64,000 nucleotides of DNA from an uncultured Bacillota bacterium (GTDB lineage Bacteria > Bacillota > DTU025 > MWDF01), in assembly GCA_963823655.1 (NCBI GenBank), contig CAWGMK010000002.1:50688-114687 (forward strand). The letters run 5' to 3'. The notes beneath the pieces are model-generated. The model worked only from the letters and a program-made list of their open reading frames with translations, was not told the DNA's origin and did not search any database. The position numbers were made by a program, and so were the translations under genes. Shown one piece after another: positions 1 to 64,000 of the stretch. The number at the start of each line of letters is the position of its first letter. Positions within the stretch are counted from its first letter, which is position 1.

Positions 1-882
1 ATCGCGGGCATCGGCCTTGTTTCACTGGCGGTCTCGGTCATCGTGGGGCTGATCATGGCGACTGGGCTCAGCCGACCCTTACGGAAAACTGTTGAAGCGG
101 CGGCGCAGATATCAGACGGTAATTACAAAGTAAGGCTTGCCGACCAGAACGACACTTTGGAGGTCGGCATGCTGATGCAATCCATTAACCACCTTGCATC
201 TTCGCTCGAGCAGCAGGAGGGCATAAGAAAGCAGCTCGTGGAGGACGTCTCACATGAGATCAGGACCCCGGTTGCGATCCTTCAGACCCATATAGAGGCG
301 ATGGTAGAGGGCATATGGCAGCCGACCGTCGAGCACTTGCAAAGCTGCCATGACGAAGTCATCCGGATTGGGCAGCTGATGAAGGACATCGAAAGCCTTA
401 CCGAGGTCAATAGCAGCAACATCAGGCTCGACAAGACGGAATTTGGCATCATGGAGGTAATCCGGAGGGCAATCGGCGGCTTTGAAGTGGAAATCGGAAA
501 GAAGGGCCTGCACATTGCCTTAAAGGGCACGGACTGTATGGTGTCGGCGGACAGGAACAGGATCAACCAGGTTCTGGTCAACCTGCTCTCCAACGCAGTT
601 AAGTACTCGAAAAGCGGCGGCTCCATCGATGTCGAGGTCATGGAAACCACAAGCTACGTAGTGATTACGGTCAAAGACGACGGCATTGGCATCCCCGATA
701 AGGAACAGCCTTACATATTCGAGCGCTTCTACCGCGCCGACAAGTCGCGCAACAGGAAGACCGGTGGTTCTGGCATTGGCCTTTCCATAGTGAAGTACAT
801 AGTCGAGGCTCATGGCGGAAAAGTGAGCGTAAGCAGCAAGATAGATGAAGGCAGCACTTTCGAGGTCATGCTGCCCAAGTAG
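1..882 (+). CDS. Two-component sensor histidine kinase (BaeS-like), 5' truncated by the window
   Basis: Frame open from base 1; HAMP region, H-box (SHEIRTP), N-box (NLLSNAVKY), G-boxes (DDGIGI, GGSGIGL). Confidence 0.93.
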   Translation: MAGIGLVSLAVSVIVGLIMATGLSRPLRKTVEAAAQISDGNYKVRLADQNDTLEVGMLMQSINHLASSLEQQEGIRKQLVEDVSHEIRTPVAILQTHIEAMVEGIWQPTVEHLQSCHDEVIRIGQLMKDIESLTEVNSSNIRLDKTEFGIMEVIRRAIGGFEVEIGKKGLHIALKGTDCMVSADRNRINQVLVNLLSNAVKYSKSGGSIDVEVMETTSYVVITVKDDGIGIPDKEQPYIFERFYRADKSRNRKTGGSGIGLSIVKYIVEAHGGKVSVSSKIDEGSTFEVMLPK

Positions 883-1223
883 AGCCAATTTACAGCAGAG
901 CTTATAGATCCTAATACTGTTACGCTCAACGTTAAATGGACGGCTTTTAGAGCAGCTTAGGCCAACTTTACGAGAGTCAGCGAAAAGGTCATGTACAATC
1001 GGACGCGGCTGAATTTGTCATATGAGCGATTGCGTTTCGTAATTTTTTCACGCCGCTTCGCGATACGGCCTAGACAGGTCAGGCGCAAGGTATAAGACGC
1101 TCTGTGTCGAAATACGAATATAAGTCGCAGTGATAGATGTCGATATGAGCCTTGATAAAGATTAGTATTTCCCAGTTTAGAAGCACAATTTGCAACGGAA
1201 ATGGATAACCGAGGAGGCACGCA

Positions 1224-1460
1224 ATGCTCAAGGTTTTTACGGCAGATGAGCTGAGCAAATTCGACGGCAAGAACGGAAAAGCGGCCTATGTTGCATTCGA
1301 AGGCGCCGTCTACGATGTAACAGGCGGCCCCAACTGGGGTGACGGCGAACATTACGGCATGCATGAGGCAGGGATGGACCTGACGGACCAGATGGGTGGC
1401 GCTCCGCACGGAGGAGAGCTGTTCAAAGGTTACCCAATAGTAGGCAAGCTCGCCAGCTGA
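1224..1460 (+). CDS. Cytochrome b5-like heme/steroid-binding domain protein
   Basis: FTADELSKFDGKNG...VYDVT...W..GEH...H.AG.DLT...APHG pattern; GAGGAGG RBS. Confidence 0.85.
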   Translation: MLKVFTADELSKFDGKNGKAAYVAFEGAVYDVTGGPNWGDGEHYGMHEAGMDLTDQMGGAPHGGELFKGYPIVGKLAS

Positions 1461-1542
1461 TAGGGTAATCAGTCTTTCCTTGTAACCCCATACTAGGCAG
1501 GGATTAAAACCCAGGAGCGACTTCCGATAGGGGGTGGTGTAA

Positions 1543-3257
1543 TTGGATTGGACCTTGAAGATAGGCGGGGCCGCAGGCCAGGGCTTGCAGGTTATCGGAG
1601 GCATGCTGACTCGCACTTTCGTAAGATCAGGGCTTTTCGTATTCACCGGGCAGGATTCTGAAGTCGAGAATCCGCGGCGGCCACAATTTCCTTCAACTGA
1701 GAGTCGGCGACAAGCCGGTAAACGCCTTCGCATCCCGTATAGATGTCCTAGTCGCCCTGGATTTGGAGACGATCCGGGCCCATATCTCAGAGCTTGGCGA
1801 GGACGGCATAATTGTCTGGGACCCTGCCGCAGTAGCATACACCGAAGTAACTGAGAGGGGCTTCGCTGTGCCTTTGGCCAAGCTCACGACCGACGCCGGC
1901 GGGCAGGCGATAATGATGAACTCTACAGCCGTCGGAGCAGTGCTCGGAATGGTTGGCTTTCCCCGAGAGTCCATCGCTTCGATGCTTGAGCATGAGTTCG
2001 GGCGCAAAGGCAAAGAGGTAGTAGAGGCTAATGTAAAAGTGGCGCTGGCTGGCTACGATTATGCCAGGGACAACTGCACGATCTGCGGCAAAGTGATTGC
2101 CCCCGGACAGGCGGGCGGGCACATGGTGCTAACAGGGAACCAGGCGATAGCGCTCGGTTCCATGGCAGCCGGGCTGCGCTTCGTATCCGCCTACCCGATG
2201 TCGCCCTCCACCTCTATCATGGAGTTCATCGCCGGGCGCTCCGCGGAGCATGGAATAGTGGTTGAACAGGCAGAAGACGAAATCGCCGCGATCAATATGG
2301 CGATAGGGGCATCATATGCCGGATTGCGGGCGATGACCGCGACTTCCGGCGGTGGGCTCTGCCTGATGGTAGAGGGCATCGGCCTTGCGGGCATGACCGA
2401 GACGCCTATTGTAATAGTAGACGCCCAGCGCCCCGGGCCCAGCACAGGGCTTCCGACGAGGACTGAGCAGGCCGACTTGCTCTTTCTTATCCATGCGTCA
2501 CACGGCGAATTCCCGAGAGCAATCCTCGCGCCCGGGGATGCCAATCAGGCGTTCTACCTGGCTGCCAAAGCCTTCAACCTGGCGGAGAAGTATCAAATAC
2601 CCGTCTTTCTGATGACCGACCAGTACCTGGCCGATTCCTCATGGACCATCGAGCCTCCCGACCCTTCCAGGATCACCATCGAGCGCGGCGAGATGCTGAC
2701 GGAAACGGCCCCCGCCGACTATAAAAGGTATACCATAACGGATACAGGAATTTCCCCGAGGGCGATACCGGGGGCAGGGCCCGCGCTTGTAGTTGCCGAC
2801 AGCGATGAGCATACAGAAGAGGGCCACATAACGGAAAGCGCGGAAGTCAGGTTGGCCATGATGAACAAGCGGGCAAGGAAGCAGGAGCTTTTGAGGTCTG
2901 AGATAAGCCCGCCGGATCATTACGGCCCCGAGAACGCGAAGGTAACGCTTTTGTGCTGGGGCTCGAACCTCCATGTGGTCCGAGAAGCCGTCGACATCCT
3001 GAACGCCAGTACGGAAAACTCGGCCAACTGCTATCATTTCTCCCAGCTCTGGCCTTTCCCGAAGGAGGCCGTCTCTGAAGCTTCTTAAGGGCTCGGGGCT
3101 GCTTATGACGGTGGAGAACAACTCCACCGCCCAATTGGCAAAGCTCTTAAGGACCGAGACTGGCATACAGGTCAGAGGCTCCATACTGAAGTTCGACGGC
3201 AGGCCGTTCACACCTGAACTAGTAGCTGATGCCGTACGAAAGGAGGTGTCTTTCTGA
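1543..3257 (+). CDS. korA: 2-oxoacid:ferredoxin oxidoreductase alpha subunit (gamma-alpha fusion), with two +1 frameshifts (~1660, ~3080)
   Basis: IGGAAGQG start; SRIRGGHN resumes in the next frame; YPMSPS, EDEIAA, ATSGGG, QRPGPSTG; C-terminal VENNSTAQLA...KFDGRPF in a third frame, with its TGA overlapping the korB ATG. Confidence 0.88.
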
Positions 3258-4117
3258 TGCTGACGATCGAGGATTACAAGAGCCATGATCCAATCGCCTG
3301 GTGCCCGGGCTGCGGCAATTTCGGCATACTGGCGGCAATGAAGAAGGCCCTGGTAGCTCTTGAGTTGAGGCCGCAGGACATCTGCATGGTAAGCGGCATT
3401 GGGCAGGCCGCCAAGTTGCCCCACTACCTGAAGGGCAATGTGTTCAATGGCCTGCATGGGCGCACACTGCCGGTAGCCACCGGCATCCACCTTGCGAATC
3501 CCGAACTTAAAGTCATTGCAATCGGCGGCGACGGCGACGGTTACGCAGAGGGCGGAAACCACTTCCTTCATGCGCTCAGGCGCAACCCGCACATCACTTA
3601 CATAGTCCATGACAACCAGGTATTCGGCCTCACCAGGGGCCAGACTTCTCCCACAAGCGATGCCGGCTACGTCTCCACGACGACGCCGTGGGGCCAGATC
3701 GCAGGCTCCTTCAACCCGATCGCCGTAGCAATCGCACTAGACGCGAGCTTCGTTGCAAGAGGCTTTGCTGGCAACATAGAGCAGCTTTCGCAGCTGATAC
3801 AGGAAGGCATTCGCACCGAAGGCTTCGCCCTTATAGACGTGCTTCAGCCCTGCGTCACCTTCAACAAGGTCAACACCTTCAAGTGGTACAGCGAAAGGGT
3901 CTATAAGCTTGAGGAAGGGTATGATCCTCATGATCGCGCGGCCGCCTTCGCCAAGGCGTATGAGTGGGGGGACAGGATACCGACCGGCGTAATCTACCGA
4001 GGTTCGAGGGCTTCCTACTCGTCACTTCTAGCCAGCACAAGGCCCAAAGCCAATCCGGTTGGCTACATTCCCGACCCGATGACCATCGCGCCCCTAATCA
4101 AAGAACTTTCTGATTAG
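3257..4117 (+). CDS. korB: 2-oxoacid:ferredoxin oxidoreductase beta subunit
   Basis: WCPGCGNFG, LHGR, TPP-binding GDGD, QPCVTFN. Confidence 0.93.
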   Translation: MLTIEDYKSHDPIAWCPGCGNFGILAAMKKALVALELRPQDICMVSGIGQAAKLPHYLKGNVFNGLHGRTLPVATGIHLANPELKVIAIGGDGDGYAEGGNHFLHALRRNPHITYIVHDNQVFGLTRGQTSPTSDAGYVSTTTPWGQIAGSFNPIAVAIALDASFVARGFAGNIEQLSQLIQEGIRTEGFALIDVLQPCVTFNKVNTFKWYSERVYKLEEGYDPHDRAAAFAKAYEWGDRIPTGVIYRGSRASYSSLLASTRPKANPVGYIPDPMTIAPLIKELSD

Positions 4118-4447
4118 CCAATAATTGGGATTCTGACATGCAAGCAGGGATGGTATGGAAAACCAAGCATATTTATATATTTCGATTTATATGGTAACTT
4201 GTTTACAAAGCAGCTGATACTCATTGGAGGGGAAGTGAGAGAAGGCACAATTTGAAGCCAATAGGATTCCAAATCTCTGACCAACTGGAGCGAAAAAGAG
4301 AAACGCAGAATTCCAATCAGCGCTTATTGCAGCGGAAACCGCATATGAAATCGGTATAGGCAGCTTGTAGGGCGTACAACAGAAATCCAGGGATTGGTGC
4401 TTGGTTCTCAGTAGCGAAAAGTATCTAAAGAGCATTTGGAGGAACAT

Positions 4448-5842
4448 ATGGTTATTTTATATACGATAATCAACATCGTAGCCCTTGCCGTATGCATCGG
4501 AATCGTGCTGAGGATGCAGTCCAAGAGAGCGTCCTTCACGAAGCGCGTCCTGGTAGCCCTTGGCTTTGGCATAGTTCTGGGGCTTGCCATGCAGTTCGCT
4601 TTCAGGGGCCAAAAAGAGGTCCTGGACAGCACATTGCCCTGGTACGGGCTGGTCGGTAACGGTTATGTAGCATTGCTTCGCATGATAGTCATCCCTTTGG
4701 TCATGGTTTCCATCATCTCAGCCATATTAAAGCTTAAAGACGCGAAGAACCTGGGCAAGATGAGCATGAGCGTAATCCTCACGCTCGTTCTTACGGCAGG
4801 CTTGGCAGCGATGGTAGGAGAGGTATCTGCCCTTGCGTTCGGACTTGACGCGAGAGAGCTGACCCTGGGGACCGCGGAAACGCAAAGGGCGGCCGTGCTC
4901 CAGCAGACTACGGCGCAGGCCAATACGTCTTTGCCTGATAAGATACTGGAGATCATACCCACGAATCCATTCAAGGACATGACAGGGGCCAGGAACACCT
5001 CCACGCTGGCCGTGGTCGTATTCTCCGGCTTCATCGGACTTGCCACTTTGGCGATACGCAAAAAGAATCCGGCAGAGGCTGATTTCGTCCAGAAGCTGGT
5101 CGACGCGTCCTATGCCGTGACGATGCGCATAACGACCATGATCCTGAAGCTGACCCCATATGGCGTTATGGCCCTGATGGCCTCGATGATCGCTGGCACG
5201 GATTTCTCGGCAATCGTGAACCTTGCGAAGTTCGTGATCGCCTCCTACACCGCAATCATCGTGATGTTCACCATCCATCTCTTCATACTGGCGCTTTTCA
5301 AGTACAATCCGTGGACATACATAAAGAAGGCATTCCCCACGCTCGCCTTCGCGTTCACGTCCCGCACCAGCCTGGGGACATTGCCGATGACAATAGAGAC
5401 ACAGACCAAGAAGCTTGGCATATCCGACGCAATCGCCAACTTCTCGGCAACGTTCGGCATAGCGATAGGCCAGAACGGCTGCGCCGGCATTTATCCTGCT
5501 ATGTTGGCAGTCATGATAGCGCCGACGGTAGGGATCAACCCCTTCAACATAGGCTTCCTGCTCACAGTGGCGCTTGTTACGGCGATTAGCTCGTTTGGAG
5601 TCGCCGGAGTCGGCGGCGGGGCCACCTTCGCAGCGCTTATCGTACTGTCTGCCCTGAACCTACCCATAGCTCTAGCAGGCCTTCTTATATCGATCGAGCC
5701 GCTAATAGACATGGGCCGTACGGCTTTGAACGTTTCCGACGCCTTTGTCGCGGGGGCTGTTTCTGCACGGATACTTAAGGAAGTGGACATGAAAGTCTAC
5801 GACAACCTCAAGTCCGATACAGAGATTGCAGAAACGGTATGA
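4448..5842 (+). CDS. tcyP: Cystine:cation symporter (DAACS family)
   Basis: FAFTSRTS, GQNGCAGIYPAM, SFGVAGVGGGATFA, IEPLIDMGRTALNV; GGAGG RBS before ATG 4448. Confidence 0.9.
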   Translation: MVILYTIINIVALAVCIGIVLRMQSKRASFTKRVLVALGFGIVLGLAMQFAFRGQKEVLDSTLPWYGLVGNGYVALLRMIVIPLVMVSIISAILKLKDAKNLGKMSMSVILTLVLTAGLAAMVGEVSALAFGLDARELTLGTAETQRAAVLQQTTAQANTSLPDKILEIIPTNPFKDMTGARNTSTLAVVVFSGFIGLATLAIRKKNPAEADFVQKLVDASYAVTMRITTMILKLTPYGVMALMASMIAGTDFSAIVNLAKFVIASYTAIIVMFTIHLFILALFKYNPWTYIKKAFPTLAFAFTSRTSLGTLPMTIETQTKKLGISDAIANFSATFGIAIGQNGCAGIYPAMLAVMIAPTVGINPFNIGFLLTVALVTAISSFGVAGVGGGATFAALIVLSALNLPIALAGLLISIEPLIDMGRTALNVSDAFVAGAVSARILKEVDMKVYDNLKSDTEIAETV

Positions 5843-7176
5843 AGATATTGATAGTAGGCGGCGTGGCGGCGGGAATGAGCGCCGCTGCCAGGGTGAAAAG
5901 GAACCTGAAGGATGCCGAAGTAATAGTCCTCGAGCAGAGCGGCGACGTGTCCTGGGGAGCCTGCGGCCTGCCCTATTACGTCGGCGGCTGGTTCGATGAC
6001 CCGAACTTCATGATAGCAAGGACCGCCGAGCAGTTTCGCGAATCGGGCATCGAAGTCCGTATCCACAATCGCGTATTGAGCCTGGATCATGCCGCAAAAA
6101 AGGTCAGGGTCAAGAACCTGCAGACCGGGGCCGAATACGACGAGAGCTTCGATCAGCTGATGATCGCGACCGGCGGCAGCCCCATTCTCCCCGAACACCC
6201 AGGAATTGGCCTTGGCAACATCATGCCGCTAACAAGGCTCGATGACGGGGAGAAGCTTAAGAAGCTGCTGCAGGACCCTGCGATCAAGAACGTTGCCATA
6301 ATCGGCGCCGGCTTCATCGCGATAGAATCTGCGGAAGCCTGCGCGCATATGGGCAAATCTGTGCGGATGATCCAGCACAGCGACAGAGTGCTAAGAAAGC
6401 TCTTCGACAAGGAAGTCACCGACGTCGTTGAGAAGTCACTGGTTAGAAACGGCGTCCAGCTTCACCTTTCCGAGAACGTGGTCTCATTCATAGGCAAGGA
6501 CTGGCGCGTGGACGAAGTCGTCACGGATAAGGGACGCTATCAGGCGGAACTTGTGATCGTGGCGATAGGCATAAAGCCCAACACGGCATTTTTGGCGGGA
6601 AGCGGACTTGAGATGATGCCCAATGGGGCGATAATCGTCGACAACACGGGGAGGACTAATCTTGATTTTGTCTTCTCCGCCGGCGACTGCGCCACCGTGC
6701 CGCTTGCCTACGACGGAAGGGCTGAGTACGTGCCGCTTGCGACCGGCGCCAACAAGCTTGGCCGCGTCGTAGGAGACGCCATGGCGGGCAAGGGAACAAG
6801 ATACCCTGGCAGCCTGTCATCAGTATGTATAAAGGTATTCGACATCGAGGCGGGCCGCACTGGCCTTTCCGAGAGGGACGCGACGAAGATGGGTATAAGC
6901 TTCAAGAGCGTCTTCATAACCGACAAGAACCACACGAACTACTGGCCCGGCCAGGAAGAGATATCCATAAAGCTGATCTATGATCCGGCTACGCGCAAAT
7001 TGCTGGGCGGGCAGATCGTCGGAGGGTCGGGATCGGTCCTGCGCACAGACGTGCTTGCCGCAGCCATCACAGGCGGCCTTACCGTTGAGCAGCTGGGAAT
7101 GATGGACCTCTGCTATGCACCCCCGTTCTCAAGGACCTGGGACGCCCTCAACGTGGCCGGCAATGTAGCAAAATAG
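5839..7176 (+). CDS. cdr: CoA-disulfide reductase / FAD-dependent pyridine nucleotide-disulfide oxidoreductase
   Basis: GGVAAGMS FAD motif, SWGACGLPY redox Cys, GAGFIA NAD(P)H motif, C-terminal DLCYAPPFS; ATGA overlap with tcyP. Confidence 0.88.
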   Translation: MKILIVGGVAAGMSAAARVKRNLKDAEVIVLEQSGDVSWGACGLPYYVGGWFDDPNFMIARTAEQFRESGIEVRIHNRVLSLDHAAKKVRVKNLQTGAEYDESFDQLMIATGGSPILPEHPGIGLGNIMPLTRLDDGEKLKKLLQDPAIKNVAIIGAGFIAIESAEACAHMGKSVRMIQHSDRVLRKLFDKEVTDVVEKSLVRNGVQLHLSENVVSFIGKDWRVDEVVTDKGRYQAELVIVAIGIKPNTAFLAGSGLEMMPNGAIIVDNTGRTNLDFVFSAGDCATVPLAYDGRAEYVPLATGANKLGRVVGDAMAGKGTRYPGSLSSVCIKVFDIEAGRTGLSERDATKMGISFKSVFITDKNHTNYWPGQEEISIKLIYDPATRKLLGGQIVGGSGSVLRTDVLAAAITGGLTVEQLGMMDLCYAPPFSRTWDALNVAGNVAK

Positions 7177-7220
7177 GCAATGGCCGCATTCGCCTTACCG
7201 TACCGAAAGGAGGCACTTAA

Positions 7221-7466
7221 TTGATAAACAGACATTCTATAGTCCTTTTCATTGTATTAGTAGCGATGGGTTTCGGATTGTTCACGATGGTGGGCTTCCA
7301 GAGGAAGAACGCCATAGCGCCGGTCGCCTCGACCGGAGGCGGACTGGTAGTCAATGTAGGGTCCGGCATTGTTCCTTCGACAACCGTGACCAACGATGGC
7401 AGCGGCGCAACAACGGCGCCCGTTGTCGACGACGCGGCGGCTGCGGACGGCGCGGCTTGCCCGTAA
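7221..7466 (+). CDS. Small membrane-anchored low-complexity protein ending in ...AACP
   Basis: AAAGGAGG RBS, TTG start, N-terminal hydrophobic helix, G/T/A/D-rich linker, single Cys at the penultimate position. Confidence 0.65.
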   Translation: MINRHSIVLFIVLVAMGFGLFTMVGFQRKNAIAPVASTGGGLVVNVGSGIVPSTTVTNDGSGATTAPVVDDAAAADGAACP

Positions 7467-7515
7467 GAGCAAATAAACTGATTTACGGTAAGCAACAAGA
7501 AAGGGGAACAGGAAA

Positions 7516-8868
7516 ATGACGAAAAGCTTGACTAGAGCGATTATTCTGGTGCTGTGTTTGGGCTTACTCGGAGCTAGTGTCTGGGCAATTGAGGCCCCTG
7601 CGAAGAGCATAAACGCGACTTACCAGTTCTTCAACAGCGCAAACTTCTCCCATCTCACAGACCCTGATCCGGTGTTTAGAACCGTATCGTACGACCAGCT
7701 CATAAAGCTGTTCGAAAGCGACGGGACGTATATGATACTCTTCGGCGGATCATGGTGCGGCAATACCCAGGCGGTCATCGCCCAGATCAACGACGTCGCC
7801 AAGGAATATGGTGTTGAGGCTATCTACAACTTCGACTTCAAACTGGACGGCGCGTCGATGCACATCCGCGACACGAAGAACCCCTATGCCAACCTCTATG
7901 TGGACCTTGTGCAGAAGTATCTGCCCAACATCGTCACTTTGTATGACAAGAACGTCAACGGCGTAAGCTATGTAAAAGCTGACGGCACGACGGCATTGGC
8001 CAACAAGCTCCAGGTGCCGTTCCTATTCCTGTACAACAAGAACAGCGTCGGCGCCGACGGCAAGCCCGCCCCCATAATGGCCTCTTTCGAGAAGATGCTC
8101 ACATGGGCGAAGGATTTCCAGACCAACGGAGTCGACGATCCTGCCAAGATAGAAGCCTACAAGAAGGAAATCCGCCCGCTCTTCGACATTGTCGCGACAA
8201 AGACGCTGCTTGGCAAGAAGACGGCCAAACTGGACACCTTCACGGACTTCGAGTACTTCAGCACCGCATTCAACGCCAAGGCGAAGACCACGATACTAGA
8301 CGCGAAGGATGAGCCCTGGGTAATGCAGACCGTCTCATACTTCGAGCTCACGAAGATACTTGAAAGCCCCGGCAACTTCGTCTTCATGTTCGGCGGCCCC
8401 TGGTGCGGAAACACCCAGGCTGTCGTAAAGCTCGTGAACGAGTATGCGAAGAAGTACAACATTTCGAAGATCTATACATGGGATACCAAGCTCGATTCCA
8501 ACGTCTTGCAGACGCGCGACACGAAGAACGCATACGCCAAGATGTATGTGGACCTCGTCAGGAAGTACTTCCCCGGAATCGAAACGGTCTATGCATTGGA
8601 TAAGAACAACGTTTCCTACACTGACGCGTCCGGCGCCGTAATCGCGGCCAACAAGCTGCAGGTCCCGTACGTATTCGTGTACAACAAGGACAGGAAGGAC
8701 GCAGCAGGCAATCCTGATCCCATCCTTGGCCAGATAGAGCTCATGTACAGCTGGGAGAACATCCAGCCCGGCTACGTCGACAAGGACGGCAAGACCGGAG
8801 TCAACTACAAGAACTACACGGCAGCCCTTGACGCGCTCTTCGGCCAGCTGGCTGCCATTGCGAAGTAA
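7516..8868 (+). CDS. Secreted protein with two tandem thioredoxin-like domains (WCGNT motif)
   Basis: Signal peptide; internal duplication FGG(S/P)WCGNTQAV...(N/W)D.KLD...NKLQVP(F/Y) with a Trx cis-Pro-like QVP. Confidence 0.75.
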   Translation: MTKSLTRAIILVLCLGLLGASVWAIEAPAKSINATYQFFNSANFSHLTDPDPVFRTVSYDQLIKLFESDGTYMILFGGSWCGNTQAVIAQINDVAKEYGVEAIYNFDFKLDGASMHIRDTKNPYANLYVDLVQKYLPNIVTLYDKNVNGVSYVKADGTTALANKLQVPFLFLYNKNSVGADGKPAPIMASFEKMLTWAKDFQTNGVDDPAKIEAYKKEIRPLFDIVATKTLLGKKTAKLDTFTDFEYFSTAFNAKAKTTILDAKDEPWVMQTVSYFELTKILESPGNFVFMFGGPWCGNTQAVVKLVNEYAKKYNISKIYTWDTKLDSNVLQTRDTKNAYAKMYVDLVRKYFPGIETVYALDKNNVSYTDASGAVIAANKLQVPYVFVYNKDRKDAAGNPDPILGQIELMYSWENIQPGYVDKDGKTGVNYKNYTAALDALFGQLAAIAK

Positions 8869-8925
8869 GGCATGACGGCCTGATTCCGTAAAGCAGTCTT
8901 AAGAAACCGACTAGTTGCATAAGAG

Positions 8926-8969
8926 AAAAGGCTTGGTCCCTCATTTGGAAGGGGCCAAGCCTTATTTTC
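8926..8969. terminator. Probable bidirectional intrinsic terminator
   Basis: AAGGCTTGGTCCC / GGGGCCAAGCCTT stem with A- and T-tracts, between convergent genes. Confidence 0.7.
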
Positions 8970-9046
8970 GCCGCCATATGCGAGTCTGCTTGCGCAGTGG
9001 GTTAATAGAAAAGAGAAAGCAGGATAACCTGGCAATTTCTACGGTA

Positions 9047-9514
9047 TCAGGCACCTAAAGAATCCAAAAGGGACATGAGCTCATCGTTTCCGGGGATGTC
9101 CTCCATGGAATGTCCGTAATGGACGTAGCGCAGCATGCCGCCTTTGTCGATGATCATCTGCGCCGGCATGCGCCCCAGCTTGAACAGGTTCACCTTCTGC
9201 CCGTATAGCTTGAGTACCACATGTTTCTCATCCGGAAGTCCTATGAAGGGCAGGTTATTCTTCTTCCAGTATGCTTTGAAGGCCGTCGCATCCTCTGGCC
9301 CGATTACAACAATGGCCGCATCTTTCGCCTCGAAAGCCGTAAAATCCTGATGCAACTGCATCATGTGCTTCTGGCAGAATGGTCACATAAACCCCCTGTT
9401 GAGCACCAGAACAACATGCTTTTGCCCCTTAAGGCCGGAAAGCCGGAACGCATTGCCTTCGAAATCCGCAAGCGTAAAGTCCGGCGCCGGTTCGTTTACA
9501 GCAATGCTTGCCAT
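9047..9514 (-). CDS. Selenocysteine-containing AhpC/TSA (peroxiredoxin-like) protein, UxxC
   Basis: MASIAVNEPAPDFTL...VLNRGFM-TGA-PFCQKHM... continues in frame across TGA 9385-9383; GGAG RBS; hairpin downstream of the TGA. Confidence 0.85.
9348..9363 (-). promoter_or_regulatory. Candidate bacterial SECIS hairpin
   Basis: UGAUGC-AGUU-GCAUCA stem-loop beginning ~20 nt 3' of the in-frame UGA, with a G in the loop. Confidence 0.55.
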
Positions 9515-9561
9515 CTTGTCCTCCTTAGCTAATCTCGTAAGACGTCTTCGCCACTGGGCTA

Positions 9562-9777
9562 CTAGTATCTCGATACCCAGACCAGGAACGCGATTATCGC
9601 TGCTACGAAGAGCCAGGAGACGGGGTTTGCGAAGTTGAGCGTCCTGCCGAAGCCATAAGGCTTGGGGACGAAGATGTTCGCATCTTCCTTGTTGAAATAG
9701 ATGAAGGAGTTCGTCTTCTTCCTGTATTCCGCTACTTCCTGTGCGGACCACTTTCTATCGGCCATGATAATACGCAC
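9562..9777 (-). CDS. DUF5808-like small membrane protein
   Basis: YFNKEDANIFVPKPYGFGRTLNFAN followed by one TM helix. Confidence 0.7.
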   Translation of the reverse strand: MRIIMADRKWSAQEVAEYRKKTNSFIYFNKEDANIFVPKPYGFGRTLNFANPVSWLFVAAIIAFLVWVSRY

Positions 9778-9949
9778 CTTTCTTCCAAGCTAAATCAAGT
9801 TGCCACCTAATTCAATCATATCCGCCTTGCGCAAATAAACAATGGTTCGAAATCAAGGGCGGAGGTGACGCTGATCTGCGATCTGCAACCTCCGCCCTCA
9901 ATAGGCAATATCTACTTGATATGTTCTATTATCAGCCCACGGGATCCGG

Positions 9950-11212
9950 TCAGCCCTTCAGCTCGATCTTCAGGAAATTCTTCTTTCCCCTCTTGGCTAT
10001 CACATAACCCTTTTCGAAGTGAGAAAGGCTCAGCGTGTGGTCAATATCGGAGATCTTCTCGCCGTCTATCATGAGGGCATTCTGGTCTATCATCCGCTTT
10101 ACCTCGGACTTCGAGGGAAGGAACCCCACTTCTACAAGCAGGTCTACTACCTTCACGCCGCCGTCGACCAGATTCCTGCCCACCTGGACGCTTGGAAGGT
10201 TGTCCACGTTCTCATTGGTGCCGAAGAGGGTGGAGACCGCATCTACTACCTTGTCCGCCTCCTCCTGGCCGTGTACGAGCTTTGTGATCTCGTAGGCCAT
10301 GAGCCTCTTCGCGGCTAGGATGTCCTTCTCGCACACCGACTTTATATAGTCCAGATCGAGCCTTGTGAACAGCCTGAGAAGGAGCTCTACGCTTGAATCC
10401 TCGACATTGTAGAAGTACTGGTGGAAATCGAAGGGGGTGGTCTTCTCCCTGGCGACCCACAAGGTGCCGCTTTCGGTCTTGCCCATCTTCTTGCCTTCCT
10501 TTGTCATAAGCAATGGACAGGTCAGGCCGAAGAGGTCCTTTTCGTAGTCTCCCGCGTCCTCCTCGATGTTGTTCAGCTTCCTGTTGAGCATGGAGCCGGC
10601 CACGATGTTGCCCCACTGGTCGCTGCCGCCGATTTGCATGGTGCAGCCGTAATCCCTGTTGAGGCGCACGAAATCGTATGCTTGCATCGGCATGTAGGCC
10701 ATTTCAAGGAAGGTCAGCCCGCCCTCCTTGATCCTTGTGGCATAGGTCTCCGCCGAGAGCATCCTGTTGATGTTGAAATGTATGCCTATGTCGCGCATGA
10801 AATCTATATAGCTGTAAGCGCAGATCCAATCCGCGTTGTTGGTAATGATGGCGGCGTTGTCGCCTGTCGTTATGATGAACTTCTTGGCAAGCTCTTTTAC
10901 CTCTTCCAGGTTGGCCGCTACCTTCTCCTTTGGAAGCATCTTGCGCATATCGCTCTTGCCGCTGGGATCTCCCACCAGGGCAGTGGCACCGCCCACGAGC
11001 AGTATGCCCTTGTGGCCGGCGTCTTGTAGATGGCGGAACATCATAAGCGCGAAGAAGTGGCCGATATGAAGGCTGTCGGCTGTGGGGTCTATGCCTAGAT
11101 AGAATACGGTCGGTTCGCCATCTATCAGCTTCTTGATCCTCTCCGGGTCGGTAGCCTGGTAGATGAAGCCGCGCTCCTTCAGGGCCTCGTATGTGCTGTG
11201 ATTGCTGCTCAT
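9950..11212 (-). CDS. tyrS: Tyrosine--tRNA ligase
   Basis: GIDPTADSLHIGH, QIGGSDQWGNI, KMGKT, C-terminal S4 domain. Confidence 0.97.
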   Translation of the reverse strand: MSSNHSTYEALKERGFIYQATDPERIKKLIDGEPTVFYLGIDPTADSLHIGHFFALMMFRHLQDAGHKGILLVGGATALVGDPSGKSDMRKMLPKEKVAANLEEVKELAKKFIITTGDNAAIITNNADWICAYSYIDFMRDIGIHFNINRMLSAETYATRIKEGGLTFLEMAYMPMQAYDFVRLNRDYGCTMQIGGSDQWGNIVAGSMLNRKLNNIEEDAGDYEKDLFGLTCPLLMTKEGKKMGKTESGTLWVAREKTTPFDFHQYFYNVEDSSVELLLRLFTRLDLDYIKSVCEKDILAAKRLMAYEITKLVHGQEEADKVVDAVSTLFGTNENVDNLPSVQVGRNLVDGGVKVVDLLVEVGFLPSKSEVKRMIDQNALMIDGEKISDIDHTLSLSHFEKGYVIAKRGKKNFLKIELKG

Positions 11213-11686
11213 TTTTCTCTCCGTTCCTCGCGGGCCAAGCGGTTTTTCTAAAGTATGCGACCGGCAAATTGAATAAATGGCTGCCTGCTCCCGCGCATCG
11301 GTCTTGCCGCTAATCTCTATTCTAGCAATCCGTTAAGTCGATTGTAATTAGAACGGGAGAAAGAATAAAGGAATATCCTAAGAACTGCTCATGAATCTGC
11401 GGACGAACAGGTGCGGCAACACGGACCAAATATCGGTCCACGACTTGAGGGAGCCTATATTCGAGCTTGTGCGCGCAGACCGACAAAGGAACTTGAAATG
11501 GCCTTTGGAAGGCATTTCTTGTTGCAGATTATGATTATTTCTGAAAAGTGCCATCAAACGTCTATAAAACATTAAAATAATTATTATATAATATATGCAA
11601 ATAAATGTGCGAAATAAGTAGTACAATAGGATTATCAGTTATGGAGCTAATCAGACTGAGAATAATATGTAGGAAGAGGAAAACAC

Positions 11687-12055
11687 ATGAGTTCAGAATT
11701 TGGAAACGGTATGAAGAATTTCGCGGTTGGTGCTGGAATTGGCCTGGGCTTAGGCGTAATTGCAGGCATACTGCTCGCGCCCAAGTCGGGGAAAGAAACG
11801 CTAAACGACTTCTCTAACGGGGCAAGGCGGATAGCCGAGACGGCCAAGAAAGATATGAACAACGTCGAGAAACAGATAATGGACAAGGTGGATAGCATCA
11901 GCGGGGCGATCTCGAAGATGGAGAGGAACACTAAGGACGGAATGGCAAGAGGAATTAGGAAAGCCTCGGATGTTGCGGAAGAGACTGTAGACGCTGCAAA
12001 GGCAGGCATTGACAACCTGGTCAAAGGCGTAGAGAAGCTGCAGGCTAACAACTAA
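11687..12055 (+). CDS. YtxH-domain protein
   Basis: FAVGAGIG...GILLAPKSGKET followed by an amphipathic helical region. Confidence 0.85.
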   Translation: MSSEFGNGMKNFAVGAGIGLGLGVIAGILLAPKSGKETLNDFSNGARRIAETAKKDMNNVEKQIMDKVDSISGAISKMERNTKDGMARGIRKASDVAEETVDAAKAGIDNLVKGVEKLQANN

Positions 12056-12097
12056 TAGGTGCCCGTGGCCTTCGCCCGGACTCTTGGAGGAATTTCA

Positions 12098-12496
12098 ATG
12101 TTCATAAGCTTTCTCGACGTATTAAGTATCCTGGCAATATGCATAGGAGCGGTTGCTGTAATCTACATCGTCATCGCCTTGAATCACTTCATAGGGTTTT
12201 TCAAGAGGCTTAATGGGATTCTAGATGCGAACAGAGTCAGCATAGACTCTGCAATCATTGCGCTGCCTGCAACAATAGAAAATCTTAACGGGGCAGTGAA
12301 AAGCATCAATGAATTCACAAAAAAAGCAGGCGTGGTTGCTAATTCCGTCGATAATGTTGTATCCAACGCTATATCGGTAGTCAGCAATACGACTGCCGGC
12401 ATCCTGAGCATCGGAAGAACGGCAACCGAGGCGGCAAAGTACTCTATGAGGCTATTCAATAGAAAGCCCGGAAACGACGAACAGGGCAACAGATAA
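12098..12496 (+). CDS. Membrane-anchored coiled-coil protein (YtxG/DUF948-like)
   Basis: GGAGG RBS, N-terminal TM helix then heptad-like region; adjacent to YtxH. Confidence 0.6.
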   Translation: MFISFLDVLSILAICIGAVAVIYIVIALNHFIGFFKRLNGILDANRVSIDSAIIALPATIENLNGAVKSINEFTKKAGVVANSVDNVVSNAISVVSNTTAGILSIGRTATEAAKYSMRLFNRKPGNDEQGNR

Positions 12497-12838
12497 GAGC
12501 TAGGCTATGGCGTCGTTCATGAGCGCCTATGTTGGACATTTGCATGGGAAACTGGCGACGCCAATATATTGGGTCTGGCCATCGATAATTCATTAATGAT
12601 TTGCCGAATGAGGCTATTTGGCAGGAGTGATATGAGCTGCGAAGGAGAAAGGTGAATATAAATCAGGTTTAAATACGAGCCGATCTCAATTTTTCATCGA
12701 AGTCTGATAGATTTTCGCTCCAGTTGCAGATGCAATAAATAGTGCAAATAAAATTGCATTAGATTATTGTGGCAATTATTTATAGTATTATGTATTATGA
12801 AATAAGAATGTATATTCACTGACTATGAGGTGCACGAA

Positions 12839-13103
12839 ATGATAATTCGCCTTGAAATCCATTGTGTCGAATTCCGAGATAATCAAGAACTACCGAACTT
12901 GCAGAGACAAGGCCCAAAGCTTGGGAAAGGTTTTCATATTCAAAAACAACAAGGCAGACGCCGTGTTGTTCTCAATAGCCGAATATGAGAAGCTGTCGGA
13001 AATAATAGAATATATCGATGGACTGGAAAATCCGGTCTCCATTGATGATCTAAAGATACGGATAAATGAAAGCATCGAAAAGGCGAATCCAGAAAAGAGC
13101 TGA
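12839..13103 (+). CDS. Phd/YefM-like antitoxin-fold protein, copy A (possible +1 frameshift near the start; alternative TTG start 12852)
   Basis: IVSNSEIIKNY...GKVFIFKNNKADAVLFSIAEYEKL; GAGGTG RBS before ATG 12839. Confidence 0.75.
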
Positions 13104-14057
13104 GTTGCTCCTCTTTCAGATTAGTCCTACCGAGCATTGTGTAGGCACAAGTAAGCTCGTCAAGCTTTCTTCTTTAGCCAACAAAACCAATATCACAACC
13201 AGATAGCCAGAAGAGGAACACGGAACAGATGAACTGTAGCCCACCATCCTATCAGCTGAATTCTCAAAATTAGGCGCAAGCTTAGCTTAACCTTCTGCAA
13301 CCTACCCAAGAAACTCAAAGAGCAACATGACACCAAGGAGCGCCGTCGCCCCTATTTTGCTTTGCCCTCAATGCGCTGGCTGATTGCGGTACAAGAAAGT
13401 TATTCGCCGTCCCGGTCTTCGCGCCGTTTCGGTTTACTTCCCGCTATTGTAGCTATACTGCCCACAGGACGCTGCCTTGCATGGTAGCTTGGCATTTCGC
13501 ATTATTCGATATCTGCACGCAGTCAAAATAAGATGTCGAGCCCAGGGAACAATCATTAGGCTTAACAAGTTGGATATTTCGCCAACTTCTCTTGCTGCTG
13601 CCTTACATTCATCCACAGCTGTTAATATGCACCGATATTGATGACTATCATTTATATGTACATATTTTGTAATATATATTGCCATATCTAGTAGGAAATT
13701 CGCATATGCGTAATACCTGTTGTTTATTAAATGATATGGTTCGGATAGCTACTAGGATCAGTTCGATGATTTATCTTAAGCGGGCGAAAGAATAATCAAT
13801 GCAGCATAATGCCCATTATAGTTAATAGCGCCTGCTATATACCGAGGGGCAACATAACAAAATAATGGCAGAATGAAGTGCTGCAGAGACTTAAAAAGCC
13901 ATTACGCTCAACAGGAGAAAACAGGGATACTGGAAATAGAAATGCGGGAATTTATATTATTGAATTAATAAAAATATAAAATATAAGTAGTAAAAATATT
14001 ATAATAGGAGTACGATAAAATTGTAGTAAAGGAGTACTACAGAAAGTTTGAGGAAAA

Positions 14058-14297
14058 GTGAAAATTGAACTGCGTTCTATAGTAACAGTCTCTGACATGA
14101 GGAAGAATTACAAAGCATGCAGAGAAAAGGCACAGATGATGGGCAAGGTATATATCTTCAAGAACAACAGGGCGGATGCAGTATTATCCTCGATTGACGA
14201 TTACAGGAAGTTGGAGATAGTCCTCGATCACATTGAAGGCAAAAATGAGGAGCCATATCTGGTTGATGAGGAAATGAAGGCTGTTGAGTATAAATAG
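14058..14297 (+). CDS. Phd/YefM-like antitoxin-fold protein, copy B
   Basis: IVTVSDMRKNY...GKVYIFKNNRADAVLSSIDDYRKL; paralog of copies A and C. Confidence 0.75.
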   Translation: MKIELRSIVTVSDMRKNYKACREKAQMMGKVYIFKNNRADAVLSSIDDYRKLEIVLDHIEGKNEEPYLVDEEMKAVEYK

Positions 14298-14501
14298 AAG
14301 GACAAAGCTGTAACGGCTGCAATCCGAACTAAATTGGAAGACACCTGGGCCTGGACAGAAGATCCCAATCACCAATAGGGGAAGACAGGCATAGCAAGGA
14401 GTCAAGGAAAAGCTCTTCAATGAGCTTGCGGCTTATAGGAGAGGCGATGCGATCAAGCGGCCTGAGATCCTTTTCTGCGAGTAAAGATTGGAGGTGCATT
14501 G

Positions 14502-14636
14502 ATGCATAAGAAATCGCTACTGAGTTTCCTGATCGTAATGATAATGATTGCGGTGCTCACCGCAGGGTGTACAAATCCTTTCGCCAGGGAGAAATCGATA
14601 GAGTTTAAGATTACGGTCCCTGACTTATCGAAGTAA
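14502..14636 (+). pseudogene. Truncated lipoprotein (44 aa), absent from the ORF track
   Basis: GGAGGTG RBS; MHKKSLLSFLIVMIMIAVLTAG-C lipobox, stop 21 residues after the Cys. Confidence 0.5.
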
Positions 14637-14934
14637 CGGAGCAAGGCAGAAGAATCAAAGATACTTCCACGCAATGAAGAAACCTACAGTACAGCCCCAT
14701 CGCAATCTGGGATCCCAAAATCCCAGCCCTCCGGTTAGCCACCTGCAAAAAATTTCGACACTGCTCTCACAGACCAGAAGCAACAGGTAAAGAAGAGTGA
14801 TGTTCTGGACATCAGAAAGAGCGTGACAGTTGCGCTCGGTCTATATACTTCTCGGAGAAATATTTCTGTAATAGAATAATTTATATATAGAATCAAAAAC
14901 CGTGATGACTTGGATTTCTAAGGGGGCCTCTTCA

Positions 14935-16392
14935 ATGGCAATATCAGGTAACTTCGCAAGACTAATGCAGATAAAGAAAAACGCCCTGTTAAGCCTGGCG
15001 TTCATAGTGCTCCTTTCTCCGCTGGCTTTGGCCCAGGTGCCCTGGCAGACGACTTCAGCGCCTGCCGTAATGAAGGTCGCCGAGGACAGCAGCGAATGGA
15101 CGACCGTTCAGGAAGCAAGGCAATACAAGCTGACGGACGATACCGAGGTAACGGAATCGCGCAAGACGACTACCAAAGTGGTCGACCACAAGGTTATGTT
15201 CGCGGAAGTTGAGACACGCAAGCACGAAAAGGGGCCTTCCTTCTCTTCAGATACCAGGACAAATGAGAAGTTCTACCCTAATAGCAAGGTTGTGCTCCTA
15301 ATAGAGAAAACCACCATCGAGAAAATGTCCGCAGGAGTCAAGAAGAGCTTCGAGCACAGCGAGAACGGCAGCCTGCTGGCAACAAGCGCCACTTACTACT
15401 ACTTCTCGCCGAAGATCGACGGTGTCATCACTGAAGACACAAGCATTTCCTACGAGAGCGGAAACCCGGCTCTTCTGACTGTCTATAAGTACTTCATGAA
15501 TGGCACGGCCTTAATTGAAAAGCACAAGTGGGACGCAAGTACCAATGCTTGGGGGATGGGCTTCGCAATTGAGACTATCGTACCCAAGGCAGCAGGCACA
15601 ATAGTTCCCAAGGAAAGCTCAAACGGTTACGCCGTGGGCGGCTCTGTCAGCGTAGACGGGATTTTACCGACGGCTGTGAGGACAATCGTTGCGGAATCGA
15701 ACAAAGGCGTAAAAGTAGAGGCTGAAACAGACGGGCTCGGGCGCTGGCTAATAAAAGAAGGATCGCTCGGCCTCGGCACTTGGCAGGTAAGCGCAATCAT
15801 GCCGGACGGAAGCAAGGGGGAGCCTTCATTGCTCCATGTGCTGACCGATGAGAAAGCCTTCCTGGCGCCGATCATACAGAAGCTTCCTGAGCTCAGGTTC
15901 GCAGGCAATGACATTTCCGTAGAAGGAAGCGGATTGGTTACAAAAGGCGGGCAGATCACGCCTACCGTCTGGTTCAGCAACGACCTGGACAGCGTATCCA
16001 TCTATCCCAAAGCATTCTCCGACAAGGAGTTCATCTGTGCCACGCCCAGCCATATATTGATGGGCAATACCATGGTTATGGTCAACAACGGCACAGAGCT
16101 CTCCAACGCGCTCAAGACAGACCTGTTCGGTTTCGAAATCATATTCCCCATAGTCACACAAGTAGGACAGGAGTTCACCGCAATGGTGAAGCTCACAGGC
16201 CTTACCGGCGAATTCATGGATCATGAGTTCACCGCTGTAATAAGCATAACCGGGCCGATCAAATTCGCAGATTTCGCCGGCAATTCAATGGTCGTGTCAT
16301 TGAAAGACGGCGTGGCCCTGGTGAAAATCGCGATAACCGGGCTCGGGGAAACGGGGATCTTCGGCAGATTGCAGACCATGCCCGTTTACTAA
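14935..16392 (+). CDS. Secreted hypothetical multi-domain beta-rich protein (possible IPT/TIG-like segment)
   Basis: Long ORF; signal peptide ...LLSPLALA-Q; GNDISVEGSGL...FICATP...VMVNNG..SN resembles IPT/TIG; start uncertain. Confidence 0.6.
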   Translation: MAISGNFARLMQIKKNALLSLAFIVLLSPLALAQVPWQTTSAPAVMKVAEDSSEWTTVQEARQYKLTDDTEVTESRKTTTKVVDHKVMFAEVETRKHEKGPSFSSDTRTNEKFYPNSKVVLLIEKTTIEKMSAGVKKSFEHSENGSLLATSATYYYFSPKIDGVITEDTSISYESGNPALLTVYKYFMNGTALIEKHKWDASTNAWGMGFAIETIVPKAAGTIVPKESSNGYAVGGSVSVDGILPTAVRTIVAESNKGVKVEAETDGLGRWLIKEGSLGLGTWQVSAIMPDGSKGEPSLLHVLTDEKAFLAPIIQKLPELRFAGNDISVEGSGLVTKGGQITPTVWFSNDLDSVSIYPKAFSDKEFICATPSHILMGNTMVMVNNGTELSNALKTDLFGFEIIFPIVTQVGQEFTAMVKLTGLTGEFMDHEFTAVISITGPIKFADFAGNSMVVSLKDGVALVKIAITGLGETGIFGRLQTMPVY

Positions 16393-16549
16393 AAGCTCAA
16401 GCGTAAACAACGCGCACGGCGTTTCCTGCAACATGCTTCCGATAAGTAATTCCCGCACAAGCGAGCCTGTTGCAAAAGGAAATGATCGGACTCAATACCG
16501 CCTAGAAGCGAAAGAACAAGTCGCAAATTGAAAATTGGGAGGAAAAAAA

Positions 16550-17011
16550 GTGAAAAGGACAACCATAATCGCAGGTCTCGTAATTCTGATAGCACTTATG
16601 TCGGCAACCGTGTCGATGGCAGCCACACCATTCCAGACAACGCTGAGTTTGAACAGCGGTTACTCATATACACTCGGTGAGCTGGAGCTCGAATTCAAGT
16701 CAAACAGTTGGGCCAGCGGTGTTGCGGTCGGTTACGGATGGACCAACCTGGAAATCAGCGCATTCGGCAGATACTATATTCCGCTAAACCCCGTCTCTTC
16801 GGATGTTAACTGGAACCTCTTCCTGACGGCCACACCTTCGCTGTTGATCAGGCCTGCACAGTCGCCGGGCATCGGCTTCGGCATAAAAGTAGGGCCTGGC
16901 ATCGATCTAAGGTGGCGCCACCTGAGACTCGCCGTCGAAGGCGGTTACCGCTGGAGCACGATATACGGTCACGGCGGCTATGCCAAGGCTGGCATCGGTT
17001 ACATATTCTAG
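16550..17011 (+). CDS. Small outer-membrane beta-barrel-like protein
   Basis: Signal peptide, alternating Gly/aromatic strands, C-terminal AGIGYIF. Confidence 0.6.
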   Translation: MKRTTIIAGLVILIALMSATVSMAATPFQTTLSLNSGYSYTLGELELEFKSNSWASGVAVGYGWTNLEISAFGRYYIPLNPVSSDVNWNLFLTATPSLLIRPAQSPGIGFGIKVGPGIDLRWRHLRLAVEGGYRWSTIYGHGGYAKAGIGYIF

Positions 17012-17148
17012 AGCACGGCAGTACAAGTTCTAGCGCCCCTTCCGCGGCCCTTCAGGTAAATGGATCAATCAACATCTGAAGGGCCGGGGAAAGCGGCCAA
17101 AAGCAATCACAGTATGGCCGATGCCATAAAGGAAAGGAAAGCAACCAC

Positions 17149-18368
17149 ATGAGAATTCCTAGAATTACCATAATGCTGGCGTTGATAGCTGCGATATTCA
17201 TTACCTCCGCCTTCACGGGCATGGCTTCTGCGCCCAGCGTAAACAGCATAATAATCAACCCCAGCCAGCCATATCAGACATCGATCTGGACAGATAAGGA
17301 AAACTACAAGATCGGTGATAAGGTCGGCATTGGCTTCAGAGTGACCAAAGCCTCATATGTATACGTATTCTCGATCGACGCAAATGGAACGGTAAGGATG
17401 ATATTCCCCAACATCTACTCCAATGACAACAAGATGAAGGCGGACCAGACTTACGCCCTGCCTGACAACAACAAGTACAACCTTTCGATAGGCGGGCCCA
17501 ACGGGACCGACCAGCTGGTACTGATATCGACTCCGAGCAAGATCAAGGACACGGACTGGCTCGTAAAGTCGCTAGACAGCAGCAACTTCGCACCCCAGAT
17601 CAATATAAACATTACGGCCGACGGCTTCATGATACAGCTGAAATCCGTAGCGATAAACCCTGCTTTCAAGAACAACTGGTCGAGCGCATATACCTCATAC
17701 ACAGTCGGCGGAGTAAGCACAATAGTCACTCCTCCCCCTGTGGTAATCCCCCCGATTTCACCGCCCTGGCAGAGCATGGGCAGGGTGAATTTCACCTCCA
17801 ATCCCAGCGGGGCCAGGGTCTTCGTCAATGGCGTCGACCGCGGCGTAACCCCGATAAGCATCTCCAACCTCAACTACGGCGAGTATGAAGTCAACATAGT
17901 CCTGTCCGACTACTACTCGTATACGACAAGGGTGACGATCAACAGCTCCAATACCCAGAGCGTGGATGCATTGCTGACCAGGATTTCGGGCTCCTCGCGG
18001 GGCAACTTGATAAGCCTTCTGGTCAACAAGCAGATAATACTCGGCTTCCCGGGCAACGGCCTGCAAACCGAGACGTTCTCTCTGGGATCAAAAGCCGGTT
18101 CGGTGACACTCAGGGCCAGTGCTGTATTCGGAATGATAACCAAGATAAGCGTAAGCGGCAGCGCCGGCAATGGTACTTACCAGTTCGGAAGCATAGCCAA
18201 TGAGGGTGAGATGTCGTCTACAACGGCAAAGTGCTGGAGTTCGACATGCTTCCTTTCAAGGTAAGGGTTACTGTGCTCGACTATACGACCATAAGAGGCT
18301 CCCTGAGCGGAACGATCTACCTGGATACAGTCAGGCTGCTTCTGGAAGTGCATTACGTAGGTCAGTAG
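17149..18368 (+). CDS. DUF4384 + PEGA domain secreted protein, frameshift ~18208
   Basis: WTDKENYKIGD...YVYVFSIDANG.VRMIFPN; PEGA TSNPSGARVFVNG..G.TP; the shifted frame gives ...FKVRVTVLDY...LDTVRLLLEV, matching the paralog at 62764. Confidence 0.8.
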
Positions 18369-18545
18369 ATTTTCAGCGCTGATTCCTGCCTATAAGTCTT
18401 TCGGGCAGGGGCCCGCAAAGCATTTAGCAGCCTTACAGGCAGGATCGGCTTAAAGAGATTATCGCGGCAGATAATGCCGATGATCCGAAAAGATCGGATT
18501 TTCGGAAACAATGCAGGGTCAAATGGCCCTGAGAAGGAGCAAAGA

Positions 18546-19415
18546 ATGAAAAATCTGAGAATTTTCATAGCGCTGTCACTGCTACTGCTGGTATTTGGAA
18601 TGACCACCGGAGTAGGCGCGGCAACGGTTCCCAGCGTAAACAGCATCATCATCAACCCCAACCAGCCCTATCTGACCTCCATATGGACAGATAAGAGCGA
18701 CTACTTCATAGGAGAATCGATAGGCATCGGCTTCAAGGTCAACAAGGACTCCTATGCGTACATATTCTCGATCGACGCTGACGGCGTAGTAAGGATGCTT
18801 TTCCCTAATATCTACTCGAGCCAGAACTGGGTAAAGGCGAATGTATCCTACAGGCTGCCGGACAACAGCAGATACAGCCTTACCATTGGCGGACCCAAGG
18901 GCACCGACCAGCTCGTCCTGATTTCGACTCCCGAGAAGATACAGGATACGGATTGGTTGGCAAGGTCGCTCACCAATAACAACTTCGCGCCCCAGATCAA
19001 CATAAACTTCGCAGCCGACGGCTTCATGGCGCAGATCAAGTCCGTCGTAATCACGCCTACATTCCAGAGCAACTGGTCGAGCGCGTACACGAAGTACACC
19101 ATTGGCGGGGTTAATTCTCTGATAGAGCCGCCTTCGGTAAGCTCGATAATCATCGTGGCGCCTCCGGTCGTAGTGCCGCCAGTAACCAATAACGGCAGCA
19201 TATACATTACATCAAGCCCGTCAGGAGCCAAAGTGTTCCTTAACGGTTACGACATGGGCACGACTCCTTTGAGGGTCACAGACCTGAATTTCGGCCAGTA
19301 CGAGGTCACGATCATAATGTCCAGTTACTACTCGTTCACAAGCAGGGTCAATGTTAACAGCTCCAACTTGCAGTATGTGTACGGGTCGCTTTCAAGGATA
19401 TCCGGCACATATTAA
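18546..19415 (+). CDS. DUF4384 + PEGA domain secreted protein (short form)
   Basis: Paralog of the 17149 gene; ends after the PEGA domain. Confidence 0.8.
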   Translation: MKNLRIFIALSLLLLVFGMTTGVGAATVPSVNSIIINPNQPYLTSIWTDKSDYFIGESIGIGFKVNKDSYAYIFSIDADGVVRMLFPNIYSSQNWVKANVSYRLPDNSRYSLTIGGPKGTDQLVLISTPEKIQDTDWLARSLTNNNFAPQININFAADGFMAQIKSVVITPTFQSNWSSAYTKYTIGGVNSLIEPPSVSSIIIVAPPVVVPPVTNNGSIYITSSPSGAKVFLNGYDMGTTPLRVTDLNFGQYEVTIIMSSYYSFTSRVNVNSSNLQYVYGSLSRISGTY

Positions 19416-19672
19416 CCGGATAACCAATTGCGGATCTAGCCGGCGAGCAAACGGCCAGCACTTAGAAGAGGGTGTTTGTCCGGGCGTAATACCGGCAAAA
19501 TCCGCGCAAGGAGGCTCGCAAAAAAGCAATGGCCCTTGCAGGCCTCCTTATTAAAGCAAAGCGCATTGAGAATGGTCTTTTGCATGTATCTCAAGATGGG
19601 ACATCCAGTGACGAGAAACGGCATTTCCTAAGGACGTCATGAGGTGTTTCGAATACTCATAGGAGGATAGAA

Positions 19673-21563
19673 ATGAAAAGGATCTTCGTATTCGCCTTGA
19701 TGGCAATCTGCATTGTCAGCCTGGCAGGATGCTTCGAAAGGCCCCCGACGGCACTTACCATATCGGGCGTGGTGACAGAAGCAGCTTCGAGTGCAGTCAT
19801 TGCAGGTGTGACAGTCAATATATATGTAAATAGCGTCAAAGTGGACGAGACAGAAACGGGCCTGTCCGGGGTGTACAGCGTGGTACTAGCGGGCCTCGCC
19901 ACTGGGGCAGAGATCAGGCTCGATTTCATCAAGGCAGGCTATGTATCTGGCTCCGAGCAGTTCTCTAAGACATCCGCGACAAGCGTAGTGCTGGACGTCG
20001 AACTGGTGAAAGCCAGCTCAGACACATCAACCATGGGGGGCTACGCATCATTAATGAACCTGATTCCGCCGCCAGCCTCAGTAAGCAGCAAGAGCGCAAA
20101 GGTATACCCTTTGACGAAGATATCTGTTCCTGCTGCAACCGAGGTCCTGATTAAGCCGATGGTCGGCATCAATGTCAGCGAAATCAACGATGCCCTTGCC
20201 AAAAAGGGCACAAGCATAAAACAACAGCGTATTTGAAGCCGGCTACCTGGTAGCGGCTGTGCCAGCCGGCAAGACCGCCGAGCAGTTTTCAGCAGAGCTT
20301 GAAGCAGAAGGCTGGATAGATTACGTCGAGCCGAACAGCTATGCTCGCGTAAGCAACTATCTATCCATTCCGAACGATCCCAGCTTCTCAACAAAACAAT
20401 GGAATATGTACGCCACAAGCATGCCGCTAGTCTGGGATATGGATGACTTCAGTAGCCCGGTCACTATCGCAGTTATAGACACGGGCGTATGGGGAGATCA
20501 TCCCGACTTGTCGGGCAGGGTCTCAGGATATATAGATACGGTAACGGATCCCTTGGCTCCGGACAATGTGGACGAGATGGGTCACGGCACCCACGTGGCA
20601 GGCGTAATCGCGGCCATAGTGAACAACGGCCAGTACATTGCCGGCATGAACCATACAGGGGCCAGCATACTTGCAGTTAAGTCGATGGGTGCAAACGGTC
20701 TTGGCACTGCCGACTGGATCGCCCAGGGAATCAGGGCAGCTGCCGATGGCGGGGCCGACATAATCATAATGAGCCTCGGATGGTCTGACGGAATACCAGT
20801 GCAGACGGTCCAGGACGCAATCAGTTATGCCAGTACAAGAGTAGGGGCGATAATTGCCGCGGCAGGCAATGAGGGCGAAGGCCAGATAGACTTCCCCGCA
20901 AATCAGTCCGGCGTAATCTGCGTCGGCTCGATAGACAGCACCCTTGAAAAGTCAGACTTCTCCAATTACGGCTCCGAGATGGATTTCGCAGCTCCCGGAG
21001 GATCCGTATCCCCTGTTGAGCACATTTTCAGCACACATATAAGCTCCGTCGGCGGATATGTTGCAGGCCTGATAGGCACTTCCCAGTCCGCGCCTCATGT
21101 AGCCGCACTTATGGGAATGATGATGCAAAGCGGCCTGAGCGCTTCAACCGCCCTGGACAGGATTGGAGAAACAGCACAGTTCGATGACAGGAACAGCCTG
21201 TATTACGGAAACGGAATAATCAACGCTTACGCTGCGATGATGGACCTGACCATGGATAAAACGCTGTTCTGGCTGGCAGATCCTTCAACGGGCAACGCCG
21301 TGACGAGCGGATTCTACGGCGATATCGACCGCAGCTTCGAAGTAACTTGTGAACCCGGCAATTATTGGCTGGTAGGCTGGCTTGACGTGGATCAGAACGA
21401 GGCCTTGAACCAGGGAGATTACTCTGGCCTGGTTCCTGTAAGCGTCGGTGCGGGCAGCAATTTCCTGCCGGCCGTGCTTGAGATCAAGTGGATGCCAACT
21501 AATGCAATTGCCTCGACAACGTTGGGCAAAACAGTGCTCAGCGTGCCTTCGCAAGTTCACTGA
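19673..21563 (+). CDS. Lipoprotein subtilisin-like S8 serine peptidase, frameshift ~20230
   Basis: LAG-C lipobox, carboxypeptidase-regulatory-like N-terminal domain; triad VIDTG / HGTHVAG / GTSQSAPHV; oxyanion AAAGN. Confidence 0.85.
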
Positions 21564-21578
21564 TGGGAGTGGTAAGCA

Positions 21579-21728
21579 ATGCTATGGACTATCGCAGTAA
21601 TTCTAATCGCTCTATGGCTTCTCGGAGTAGTCACTTCGTACACGATGGGGGGATTCATCCATATCCTCCTTGTGGTCGCGGTAATCGTCGTGCTTGTAAG
21701 GCTAATCCGGGGCAATAAGATATTGTAG
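21579..21728 (+). CDS. lmo0937-family small membrane protein, absent from the ORF track
   Basis: MLWTIAVILIALWLLGVVTSYTMGGFIHILLVVAVIVVLVRLIRG. Confidence 0.85.
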   Translation: MLWTIAVILIALWLLGVVTSYTMGGFIHILLVVAVIVVLVRLIRGNKIL

Positions 21729-21975
21729 GCGGCCATAGGGGCAGATGATCCGGTGGGATGAAACAAAGTGACTTAGGCCGGTTCTTTGAAAAACGAATAA
21801 GGAAGAGATAAAAGATTGCTGATACAGCAATCGATGACTATCCAAAACTACACCATAGAAATGATTACCCGTATTATGCCTGATTGAACAGGATATGAGG
21901 AATTGCGAGGCCCGGTACCTTAAGCCCGGAACAGACCAGCACAGCGCGGTCGGTGATCAAATGATCAGACCGAAA

Positions 21976-22330
21976 AGCGGGGTCTTCACCGGGCAACTGA
22001 GAAGATACAATACTTCGAAAGTAAATTTCGTCCTCAGCAGGTTAAATCAGGTTTACGGGCGGGTGAAACATACAGAAGGCACAAGCCTAGGGGTATGCTT
22101 CTTTCCCGGAAAGGTAGAAGGTATGTTTCCAGCAATGTTGGGCGGCAGACGCAGCCCGAATGGCGGAGGTGCAAGCATACGGACTGGCGGCGGATCCAAA
22201 CCAGAACAGGGTGATGCCGCAGGAGAAACTTCCTGAAGCTTGAGGGCTGCTCGTCGCCGTTAACGATATCTGGCAATCCGAGCATGTTTGAAGAGCGATA
22301 TTTCGGAGAAACGATTTAGGTTACCCCGCT
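21976..22330 (+). ncRNA. Candidate large structured RNA or 5' leader, family not recognised
   Basis: Ends pair perfectly over 8 bp, enclosing several nested helices (see findings); no credible ORF. Confidence 0.55.
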
Positions 22331-22389
22331 ATGAAAGAAAAGCGAAAACTTAAAAGACGAAATAATGTGTGAGTTAGGAGATTGATAAC

Positions 22390-25300
22390 ATGAGAAGAAC
22401 CAGAGTTTTAACCGCGATCCTGATCGCAGTGGTTATGCTGGCCTCAATGCTGGTTATGGCTTTGCCGGCGCTTGCATCTGAGATTGTCCTTAAGAAGAAC
22501 ACGATGCCGGACAATGCGGCCCACTATGACATCGGGGACACAATCCATTACGAGATAATCGTACAGAACCCTGCGACCAATAACGCAACCAATACCGTCA
22601 ATTCTTTGACGGATACTCTCCCCGACGGGACGGTAGTGGTATTGGCGACCAACTTGGTACAAGCACCAGGTGCATCCAACACTTATCTCCTCGACTATGT
22701 CGTTAATGCCAACGACATGATATTCGACGAGTTCGGGGTGGACAAATGGAGAGTAACCAACTCCGTTAGAGCAATCGGACAAGATAGCTTCTTCGACGCA
22801 TTTAATGCTTATACTGAGAAAAACTCAATAATTGATGTACTTCCTTCCATCGACATAGAGAAGTACGTCAATGGAGAGGATGCGGACAGCGTTACAGGGC
22901 CGATAGTGCAAGTAGGCTCAACGGTAACATTCCGCTATGTAGTTACAAACACAGGGAATGTAACCTTGCTCAACGTAGCGGTTACAGACAATGTTCTGGG
23001 GCCAATAGGGGCAGTCGTGCCTTCACTGGCGCCCGGGGCAAGCTTCGAGTATTCTGTGAATGCCACAGCGACTGCCGGGCAGTATCATAATACCGGCACA
23101 GTAGTCGGCACTCCTGATTTGGGAGACAACCCGATAACTACTGTGACCGATTCTGATGACGGCCATTACTTCGGGGCTTTGGTAAGCATAGACATAGAGA
23201 AGTTGGTATCCGTAGATGGAATCAACTGGCTCGATGCTGACTCGGCACCGGGGCCGGACGCCGCCGTGCCCGGTACAGTAAGGTTCAAGGTCATAGTAAC
23301 GAACACAGGAAACGTTGCTTTGACCGGCATAGTGGTCCATGACACAGACTTCGTTTTCACCGGTGTCGCTACTGGCCTTGCGGCCGGCGCCTCTGATGAG
23401 AGCGACGTATTGACAGTCCCATCGGTAGTAGGACAGCACTACAACCTGGCCGACGTAATCGGCTATGCGGGTGCTGCATTCGATACAGATGAGGATGCCG
23501 CATATTATTGGGGCCTGGCGAGGCCTTCGATCGACATCGAGAAGCTGGTATCCGTTGATGGAATCAACTGGCTCGATGCAGACTCGGCACCGGGACCTGA
23601 TGCAACCGTGCCCGGGACCGTGAGGTTCAAGGTCATCGTGACCAACACCGGCAACGTTCCGCTATCCGGAATTGTTGTCGATGACACCGACTTCATATTC
23701 TCAGGCGTCGCAGCCAACTTGGCAGTAGGTGCCTCTGACGAAAGCGACATCCTGTCAGTGCCTTCAGTAGTAGGGCAGCATTATAACCTCGCCGATGTAA
23801 TAGGCTGGTATGATGACAATGATGTCTCTGACGAAGACCCTGCATATTACTGGGGCGTGGCCAGGCCTTCGATCGACATCGAGAAGTTTGTCTCCGTTGA
23901 CGGAGTCAACTGGCTTGATGCTGATACGGCACCTGGACCGGACGCACTAGTACCTGGTACCGTGAGGTTCAAGGTCATCGTGACCAACACCGGTAATATA
24001 ACCCTGACCGATATAGCGGTCCATGACACCGACTTCACCTTTACAGGCGTCGTTCCCACCCTGGCACCAGGTGCCTCAGATGAGAGCGACATCATTTCCC
24101 TACCTACAGTAGTGGGCCAGCATTACAACTTGGCTGACGTAGTGGGCTACTTCGACGATGCCCCGCCTGTTGTTGACAATGACCCCGCCCATTACTACGG
24201 CTTACCCGATCTGGACATCGACATCGAGAAGCTGGTTTCCGTGGACGGCGGCCAGACATGGCAGGACGCCGACACTGCGACCGGTCCTCATGTCTTATTA
24301 CCTGCAACAGTGCAGTTCAAGGTAATTGTGACCAATAATGGCAACGTAACCTTGACAGGTATTGTTGTAACAGACAGCGACTTCACATTCACTGGTGTCG
24401 TACCCAGCCTGGCACCGGGGGCCTCCGACGAAAGCGATGTTCTGTCAGTAGCCGCAGTATGTGGCCAGCATCAGAACTTGGCTAGCGTCATAGGCTATTA
24501 TCTGGCAATGTCTGCCACTGACCAGGACTATGCCCATTACTTCGGCGACTGCCCGTCGCTTGACCTAGAAAAGCTGGTCAACGGCGTGGACGCTGATTCG
24601 CCAACGGGTCCTGATAGTGCCAGTCGGCTCAGTCGTAACGTTTACCTATATCGTTACAAATACGGGTAACATTACGCTTACCAACATTGTCGTAACTGAC
24701 AATCAGCTGGGCGTAATCGGGACTATACCTTCCCTGGCTCCTGGCGCCTCGGCAACGCTTACGGATACCGACATCGCGATTGCCGGGCAGTACAGGAACG
24801 ATTCGAATGCCACCGATGGCCATGTATCGGATGACGATCCGGGCCATTACTTCGGAGCGGCCCCTGCAATAGACCTTGAGAAGTACGTCAATGACGAGGA
24901 TGCCGACTTACCGACAGGGCCTATCGTCTGGGTGGGCGACACGGTGACATTCGACTTCACAGTCACCAACACAGGCAACATCCTCCTGACCAACGTAGTG
25001 GTCACCGACGATGTGTATCGGCTTATCGGGACTATCCCGGCGCTTGCTGTTGGAGAGTCACAGACATTGACTATAACAGCTATAGCGTTGGCAGGACAGC
25101 ATACAAATATGGGTGCTGTTGACACAAACGAGGACGTTTCCGACACAGATCCTGGCAACTACTTCGCAAACAACCCCTGCGTAGACATCGAAAAGCTCAT
25201 CAACGGGCAAGACGCTGACTGCGCTCCTGGGGTAATAATCTGCGGAGACAGAGATTGCCTGCTCGTATACGAGTTCATAGTCACCAACTGCGGCAACGTG

Positions 25301-26901
25301 CCACTGACCAACATAACAGTGGACGATAACGTGCTTGGCCATATTGGTGACCTTCAGTTCTTGGAACCGGGCGAGAGCTATACTTTCACATAGGAAGAAA
25401 CGATCTTCGCGGAGTGTGGACAGCATTCGAACATAGGTACAGTAGTTGCTTATCCGTATTTGAACGGCGCCGGTCAGTTAACTGACGGCCCTCTGTTGAT
25501 CAAAGGTCAGTAACTGACTTCGACCTTGCATACTACTACGGAAAATGCACTGAAATCGACCTTGAGAAGTTCGTATCAGTGGATGGCGGAGATACATGGG
25601 ACGACGCGGACGCAGCACCTGGACCGCACATAGCCGCCGGCTCCATCGTAGAGTTCAAGTTCGTAGTTACAAACACCGGCAACGGCACATTGACCTACAT
25701 TGAAGTCATCGACAGCGTACTCGGATATATAGGGCTCATCCCGTTCTTAGAGCCGGGCGAAAGCTTTACATTCTTCGTCGATGACTATATAGCGCTTGCA
25801 GGACAGCATACCAACATCGGTACTGCGGTCTCTGAAAGCTGCAGCGCAATCGACACCGATCCTGGAAACTACTTCGGAGAATTCGAATGCATCGACATCG
25901 AGAAACTGATCATGGGCGATGATGCAGACGTAGCTCCAGGATGGATCGAATGGTGCATAGGCTGCACGATTAAGCTACGAATTCATAGTCACCAACTGCG
26001 GCAACGTGCCTCTGACGAACATCATGGTCACAGACAGCGTGTTTGGCGAAATCGGTACCATACAGTTGCTGGCCCTAGGCGATCATGTGACATTCACTAA
26101 GACTGCGATATCGTTAGCAGGACCTCATTCCAACATAGCAACCGCAGTGGCTGCATGAGGGCGCCACAGACACAGACTACGCCTATCTACTTCGGCGCAC
26201 TCCCCGGCATCGACCTTGAGAAACTGGTCAATGGCGAGGATGCGGACGTGGCACCCGGGCCGGTAGTAGCAATAGGCTCAGTCGTCACATTCGAATTCAG
26301 GGTAACCAACACCGGCAACATCGGCTTGGAGAACGTAGTGGTGTATGACGACTTGTTCGGCTACATCGGCGTAATCGACGATGCTGGCGTTTGGCGAAAC
26401 CGAGACGCTGACCATCACCCGTCTCAGCAGAGGCAGGACAGCACACGAACCTTGGGTACTGCAATGTTCTGCGACTGGAAGGACAGCGACTACGGCAACT
26501 ACTTCGGAGACGAGTTCATAGAGCCCGATCCGGACGAAGGCATGAGCATCAGCTGGTGGAGGAACCACAGGACCGATTGGGTCGACTACAGCACCGCTGA
26601 TGTCGCAGGCGACATATTCGACTTCCCGACCGAGCTTGGCAAACTGGCTGCAAAGAACCTGTTCGAAATATTAGGCGGCAAGATAAAGATGACCGACGAG
26701 AACGCCACGGCCAGCTACCTATTGAAAGCAGCGATTGCGGCCTTGCTCAACGCGGCGCATCCTGAAGTGAACTTCCCGATGACAGAGGCAGAAATAATCA
26801 GCGCAGTAAACAGCGCGCTGGCCTCGCTTAACATCGGCACGATGGAAGATCTGACGGATGAGCTTAACGATCTAAACAACCTGGGCGGGAGCATTGACTA
26901 G
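22390..26901 (+). CDS. Large secreted Ig-like repeat surface protein (DUF11/DUF7507-type repeats), ~1500 aa, broken by several frameshifts and one in-frame TAG
   Basis: Signal peptide; 11 repeats starting (I/L/V)D(I/L)EK...DAD...G...VTN.GN..L....V.D, spread over four track ORFs; helical C-terminal domain SWWRNH...LLKAAIAALLNAAHPEVNFP. Confidence 0.8.
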
Positions 26902-26954
26902 GCAAAGTACTGACCTAAGGGTCTAGTCAGCTATCGTCAAATGAAGATAGATGA

Positions 26955-26976
26955 GGGGAGGAAGGCCCTCCTCCCC
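26955..26976 (+). terminator. Hairpin, possible terminator
   Basis: GGGGAGGA / TCCTCCCC stem after the stop; weak U-tract. Confidence 0.4.
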
Positions 26977-27055
26977 CGTCTTCCAAGAACATCCGATAGA
27001 GTCCGGGGCCAATGACAATAGAGTGATCAATGTTAATAGATAGAGGTGATATTTA

Positions 27056-27715
27056 ATGCGCATCGTTAGGACGATGATGATTGTACTAGTACTAGCATTC
27101 GCACTTGCGACTGCCGGATGCGGAGAGCAGACCTGGTTCTTCGACTTCACTACCGCATCGGATGCGGACCTTGCCGAATGGTATATGGATGAGAATCCTG
27201 GAGCCTCAACCATAACACCGGATCCGGTCTACTGGGATCTGACTTCCGAAGGACTGCAACTCAGCTTCTACGGGGCCGCGGCGCCGTTCGCATTCCCGGG
27301 GGATTTCACAATGACTGTGGCCTTCTCCCTGGATGCTGACAGCAGCAACCAAGTCTACTTCGAATGCTATCCGGGCGATGAACAGGCCTGGGAACCTGAC
27401 AACTACATAATGAGCGCGTTCGATTATGTAGGCCTGACAGGCGGAGAAGTATGGTATGTAGGCGACAATGATGAAGAAGTGTTGAATACAACCGGCACCA
27501 TTCCAGGGCTGCTTAGATCAGGCGACAACACCTGGAAGATCGTCAAGCTGGGCGATGACTACGAGACATGGGTTAACGGCTCCAAGATATCCGATTTCTC
27601 GGCGGACAACGCCAACGGAGACTCGTACTATCCGACACTATACGCCGAACAGCTGGGCGGAACGGTATATTTCCAGAGCATTACCGTAGAGTATAAGGGC
27701 CAGCTGATAGACTAA
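27056..27715 (+). CDS. Acidic lipoprotein of a paralogous ConA/LamG-like family (copy 1)
   Basis: TAG-C lipobox; FDF...W; F.GDFTMTV.F; N.WKIVK.G..YETWVNG; YF.SITVEY.G. Confidence 0.7.
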   Translation: MRIVRTMMIVLVLAFALATAGCGEQTWFFDFTTASDADLAEWYMDENPGASTITPDPVYWDLTSEGLQLSFYGAAAPFAFPGDFTMTVAFSLDADSSNQVYFECYPGDEQAWEPDNYIMSAFDYVGLTGGEVWYVGDNDEEVLNTTGTIPGLLRSGDNTWKIVKLGDDYETWVNGSKISDFSADNANGDSYYPTLYAEQLGGTVYFQSITVEYKGQLID

Positions 27716-28041
27716 TGCGGCTGTAAAGCCGGTCGGACTCAATCGACCAATGGATGGTATGCCCTCCTGGGAGGACATATCGGAGTGAAAAGGCCCCTGC
27801 CGGATGAAATCCGGCAGGGGGCTCCAAAAAAAGCGGGGATAGGCTGAGGCCGGCTCGATGAAAACCGGGACTATGAGGGCCTGCAGCATGAAAGCCGAGT
27901 AACCGCTTTTCGAATGTGATCTCGAAGGTTGCATGATAATGAACAGCATAACGAATTGCCGGCGGCTTCGAGAGGAAAACCGGAGACATTACGACCATTA
28001 GCGAAAAGGGCAATCTTCGATGCCAGATTTGGGGGATAGAT

Positions 28042-29773
28042 ATGAAGAGGACTTTGATTTTAGCATTTGCGGTCTTGATGATGCTGGGCGTGCCGGCGAT
28101 GACGGCCGACTATAAGCTTTCGGGGACTTTCACGGGCGGATACAGCTACGCAAATGGCACAGGCGAGGACCAGCTAGGCCTTACCCTGGTGCTGGACTTC
28201 AATGAAGCAGGCCTTCTAAGCGCCCATGCGCCGCTCGCCCTCATCGGGGGAATAGGCATCGACGCGGGCTGGTGGGTGAAATATTCAACGATACCGCTAA
28301 ACGTGATAATTAGCGACAACAGCGTGACCGGCTACAAATGGGTGCCGATAGAGACTACTTTCGGCATGCTGTCGCAGGGCACAACCTCCAACAGGTTAAG
28401 CCGTGTGTGGGGCGATCTGACACCCGGGCTCAACTATGCGGCAGAGGCGTCCATGGATGAGATAACGGGATTTTACACAATAGCGGCACAACTCGGCATC
28501 GGGCTGCCTGCGGGGCTTGCCTTGACTTCGAACTTCGGCTGGTTGCACAATGCCGATGGCTATAATATGGGCCTCTCGACCGCCTTAACAGGCGCAATAC
28601 CCGTAATCGGGGGCAATTTCAAAGTGGCGGTGGGCAATTTCGCCGACCTTGATTTGGTATTGATCCCTCCGATGAATTTCTGGAATACCGATGACTTGCA
28701 GGCCTTCGCCGCATATGTCGGAGTATTGGGGATAGAACTTGGCCCGATAACGCTTAGCGAAATCTCCTACAAGATGAGCATGCCGGGCGTTTATGACGGC
28801 CTTTTCTCCTCGAGTTCACATTTCTATACCATGGACTTGCAGGAAGTTACGTCCAATATACTGGGGATATTCGAGCCCGTGACGATAGTCTTCAAGAACG
28901 GGCTGTGGTTTGAAAGCTTCAACTCTTCGGGCGGCAACAACGCCAATCTTGATGTGGCGGCAAGGATTGGAGCTCTTACGCTGGGGCTTAACATCGACTC
29001 CAAGCTTAACTGGGTATCAGGGCTGAAACATGCGGAGTATCTAAAGCTCAGAGCCGACTATGCCGGGGGCTTTGGCAACATCGGAGGCACGCTCGGCTAT
29101 AACTCCAACTGGGACGGAGTAGGTAAGTACGAAGTAAATCCCTGCCACCTACGGATCGGACGCAGCGCACGCAACCTTGTACTATGACTCGCCTTTCGGG
29201 CTCACCATAGAGGCGTACGGAGACTATGAGCAGTTCGGCATAAATACTGCGATGGCCGGCATTTATGCGGAATATGCGAACACATTCACAGCCGTACCAT
29301 ACGTCATAGACCTTAGAGGCCTTATCGCCGGCAGCTTCGACTATGAATGGGAGGAGCCGGCCACTAACGGCTTCGGTGCGATCGGGATGCTCAAGCTCGA
29401 TGCGAAAATAGACGCGTACTGGGATGCAGGGCTTCTGTTCATAACCAGGAACGCAAGCAGCCCGAACCTGTCATTTGAGCCGATAGCGAGCATATACGCA
29501 AAATACAGGCCCACTGGCATGGTTACGGTCAACGGGACCGTAAGCTATCGCTATACGCCCGGCGAGACAACGGAGCACAACTATTATGCAAGGCTGCAGG
29601 GGGATATCAAGCTAAGCACAAATGCGACGGCCTCGGTTTATTGGGGGGCTTCAGGCCTGAAGAGCGTAAGCAGCGGGGACGCCGATTATGCAAGGCCCTG
29701 GGGGGCTTATTTCGCGGAAGTAGAGCCGATGTACTGGGATACTTTCGGCGCTGAGTTCTCGATAAAATTCTAG
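28042..29773 (+). CDS. Putative outer-membrane porin / beta-barrel, frameshift ~29140-29177
   Basis: Signal peptide, amphipathic Gly/Tyr-rich strands across two abutting ORFs, C-terminal FGAEFSIKF. Confidence 0.6.
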
Positions 29774-29804
29774 ACTGGAAGCAGCAATACATGGAGGAAT
29801 CTAA

Positions 29805-30698
29805 ATGTTGAGTTCAAAGAGGTTTTTATGGGCTTCAATGATTACGATAGCTCTGATCGTACTATCCGGGTGTTCGTCATTGCAGCTCGAAGAGATAGTA
29901 ATCGTACTTCCGGACATGCCGGCAGGCTGCGCTCAGCAGACCCTCTTCCGTGCGGTCGGATACGACAAGAACAAGATCATAGTCTCCCTTAGGGAGGACC
30001 TGGTGTGGACCTGCTCACCGGATTCAGGGGTGAGCATTGATGCAGATCCGGCAGGGCAAAGTGCTCAGATAACTTTCACCGATCCCGGCACCTACACAGT
30101 CAGCGCGGCCAAGGGGCAGATATCGGAAGATGTCGTAGTTGAAGTGGTTTGCAGGCAACTGGCAAGAGTCGTGGTTCAACCGGCATTCCTGGATCTGAAA
30201 CAGGGCGAGGCCCAGTGGCTAACGGTCATCGGATACGACCAGTACGACGACCCTATTGCCATAACCGGAGATATTACGTGGAGCGTTACAGGCGGTGTAG
30301 GAACGGTCGATCCCGTCATAGGCTCCGGCACTACCTTCACTTCGACTGACGTGGGGCAAGGGACAGTCAGGGCGGACACGGGCGGATTATTCGACTCTTC
30401 ACCTGTTGAAGTCATCCCTGCATCAGTGCTAACAACTATTTTGATTTCGCCTCAGTTCGGTACCGCTTTAGTGGGTAAGTGCACATTCCTAACAGGCACT
30501 CCGTACGATCAGTACGGAGACGAAATGCAGCTTAGCTGCAGTCCGACCTGGAGCGTCGGCGGCGGGATAGGTACTGTATCTCCGTCCAGAGGCTGGTCGA
30601 CTACCTTCTGTGCTACGACTATGGGCCTGGGCAGCGTCAGCATTACGTGCAATTCGGTAACTGAAACGCTTGAAATTAATGTGCTCGACTGTGGCTGA
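29805..30698 (+). CDS. Lipoprotein with three Ig-like (Big_2-type) repeats
   Basis: LSG-C lipobox; repeated GYDQY.D...TWSV.GG.GTV.P..G..TTF. Confidence 0.7.
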   Translation: MLSSKRFLWASMITIALIVLSGCSSLQLEEIVIVLPDMPAGCAQQTLFRAVGYDKNKIIVSLREDLVWTCSPDSGVSIDADPAGQSAQITFTDPGTYTVSAAKGQISEDVVVEVVCRQLARVVVQPAFLDLKQGEAQWLTVIGYDQYDDPIAITGDITWSVTGGVGTVDPVIGSGTTFTSTDVGQGTVRADTGGLFDSSPVEVIPASVLTTILISPQFGTALVGKCTFLTGTPYDQYGDEMQLSCSPTWSVGGGIGTVSPSRGWSTTFCATTMGLGSVSITCNSVTETLEINVLDCG

Positions 30699-30801
30699 GG
30701 GGACTAGATATTGGCAGTTTGCCAATAGGACGCTCAACCGGAAAGCGTAAAGCGAAACCGAAGCAGAAGGGCAGGCCGGCTTGCCTGATGGGGGGATAAG
30801 C

Positions 30802-31482
30802 ATGAAAAGCATCAGATTGTTTCTGATTTTAGCAATAGTGCTGCTTACTATGGCTGCAGCAGGTTGCGGCAAGATGTATATGTACGACTTCTCAGAGGAA
30901 GGCAGCTTCATCAAGGGCAATGATGAATGGTTCAACTATATCTTCCCCGAGGGGGTCGCCGAATTCACTCCCGATGGAGTATACCTTGACGGCAGCTGCG
31001 TATCATCGCCCTTCGAATTTTCGGGCGATATGACCTATACCGTCAAATTCCTTTTGAATGTCGATGTCGACCACACGTGCGATATCCTTATATGCCTGAC
31101 CGATGCCATAGGGATTGACCACGACAACGGGCTTCATTTCAACTTCACTGCAGTCGGAAATCCGAGCGGGGAAAACTGCAGGATCAGCGATCTTAACATG
31201 CCCCTTGCCGAGGTGAAGATCCACATGGACGAACCTGGGGCGATACCGGGCCTTGTGCGAGACGGCGAGAACATCTTCAGAATGGTAAAAAGAGGCTCTC
31301 ACGTCCGCGCTACGATAAACGGGACGTTCCTTGCGGAATTCGACTTAGAGTGGTATACGTCCCCGTGGTTCAACCCGGCGATAATGGGCGATTTGGTAGG
31401 CGTAGCTGCGCCGGGTTACGGATTTACCCTGAACCGCATCTCTGTTCTGTACAATGGTGAAGAAAAGCTACTGGATTTATAG
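30802..31482 (+). CDS. ConA/LamG-like lipoprotein (copy 2)
   Basis: AAG-C lipobox; YDFS...W; SPFEFSGDMTYTVKF; ENIFRMVKRG....TING. Confidence 0.7.
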   Translation: MKSIRLFLILAIVLLTMAAAGCGKMYMYDFSEEGSFIKGNDEWFNYIFPEGVAEFTPDGVYLDGSCVSSPFEFSGDMTYTVKFLLNVDVDHTCDILICLTDAIGIDHDNGLHFNFTAVGNPSGENCRISDLNMPLAEVKIHMDEPGAIPGLVRDGENIFRMVKRGSHVRATINGTFLAEFDLEWYTSPWFNPAIMGDLVGVAAPGYGFTLNRISVLYNGEEKLLDL

Positions 31483-31686
31483 GGACAACTAGAAATATGG
31501 AAGAAGTAAGCAGCAGGTTGCCATCAAAGGCAGCCTGCTGCCGCTTTATGCATGAACCTGCTGCAGGCGAGGGTACCTGTTTCAGGTTGGACTAACGAAA
31601 ATTTCCGCCGTGCAGGGAAAAGTATGCATAGATAGAATATTTCAGAAGGGACATGACTTTCCGGCCTTCCAATTGGAGGTAAAGCA

Positions 31687-32229
31687 ATGAAGTATGGGAT
31701 CAAGCTCGTTGAGATGATAGCTGAAGAGTCGCTATACATAAGAATCAGGGCCTCCATTGAGGAGCTTCCTTCGGTTGTCGGTTTGGGCTACGGCAAGATA
31801 TGCGAATACCTTGCGGAAATGGGGGAGGAGCCATGCGGACTGCCGTACATCGCATACCACAATTTGGATGCGAACTGCCTTGATATGGAGATAGGATTTC
31901 CTGTTACGAAGCAGATCCCGGCAAAAGGCGAAATAAAAAGCGGGTACACCGTGTACGGGCTTTGCCTTGAGACGATGTACAAGGGCCCTTATTCCGCCCT
32001 TTTGATGACATCCGATTACTTGAACGACTGGATGGCGGAAAACGGCTATGAGCCGGTCGGGCCCCGCTACGAGTACTTCTACAACTCCTCGAGGAAGGTG
32101 CCGGCCGATGAGCTTCTTACCAGGATAATCATCCCCGTCAGGAAGAAGGAGGACTTGCCCAAAGTGCCGGAGGCTTCCGAAATCATCTCGAAGATCAAAG
32201 AGATCGAAGCGAAGAAATGCGCCCAATAA
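31687..32229 (+). CDS. GyrI-like small-molecule-binding protein
   Basis: DMEIGFPV, YKGPYS, WMAENGY, YEYFYN, LLTRIIIPV. Confidence 0.85.
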   Translation: MKYGIKLVEMIAEESLYIRIRASIEELPSVVGLGYGKICEYLAEMGEEPCGLPYIAYHNLDANCLDMEIGFPVTKQIPAKGEIKSGYTVYGLCLETMYKGPYSALLMTSDYLNDWMAENGYEPVGPRYEYFYNSSRKVPADELLTRIIIPVRKKEDLPKVPEASEIISKIKEIEAKKCAQ

Positions 32230-32235
32230 TGGAGG

Positions 32236-33009
32236 CTAATTGCCGCACTCGATGCTGATGTCGGTGAAAACCCTGAGTATGTCATCGATAGCGAGCCCCT
32301 CTTTTTCTGCGCCTGCCTTCTCCAGGACGACCTGCCCGTTGTTCATCATGATGAGCCTGCTGCCGTACTCCACCGCATATCGAAGGTTATGCGTCACCAT
32401 CATGGCGGTGAGCCTCTTCTGCCTCACTATCTTGTCCGTAAGCTGCATGATAGTCTCAGCGGTCTTGGGATCGAGCGCCGCCGTATGCTCGTCAAGTATA
32501 AGAAAGTCCACCGGGGTGAGCGTCGACATAACAAGGGCTGCCGCCTGCCTCTGCCCGCCGGACAAAGAACCTACTTTCTCATTCAGCTTGTTTTCCAACC
32601 CAAGCCCCAGCTCGGAAAGCTGCTCTTTGTAATAGGGAAGCCTCGACCTGTTGATGCCGTTGCCAAGGCCAAAGGGCCTTCCCTTGTTGTCGGCAAGGGA
32701 CATGTTCTCCAGAAGGCTCAGGTGCGGGCAAGTGCCCATGGCGGGGTTCTGGTAGACTCTTCCCATCCTTCTGTAGCGCTGGTGCTCCTTGAGCTTTACT
32801 ATGCTCTGCCCTCCGATGAGAACCTCGCCCCCGTCAATTGGTATGCTTCCGCAGATGATGTTGAGAAGTGAGGTCTTGCCGCTTCCGTTGCTCCCTACTA
32901 TGGATAGGAACTCTCCGGTCGGCACCGTAAGGCTGAACCTGTCGAACAGGCACATCTCTGTTATCGTGCCTGGATTATATACTTTCGTGATATTTTTTAG
33001 CTCAAGCAC
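32236..33009 (-). CDS. ABC transporter ATP-binding protein (TrpXYZ-type)
   Basis: GSNGSGKT, LSGGQRQ, LDEHTAALDP. Confidence 0.92.
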   Translation of the reverse strand: MLELKNITKVYNPGTITEMCLFDRFSLTVPTGEFLSIVGSNGSGKTSLLNIICGSIPIDGGEVLIGGQSIVKLKEHQRYRRMGRVYQNPAMGTCPHLSLLENMSLADNKGRPFGLGNGINRSRLPYYKEQLSELGLGLENKLNEKVGSLSGGQRQAAALVMSTLTPVDFLILDEHTAALDPKTAETIMQLTDKIVRQKRLTAMMVTHNLRYAVEYGSRLIMMNNGQVVLEKAGAEKEGLAIDDILRVFTDISIECGN

Positions 33010-33922
33010 TTTTCTTCACCTCGCTCCTTTGACCGCTCATCTGGCCGCCTTTCTGGCGGTTTCCGATTACGAGGATTGCAAGGAAAAGAGCCGCTGTTAT
33101 GAATTTGAGGAGGTTGGCAGGCAGGCCGAGGCTTATCGCCGCCTGTATGCATACCTTGTACAGGATGCTCCCTGCCATGACCGCCGTTGTGCCCTTCACG
33201 AAGCCCAGCTTCTTGAAAAGGGTCGTGCCGATGATGACTGTGGCCAGGCCGAATACTACCTGCCCGGTTCCCATGGTGCTCGAGAAGGACCTCTGCTCCT
33301 GGCAGACTATTGCGCCAGCTAGTGCCACAAGCGCATTGGATATTACGAGGCCCGTGATTTTCACCGCCCCCTTGTCCTTGGCCAGTGTGGTCACAAGCAC
33401 GCTGTTGTCGCCAACGGCCCTTAGCAGTAGGCCGCTCTTGGTCTTGAAATAGGCGTCCAGAAGAAGCTTGAACAGGAGTGCCAGGATCGACGAGATGATG
33501 AGCTTCCTGTAGATGAGAGGCAGGCTGCCTAGTATCGCCATCGTGGGCGCTGCCGTGAATATCGTATCCACTTCGCGGCCGATTATCAGGTTCGAGCCTG
33601 CGATCTGGAGGTTTATGGAGAACAGGGCGGTCATCGTTATTATGCCTGCTAGCAAGTCGCGCACATTAAGCTTTACGTGTATCAGCCCGGTAATGAGACC
33701 TGCCAGGGCGCCGACAGCAAGGACTATGGGTATGGCAAGGTAAGCATTGACGCCTCTGGTCAGCAGCACTGCCGTAACTGCCGCGCCCAGAGGGAAGCTG
33801 CCGTCGACCGTAAGGTCCGGGAAGTCTAGTATCCTGTAGGTTATGTAGACCCCGTAAGACAGCAGCGCGTATATCAGTCCCTGTGTCAGGGTGCCGACCG
33901 CAAGGTCGAATAGACTGCCCAT
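33002..33922 (-). CDS. ABC transporter permease (TrpXYZ-type)
   Basis: LDFPDLTVDGSFPLG, LLAGII; multiple TM helices. Confidence 0.9.
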   Translation of the reverse strand: MGSLFDLAVGTLTQGLIYALLSYGVYITYRILDFPDLTVDGSFPLGAAVTAVLLTRGVNAYLAIPIVLAVGALAGLITGLIHVKLNVRDLLAGIITMTALFSINLQIAGSNLIIGREVDTIFTAAPTMAILGSLPLIYRKLIISSILALLFKLLLDAYFKTKSGLLLRAVGDNSVLVTTLAKDKGAVKITGLVISNALVALAGAIVCQEQRSFSSTMGTGQVVFGLATVIIGTTLFKKLGFVKGTTAVMAGSILYKVCIQAAISLGLPANLLKFITAALFLAILVIGNRQKGGQMSGQRSEVKKSA

Positions 33923-34010
33923 TCAAATCGCTTCCTTCAAGACTTCAATTTGATATCGGGCGAGGCGGCGGATTTCCTGCCTCGCCCTTTCGATTCCAAA
34001 TACTGCCGTT

Positions 34011-34967
34011 CTATATGCCCGCCTCGATCGCCTTGGCAGCGATTTCGGACGGAAGGTTGATGCCCATTTCTAAAAGGGCTGCCGAGTTAATATAGATGCC
34101 ATACTCGCTTATCGTCTCATACGGCATTTCGGAGGCCTTTGCCTCCTTTTTCAGGATCTTCGCCGCCATCGCACCGGTCTGCTTGCCAAGCTCATAGTAA
34201 TCTATCCCAGCTGCCGCTACGCAGCCCAACTTCACCTGTTCCACTTCGCTCCCGTATACCGGGATGCCCGCTTCGCGCGTCTTCTCAAGCACCGATGAAA
34301 GCACGCCTACGACATTGTTGTCGGTAAGGTTCGACAGGCAATCCACTCCCCTTGATATAAGGGTGTCCGCTGCAAGGGTTACTTCCGACTGCTGGGTGAC
34401 TCCGATTGCCTCGATCGTAAATCCATAGCTTGCCGCCTTTTGCTGGTATTCGGCGATCGCGGACACGGAATTGGGCTCGCTGGTTGTGTAAATGATGCCG
34501 ATGGTAACGCACAAGGGCTGCAGCTGGCGGATTAGGTCCATCTGGGCATCCACAGGCAGCTTGTCGCTAGTGCCGGTGACGTTTCCGCTGTCAAGCTTCG
34601 CCTGCACGGGGTCGGTAATTGCCGTGAAGACCACAGGTATGTCCTTGTCCTCGGCGGCGGCATAGCAGGCTGTGGCCGAAGGAGTAGCGATTGCGCACAT
34701 CAGCGCCACATTGTTGCTGGAGAAGTTCTGGGCAATCTGGGTCGCTATGGCATCGTCGAAACCTGCATTCTGATAGTCCAGGGCGAAGTCCTTGCCCTCG
34801 GTGAGGCCTGCGTCTATCAGGCCCTGTACGAAGCCCTCCCTGCAGTTGTCCAGCGCGGCATGCTCCCCGTATTGCGAAATGCCGATCATCGGCAGCTTCT
34901 TGTCGCATCCCGAACCTATGATAAGTAATAGCGTAAGCATCAATACTGCGGCGATGTTCTTCTTCAT
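34011..34967 (-). CDS. trpX: ABC substrate-binding lipoprotein, probably tryptophan
   Basis: GSG-C lipobox, EHAALD, AIATPSA, FTAITDP, NVTGTSD; Trp T-box upstream; GGAGG RBS. Confidence 0.8.
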   Translation of the reverse strand: MKKNIAAVLMLTLLLIIGSGCDKKLPMIGISQYGEHAALDNCREGFVQGLIDAGLTEGKDFALDYQNAGFDDAIATQIAQNFSSNNVALMCAIATPSATACYAAAEDKDIPVVFTAITDPVQAKLDSGNVTGTSDKLPVDAQMDLIRQLQPLCVTIGIIYTTSEPNSVSAIAEYQQKAASYGFTIEAIGVTQQSEVTLAADTLISRGVDCLSNLTDNNVVGVLSSVLEKTREAGIPVYGSEVEQVKLGCVAAAGIDYYELGKQTGAMAAKILKKEAKASEMPYETISEYGIYINSAALLEMGINLPSEIAAKAIEAGI

Positions 34968-35071
34968 GTCAATTCCTCCGAAAATCATATTTGCCAAAAC
35001 CGTCGAATTTCGGGCCGCTTTGCCATCGCCTTGACAGTATGAACATATCTTTTCTCCTTCGCTGCTAGAAA

Positions 35072-35345
35072 ATAAAAAAACAGCCTCATCCCAAACATGG
35101 GACAAGACTGACGTCCTGCGGTACCACCCAATTTGGCTCTGTCTCCAAAGCCCTCTCATTCGCGCACACCTAATGCGCGTCCACCGGATAACGGGCTGGC
35201 CTCCCGTCGACGCCTACTCGCAGCATAAAGCCGCTTTCGGGTCGCCCTCGCAAGTCCATTCAATCAGCTTCCTAATGCGGCCCTCTCACTGTCGGCCGCT
35301 CGCTGCAATTTGCCCGCTGACATACTAATCTTGCTCATCGGTTTC
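35072..35345 (-). promoter_or_regulatory. T-box riboswitch, Trp specifier
   Basis: AAUUGGGUGGUACCGC T-box (35133-35118), terminator with U-run (35110-35072), specifier GAA-UGG-A (UGG at 35258-35256). Confidence 0.9.
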
Positions 35346-35364
35346 GTTTTTTCAATTGTTTCTG

Positions 35365-35393
35365 AGTTTAAATGCCGGCGGGGGAATTGTCAA
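35365..35393 (-). promoter_or_regulatory. Sigma70/SigA promoter for the T-box leader
   Basis: TTGACA-17 nt-TAAACT. Confidence 0.75.
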
Positions 35394-35437
35394 GGCGAAA
35401 GTCTCCCTCATCAGAATGAATGAAGCCTGTATAACAG

Positions 35438-35876
35438 TCAGATGATGCCCATTTTGCGTGCGTATCCAATAATCGCGTCGAAGACTTTCTCCTGAACGGA
35501 ACCTTCCACAACAGGCCTCCACGAGACCTGATCGAACTCCACGAAATCAGGTGCCAAGCTCTGTACCTTCACAGTCAAAAGACGAGGTAGATGATATCTT
35601 GTAGCGACGGCCGCCCCTGTCCAGATGCCAGTTGTTCCTCTCAGTGTAAGGGTCGCCTTCAACATTCTCATGGTAGCTAACCACGATTGCGTCCAGATAC
35701 ATTGCCCCCGCCTCATATTCTCCCAGCTTGATGCCGTCTTTCACAAAGTACCATTCTATGCCGGCATCCTTTGCCACCCTTACTGTGCCGCTCATTTGAC
35801 GGACAGCCGGCCAAAGGAGAAGGGTTGACAGCATGATGGCGCAAAGCATCGCAATGACAGCGGGTCTTCTGATCAT
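35438..35876 (-). CDS. Hypothetical membrane-anchored protein, probable frameshift
   Basis: N-terminal TM helix with GGAGG RBS; two overlapping ORFs. Confidence 0.45.
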
Positions 35877-36151
35877 CTTCCCCTCCGATCGCCTTGTGGC
35901 AGTGCGAGTCCGTGTGGATATAAAAGTTCGACGATCCGCCCGCCTATACCTCTAACAGGGAGGGCAGCCCCAATGGCAAAGGCGTGCAATCTATAGCGAG
36001 AACTTCGCTTCGCTGTGTGTTGTTCCGGAAAAACGTACCAGAAAAAACCTTCAGTTAAGCTAGGACCGAACGGACGGCATCGGTTAAAAGGGTGAAATTA
36101 ATATAGAATGGTGATAAGAGACTTGGCGAATCTATACAAAGGAGCAAAACG

Positions 36152-37423
36152 ATGAAAAGGCGCTTAATTCTAGCGGCAATTCTTTTCTGCCTGCTAACTA
36201 ACGGCATAGCTGCCGCGGCACCCTCGCTTCTGCCCTTTGATGCCTCCTGGACTGCGGATAAGGTGAACGAGCTTATAATAACCGGGGCAAATGTGAATGA
36301 GAAGGACAAGAACGGCGTTACGCCTTTGATGTCGGCAGCCAAGCGCTGCACTGACGTAAAAGCTATTGAGGCGCTTTTATATGCCGGAGCCTTGGTCGGC
36401 GACATGGACAATAACAGCTGGACGGCGCTAATGTTCGCCGTAAGGTTCAATCCGAACCCGGATATCGCGCTCCTTCTGATAGGCAAAGGTGCGGATCTGA
36501 CAGGCAAGCTGGGAGAAAAGACGCTCTTCGAATACGCGGTAGAAGCCAAAATGGAAGGCAGGCTTATCGCTGCATTGATGCCGAAGCCGTCAGAGCCGGT
36601 TGTGAGGGACTGGAAGCTCAACTCCATTTCCGCAAACGGGTACAGCAGCCTGGGGCTCATGGAAGACGGCACCGTGATTACTGCCGGCAGCAACAAGCTG
36701 AGGCAGCTTGAGGTTAAAAGCTGGCACGACATCATAGCCCTGGCGGCAGGGCCTCACTATACATTGGGCTTGAAGGTGGACGGCACCGTCGTTGCGGCCG
36801 GAGTCAACTATGACGGGGAGCTTAATGTCTCGGGCTGGACCGACATAGCAGGTATTGCGGCAGGAGGCTCGCATTCCGTCGGAGTAAAGGCGGACGGCAC
36901 AGTAGTCGCAACCGGTCAGGGTTACGGCGGTCAGCTGAAGGTTGACGGCTGGTGGGGAATCATCGCCGTTGCGGCAGGCGACAGTCATACAGTGGGGCTC
37001 AAGGCGGACGGCACGGTAGTCGCCACAGGCAGCAACGCGGAGAAACAGTGCAACGTCAGCGAGTGGAAGGACATAGTGGCAATTGCGGCAGGCGGCTGGC
37101 ACACGCTGGGCCTTAAGGCGGACGGCACTGTCGTGTCCACGGGCGCCAATTACGACGGCAGGTGCAATACCTCGGACTGGAAGAACATCGTCGCAATCGC
37201 GGCGAGCGACTACCACTCGGTAGGATTGAGGGAAGACGGGACCGTGGTAGCCATAGGAAAGGGCAACTTCATGCAGCTTGAGGTGGCCGGATGGTATGGC
37301 ATCGTGGCAATCGCTGTAGGAGATTCCCATACTTTGGGCGCCAAGGCTGACGGCACAGTCATAGGGACCGGCTGGAACGAATATGGCCAGCTGAATACAT
37401 CGGGCTGGCGTTTGTGGCAATGA
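36152..37423 (+). CDS. Secreted ankyrin + RCC1-repeat protein
   Basis: Signal peptide; GANVNEKDKNGVTPLM ankyrin repeats; seven IVAIAAG..H(T/S).GLK.DGTVVA.G RCC1 blades. Confidence 0.88.
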   Translation: MKRRLILAAILFCLLTNGIAAAAPSLLPFDASWTADKVNELIITGANVNEKDKNGVTPLMSAAKRCTDVKAIEALLYAGALVGDMDNNSWTALMFAVRFNPNPDIALLLIGKGADLTGKLGEKTLFEYAVEAKMEGRLIAALMPKPSEPVVRDWKLNSISANGYSSLGLMEDGTVITAGSNKLRQLEVKSWHDIIALAAGPHYTLGLKVDGTVVAAGVNYDGELNVSGWTDIAGIAAGGSHSVGVKADGTVVATGQGYGGQLKVDGWWGIIAVAAGDSHTVGLKADGTVVATGSNAEKQCNVSEWKDIVAIAAGGWHTLGLKADGTVVSTGANYDGRCNTSDWKNIVAIAASDYHSVGLREDGTVVAIGKGNFMQLEVAGWYGIVAIAVGDSHTLGAKADGTVIGTGWNEYGQLNTSGWRLWQ

Positions 37424-37499
37424 AGCGCGGCTCCCATTTGCCTTAAAGCTTCTGACAGGAAAACTGCTGGACGATAACCCTTCGTCAATAGATAGGGCT

Positions 37500-37532
37500 G
37501 AAGCCGCCGGGAGAACCGGCGGCTTCGCCTTT
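37500..37532 (+). terminator. Intrinsic terminator-like hairpin
   Basis: GAAGCCGCCGG / CCGGCGGCTTC stem. Confidence 0.55.
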
Positions 37533-37606
37533 GCCTGCCCCAAATCTGCTAGAGCGCGCACCAAATCCTTATTTTCCTCTCTCAGTCTGCCAGAAAGTCC
37601 TGAAAA

Positions 37607-37620
37607 TTGACGCAGGTCAA
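37607..37620 (+). promoter_or_regulatory. Fnr/Flp-type operator
   Basis: TTGAC-GCAG-GTCAA palindrome ~57 nt upstream of an operon that ends in a Crp/Fnr gene. Confidence 0.7.
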
Positions 37621-37677
37621 TGCAATGCCCCCGGAATCGTCGCATCATTAAAGTACAAAATCTAAGGAGGTAATCTC

Positions 37678-37893
37678 ATGATGAATAAGACATACCAGTT
37701 GGAGACCGTAACATGCCCCAGTTGCATAGCAAAGATCGAAGGGATGCTCAAGAGGACTCAGGGCATACAGGAAGCAGAAGTCATGTTCAACAGCTCAAGG
37801 GTGAAGGTAGCGTTCGACGAGAGCGTAGTAGACGGTGAGACGATTAAGGGAAACATAGCCAAGCTGGGCTTCAAGGTACTGTCTGAGAAGTAG
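37678..37893 (+). CDS. Heavy-metal-associated (HMA/CopZ-like) chaperone
   Basis: TCPSC metal motif, 71 aa. Confidence 0.88.
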   Translation: MMNKTYQLETVTCPSCIAKIEGMLKRTQGIQEAEVMFNSSRVKVAFDESVVDGETIKGNIAKLGFKVLSEK

Positions 37894-37912
37894 TGACAAA
37901 GGGGGGTATCGG

Positions 37913-39777
37913 ATGTTTACCATGACTAAAGGCCGGAGGATCCTGCTATCGGGCATATTGGTTGCCGTTTCCTACCTTCTTAAGAGGGCGATGGGTTACG
38001 CGCCGATAACGGTCGTTCTCATGCTGGCCTCCACTGTTCTTGCCGGTACCCCCATCTTCAGAAAAGCGATAGGCGCGCTCAGGTACAAGATCGTAGGAAT
38101 TGACGCTTTGGTGACGATTGCAGTCACAGGGGCTGTCCTGATAGGCGAGTACTGGGAGGCGGCCGCGGTCACCTTCCTGTTCATGTTCGGAGACTACCTG
38201 GAAGCGATGACTATTGAGAAGACGCGCTCCTCAATAAAGGCGCTACTGGACTCCGCCCCGGACTCGGCCAGGGTCAGCAGGGGCGGGATTGAGGAGATAA
38301 TCAGCCCTGACGCCGTCGTTAAGGGCGATCTGGTAATTGTGAAGCCGGGCGAGAAGATCTCCGTAGACGGCACGATAGCGGAAGGCACGGCATACATCAA
38401 TCAAGCTGCAATTACGGGAGAGCCGATACCGGCCGAGAGGACAGTAGATGAAAAGGTATTCTCCGGAACGATAGTAGAATCCGGGTATTTGATAATAAGG
38501 GCGGATAGAGTGGGCGATGACACGACATTCGCAAGGATACTGCATATGGTGGAGGAGGCCCAGGACAAGAAGGCCAAGACGCAGAAATTCCTGGAAAGGT
38601 TCTCCCGTTATTACACGCCGGGCGTCATCCTGCTGGCATCTGCTATGTACTTAATAACAAAAGACCTGGTTTTGGCGCTCACGCTTCTGGTGATCGCATG
38701 CCCGGGAGCCCTTGTCATTTCCGCCCCGGTGTCCATAGTAGCCGGCATCGGCAACGGCGCTAAGAACGGCGTTCTGGTCAAAGGCGGCGACATCATGGAG
38801 AAGCTGGGCACGGTGCGAGCCATCGCATTCGACAAGACCGGGACGCTTACGATAGGAAAACCCAGAGTTAAGGGCATACAAGCCTACGGCATCACCGAGG
38901 AATCGCTGCTTCGCATCGCGGCAGTCGGCGAAAGCTACTCCGAACATCCATTGGCCAAAGCTATAATCGACGAGGCTGTTGAAAGGCTGGGTCCGATTTC
39001 TGAAAGGCCTGAAGGCGCACAGTTTACGAAAGGCCAGGGCCTCATATTCGACCTCGGCGGGGAAAAGTACTTGATAGGAAACAGGAAGCTGTTCGACGCG
39101 AATGGAGTACCGTTGCAGGAACATGAGGGCTATTTGAGATCCGAAGAGGAGAAGGGGCGCACCACTGTAATCGTCGGCGACGCCAAGAGGGTGCTGGGCA
39201 TACTATCGATTGCGGATGTTGTGCGGCCTGACGCGAAAGCCCTTATCCAGAGGCTGAAGTCGCTTGGCATAAGGAAGGTAGTAATGCTCACGGGTGACAA
39301 CGAGAGGGCGGCGAAGGCCATTTCGGACGAGCTGGGCCTGGACGGCTACTTCGCAGAGCTTATGCCCGAGGACAAGGTCCGCATCTTGAATGAGCTTCAA
39401 AGCGCGAACGGCAAAGTCGCCATGGTGGGCGACGGCGTAAATGACGCGCCGGCACTCGCCAGCGCGGACCTGGGGATCGCAATAGGCGGCGGAGGAACTG
39501 ACGTTGCGATTGAGACCGCGGACGTTGTGCTCATGTCGTCGGAGCTGAAAAGCTGTCGTATGCCATCGGCTTAAGCCGGGCGACTGTGGGTAATATGAAG
39601 CAGAATATCTATTTCGCCCTATTCGTCGCGGCACTGCTGCTGGCAGGCGTCCTGGTGAAGACGGTTAACTTGTCGTTTGGCATGCTGGTTCACGAAATGT
39701 CCGTCCTGCTTGTTATAATCAATGCAGTAAGGTTGCTCGGCTACGGAAAAAGCATGGGCCGAAGGATAACGCAGTAA
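37913..39777 (+). CDS. P1B-type heavy-metal translocating ATPase, frameshift ~39550
   Basis: TGE, CPGAL, DKTGTLT, SEHPLA, GDGVNDAP; last TMs (HEMS) lie in ORF 39586-39777. Confidence 0.9.
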
Positions 39778-39841
39778 GGCCCAAAGGCCACTTCAAGCAG
39801 TGTGAATCCTGCAATCCTCAAACATGACAGGGGGTTTGGAA

Positions 39842-40522
39842 ATGGGCTGCAACTGCTCCTTGCACAAAGTCCCCAATTGCATAGAGTCCGTGCCGATTTT
39901 CAGCAACATCACCGAGGATGAGATGCTGAAAATCGCCGCCATTACCACGGACAGGACCTATCAGAAGGGCGAGATGGTCTACATCCAGGGGGATAAGGGC
40001 GGCAGGCTGTTCGTGCTCCATAAGGGGCAGATAAAGATTACAAGGCTCAGTGCCGCAGGCAAAGAGCAGGTAATAAGGGTGCTGGGGCCAGGCGCTTTTA
40101 TGGGGGAGCTATCTCTCTTCAGCCCGGTGCCTTTGACCGAAAATGCCGAGGCTTTGGAGGCATCCACCATGTGCATAATCGAAGGCGGGAAGCTGAAGGA
40201 GCTTATGGTGGGTAACCCTTCCATTGCGCTTAAGATCATCGAGGAGCTGAGCAAGCGCCTGGAAAGCGCGGAAGAGCTTATCGAGGGGGCGAACCTTTTA
40301 ACAGTGGAGCAGAGGTTGGCCGGGGCTCTTTTAAAGCTTGCCGGCGAAGGCTTCGAAATCGTGCTCAGCATGAAGAAGGCGGACTTGGCCTCACAGATCG
40401 GCATGAGCCAGGAGACGCTGTCCAGGAAGTTGTCATCCTTTCAGGAACAGGGGTTAATCGAGCTTGAGGGGCAGAGGACCATACGCATTCTGGATAAGAG
40501 GCGGCTCACTGACATTAAATAG
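39842..40522 (+). CDS. Crp/Fnr-family regulator (Flp-like)
   Basis: N-terminal Cys/His cluster, GELSLF, HTH ETLSRKL. Confidence 0.9.
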   Translation: MGCNCSLHKVPNCIESVPIFSNITEDEMLKIAAITTDRTYQKGEMVYIQGDKGGRLFVLHKGQIKITRLSAAGKEQVIRVLGPGAFMGELSLFSPVPLTENAEALEASTMCIIEGGKLKELMVGNPSIALKIIEELSKRLESAEELIEGANLLTVEQRLAGALLKLAGEGFEIVLSMKKADLASQIGMSQETLSRKLSSFQEQGLIELEGQRTIRILDKRRLTDIK

Positions 40523-40772
40523 CGAGGTCACATCCATTCCTCTAATTCAATAATCACATCGGAGCTTCAGCACGAGGCTTTTAATAAAGTCCATTCACTT
40601 GGCCAACCACCGAACTGAGGCTCTTTTTATGCTGGCCACCCATCACATTTTCTAGACAAAAGAGAAAACGAAAATGGCTCTTGGCAGGTGATTATCACCG
40701 CTAGGCCCGCTTTGGCGCAGTTCCATCTTCTTGTAAGTGAGCAGGGTTCAGTCGAGGATTAGCACTTGTTGA

Positions 40773-40809
40773 TGTTTACAATATTCACTAATCTGATAAA
40801 ATGTAAACA
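40773..40809 (+). promoter_or_regulatory. Inverted-repeat operator overlapping a promoter
   Basis: TGTTTACA-N21-TGTAAACA, overlapping TTTACA-16 nt-TAAAAT, upstream of the XRE gene. Confidence 0.55.
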
Positions 40810-40827
40810 GAGAGGAGGGGAGAAATC

Positions 40828-41871
40828 ATGGTGGGAAAGAATATAAAGTACTACCGGTTGTTGAACGGGATGACTATTGCCACCCTGGCTGACAGAGTTG
40901 GCATCACTAAGATGGCTATATCAAACTACGAGAACAGCCTAAGGAAACCCGACATCGTTACTCTAAGGAAGATAGCCGATGTGTTTAATCTGGGCATAGC
41001 GAAGCTGCTTGCTCAGCAAAGCGGCAACCTGGTATTTTCGCATGGTCCTTTCAGAAAGAATTCCGATTTGAAAGCATCAACTCAGGAGCTTGTAAGAGAA
41101 AGTGTGGAGCAGTACTGCAATCGCTTCATGGCTGTTGTAGAAGTCCTCGGCGATAAAGTCCTGCCGGACGCTCCCCAATGCAATAAAATCCGCTTGTCCG
41201 AAAATGATGAGGTTAACGGCAAAGAGATTAGGAAATGGCTTGGATTGTCCCTCAACGGTCCTGTCGGCAACCTCGTAATGGCACTGGAAAACTCAGGCTT
41301 CGTAATCTTAAGGCTTTACGTTGAAGACAAGAAGTTCTCCGGCATTAGCGGATTTGTTAACAATCGTCCCTACATTGTAGTCAATATCAGGATGAATCCT
41401 GAAAGGCAGCGTTCTACTATAGCTCATGAGCTTGCCCACCTATGCTTCGAATGGCCTGTTGACATGGACGCAGAAAGCGTTGAGAGGCGGGCAAATTCGG
41501 TTATGGGAGCTTTCCTTTTCCCCAAGGAAGATGCAATCAGGGAACTTGGAATACGTCGCTCAACCATAGGAAAGGATATGGAACTGGTTGCCGCGGAGTA
41601 TGGCATCTCCATGCTTCTTCTGGCGATGAGGGCGAAGCTTATTGCGATTATCACCATTAATGAGCATAGAAATTTCTCGATCCAGGCATCTAAAATTGGC
41701 TGGAGGAAGAACGAACCTTCGCGCATATGTGAAGAGAAAGCCACCTTGTTCGAGCAGCTGGCATACCGGGCGGTCTCTGAAGGGGACATCTCGATACAAA
41801 AGGGCGCAGAACTGCTTGAAAAGCCATATTTGGAGGTGGAGCGCGCCTGTCTCACTAATGGAGGGCAGTAG
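40828..41871 (+). CDS. XRE HTH + ImmA/IrrE-family Zn metallopeptidase
   Basis: N-terminal HTH (AISNYEN..RKP); RQRSTIAHELAH...ERRAN. Confidence 0.9.
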   Translation: MVGKNIKYYRLLNGMTIATLADRVGITKMAISNYENSLRKPDIVTLRKIADVFNLGIAKLLAQQSGNLVFSHGPFRKNSDLKASTQELVRESVEQYCNRFMAVVEVLGDKVLPDAPQCNKIRLSENDEVNGKEIRKWLGLSLNGPVGNLVMALENSGFVILRLYVEDKKFSGISGFVNNRPYIVVNIRMNPERQRSTIAHELAHLCFEWPVDMDAESVERRANSVMGAFLFPKEDAIRELGIRRSTIGKDMELVAAEYGISMLLLAMRAKLIAIITINEHRNFSIQASKIGWRKNEPSRICEEKATLFEQLAYRAVSEGDISIQKGAELLEKPYLEVERACLTNGGQ

Positions 41872-41934
41872 ATGCACATCTGCAGCGACACATGCATATG
41901 GATCGACTTTCTAACAATAGGCGCTTTTAAGTAG
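41872..41934 (+). pseudogene. 20-codon stub of a probable PIN-domain gene
   Basis: GGAGG RBS; MHICSDTCIWIDF resembles the PIN first strand D(T/S)xxxID; abuts the XRE-ImmA stop. Confidence 0.5.
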
Positions 41935-42008
41935 CAACAGCCACAGCAAATGAAGGTTCCCGGCATTGGGCAATCGCCTTCTGTCCGGGCCAACAAAGGA
42001 TTTCCCAA

Positions 42009-42773
42009 TTACTGCTTCTTGTTCGCGTTCATAATCCTTACGACCTCCCTGATAGGCAAAGCCGGGAGGGATATCAAAATGGAGTTGTCCTTAATCTTCT
42101 CACCTCTTCTGAGATACGAATTGATACCTATGGAGCAGTTTTCGCCGATTTCCGTATTCGGCCCCAGCTTTACGCTCGCCCCTATCAGAGTGCCTTTTCC
42201 AATTGTGATGTTGTTCAGTACAATCTGTCCGTTTTCGAACAGGTGGCAGGTGATATCCGTATCCCCTCCTATTACTACGTCATCGTCAAGGCGCAGCAGA
42301 TAGACATCATGCAGGCTCTTCGTGTTGATGAAGACGTTGTTGCCGATTTTACACCCGCAAAGCCTCAGGAATAGCTTGAAGATCGCGGTGCCCTGGATGA
42401 ACGGAAGGAATGTGTTCAAAGCGACGGTGTGAAGGCCGCCGTTAATGAGCCAGCGCACGAAAGTAAGAGACGCCGGAGGGTACTTGCCGGGCTTGATTCC
42501 CTGCGTAATAATGCGTTCGAACAGCCCGAATACTATGGCTGCCGTAATGAAGAACACGTACATGGCGATCGGTACCATGAAGCAGAACAGAAGTATACTG
42601 GATATCTTCACATCGGCAAGAAGCCTTAATGTAGAATGGTAAAGAATGTAGAAAGAGGGAACTAGCGAGATCCCGATCACAAAGGAATAGAATGTGAAAG
42701 TAACCAATGTGAGGGAAGTCGATATCAGAGAAGTGTGTATTATGTAATCTAGGAATTTCTTGATATGGAACAC
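42009..42773 (-). CDS. Membrane-anchored hexapeptide-repeat (LbetaH) acyltransferase
   Basis: TM helices, then GCKIGNNVFI...ITIGKGTLIG...IGENCSIG. Confidence 0.8.
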   Translation of the reverse strand: MFHIKKFLDYIIHTSLISTSLTLVTFTFYSFVIGISLVPSFYILYHSTLRLLADVKISSILLFCFMVPIAMYVFFITAAIVFGLFERIITQGIKPGKYPPASLTFVRWLINGGLHTVALNTFLPFIQGTAIFKLFLRLCGCKIGNNVFINTKSLHDVYLLRLDDDVVIGGDTDITCHLFENGQIVLNNITIGKGTLIGASVKLGPNTEIGENCSIGINSYLRRGEKIKDNSILISLPALPIREVVRIMNANKKQ

Positions 42774-42840
42774 CTCCTGTAGTAGGATTTAGAGGATTAA
42801 TAAGATTATCTTACTATAATACAAGTAACAAGGAGCGTAT

Positions 42841-44250
42841 ATGAAAGGCAACAACCTAAAGAACAAACTCGCTTTCGCAGCATGCGATATATTCGGCGGC
42901 GGCTCATTCAATATCATAAACTTCCTGTATCCTGGCTTTTTGGCGCTCACCGTGGGGCTTTCGCCCTATTGGATCAGCTTCGTTGTCCTTGTAGCCAGGC
43001 TATGGGACGCAATCAGCGACCCCCTGATGGGCATGCTCTCGGATTCAACAAGAAGCCGCTTCGGCAAAAGGCGCCTCTATCTGGTCATCGCCTCTCCGCT
43101 GGTGCTTATATCCTTCGTGCTGCTGTTCTTCCCCTACAGCTTCTCATCGACAACGCTTAGGGTATTAAGCGCGCTCGGTTCCTACCTAATATTCTACACT
43201 GTGCAGACAATGGTCATGATCCCCTACATCTCGCTGTCGGCGGAGATCGCGGCAGATTACCAGGCCCGTGCCTCTTTCAACAGCTGGCGCCTCGGCTTTA
43301 GCATCTTCTCCTCGATATTGTGCGTAGCGGTTCCCGGCATGGTAGTCAGCGCGTTCGAAGGCAATAAGGGATACATAATCATGGGGCTGATCTTCGGTGC
43401 GGTATTCGCCATCGCGGTGCTGATAACGGGCCTTTTCGCAAGGGAGGAGATAATCTCCCCGCCTGTGAAGAACCATGCAAGCCTTGCTAGCATTCGCAAA
43501 TTGCTCGCCCTTAAGCCCTTCAGGGTATATCTTGGGATGTTCCTCATGCTAAGCAGCACTATGACGGTCATGAGCGCGATGTACTTCTTCTTCGTGGACT
43601 TCTATGTCTACAGGGAGCTAACAGCGCTGGGGCAAGGCAACATTACGCGCCTGATCTCGGCAGCCTTGATGTTCTCCATGCAGATAGTGGCCCTGCCGTT
43701 CTATACCAAGCTTATATCCACGAAGGGCAAACCCTACGCGTACAGGTTCGGCGCGATACTATGGATCGCATGTGCCCTGTTGCTGGTGCTGATAAAGCCC
43801 GGGACAGCCACCGTCAATATCTATATCCTGGCGGCTCTTATGGGCTTCGGAATAAGCGGACCGGGGCTCGTACCCCACACGATGTTCGGAGACGTGTCCG
43901 ATTTCGCGACCCTTGCCTTCCGTGAGCGCAAGGACGGGCTCATCGGGGGCTTCGTCAATTTCACGAACAAGACGGTACAGGCGATGGTCATCGCTGTAGT
44001 CATGATTATAATCGGCGCGTTCGGCTTCATAGAGGCCGAGCCAGGAAAGCAAGTGCTCTCACAACCCGAAAGCGCACAGAACGCGATAAGGGCGATAATG
44101 GTGCTTGCTCCTCTAGTGTTCCTGTCTTTCGGCATCTTCTTCTCAACCAAGTACAAGATCAGCCGCAAGGTCCAGGGCGACATCGCAAAGGTGCTCGAGA
44201 CCGGCAGCTTTGCGGGTTCATCCGCAATCATCGACATGCTGCAGAAGTAA
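42841..44250 (+). CDS. MFS transporter, glycoside-pentoside-hexuronide family
   Basis: WDAISDPLMG.LSD.TRSRFGKRR motif; ~12 TM helices. Confidence 0.9.
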   Translation: MKGNNLKNKLAFAACDIFGGGSFNIINFLYPGFLALTVGLSPYWISFVVLVARLWDAISDPLMGMLSDSTRSRFGKRRLYLVIASPLVLISFVLLFFPYSFSSTTLRVLSALGSYLIFYTVQTMVMIPYISLSAEIAADYQARASFNSWRLGFSIFSSILCVAVPGMVVSAFEGNKGYIIMGLIFGAVFAIAVLITGLFAREEIISPPVKNHASLASIRKLLALKPFRVYLGMFLMLSSTMTVMSAMYFFFVDFYVYRELTALGQGNITRLISAALMFSMQIVALPFYTKLISTKGKPYAYRFGAILWIACALLLVLIKPGTATVNIYILAALMGFGISGPGLVPHTMFGDVSDFATLAFRERKDGLIGGFVNFTNKTVQAMVIAVVMIIIGAFGFIEAEPGKQVLSQPESAQNAIRAIMVLAPLVFLSFGIFFSTKYKISRKVQGDIAKVLETGSFAGSSAIIDMLQK

Positions 44251-44452
44251 TAGCCGCTCATCTGATGAATTGGGAAATCAAGTCTCCGGCAGACAGAAGG
44301 ATTAATGCAATACTGATGGATACGGCATGGTGCGACGCATCATGCCTTTCTATTTACCCCAGGATTTGAAGGAAAATCGTCCCATTTATCGAACCCTCGG
44401 GTATTATCGGCAAAAAGGAGTCCGCCATTTCGGACGGAGAAAGGAAGGGAAA

Positions 44453-44998
44453 ATGAAAAGGACCATCATCTTGGCATTAATCCTTCTGTCTGCGATTACG
44501 GTAGCCTGCGCGCTTCCGAACGAACCCATAAACGGGTGGGCGGGTTGGGCCTGGGGCGTCAAATATGAATCTGTGAAGGACAAGCTTGCGTTCATCGGCG
44601 AGTACCAAAGCACACTGCCCGACAAAGCGAAGGTCATCCTTTACGATTATAAGGACTATCCGAAAATCCATCTCGGCATTACATGGAAGGCATTTTGCGT
44701 CGGCTTCATAAACGGTACTTATGGCGGCATTTACCTCGGAGCCGATGAAGAGGCGGGCATTGCCGCCGGCAAGCAGGCGCTGGTCGCCAACTTCGGCAAG
44801 CCCGATCTGACAGGATCTCTGACAAATGGAGTCTACAACTACGAGACGCGGCTTGGTACAACTACCGCAGCCTTCTCGATGGACTACAAGTACGAGAGCA
44901 CTCATATGTACTTCGTGTTTATTGGGACCAAGGAATATGTTAGGTCCATAGTCTCCGGCTTCGCCAACACCTCGGACGTCGCAAAATTCGGCCTTTAG
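44453..44998 (+). CDS. Secreted hypothetical protein
   Basis: RBS followed by MKRTIILALILL signal peptide; GWAGWAWG. Confidence 0.6.
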   Translation: MKRTIILALILLSAITVACALPNEPINGWAGWAWGVKYESVKDKLAFIGEYQSTLPDKAKVILYDYKDYPKIHLGITWKAFCVGFINGTYGGIYLGADEEAGIAAGKQALVANFGKPDLTGSLTNGVYNYETRLGTTTAAFSMDYKYESTHMYFVFIGTKEYVRSIVSGFANTSDVAKFGL

Positions 44999-45417
44999 AA
45001 GCCTTTGAACCGAATATGCCTTTCTCAAGGGCCGGGAATGCCTTTAGATTTCTTAGGGCGTCCCCGGCCTTCTTACGGGCATTCGCACTACTCCTTGCGA
45101 AGGACGCCTTTACGCAGGTTTAGCTGGTGTTATTGCCCAAATGCACTATAAGGCCCCATAAGGAAGGGACAAAGAGGCGAATATGAGAAATACTTCCTTT
45201 GAATATCGAAACTTATCCATTATAATTGAATGGCTAGTGAAGGGTTCGTTCAAGTTCATGTAGATGCGATCCGTAGCGGACCGGATAGAAATTGACCATA
45301 CAAACAGGTATGCGAACAAAATTGAATGAAACTCAGTCATAATAACGGACAAGTGCATATACATCTTTATCCAAGACCGAACTATCTGCGCACAAATAGA
45401 CGAAGCGGGGTCTACGC

Positions 45418-46395
45418 ATGGAAAATATTATCGAGATCAAGGACTTGTTCGTCACATATACAAGCAATGAAGAAGTAGTCAGGGCGGTCAACGGCATTTC
45501 GATATCGCTTGCCAAGGGAAAGACACTTGGCATAGTTGGAGAAACAGGCGCCGGCAAGACCACCACAGCGCTTAGCATAATGAGGATACTCCCCGAGATG
45601 ACCGGCAAGATCACCGGCGGCTCCATCCTATTCAATGACAGAGAGCTCACAACCGCGTCAGAGGCCGAAATGAGGCTTATAAGAGGCGGCCTGATCTCCA
45701 TGATATTCCAGGATCCCATGACCAGCCTGAACCCCGTTCTAACTGTGGGAGACCAGATAGCCGAAGCAGTCTCCCTTCATAAGAAGCTTGACTCTAAAGG
45801 CGTACAGAAAAGGGTAAATGAGATATTGGAGCTTGTCGGCATACCGGCATCCAGGAAAGTCGAGTATCCCCACCAGTTCAGCGGCGGCATGAAGCAGAGG
45901 GTAGTCATAGCGATAGCGCTTGCCTGTGACCCGATGCTGCTGCTTGCGGACGAGCCCACAACAGCCCTTGATGTCACGATACAAGCGCAGATACTCGAGA
46001 TGATGGAGGAGCTAAAAAGAAAGCTCAACACCTCGATCATACTTATAACCCACGATCTCGGGATAGTCGCCGAATTCTGCGACTACGTTGCCATAATGTA
46101 CGCCGGAGAGATTATCGAGACGGGAACTGCCAAGGACATCTACGAATCCGACAAACACCATCCTTACACTGTCGGGCTTTTCAACTCGATACCCAACCTT
46201 GAGGTAGATACCGCCAGACTCAACCCCATAGACGGCCTGATGCCGGACCCCACGAACCTGCCCTTAGGGTGCAAGTTCCACCCCAGGTGCCCCAAGTGCA
46301 TGGAGATATGCAAGAGCGTCGCCCCCGGCAACTACAGCTTCGGGGAGCACAGGATACATTGCCACCTGTTCACAAAAAACAACGGGATGATGTGA
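45418..46395 (+). CDS. oppD: Oligopeptide/dipeptide ABC ATPase
   Basis: [17 protein letters not shown]-terminal Cys cluster. Confidence 0.9.
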
Positions 46396-46397
46396 AG

Positions 46398-47348
46398 ATG
46401 ACACAACCGCTATTAGAAGTAAAACATCTTAAGAAGTATTTCCAGGTGAATTCGGGCAACTTGCATGCCGTGGATGACATCAACTTCACCATAGCCAAGG
46501 GCGAGACGCTCGGCGTAGTCGGTGAGTCCGGCTGCGGTAAGTCTACCCTCGGAAGGGTGATCCTGAGACTTATCAACCCCACATCCGGCGAGGTCTACTT
46601 CGAAGGGGAGAACATCCTGGACTACAGCCCCAAAGAAATGCGCGCCATGAGGACGAAGATGCAGATCATCTTCCAGGACCCTTATGCGTCGCTCAATCCC
46701 AGGATGACGGTAAGGGAGATAATCGGTCAGCCCCTTAAAGTCAACAAGGTGTTCTCAAGCAGGCAGGAGCTGGATAAAAGGGTATCAGAGCTAATGGACA
46801 CGGCAGGTCTTGCCAAGCGTATAGAGTACTCATACCCGCATGAGCTGGACGGCGGCAGAAGGCAGAGGATCGGCATCGCCAGGGCCCTCGCGCTAGAGCC
46901 GAAGTTCATAGTCTGCGACGAGCCGGTAAGCGCGCTCGATGTCAGCATACAGGCCCAGATATTGAACCTCATGATGGACATACAGGAGCAGATGGGCCTT
47001 ACATTCATGTTCATCACGCACAACCTGGCGGTCGTAAAACACATATCGGACGAGATACTCGTTATGTATCTTGGGCAGTGCGTAGAGAAGGCAACTACCA
47101 AGGAGCTGTTCGAAAACCCCCTGCACCCGTACACGAAGGCGCTGTTAAACGCGGTGCCAACGCCGGTGCTGAAAAGCGCGCAAGAGAAGAGGAAGATCAT
47201 AAAAGGGGAGATCACCTCCCCGATAAACCCGCTGCCCGGCTGCAGGTTCGCGGCCAGGTGCCCGTTTGCAAAGGCTGGCTGTTCGGGAGGTCCGATACCG
47301 TTTAGGGAAGTGTCAAAGGGCCATTTCGTGCAGTGCGACCAGTGTTAG
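46398..47348 (+). CDS. oppF: Oligopeptide/dipeptide ABC ATPase
   Basis: [30 protein letters not shown]. Confidence 0.9.
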
Positions 47349-47438
47349 AGGATACAGGCACAAAAGAGACAGCAACTTAACGCATAGCGCAAACACCATA
47401 AAGGGCAAATTAACAGGCAAAAAGTAGGAGGAAAGACA

Positions 47439-48944
47439 ATGATGAGAAAGTCGGTTTTGAGCTTCGCAGTAATTGCGGCACTAGTCGTAACCATGCTCAG
47501 CGGACTTACCGCCGTGACCCTTGCCGCCAAGGACAGCGTCACAATGGCAATACCCACATCGGACTTGAACACCCTCGATCCTCACAACAGCAACATGATA
47601 GTTGACAGGGTCGTTCGCGCCAACATCTTCGATTGCCTTATGTATTTCTACAACGGCAAGTACGAGAACGTGCTCATCGACAGCTACACCCTGTCGGCAG
47701 ACGGGCTCACCTACACATTCAACCTCAAGAAGGGCGTGAAGTTCCACAACGGCGAGGAGCTCACCGCCAACGACATAATCTACTCGATGGAAAGGGCCAA
47801 GAAATCGACCGTTATGGCCACTTTCACCTCCGTAATCAAGACCGTCACCGCGAAGGACAAGTACACCGCGGTAGTAACCCTTGAGAAGCCCTACGTCCCG
47901 TTCCTCCTGTCAGTCGCAGCCAATGTGCCGATCATGAACGAGAAGGCAGTATTGGCGTTCGGCGACAAGTACATGAGAAACCCCGTAGGAACCGGACCCT
48001 ACAAGTTCGTAAGATGGGATGCCGGACAGAGGATAGTACTCGAGAGATTTGCTGACTGGCACGGCGGAACCCCCGCTATAAAGACAGCAACATTCATGTT
48101 CCTTACCGACCCCAACTCGGCTTTGATGGCCACTGAGACCGGCGAGATCGACCTCACCTTCACATTGCCGCCCATCGCTGTTCCCGAGATCATAAAGAGC
48201 GGCAAGCTGAACCTCTTCAAGGCCCCGACACTCGCAAGCGGCTTTTTGGTGTTCAACCTCGACAAGTACCCCACAAACGACAAGAACTTCAGGCTCGCAA
48301 TGGCATACGCAGTCGACAAGGAAGAGATCGTCGATGTAGCCCTTGAAGGCCTCGGAGTCGTATCCAAGGGCCTGTGGGACGAGAGGGCCGGAGGCTACGC
48401 CGGAGCATACAAGCCCGTAGAGAAGGACCTGGCAAAGGCCAAGGAATACCTCGCAAAGTCCAGCTACAAGGGCGAAGAGCTCAACTTCATCATCGGCTAT
48501 GAGTATTACAGGAAAGTAGCCACCCTGGTACAGGAGCAGCTGAGGAAAGTCGGCATCAACGCTAAAGTATCCATGATGGAGTCCAACTCATGGCTAGCTG
48601 AGGTCAGGAAGGGCAACTTCGACATGACCACAGTCAACATGTCCATGGAGTTCGACGTCGAGTTCTGGGCGAACGCCTTCCATTCGAAGGGCATCGGCGG
48701 CTTCAACTTCGGCAGGATGAACATCCCCGAAGTCGACAAGGCATTCGATGAGGGCAAGTCGATAGTAGACGCGAAGAAGAGGCAGGCAGCATACGCGGTA
48801 ATTGAGAAGGTCCTCTATGCCGACGCCTCGATAGTACCTCACTACTTCCAGGTCATCCCCGTTGCTTTCAGCAAGAACCTCGAAGTGGCCAGGTTCACAT
48901 CCATCGGTTACGCCAGAGTCATAGACATGAAGTGGTTGAAGTAA
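47439..48944 (+). CDS. oppA: Family 5 peptide ABC substrate-binding protein
   Basis: TLDP, YTFNLKKGVKFHNG, PVGTGPYKF; signal peptide without a lipobox. Confidence 0.88.
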   Translation: MMRKSVLSFAVIAALVVTMLSGLTAVTLAAKDSVTMAIPTSDLNTLDPHNSNMIVDRVVRANIFDCLMYFYNGKYENVLIDSYTLSADGLTYTFNLKKGVKFHNGEELTANDIIYSMERAKKSTVMATFTSVIKTVTAKDKYTAVVTLEKPYVPFLLSVAANVPIMNEKAVLAFGDKYMRNPVGTGPYKFVRWDAGQRIVLERFADWHGGTPAIKTATFMFLTDPNSALMATETGEIDLTFTLPPIAVPEIIKSGKLNLFKAPTLASGFLVFNLDKYPTNDKNFRLAMAYAVDKEEIVDVALEGLGVVSKGLWDERAGGYAGAYKPVEKDLAKAKEYLAKSSYKGEELNFIIGYEYYRKVATLVQEQLRKVGINAKVSMMESNSWLAEVRKGNFDMTTVNMSMEFDVEFWANAFHSKGIGGFNFGRMNIPEVDKAFDEGKSIVDAKKRQAAYAVIEKVLYADASIVPHYFQVIPVAFSKNLEVARFTSIGYARVIDMKWLK

Positions 48945-49096
48945 CTATCAGCAGCTGTAGATAGCTCCGCCGGTTGCGAAACCGGCATTAAACAAGGTTA
49001 ATGAATTAGGCGGGCGCCTTATAAGGCAAACACTAAGCGCCAGGCGCCCGCCATATAAAAACCAAAGATCGAAGTCCGCAAAGGAGCCAAGCAGAC

Positions 49097-50047
49097 ATGC
49101 TGAGGTACGTATTTAAGAGAATACTGTTGCTAATCCCGGTTCTGCTGGGCGTTTCCTTTATAGTGTTCTCGATCATGTCGCTTACCCCGGGAGATCCTGC
49201 ATCTGTCATACTCGGGCCTACCGCCACCAAGGAGGACATACAGAAGCTGAACGAGGAGCTGGGCTACTACCGGCCGTTCATAGTCAGGTATTTCAGCTTT
49301 GTGACCGGCGCGGTAAGAGGTGACTTCGGGAAATCCTACCGATCGGGGAATCCAGTCTTCGGGGAGATATTCTCCAGATTCCCCACGACCTTGAAGCTTG
49401 CCATCGGCTCCATACTGTTCGCTATACTTGTGGGCACTCCCATAGGGATTATTTCGGCGATTCGACAATATTCGTGGTTCGACATGACTGGGACCATCAT
49501 AGCCATGTTCATGGCCGCGGTGCCGCAGTTCTGGCTCGGCCTTATGGGCATACTGATATTCTCGGTCAAGCTGGGCTGGCTGCCCTCGATAGGCCTTTAC
49601 TCCATTAGACACTACATCTTGCCTGTCATTACCCTGTCTTTGCCGACGGCGGCGACCATCATAAGGCTTACGCGCTCGGCGATGCTTGAGATCATCAGGC
49701 AGGATTACATAAGGACAGCAAGGGCCAAAGGCGCACCAGAGCGCACAATAGTCCTGAAGCACGCCTTCAGGAACGCCCTTCTTCCCATAGTGACGGTCAT
49801 CGGCATCAACTTCGGTTTCCTTCTAGGAGGGGCGGTACTTATAGAGGCGGTCTTCGGAATACCGGGCGTGGGCAGCCTTACGATCAACTCCATCAGGATG
49901 AAGGACATTCCGCAGACTACGGCATCTGTCCTGTTCCTGGCTTTCACCTACATCATCATGATGCTGGTAGTCGACGTTCTGTACGCTTACATCGACCCGA
50001 GGATAAAGGCGAAATATTTAGTTAGAAGGATGAGCACAAATGGCTAG
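49097..50047 (+). CDS. oppB: Peptide ABC permease
   Basis: PGDPA, GDFGKSY, YIRTARAKG, IDPRI. Confidence 0.9.
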   Translation: MLRYVFKRILLLIPVLLGVSFIVFSIMSLTPGDPASVILGPTATKEDIQKLNEELGYYRPFIVRYFSFVTGAVRGDFGKSYRSGNPVFGEIFSRFPTTLKLAIGSILFAILVGTPIGIISAIRQYSWFDMTGTIIAMFMAAVPQFWLGLMGILIFSVKLGWLPSIGLYSIRHYILPVITLSLPTAATIIRLTRSAMLEIIRQDYIRTARAKGAPERTIVLKHAFRNALLPIVTVIGINFGFLLGGAVLIEAVFGIPGVGSLTINSIRMKDIPQTTASVLFLAFTYIIMMLVVDVLYAYIDPRIKAKYLVRRMSTNG

Positions 50048-50912
50048 GGAGATGAAGCCGCGTAAGAAGAGCGGCCTGGCGGAAGTTTGGAGAAGGTATA
50101 AGAAGAGCAAGCTTGCCGTGCTCGGCCTTGCCATCCTGTGCATAATCCTGTTCTTCGCGGTGTTCGCGAACTTCATCGCGGACTATGAGGACAGGGCGAT
50201 CAACCAGAACACGTCGGAGAGGCTGCAGGAGCCGTCCACAAGGCACTGGTTCGGGACCGACGAGTACGGAAGGGACATCTTCGCAAGGATAATATACGGC
50301 GCGAGGAACTCCTTCATGCTTGCCTTCACGGCCACTGCCATAGCCCTGATAATTTCAAGCGTTATCGGGTCTATCGCGGCCTATTACGGCGGCGTAATCG
50401 ACAATGTGATCATGAGGATACTGGACATGTTCATGGGCATACCGCTGCTTCTGTTGGCGATTGCCATATCGGCGTCGCTCGGGCCGGGCATGAAGAATCT
50501 GATCCTGGCGGTTACCGTGGCCCAGATACCCGGGTTTACCAGGGTAACAAGGTCTGCCATACTGAACATAGTCGGCATGGAGTATGTCGAGGCAGCCAGG
50601 TCCTACGGCTCGACGGACGCGAGCATAATCGCTTTCCACATCCTGCCCAACGCGTTCGGGCTGATAATTGTGCAGGCGACGATGTCTCTTGCAAGCACCA
50701 TATTGACCATAGCTTCCTTGAGCTACATCGGCATGGGCATGCAGCCGCCGGCCCCGGAGCTTGGCGCAATGCTCTCCGACGGCAAGGAATTCATGAGATA
50801 TTATCCGTCCCTGGTCATCTTCCCGGGACTGACGATAGCGATAAGCGCGCTGTCGCTGAACCTGGTGGGAGACGGCCTCAGGGACGCCCTGGACCCAAGG
50901 CTAAGAAACTAG
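50040..50912 (+). CDS. oppC: Peptide ABC permease
   Basis: HWFGTDEYGRDIF, YVEAARSYG, GDGLRDALDP. Confidence 0.9.
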   Translation: MAREMKPRKKSGLAEVWRRYKKSKLAVLGLAILCIILFFAVFANFIADYEDRAINQNTSERLQEPSTRHWFGTDEYGRDIFARIIYGARNSFMLAFTATAIALIISSVIGSIAAYYGGVIDNVIMRILDMFMGIPLLLLAIAISASLGPGMKNLILAVTVAQIPGFTRVTRSAILNIVGMEYVEAARSYGSTDASIIAFHILPNAFGLIIVQATMSLASTILTIASLSYIGMGMQPPAPELGAMLSDGKEFMRYYPSLVIFPGLTIAISALSLNLVGDGLRDALDPRLRN

Positions 50913-50966
50913 CCTTTCGGCATAAGGTTTCGGAAGAAGAAACAAGGCATATGACAGGCAGGAGGG

Positions 50967-51356
50967 GTGCAATTGGCAAAGAACCTATATGATTACACTT
51001 TAAGGCTCGACAAGGCGGGAAACACCACCATCGCCAACGAGACAGGCGCTCTAGACAAGCCCGAGAACTCTATAAGCTATATGCTGGTGGGCCTCATCAG
51101 CTGCATAGCGATTACGCTAAAGCCGATACTCGAGAAGATGAGGATCGAATGCGATGCGATAGTCGTGCACGGCGAGCTCTACATGGTACAGGCCGAACCG
51201 AGGTACAGCGACAGGATCGATTGCAGCGTCAGCCTGGAAAACGGCCCTGAGCTGACAGATGACATGAAGGCAAGGATTGCCGAACTGACCAAGAAGTATT
51301 GCAGCGTGTCAGTGACGATAGCCAAGAACCCGAAGATAACCCTGGCAATGAAATAG
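50967..51356 (+). CDS. OsmC/Ohr-family protein
   Basis: LISC...KKYCSVS two-Cys pattern. Confidence 0.75.
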   Translation: MQLAKNLYDYTLRLDKAGNTTIANETGALDKPENSISYMLVGLISCIAITLKPILEKMRIECDAIVVHGELYMVQAEPRYSDRIDCSVSLENGPELTDDMKARIAELTKKYCSVSVTIAKNPKITLAMK

Positions 51357-51404
51357 ATCAGCCCGGGAAGCGCTTAATCTTAGAGCAAAAACGAAATATA
51401 GCAG

Positions 51405-51440
51405 GAAGGCTTGCCGTCAAAGCAAGCCTTCGTCATTTTT
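51405..51440 (+). terminator. Intrinsic terminator
   Basis: GAAGGCTTGC / GCAAGCCTTC stem with T-tract. Confidence 0.6.
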
Positions 51441-51467
51441 GGTGGGTATAAGACCTTAAGGCCCCTT

Positions 51468-52499
51468 TTAAAGCACTTTTTCGAAATCCGCCTTATCAAG
51501 GTTGAATAACGCCGGGGCACCGCCCGTATGAATGAACAGGACGGCCTCATCCTTCCCGAAGTAACCCCTCTTGGTCAGGTCGATAAGCCCCGCCAACCCC
51601 TTGCCCGTATAAGAGTAGTCCACCAGTATGCCCTCGGTTTCGGCAAGAAGCTTCGCCGCCCTCAAACCGTCGTCGCTTGGCACGCCGTACTCCCTTCCGA
51701 TATAGGCATCCAGAATCTCAAACTCTTTCCCGCTGAAATGGACATCGTACTCGTAGAAGACGGCGTCCTTCTCCAGCTCCTCCAGGATGCGCTTTCTGCA
51801 TTCAGAGGCCGACATCCACACGCTGATGCCGATTACCTTCATTCCGGTATCGAATACCTTGTTTGCAAGTATCAAGGCGCTGGTGGTGCTCGTAGAGCCT
51901 GTGGTGACCACAAGTTGGCCGGGGTTGATGCCCATGTCCGCAAGCTGCGATTGCATCTCAAGCGTGGCGTTCAAATAGCCGGCTGTGGCGATGCGCATCG
52001 AGCCGCCTAGCGGCACTACGTAGCACTTATGCCCCCTCGCCTCATAATCGGCCTTGACCTGAGCTATCCTCATGTCCAAGTCCTTCTTCTGCTTGATTGC
52101 CTTCTCGGCAGGGGGGAGGCTTTTGTCAGCGGGCACGAAGTGCAGGTCCGCCCCGTACAGGTAATCTATAAGGAGGTTTCCGGCATACTTCTCGGGCTCA
52201 TCGCCTGTGAGCACTAGCACGGGCTTCAGTCCGAACTTCCTTGCGGCGGCCGCGGTGATCCTGCCGTGGTTCGTCTGGACCCCGCCGGTCGTAATGACCA
52301 CATCGGCGCCCGAATTGAGAACGTCGGCCATAATGTACTCAAGCTTGCGTACCTTGTTGCCGCCCAGGCCGAGGTCTGTGAGGTCGTCCCTCTTCATTAT
52401 TATCCTGGGGCCGCCCACCGCCGCCGAGAAATTCCTCAGCTCTTCCATGGGCGTCGGAAGCCGTGTCAGCATAACGCGGGGCATCTGTTCCAATTTCAT
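51468..52499 (-). CDS. D-cysteine desulfhydrase / ACC deaminase-family PLP enzyme
   Basis: KRDDL..GGNKVRKLEY, GG.QTNH, YTGK, FIHTGG. Confidence 0.88.
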   Translation of the reverse strand: MKLEQMPRVMLTRLPTPMEELRNFSAAVGGPRIIMKRDDLTDLGLGGNKVRKLEYIMADVLNSGADVVITTGGVQTNHGRITAAAARKFGLKPVLVLTGDEPEKYAGNLLIDYLYGADLHFVPADKSLPPAEKAIKQKKDLDMRIAQVKADYEARGHKCYVVPLGGSMRIATAGYLNATLEMQSQLADMGINPGQLVVTTGSTSTTSALILANKVFDTGMKVIGISVWMSASECRKRILEELEKDAVFYEYDVHFSGKEFEILDAYIGREYGVPSDDGLRAAKLLAETEGILVDYSYTGKGLAGLIDLTKRGYFGKDEAVLFIHTGGAPALFNLDKADFEKVL

Positions 52500-52597
52500 A
52501 CGGAAGTTCCTCCGAAATCAATAATACCAGGGACTTTTGAGCAGCTCACCGCTCGCGTTGCCTCCATAAGGCCTAGTCGTAGGAGAGCCTCATTTCC

Positions 52598-53025
52598 TCA
52601 TCGCACAGAGTGGGCGCGATTAGCTCCTGCCATGCGGGCTGAATCCCACGAGCCGAGCTTCTTATGGACCTTGTAGTATTTCTCCGGAATGGGGTGAGTC
52701 CCCACGACTACCTCCAGCCCGTACTGCTCCTTGATGAACTTCCTGAAGTAATCGATCCGCGTACAGGGAGGGATAGCCGACGAGCATTCCAGTCGCAAGA
52801 TGTACTGACCTCGACCCCGTTCTTCTTCATCTCAGCCGGAGTAGATTCGATGTTGCCTCCCGGACAGCCTCCGCAGTGGGCGAAAGCCGCTATTTGGACG
52901 CCCTCGTCCTTGTACACTGAGAAGGCGCCTTCTCTCTTCTCTGCCGCCCTGAAGCACTTGCCTCCGGCGCAGCTGTGATACCTGTCGCAGATGATGATGC
53001 CGATCTTCTTAGCCTTCTTCTCCAT
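52598..53025 (-). CDS. CGGC-domain protein, frameshifted near 52800
   Basis: IGIIICD...CAGGKC...HCGGCPG; C-terminal VVGTH lies in another frame. Confidence 0.8.
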
Positions 53026-53098
53026 TTGAACCTCCATTGCGCTTCGTATCGCCCGATGCTTGGAAATCGGCATTCCGATGCCTGTTATTCGATTGCCT

Positions 53099-54133
53099 TT
53101 AGTGGCCGTGCTTATGGTGCAGGTCCGGAGTATGTTTGTGGCTGTGCTCCGTCGCTTCATGTACGTGGAGATGGGAGTGCTCCTCAACTTCCCTGTCGCC
53201 GTCGTGGTGGTCATGGTGCATGTCATCATGCCTGTGCCTGTGTTCATGCTCCAGCCTCTCGTGCCTGTGGGAATGCGAGTGGTTCTCCGATAAGGCGAAG
53301 TAGGAACCTGCAATCATTATCGCAAGCGCGGCGGCGAAAGTAAAAGTAACAGGAGTCCTGAAGATCAGAAACGAAAGCCCGACGCCGATGAACGGCGCCA
53401 CCGCGTAGTAGGCGCTGGTGCGTGCGGCCCCAAGGTCCCTTTGGGCCGACACATATAGGAAGATGCTCAGCCCGTAAGCGAAGAAGCCAAGCAGCAGGGC
53501 TCCCAGATTGAAGGGGAGGTTCCATGTCGCCTGGCCTGCTGCAATCGCGATGATTAGTGCGCTCAAGCCGGATCCGAACCCTTTCACGATGACTATCTGG
53601 ATGGGGTCTTTCAAGGAGAGCATCCGCGTGAAGTTGTTCTCCAGGCCCCAGCAGGTGCAGGCAAAAAGGACCAGCAAGGAGCCCAAAGAGAATTTGAGGC
53701 TGTCAGTGCCTTCGAATGCCAGCAGAATGCTCGCGGCGGTGATGAGGATTATTGAGGCCCAAAGCCTTCTTCCGACCGCCTCCTTGAAGATGACGAGCGC
53801 TATTACCGACGTTGCCACGATCTCGAAATTGCCCAGAAGGGCCGCATTGGATGACGTGGTAAGCCTGAGGCCCGTTATTAGAAGCATCGGAGCGGCGACA
53901 TCAAGAGCAATCATGCCCAGCGTATAAGGCAGGTCTTTTGCCGATAAGTGGGCTTCCAGCCGCCTCATTTTGCCCAAGTTCTGGGCTAGGTATATGATGA
54001 GCATGCCGAAGCCGGCGCCAAGGTAAAGCAGGGACGCCATCATCAAGGGTGAGACGCCCGAAATCAAGAGCTTGGAAATCGGCGCACTTAGTCCGAACAA
54101 CGCCGCTGCTGCAATCGCCTTAAGAACTGACAT
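53099..54133 (-). CDS. EamA/DMT transporter with His-rich C-terminal tail
   Basis: 10 TM helices; tail ENHSHSHRH...HTPDLHHKHGH. Confidence 0.88.
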   Translation of the reverse strand: MSVLKAIAAAALFGLSAPISKLLISGVSPLMMASLLYLGAGFGMLIIYLAQNLGKMRRLEAHLSAKDLPYTLGMIALDVAAPMLLITGLRLTTSSNAALLGNFEIVATSVIALVIFKEAVGRRLWASIILITAASILLAFEGTDSLKFSLGSLLVLFACTCWGLENNFTRMLSLKDPIQIVIVKGFGSGLSALIIAIAAGQATWNLPFNLGALLLGFFAYGLSIFLYVSAQRDLGAARTSAYYAVAPFIGVGLSFLIFRTPVTFTFAAALAIMIAGSYFALSENHSHSHRHERLEHEHRHRHDDMHHDHHDGDREVEEHSHLHVHEATEHSHKHTPDLHHKHGH

Positions 54134-54442
54134 GGGGCACCTCATTGATATTTTGCCTGGATTTTATCATCAGGACTTTCCCAATGCCGGCATCACCAAC
54201 GCCAAAACCGTTCTGAACAGCAAAGCCGGCATGAATTGGAGCCGCCAGTTAGCCAATAAGAAGGCCGTTTGGCGCGAATTCCGGCCTTGGCTTCCTTCTT
54301 CCTGGGAAAGAAACAAGGGTGAACCAATAAAGCATGGTTCACCCTTAATAATATGTAGATTTTGGTCTACTTAAGTCATCCTGATAATCAATTGCTAGGC
54401 GCATATCGAATATGCAAACAGCGGACCCAAGTGAAGACAACA

Positions 54443-55117
54443 TCATTCTACGGGTATTTGATCGCCTTTGTACTTAACCTCGAAGTTCTTATACACTATC
54501 AAGATCCCACGATGCTCCAGGCTGATAGAAAGACAACATTTGCGGCAGTAACCAGTCTTTGAAATAGCCTGCGATAGACAAGTCCGGACCCTAGTTTCTA
54601 AATCGTTCAAACTGAATTTCAGCGAATCACCTGTTTTCGAAATAACCATTTTGTTTTGCCCCGGTGAAATCATAATCTCGTCAACAGGCTGACTAAGAGT
54701 GATTCCCGTAGTCTGCCCATTGCAGATATAGTCAAAATGATAATCTCCGACGGAATATTGGGCGTCTGCCATCGCAAGTCCGCCATACCATTCTGTATTA
54801 GGCGGTGGAGGGAATCGATCTCCGATGAGAGGTAGAAAAAAATCGAACGGTGGTATGTGTCCGTATCACCTAGTTCGAATTCCCAGGTAACTTCGAAATC
54901 TCCATTGTAGAAATGGGGTGCGGCTGCACTGATGTTCTTAAGACAAGGCCATCTTCCTCATCTATGAGAAGTCCGTGCTTAGGTACCAAGCCCCATCCGC
55001 CCTGGACAAATCCGGCTCTGTTGTAAAGTCGAAGAAATATGTCTTGCTAAAACAGCCTGAGAAGAGTGCCAACGATACTGCCAGGAAGCAGATTGTCACT
55101 AACCTTGCCAGTTTCAT
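54443..55117 (-). pseudogene. ConA/LamG-like lipoprotein (copy 3), multiply frameshifted
   Basis: GGAGGTG RBS; MKLARLV...FSG-CFSKTYFFDFTT; F.NGDFEVTWEF; NKMVISKTGD; YKNFEVKYKG, in different frames. Confidence 0.65.
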
Positions 55118-55377
55118 GCAAACACCTCCGCTTTTGAATTCTATATTTTGCCTAGAATTCCTTTGTTATGAAACCGAAACAATCGGATGTCAGCTGCTTA
55201 CTGGAATCGCTCCATAGAAGCTTGAACGGTTAAGCGACAGCTAAAATAGCATATTGCTTTTCATGAGGGAGAGCGTGAAACAAAAGCCAAGTAGATCGAC
55301 AGGGGAAAAGCATCCAATATCAAATATTACAATAAGAGAAATAAGTTCATCCAAACAATAGAGAGGGGGAGAATGTA

Positions 55378-56019
55378 ATGTTCAAGAAGGCGGTTCAGTT
55401 TTTAGTCCTTCTTCTTGCTGCGGCAATATTATCGGGTTGCACATACTCCTTCGACTTCGCGCTTGAGGGGGATTTGATTAATTCTGCCGGCGAGGAGTGG
55501 GAAGTCGTAGCAGGTGAGGCTCCTGCGTTTTCGGCAGACGGGGCACATCTGAGCTCGCAGAAGCTAAAGTCACCGAGGGCATTTAGCGGGGATTACACGG
55601 TAGAATACTACTTCAAGCCGGTGTACAGCGACGGCTCCTTCATAGACGTCATGTCTTTCACGTTGCAGGATGTCAACTACATGGGGCTGTTTGTCTATGA
55701 GTTCCCGGATCTTCCCCCGGGCACTATTCATTATGCCATCGAGTGGGGCAATCCCTTCGACTTCGCAGGAGCGGCAGCTAACCCCTTTATCGTGGCGAAT
55801 GAGGAGAACGTGCTGAAAGTACAGAAGATCGGCAACAGGATGCATTTCTGGATGAATGAGGATGATTTAGTAGCGGAGATAATCATCCCGCCCGCTATGG
55901 TGTCCGAGTTCTGGGCCCCGGCAGTGGCAGGGACTTATAACGGCAATATCATAGGGGATGGGCTGTACATCAAGAGGATCAAGGTGACATATTCTTACGG
56001 TAATTCGCTACTGCTCTAG
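55378..56019 (+). CDS. ConA/LamG-like lipoprotein (copy 4)
   Basis: LSG-C lipobox; SFDF; SPRAFSGDYTVEY; ENVLKVQKIGN; IKRIKVTY. Confidence 0.7.
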   Translation: MFKKAVQFLVLLLAAAILSGCTYSFDFALEGDLINSAGEEWEVVAGEAPAFSADGAHLSSQKLKSPRAFSGDYTVEYYFKPVYSDGSFIDVMSFTLQDVNYMGLFVYEFPDLPPGTIHYAIEWGNPFDFAGAAANPFIVANEENVLKVQKIGNRMHFWMNEDDLVAEIIIPPAMVSEFWAPAVAGTYNGNIIGDGLYIKRIKVTYSYGNSLLL

Positions 56020-56049
56020 GACTCAGATGTGGCAATTGTCCGATATAGA

Positions 56050-56079
56050 GAAGGGCCGGGACGAAAATCCCGGCCCTTC
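56050..56079. terminator. Bidirectional terminator hairpin
   Basis: 12 bp perfect stem GAAGGGCCGGGA / TCCCGGCCCTTC between convergent genes. Confidence 0.65.
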
Positions 56080-56116
56080 ATTCGCATGACAGTCTCTAAC
56101 CTATGATCGCTGCAAC

Positions 56117-57736
56117 CTATTTGGCCTTGCTAGGCAGGTCGCTCTTCTTAAGCACAATGCTGTAGCCCTCTTTGGCAAGGATAATTGCCAGTATGAACAA
56201 CAGCACTGGGAATACTACCAGTATATAGTTACCCGCGAGGTAGTTCGTCCTGATCAGGAACACAAGCGCTGTCAGCGTGACCACCAGCATGAACACCATC
56301 GGCAGTATCAACATGCCGTAGCTCTTGCCGGTTTTCTTGAGCCATACTGCTACAGCCAACATGGACAAGGCTGAAAGCAGCTGGTTTGCGGAGCCGAACA
56401 CCGGCCAAATCTTAGCATATCCGCCCGAGGCGAGGTAGCCGCCGATGAGCACCGCGATGATTGTTGCGAGATACATATTGGTCAGAGGAGACTGCTTCTC
56501 CTTCGGTTTTGCAGGCTCAGTGAAGAACTCCTGGAATATGTACCTGCTAAGCCTTGTTGCGGTATCAAGGCTCGTCAGCGCGAACGCCGATACCGCAAGG
56601 GCTACGAAGGACTTGCCGATGTCGAACGGGATGCCGAACTTCGACATGAACGTTCCTACACCGGTTGAGAACACGTTGACAGGTCCGCCCTTCAGAAGGG
56701 TAGACAAATCGCCCTGGGACAGGTAGGCCGCAGTGGAGAGCGCGACGACTGCGAGTACGCCTTCGATGAGCATCGCGCCGTAGCCTATCGGCTTTATGTC
56801 CTTCTCATTGTCTATCTGTTTCGATGTAGTGCCGGAGCCGACTAGCGAATGGAAGCCAGAGATGGCTCCGCAGGCGACTATTACGAACAGCATCGGGAAC
56901 AGGTACTGGTTGTTGACCTTAAAAGCGGTCAATGCCGGCAGCTGATACACAGGCCTGAAGATTATGATTCCGACCACAGCTCCTGCGATCATCGCATAGA
57001 GCAGGAAGGAGTTCAGATAGTCTCTAGGCTGCAGCAGTATCCATACAGGAGTGACCGACGCAAGGAAGATATAGAACATCAGTATGATGATCCATGTGTT
57101 GACCGAGAGCGAAAGCGGGAAAAGGTAACCAAGGTAGACACAAAGGAATAACAGCACGACGCCTACTACTGTGCCTATTGTTATGGATACTCCCTTTCTA
57201 TAGACGGCATAGCCGAATCCTATCGAGAGCACCATGAACATCAGGGAAGAGGATGCGGCAGCAGGGACGCTCGCGAACGTGTTGGCCACGATGTTCGTAA
57301 ACGCCGCCACGACCAGAAGCAGAGTCAGCCATGCGAATATGGAGAACAGCTTCATGCCTGTCTTGCCCATGTTCGTGTTGATGACCTCTCCTATCGACTT
57401 GCCCTTGTGCCTAACAGATGCCAACAGCGAACCGAAGTCGTGAACGCCGCCGACGAATATGCTACCGATAATAATCCAAAGAAGGACAGGCACCCAGCCG
57501 AATATGGCGGCCTGGATGGGCCCGTTGATAGGGCCTGCTCCTGCGATTGATGCGAAGTGATGGCCCAGAAGTATGGCGGGTTTGGTGGGAATGTAGTCCA
57601 CGCCATCGTTGATTTCGTGGGCGGGCGTCTTCCTAGCGGGATCGATGCCCCATTTCTTGGCAAGCCATGCTCCGTAAGTTGCGTAGGCGACAATGAATAC
57701 TACGATGCTGCCTAACATAATCCAAAGTGCGTTCAA
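56117..57736 (-). CDS. cstA: Carbon starvation protein A family transporter
   Basis: TPAH...DGVDY, GHHFASIAGAGPI.GP, LLQPRDY, ACGAISGFHSL, FGSANQLL. Confidence 0.95.
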   Translation of the reverse strand: MNALWIMLGSIVVFIVAYATYGAWLAKKWGIDPARKTPAHEINDGVDYIPTKPAILLGHHFASIAGAGPINGPIQAAIFGWVPVLLWIIIGSIFVGGVHDFGSLLASVRHKGKSIGEVINTNMGKTGMKLFSIFAWLTLLLVVAAFTNIVANTFASVPAAASSSLMFMVLSIGFGYAVYRKGVSITIGTVVGVVLLFLCVYLGYLFPLSLSVNTWIIILMFYIFLASVTPVWILLQPRDYLNSFLLYAMIAGAVVGIIIFRPVYQLPALTAFKVNNQYLFPMLFVIVACGAISGFHSLVGSGTTSKQIDNEKDIKPIGYGAMLIEGVLAVVALSTAAYLSQGDLSTLLKGGPVNVFSTGVGTFMSKFGIPFDIGKSFVALAVSAFALTSLDTATRLSRYIFQEFFTEPAKPKEKQSPLTNMYLATIIAVLIGGYLASGGYAKIWPVFGSANQLLSALSMLAVAVWLKKTGKSYGMLILPMVFMLVVTLTALVFLIRTNYLAGNYILVVFPVLLFILAIILAKEGYSIVLKKSDLPSKAK

Positions 57737-57782
57737 GTAATCGCCACCTCCCTAAATCTGTTAGAAGAGTTTTCGCGGACTT

Positions 57783-58289
57783 TTATACGGGCTTTAGATC
57801 GAAGACACTGCTGATCTGCTTGGCCTTACCATTAGTGGCTATCACTCCTCCTTTAAGGGAAACAAGCAGCAGTCTTATATCGGCCCAACCCTTAAATCCG
57901 AAAGAGAACTGCTTGTTGTATTTAAAGAGCTTGATGCTCTTGAGAATCTCCTCGCTATCAGGCAGATCATCGACTACGATCACGCCGGTCAGCGTGCTGG
58001 ACATGTGATTGCCGTCAGGTTTGATCAGGGCATCAACCGACTTCACCAGGCCATCGGTAAATTCCTTGCAGACGTGTCTGTCCAGTTGCTCGAAGCGCTT
58101 TACAAGGAAATATTCATTGTTCTCGAAAGCGTAAATCACCGCGGTCTTTACGAGAACGTACTTCTCGTTGCGCAGATGATACTCCGCGAACATATCGTAC
58201 CGGACTCCATTGATGTTCCAGTCCCTCTTGATATCGAAGCTGCGCGTAAGCTTCTTCTCCAGGTTATCGAGGTAAAGGTTGAATTCCAT
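57783..58289 (-). CDS. Hypothetical protein upstream of cstA
   Basis: 168 aa ORF with RBS and natural composition, co-oriented with cstA. Confidence 0.6.
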   Translation of the reverse strand: MEFNLYLDNLEKKLTRSFDIKRDWNINGVRYDMFAEYHLRNEKYVLVKTAVIYAFENNEYFLVKRFEQLDRHVCKEFTDGLVKSVDALIKPDGNHMSSTLTGVIVVDDLPDSEEILKSIKLFKYNKQFSFGFKGWADIRLLLVSLKGGVIATNGKAKQISSVFDLKPV

Positions 58290-58745
58290 TTCGGCCCCTT
58301 ATCGATGTAGTTTGGTAGATTATGTGCTCTTCTCGAACCAATTGAAGGAAGGGTGCATAAAGTTTACAAAGGTCGGATCCCGGTCCAAGCATAGTATATT
58401 GCAGAGCAAACGCAGCTACAATATCATTCCAAGTCGAAATATTACATTCTGCCAAACATACGCTGCCCAACTGCGTTGCCGCACCATAATGGCGCAATAA
58501 ATCGCACACAAAAAAGGATATTCGCCTTTCAAAGCCGTTTACCTCTTAGTTAAGAAGAAATATTAATTGTTCGCCTTGGATCGCTGACTGTAGTGAATAC
58601 CTGTGGTAGAGCCCATGGAGCTGGCCGAGGATTATTCAAGTTTGGATATTAGAACCGTTTATACTACTATTGGACAAAGGAATTACCGCATTGCTTGGGG
58701 AAACACTAGACAGACAACCTCCGACATCAAGGAAGGAGGCACAGC

Positions 58746-59039
58746 TTGGACAAGGGCAAAATCAAGGAGATACTCAACAACATAAAGCTGTTCTGGCAGG
58801 GTGCGACGGACTACAACAGGAAGTCCAAAGCCTTGCTTATTAAGGAAAGCCACAACGAGATGGACGAATTCATATTGTTATGCTTCGGCGACATCCTTGG
58901 CATCCCGATACCGACCGGCTACTACTCGCTGGAGCTGCTGCCGCTGCTTGCGGAAGACCTGGAGGGCTGGCAGTTCAGGATGAGCTCAAGGCAGAACATA
59001 TGGCAAGAAAAGTGGGGGGATTATGGGTTCGATGCCTAA
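58746..59039 (+). CDS. Small protein of the type associated with cstA/arsA (cory-CC-star-like)
   Basis: DEFILLCFGDILGIPIP..YYSLELLP; GGAGG RBS; overlaps the ArsA-like gene. Confidence 0.65.
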   Translation: MDKGKIKEILNNIKLFWQGATDYNRKSKALLIKESHNEMDEFILLCFGDILGIPIPTGYYSLELLPLLAEDLEGWQFRMSSRQNIWQEKWGDYGFDA

Positions 59040-59986
59040 CAAGCAATTTGGCAGCAAGATAGTGTTCTTCGGCGGCAAGGGCGGAGTGGGCAAGACTACT
59101 TGCAGTGCGGCGTTTGCCATGTTCTGCGCCAAGAGCGGGCTGAAGACTCTTATCGTCTCCACAGACCCGGCCCATTCAACGTCCGACATCTTCGAAAAGA
59201 GGATCGAAGACAGCATAACGAACATCCTGCCCAACCTTGATGCGCTCGAAATAAGCGGGGAGAAGGAGAGCAAGGCCTATATGGACGGTGTTAGGCTTAG
59301 CCTTCAGCACATCGTAAGCCCCGTTATCGTTGACCAGATAACCAAACAGATAGATGCGGCCTCCATATCACCTGGAACAGAAGAGGCCGCGCTTTTCGAC
59401 AAGATGATAGATATTATCACAGAGAAGACGGATGAATACGACAGGATAATCTTCGACACTGCGCCCACCGGTCATACCGTAAGGCTCCTTTCATTGCCCG
59501 ACCTTTTGGGCGCGTGGCTGGAGACGCTCATCAAGAAGAGGAGCAAATCAGTCGCACTGATGTCCATGGCAGAGCACAACGGCAATGCAAGCAAGGAAGA
59601 GATCGAAAAGGATGAGGTCATCAGGATTCTTTAAGAGGCGCTATGACAAGATCATCCGGGTCAAAGCGATAATGATGGACAAAAAGCTCCTGTCGTTCAT
59701 ATTCGTGATAAATGCTGAGAAGCTGCCCATAGACGAGACCGTTAAGGCAATTGCTATTCTTGAGAAGTACAACATACTCGTTGAGGGAATCATTGTGAAT
59801 AAGATACTCCCGGACGATACGAACGATCCCTTCTGGAAGGGCAAGAAGGAGCAGGAGGGCAAGTATCTAAAGCTAATCGAAGAGACATTCAAGGGCAAAA
59901 AGGTATTCAAACTGCCGCTTCTCCAGGAGGACATGAAGGCCGACAACATAGAGGCCATTGCCGACAGGTTTGCAGGATTCATCTGA
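59023..59986 (+). CDS. Single-domain ArsA/Get3-family ATPase, frameshift ~59631
   Basis: GGKGGVGKTT, STDPAHS, FDTAPTGHT.RLL; C-terminal half (NAEKLPI.ET, IVNK) lies in the next frame. Confidence 0.88.
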
Positions 59987-60010
59987 TTGGTGGGAAACAA
60001 CCATTTTGAT

Positions 60011-61120
60011 TTAACTTCCATCCGCGGCGAGAAAATCCTCAAACGTAAGATATCTTCTGATTACAGCCCCGCGGGTGATGTAAGATACCAGGCGCGCTTC
60101 GCTCTGCGCGACCGAAGAGGAGAAGCTTCCTAGGTCCGCATGGTCGAAGTCGCCCAAAAGGTCGAACTCCATCCCGGGCACTTCCTCGTCGAGCGCTTTC
60201 TGCAGGCAGACGGCCGATATGAAGGCGAGCCTGTAATCCATGACTGACTGCTTGCAGCACCAATAGATCTTGTTGAAGCTTGATAGGGCTTCCTCATAGA
60301 AGCTGACCAAGGCTGAATAGTCGATGCCGGCATCCTCGCCCCCTCGGCTAACAGAAGTCGGCCCTTCTGTTTGGTTGTTCCGGCTTTCCGGCATATCTGC
60401 CATAAGTCTGCCTGCACTCTCGCCTAAGCCAAGAAAGGCGCCGCAAGAGGAAATGAGGTTTGCGACAACTGTCATTATTCCATCTGTGTCGGCGGATCTG
60501 ATTATCGCGTCATAGCCCTCCAGGAATCCATCAGGCAGACGCTGCATGACCGCCAGGTCATCGTACTGCTTCTTCAGCCCTTTATGATAGTAAGTGCCGT
60601 TTTCATACGCCACGGCGTCAGACAGCAGCATCAGCGCCATGCCTGCCTGCTTTCTGCAGACGGAGATGCCGGCATGTCGGGCTCTTGATACTTCCCACAG
60701 GGAAAGGACCTTGTTGAAAGCATCTACGGCCCTGGCGTGCATGAAGTGCCCATCCGCGACATTACGAAATAGCTTGGCCCTCAATTCCATGAAGCGGCCC
60801 AGATCCTCATCGGAATCGCTGTATGCGACTACTGAGTCTCCAAGCAGCGGAGCCAAAGGCTCCTTGAGTTCGGACAAACCAGCAACACGCGCCCAGCTCA
60901 TCGGGAACAGGTCAAAGCCGATGCCCTCGACTATGAACGTCTTGCTCATCTCATATCCTCTTCCGGTCTTTGGGATGAAAAAGAAATCCACATCGGAAAG
61001 AGGATTGGACGTTGCGTTGACAAAAGAACCATATAAGGCCATTATGGCGACATCATTCTTGAATTCGCGCCCGGCCCTTCCAACTGCCCATTCAACGATT
61101 CTTTCGTTTCTGCTTCTCAT
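60011..61120 (-). CDS. Nucleotidyltransferase-fold hypothetical protein
   Basis: LYGS....SNPLSDVDF (GS...DxD), then a helical region. Confidence 0.6.
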   Translation of the reverse strand: MRSRNERIVEWAVGRAGREFKNDVAIMALYGSFVNATSNPLSDVDFFFIPKTGRGYEMSKTFIVEGIGFDLFPMSWARVAGLSELKEPLAPLLGDSVVAYSDSDEDLGRFMELRAKLFRNVADGHFMHARAVDAFNKVLSLWEVSRARHAGISVCRKQAGMALMLLSDAVAYENGTYYHKGLKKQYDDLAVMQRLPDGFLEGYDAIIRSADTDGIMTVVANLISSCGAFLGLGESAGRLMADMPESRNNQTEGPTSVSRGGEDAGIDYSALVSFYEEALSSFNKIYWCCKQSVMDYRLAFISAVCLQKALDEEVPGMEFDLLGDFDHADLGSFSSSVAQSEARLVSYITRGAVIRRYLTFEDFLAADGS

Positions 61121-61405
61121 CAGTCCAGCACCCCTTAATCGAGAAGAAAACCCGACCGGGGACCCCAAGGAAAAGGGATCGGCCGGCTTGGAGATCTGCA
61201 TCCAATAACAAATTACCATACTGCATTAGGCCATTGGAAATCCCAAAAATGCACGGTCTTCTCGGGTGGTCAAAAGTCCGGACAGGAGCTGCTGAAACGC
61301 GGGCACTGCTTGCATGTATAGTTGAAAACGAAATAATTAGTTCGCATGCAGGATATTTAAAATGAAGCATAGAAGAAATTAATATCAAACTTGGGAGGTG
61401 CAGGT

Positions 61406-62047
61406 ATGCGGTATTCGCGTTTATTGGTCCTTCTGTTGATCGTGGCGATTGCGGCCATCGGAGCAGGCTGCGGGAAGAAGATCTACACACACGATTTCCT
61501 AACACAGGGCGTAGCTGGCTGGTACTTGGATGACTCGTTCGGAGGGGAATATGCATTGGTCCCTGGATCGGGGCTGGAGCTAGACTATTATGGAATCGCG
61601 TCTCCAAAAGCTTTCACCGGGGATTTCACAATGACAGTCGAATTCACGCTTGACGTAGATGCGGATAACCAGGTCTATTTCGAATTCTACCCGGGTGATT
61701 CACCATACTGGGAACCTGACAATTACATCTACAGCTATTTCGATTACATCGGATGGTTGACTGAAGAGGAATGGGATGTAGAGGACGTCGGACCGTCGGA
61801 TTCAGACCATGTTGTGGATGAAATCGGCACAATCTCAACGCTCAACAGAACTGGCGACAACACATGGACGCTGGTAAAGAACGGAAACAGCTATGAGACT
61901 TACATCAACTCTTATAAAGTCTCCGATTTCAACTCAGTCTACTGCAGAGGAAGCAAGTATTATCTGGCGATGTATGCGTACCTAGACGGAGGCAGCATTT
62001 ATTTCAAGAACGTCGAGGTCGAATACACTGGTTCGATGGTAAATTAG
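61406..62047 (+). CDS. ConA/LamG-like lipoprotein (copy 5)
   Basis: GAG-C lipobox; close paralog of the 27056 gene (NQVYFE.YPGD...WEPDNYI). Confidence 0.75.
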   Translation: MRYSRLLVLLLIVAIAAIGAGCGKKIYTHDFLTQGVAGWYLDDSFGGEYALVPGSGLELDYYGIASPKAFTGDFTMTVEFTLDVDADNQVYFEFYPGDSPYWEPDNYIYSYFDYIGWLTEEEWDVEDVGPSDSDHVVDEIGTISTLNRTGDNTWTLVKNGNSYETYINSYKVSDFNSVYCRGSKYYLAMYAYLDGGSIYFKNVEVEYTGSMVN

Positions 62048-62428
62048 CAGCATAGAAAACATGTAGCGGATAATCCCTTCAGACAGGCGGCACGGTTTTG
62101 AAAACCGGGCCGCCTTATTCTTGTTTGAAACAAAAATCTGGAAAGACCAATTATAGGGTAGCGTAAAAAAGTCAAAATACCTGGGGTGGGTTTACTTGCA
62201 TAGAATCTATTGCATGCTTGCAAGGATATTTCCGCACCTCGAATATTATGCCTATAAGCTGGTAATAAGGCGCCCACAGTTAAATAACGCCGGTTACAAA
62301 ACCTTTCACCCAAAGGCAAGACATAAGAATTAATAGTATAACAAAAATAATAATAAATTGTATCTAAAATAGTATATGTATGATATTATAAATATATAGA
62401 TAAATTATTAGAACAAAGGAGCTAACAA

Positions 62429-62662
62429 ATGAATATATCCCTGAAGGCAATGGCATCCAGCACAGAGATGATGAAGAACTATAGAACCTGCAGGCAAAAG
62501 GCCCAGAATATGGGGAGACTATTCATCTTAAGGAACAACCAGGCCGATGCAGTATTATTCTCCATTAAGGAGTACGAAAAACTGTGTGCAGTAATTGAGT
62601 ATTTCGAGAAGTTGAACAGTAACGCAACCTTGGCCGATATAAAGATACCAAACCGGGATTGA
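62429..62662 (+). CDS. Phd/YefM-like antitoxin-fold protein, copy C
   Basis: ASSTEMMKNYRTCR...GRLFILRNNQADAVLFSIKEYEKL; AAGGAG RBS. Confidence 0.78.
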   Translation: MNISLKAMASSTEMMKNYRTCRQKAQNMGRLFILRNNQADAVLFSIKEYEKLCAVIEYFEKLNSNATLADIKIPNRD

Positions 62663-62763
62663 ATCGCGAAAGTGCAGCCGAGGCACTGTTGAATGTCCGA
62701 TACCAGCTTGTGATGCAAACGATTGAGCCAGAGCAAAGAAGTCCCTGAAAGTAAGGAAAACAT

Positions 62764-63981
62764 ATGAGGGCCCTTAGGATAACCGCAGCACTGATATTGA
62801 TTACACTTGTACTAATGTTGCCTCTTATTACAGATGCCACATCCGCTGCGAGCGTGAACGACATCATAGCCAACCCCAACCAGCCATACCAGGCTTCGAT
62901 TTGGACCGATAAGAACGATTACAATATCGGAGATAAGATCAGCATAGGTTTCAGGGTCACGAAACCCGCTTATACATATGTCTTCACGATTGATGTAGAT
63001 GGCGCGGTCAGGATGATATTCCCCAACATATATTCCAAAGAAAACAAAATAAAGGCAAATACGACGTATAAGCTGCCCGACAGCAGCAAGTACAGCCTTA
63101 CTGCAGGGGGTCCCAACGGCACGGACCAGCTTGTGCTTATATCCACCCCCGGAAAACTGCCTGACACGGATTGGATGTTGAAGTCTCTTGGTGAGGACAA
63201 CTTCGCCCCTCAGGTCAATATTGGAGTTACGGCCGATGTGTTCATGTTAGAAATGAAGTCGGATACAATAAGCTCTGCCTTCAAGAACAGCTGGTCAAGC
63301 TCGTATATGTCGTACACTGTGGGCGGAATAAGCTCTATAGAGGCGCCGATTTCGGCAAAAGCTCCTCAAATCCCGCTTCCGGTTCAGAAGTCCGGAAAGA
63401 TTTTCTTCTCCTCGGATCCTAGCGGGGCAAGGCTTTTTGTTAACGGAGTGGACAGCGGGATAACGCCCGTGAGCATTTCAAATCTCGATTACGGCTTATA
63501 TGAAGTGAACATGATGCTGATGGACTACTACACGTATTCGGGTGTAGTTGCTGTAAAAGATAGCAATCCGCTTATTGTCAATGCATTGCTCGACAGGATT
63601 GAAGGCGCTTCCCGGGCCAATCTGACGGGTTTGCTCGTTTATAAGCAGATAATTATAAGCTACCCTGATAGAGACAATTTCAAAGAAGAATTCGCGGCGG
63701 GCGGATCAAGTGGGACCGTAACCTTGAAAAGCGCTTCTTTGCTTGGCATGCTTACAAAGATTACCGCTACTGCCGTCATAGATGAGAATACCGCAGTCAT
63801 AGGCACGATCACTGCAACCGGGGAGAATGCCGCCGATTTCGGCAGAATTCTGGAATTCGACTTAAATCCGTTCAAAGTAAGGGTAACGGTACTTGACTAC
63901 AGTACAATCAAAGGGTCGCTTACGGGCACCATCTACTTGGATACCGTTCGTCTGTTGCTGGAAGTGCTTTATGCGGGGTAA
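62764..63981 (+). CDS. DUF4384 + PEGA domain secreted protein (intact long form)
   Basis: Paralog of the 17149 and 18546 genes. Confidence 0.82.
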   Translation: MRALRITAALILITLVLMLPLITDATSAASVNDIIANPNQPYQASIWTDKNDYNIGDKISIGFRVTKPAYTYVFTIDVDGAVRMIFPNIYSKENKIKANTTYKLPDSSKYSLTAGGPNGTDQLVLISTPGKLPDTDWMLKSLGEDNFAPQVNIGVTADVFMLEMKSDTISSAFKNSWSSSYMSYTVGGISSIEAPISAKAPQIPLPVQKSGKIFFSSDPSGARLFVNGVDSGITPVSISNLDYGLYEVNMMLMDYYTYSGVVAVKDSNPLIVNALLDRIEGASRANLTGLLVYKQIIISYPDRDNFKEEFAAGGSSGTVTLKSASLLGMLTKITATAVIDENTAVIGTITATGENAADFGRILEFDLNPFKVRVTVLDYSTIKGSLTGTIYLDTVRLLLEVLYAG

Positions 63982-64000
63982 AAAGCATCAACACTGCCCT

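Follow-up and report, generated by a model that had tools for sequence, protein, structure and literature searches.

Directly 5' of a large surface-protein gene, and on the same strand as its ORF, the 64,000-nt stretch of DNA analysed here (hereafter the window) contains a 671-nt spacer (21719-22389), and the question raised by this locus is what such a spacer does. The original prediction concerned 21976-22330 on the + strand, which was read as one closed, multi-branched RNA of 355 nt and taken to be a new large ncRNA, something ribozyme-like or a cis-regulatory leader. On its upstream side the spacer adjoins a hydrophobic ORF of 51 codons (21563-21718), which follows a subtilase gene (20259-21563). 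On its downstream side, the sequence and the ORF list place a ribosome-binding site (AGGAG, 22376-22380) and an ATG start codon (22390-22392) at the head of a 759-aa open frame (22390-24669, + strand), and Pfam, NCBIfam and the ORF lists identify its product as a surface protein with a signal peptide and DUF11/DUF7507 repeats. There is a frame break near 24613-24617, and the same repeats are found in further frames, reaching at least 26901. The spacer itself is purine-rich on the + strand, with a GC skew and an AT skew of about +0.2 each.

As a description of the sequence the prediction was correct, since all ten listed helices are present where they were placed and 58 of their 58 pairs are Watson-Crick or G-U. 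The finer details also held, namely a GCAA loop, tandem G.A pairs within 22187-22220 and a gap of 59 nt before the ATG at 22390. The folding energy, tested against dinucleotide shuffles, was nevertheless no better than that of the shuffles: on the + strand the 355 nt gave an MFE of -116.6 kcal/mol against a shuffle mean of -109.9 (sd 5.85; z -1.15), with 13 of 100 shuffles folding as well. The - strand did better (z -2.47; 1 of 100). The best fold that was forced to hold all of the predicted helices reached -105.4 kcal/mol, 11 kcal/mol short of the free MFE and less stable than the average shuffle, and when the whole leader (21777-22389) was folded, its long-range MFE pairs differed from those of the 355-nt fold. 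Only two short local pieces carry a folding signal (60 shuffles each): 22060-22135, with z -2.4 on the + and -3.6 on the - strand, and a hairpin at 22136-22162, with z -2.6. By our own arithmetic, chance alone should supply about 3.5 perfect 8-bp inverted pairs per 680 nt. The ten helices are thus no more than chance gives, and they serve as a caution that ten hand-built, nested helices in 355 nt, real as sequence, can fold at chance level.

Strain variants allowed the structure to be examined in a different way. Contigs of four public runs (coded X1, X2, X5 and X6) were compared over 21450-22650, all of them without strand, ends or expression levels. A 617-nt contig from a sediment metatranscriptome library (X2) aligns to 21781-22385 at about 93% identity (42 substitutions and 5 gaps), and a second metatranscriptome contig, of 185 nt, is identical to the window over 21777-21961; this presence in an RNA library comes from contigs of one study and may include DNA carry-over. 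Some features of the public data are recorded here and not counted as evidence: the depth of the X2 contigs (19.2 for the leader, 3.4 for coding contigs), the points at which the RNA contigs stop (21777/21781 and 22385), the gaps in X2 coverage (21737-21777 and 22393-22474), and the further public runs, 20 of the 24 listed, 6 of them recorded as RNA, that carry some words of the spacer in small shares.

Within 21976-22330, 20 X2 substitutions are listed, of which 15 lie at positions left unpaired in the predicted structure and none is compensatory. Three (22066-68) leave G-U pairs in the helix 22065-73/22121-29, and pairs are broken at 22323, in the closing helix, and at 22280, in the helix 22248-53/22279-84. 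The GNRA loop is lost altogether, through a 2-nt deletion at 21996. The variant is better fitted by a local hairpin at 22061-22107 (+ strand), the MFE structure of 22055-22135, which is an alternative to the helix 22065-73/22121-29. Here the pair 22066/22100 changes from A-U to G-C, a compensatory change, 22067/22099 goes from A-U to G-U, and an A.C mismatch at 22068/22098 becomes G.U (read by eye); all pairs survive, the other two changes being located in loops. Such a single compensatory event is weak evidence, because a different fold yields, by coincidence, another apparently compensatory pair (21865/22066) that uses the same changed base.

The same variant disposed of several minor candidates. 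The long ORFs of the spacer are not credible as genes: one of 113 aa on the + strand is frameshifted by the 2-nt deletion and has no Pfam match, and one of 83 aa on the - strand also lacks a Pfam match, and by our own count the 11 listed changes in it are not biased towards third positions. A 27-aa ORF (22160-22243), in which both of the changes in the conserved core (see below) are synonymous, has no ribosome-binding site and was likewise rejected. An invertible switch acting through the 8-bp inverted repeat 21976-83/22323-30 was also considered and rejected; the repeat is short, it differs in the variant, and there was no sign of strand-changing joints.

The variants do, however, single out one part of the spacer. 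As judged from contigs of all four runs, a core on the + strand with approximate borders at 22101-22292 varies far less from strain to strain than the sequence around it, and that holds for coding DNA too. X1, a freshwater DNA run, has a contig over 22109-22292 (184 nt) with a single difference, while its flanking contigs carry 19 differences over 440 nt and 24 over 297 nt (1/184 versus 43/737; Fisher p 0.0008; the flanks include coding DNA). X5 and X6, also DNA runs, supplied one 151-nt contig each (22085-22235 and 22120-22270), both with 0 differences. In X2, there are 2 differences in 22101-22279 versus 27 in the flanks (p 0.0009), a contrast that is based on the 29 listed of the 42 substitutions and would vanish if all 13 unlisted differences sat in the core. 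The parts most variable between strains include 21976-22100 and 22280-22341, the outer parts of the predicted element. The conserved stretch shows no folding signal: z for 22085-22292 was +0.17 on the + and -0.38 on the - strand (60 shuffles). A single closed RNA of 355 nt is thus unsupported, with its energy at shuffle level and its closing helix and GNRA hairpin in fast-changing flanks and damaged in the variant, and 21976-22330 is most likely the middle of a longer leader rather than a self-contained folded RNA.

Could the whole region be ordinary non-coding spacer, with helices due to chance and a core whose low diversity reflects sampling or population history? The energy statistics are at chance level, as would be expected of such a spacer, and so is the supply of inverted pairs. 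The sequence is limited to one species, and the strain comparisons are few, one of them with only 29 of 42 substitutions listed. Against this, the X1 contrast is strong on whole-contig totals, the contigs of the three DNA runs that match the spacer beyond 21900 all overlap 22120-22235, and the spacer includes a specific match to rRNA operon (rrn) leaders, described below, that is hard to get by chance. We consider this explanation unlikely. Separately, a recent sweep or recombination, instead of constraint, might account for the conservation seen between strains.

Sequence conservation without a folding signal would also be expected if the core acted as DNA, carrying promoter and operator sites at which a transcription factor controls the surface-protein gene. 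The rest of the spacer yielded no promoter, and there are several 6-bp palindromes in the core, although by our own arithmetic their number is about at chance level. The core, however, has no promoter-like site either, a search of 21400-22500 with the core included having returned 0 consensus promoters. Moreover, the RNA-library contigs span the whole spacer from 21777, and a boxA at the 5' end would be purposeful only if the region downstream of it is transcribed. Control at the DNA level thus seems to us distinctly unlikely.

The boxA in question opens the leader. The first 38 nt (21777-21814, + strand) of the stretch of about 610 nt that runs to the start codon form a module resembling an rRNA operon leader, with a boxA-like core, GGTTCTTTGAAAAAC, at 21780-21794. 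Within it is UCUUUGAAA, the core of the boxA-like consensus of B. subtilis, AUGAUCUUUGAAA; that consensus element is located immediately 3' of a small hairpin and is bound by NusB (PMC13753749). In the window, an imperfect hairpin with 6 of 7 stem pairs and a 24-nt loop (21747-21784, + strand) adjoins and overlaps the motif on its 5' side. Its stem is displayed in a chance alignment to snoZ223, no + strand terminator was called there, and the strain variant, whose alignment stops at 21781, does not preserve its 3' arm.

The resemblance extends to the organism's own rRNA operons. The motif GGCTCTTTGAAAAC is found upstream of each of the genome's three 16S genes, at a distance of about 170 nt, and the module aligns to these three rrn leaders and to three of the sister species G006, so that the window motif matches the boxA of its own rrn leaders. 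In G006, three matches of 38-40 nt all lie at contig ends, in the order promoter, hairpin, GGCTCTTTGAAAAC, contig end. A 71-nt query from the window found 8 rrn-leader matches at 85-86% identity in sister species, three in G006, two in G002 and three in G004, again all at contig ends; for 21777-21814 these 8 matches have E values of 9e-6 to 2e-4. When an HMM was built from the six rrn leaders alone, 21777-21814 ranked ahead of every other non-rrn site of the 2.3-Mb genome (E 0.0025), the runner-up being 27851-27874 of the window (E 0.14). As cautions, this E value is modest and the sequence of the module rich in purines. The window leader and the rrn leaders are alike over about 38 nt and unrelated outside them.

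These results are consistent with a model, to which we give an even chance, in which about 610 nt of the spacer (roughly 21777-22389), untranslated and rich in purines, form a leader on the mRNA of the large DUF11/DUF7507 surface protein, one that combines boxA-dependent Nus anti-termination with a conserved, cis-acting core. The leader could be either a true 5' leader or an intercistronic spacer of this mRNA. It would open with the hairpin, followed by the boxA of the rRNA-operon type; NusB and S10 would bind boxA on the nascent RNA and, together with NusG and NusA, render RNA polymerase resistant to termination. The modified polymerase could then cross 600 nt of untranslated RNA and a long, repeat-rich gene while escaping Rho-dependent or hairpin-driven termination. 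Genes for Rho (543 bits; cut-off 509) and NusB are present in the genome. A Pfam scan of 25 neighbouring ORFs found no gene for a NusG paralogue of the LoaP/RfaH type, and no + strand terminator was called in the region. The option of a cis-regulatory leader, included in the original prediction, thus fits the gene strand, the RNA-library contig, the rRNA-type boxA module and the conservation of the core between strains.

The arrangement has parallels. In the rrn boxA systems of E. coli and B. subtilis the short U-rich motif comes just after a small hairpin, close to the start of a long untranslated transcript, and the window has a candidate for such an arrangement, with an imperfect hairpin ahead of its motif. 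The boxA elements of rrn, suhB and CRISPR transcripts protect untranslated RNA from Rho (PMC5725501; PMC13753749), and the same logic is proposed here. According to PMC5725501, boxA ahead of non-rRNA genes is established in gamma-proteobacteria, for example at suhB, CRISPR arrays and a few other loci. Unlike the rrn elements, the window motif lies about 600 nt from the start codon of a surface-protein gene, in an uncultured lineage outside the proteobacteria, and the likeness is one of sequence only. A non-exhaustive search of the boxA and anti-termination literature found no mention of boxA ahead of surface-protein genes. BoxA before non-rRNA genes is already known; what would be notable is a boxA-bearing leader in this host lineage, at this distance from the start codon and with an unexplained conserved core. 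If the boxA reading is true, rRNA-style anti-termination by Nus factors operates on a protein-coding surface gene outside the proteobacteria.

The strand of the transcript needs consideration, since the contigs are strandless. An independent small RNA, possibly encoded on the - strand and antisense to the leader, might end at the perfect 8-bp hairpin with a 3-nt loop at 21814-21832, which on the - strand (21832-21814) reads as terminator-like, with a T-run, and on the + strand is a hairpin 19 nt after boxA. This is the only terminator-like site in the region, and the better folding of the - strand over the 355 nt points the same way. One such site found compares with 1.1 expected in shuffles, however, so that it is insignificant by itself, and the - strand of the core gives no folding signal. 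The A-to-G changes of the variant in the hairpin 22061-22107 give G-U pairs on + strand RNA only, those on the - strand being A.C mismatches, and both boxA and the gene lie on the + strand. An antisense RNA is therefore, in our judgement, very unlikely.

In the boxA-plus-core model, the core (about 190 nt) would be a near-invariant element acting in cis on its own mRNA. Our best guess is that it serves as a platform for a protein or for ribosomes that sets the stability or translation of the mRNA; the variable flanks would supply local hairpins only, such as 22061-22107. Its role must be a guess, because the core folds at z +0.17 and the leader does not pair with the ribosome-binding site: the best duplex reached -14.1 kcal/mol, whereas shuffles averaged -17.1 and 189 of 200 did as well or better. 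Among the features that might suit a platform are several short hairpins and a perfect Shine-Dalgarno-like sequence, GGAGGTG (GGAGGUG in the RNA), at 22165-22171 on the + strand, which is not followed by ATG, GTG or TTG at the usual spacing. We infer from its sequence that it could pair with the 16S 3' end.

Shine-Dalgarno-like sequences of this kind have a precedent. STAB-SD elements lack a start codon, bind 30S subunits and stabilise the mRNA; such 5' stabilisers were reportedly described for Bacillus by Agaisse and Lereclus in 1996. Like these elements, which belong to leaders of highly expressed secreted proteins, the motif at 22165-22171 lies far upstream in a secreted protein's leader and has no start codon to go with it; the likeness goes no further than resemblance. 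STAB-SD alone is insufficient as an explanation, because a motif of 7 nt cannot account for conservation over about 190 nt.

We next consider whether the spacer belongs to a known RNA family. At the gathering score, Rfam 15 returned a single match in the whole window, a T-box at 35095-35347 on the - strand. A permissive scan (E<=10) of 21700-22450 gave 3 chance matches of 15-16 bits, with intron families absent among them, and one of the core (22060-22300) gave only 2 chance matches. No known-family match appeared at the locus, in line with the original observation that the element carries no hallmark of RNase P, tmRNA, a T-box or a SAM, c-di-GMP or c-di-AMP riboswitch. Its suggested ribozyme-like nature is unsupported, given the shuffle-level folding energy and the lack of an intron family among the matches at E<=10. 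OLE, GOLLD, HEARO, ROOL and raiA are large structured bacterial ncRNAs in Rfam that are conserved across many species with covariation. The predicted element is similar to these in its size of a few hundred nt, its intergenic position and its purine-rich joiners, but unlike them it is confined to one species and has neither a folding-energy signal nor a family match.

Searches for homologues had a similar outcome. The spacer is single-copy in its own genome, and in a DNA search of 40 relatives only the rrn-leader-like matches of 38-40 nt were significant. In 400 genomes of the phylum there were only chance matches of at most 44 nt (best E 0.0019), and none was found in plasmids or phages. A protein search of JGI metagenome contigs produced 130 pattern matches and 0 relatives; a 20-mer of the core had 1 match there, shown to be due to chance, and a 22-mer of the core had 0 matches in species-representative genomes. 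With no homologue of the spacer found outside the species in these searches, there is no cross-species covariation to weigh. Of the three outcomes named in advance as speaking against the prediction, two thus came about, an energy at shuffle level and a lack of covariation, the latter for want of homologues; the third, a match to a known Rfam family, did not.

The surface protein itself does have relatives, and their leaders provide an instructive comparison. Orthologues of its N-terminal part, at 46-49% identity, occur in 3 of 6 genomes of the same genus, with a further one, at 50%, in a groundwater MAG. Four orthologue copies within the genus have upstream spacers of 580-1080 nt. In the sister orthologues (G001, G003 and G005) a c-di-GMP-II aptamer and a terminator are followed by a purine-rich leader of 320-365 nt; there are 5 aptamer matches at three loci, of 46.7-65.8 bits, 3 of which exceed the 53.5-bit cut-off. 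The aptamer was found in 3 of the 7 genomes of the genus. In the window's species, RF01786 (c-di-GMP-II; cut-off 53.5 bits) is unmatched both in the spacer at E<=10 and across the genome at E<=1, while there are 5 GGDEF-domain matches and three c-di-GMP-I riboswitches elsewhere in the genome. No credible alignment was obtained between the window leader and four sister leaders (0 BLAST matches at E<=1), and the sister species' surface-gene leaders in turn gave 0 matches to the rrn-like module at E<=10. A Shine-Dalgarno-like GG.GGTG and short upstream ORFs, common to the sister leaders and L061 in a by-eye reading, were discarded, the alignment being inconsistent.

Class II c-di-GMP riboswitches of C. 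difficile are described as turning adhesin genes ON, with a group I ribozyme under the control of one such riboswitch (PMC11477304). As in the leaders of CD2831 and CD3246 and of the sister species, the window has a long leader before a secreted repeat adhesin; unlike them, its spacer and genome lack a c-di-GMP-II aptamer, and the leaders do not align. Closest to the idea of a ribozyme is Cdi2_1 of C. difficile, a c-di-GMP-II aptamer in tandem with a self-splicing group I ribozyme, in which a structured RNA of several hundred nt separates a second-messenger sensor from a surface-protein gene (PMC11477304). An allosteric group I ribozyme of this type was not recovered here, neither an intron family (E<=10, spacer) nor an adjacent c-di-GMP-II aptamer having been found. 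Nor do the sister loci contain one at E<=0.1, where intron-family matches numbered 0 and the aptamers are followed by ordinary terminators instead of a ribozyme.

This comparison raises the possibility of a new structured regulatory RNA, riboswitch- or ribozyme-like, whose core senses a ligand or a protein and has replaced the c-di-GMP-II riboswitch of the sister species. The core is near-invariant between strains, is explained by no known Rfam family and sits where the sister species hold their aptamer, in a species with GGDEF domains and c-di-GMP-I riboswitches and no c-di-GMP-II; one local hairpin shows a compensatory change. Much of the evidence above runs counter to it: the energies of both the 355 nt (z -1.15) and the core are at shuffle level, the predicted long-range pairs shift with the borders chosen, the closing helix and GNRA loop are damaged in the variant, and neither a terminator nor a platform sequestering the ribosome-binding site was found. 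With homologues in other species not found, there is no covariation to call on, and the second apparent compensatory pair, 21865/22066, demonstrates that chance coincidences occur. We therefore regard such an RNA as improbable. A more specific version, in which the core is a new, lineage-specific sensing RNA that arose by an aptamer swap from c-di-GMP-II and works inside the boxA-modified, termination-resistant complex, appears to us a shade less probable again.

Returning to the boxA-plus-core leader, its occurrence alongside the sister loci means that within one genus, and for one family of adhesin genes, the leader seems to be either a c-di-GMP-II riboswitch or boxA plus a core. Such either-or leaders within a single genus would offer a compact system in which to study the exchange of regulatory leaders.

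Riboswitches of the c-di-GMP-II class, together with terminators, are present in three species of the same genus, where they are grouped at surface-protein loci. Covariance-model matches on the minus strand were obtained at the sister-species loci L040 (1780-1862, 5899-5984 and 8125-8205), L041 (4257-4339) and L042 (3565-3648), and in the sister genome G005 (G005:C122:7448-7529). Four of these riboswitches lie 320-365 nt upstream of genes orthologous to the one for the surface protein in the window. No c-di-GMP-II riboswitch was detected in the window's own species, nor in three further species of the genus. By eye, GATGAT and GGCCGGTT, as well as a word similar to GGTGAAAC, occur both in window 21743-21795 and in the sister-species riboswitches, where they lie in the 3' half and the terminator. 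This segment, which gave no riboswitch match with the covariance model, could be a deletion relic.

Visual inspection of the sister-species leaders also suggested candidate short upstream ORFs. Those of the G001b gene copy and of G003 (at L040 and L041) carry a Shine-Dalgarno-like word, GGCGGGTGG/GGCAGGTGG, about 100 nt upstream of the start codons, and an upstream ORF of 26 codons begins 8-9 nt past it. The two predicted peptides resemble each other by eye, and the leader of the other gene copy, G001a, has a 17-codon ORF at the corresponding position.

The surface protein of the window (22390-27715), called giant in the original prediction, is broken into at least four successive frames (22390-24669, 24617-25393, 25579-26100 and 26155-26901), all of which contain the same DUF7507/DUF11 repeats; one of the frame breaks falls near 24613-24617. 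Upstream of the gene, window 21563-21718 is a hydrophobic ORF of 51 codons, for which Pfam and NCBIfam gave no match in frame. Its middle part (21615-21680) matched many unrelated contigs at less than 90% identity, in all four public sequencing runs whose contigs were compared with window 21450-22650. Since so many unrelated contigs match this part, the ORF belongs to a widespread family of small membrane proteins.

A second motif resembling the rRNA-operon leaders, GGCCGGCTCGATGAAAACCGGGA, was noted within 27793-27880, downstream of a strong hairpin (27793-27822), in the spacer upstream of an unknown ORF (28042-29187). Against the profile HMM built from six rRNA-operon leaders, 27851-27874 scored an E-value of 0.14, which is not significant.

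Elsewhere in the window, about 3.6 kb (11270-14900) is devoid of any ORF of at least 150 aa and gave neither an Rfam nor a tRNA match. This stretch adjoins a tyrosyl-tRNA synthetase gene, at which a T-box was looked for and not found. A T-box leader (102 bits) is present at 35095-35347 on the minus strand, where it precedes a gene for an ABC substrate-binding protein (34011-35159, minus strand) that is followed downstream by permease and ATPase genes. The start annotated for this ORF falls inside the T-box, so the true start of the ORF probably lies further in.
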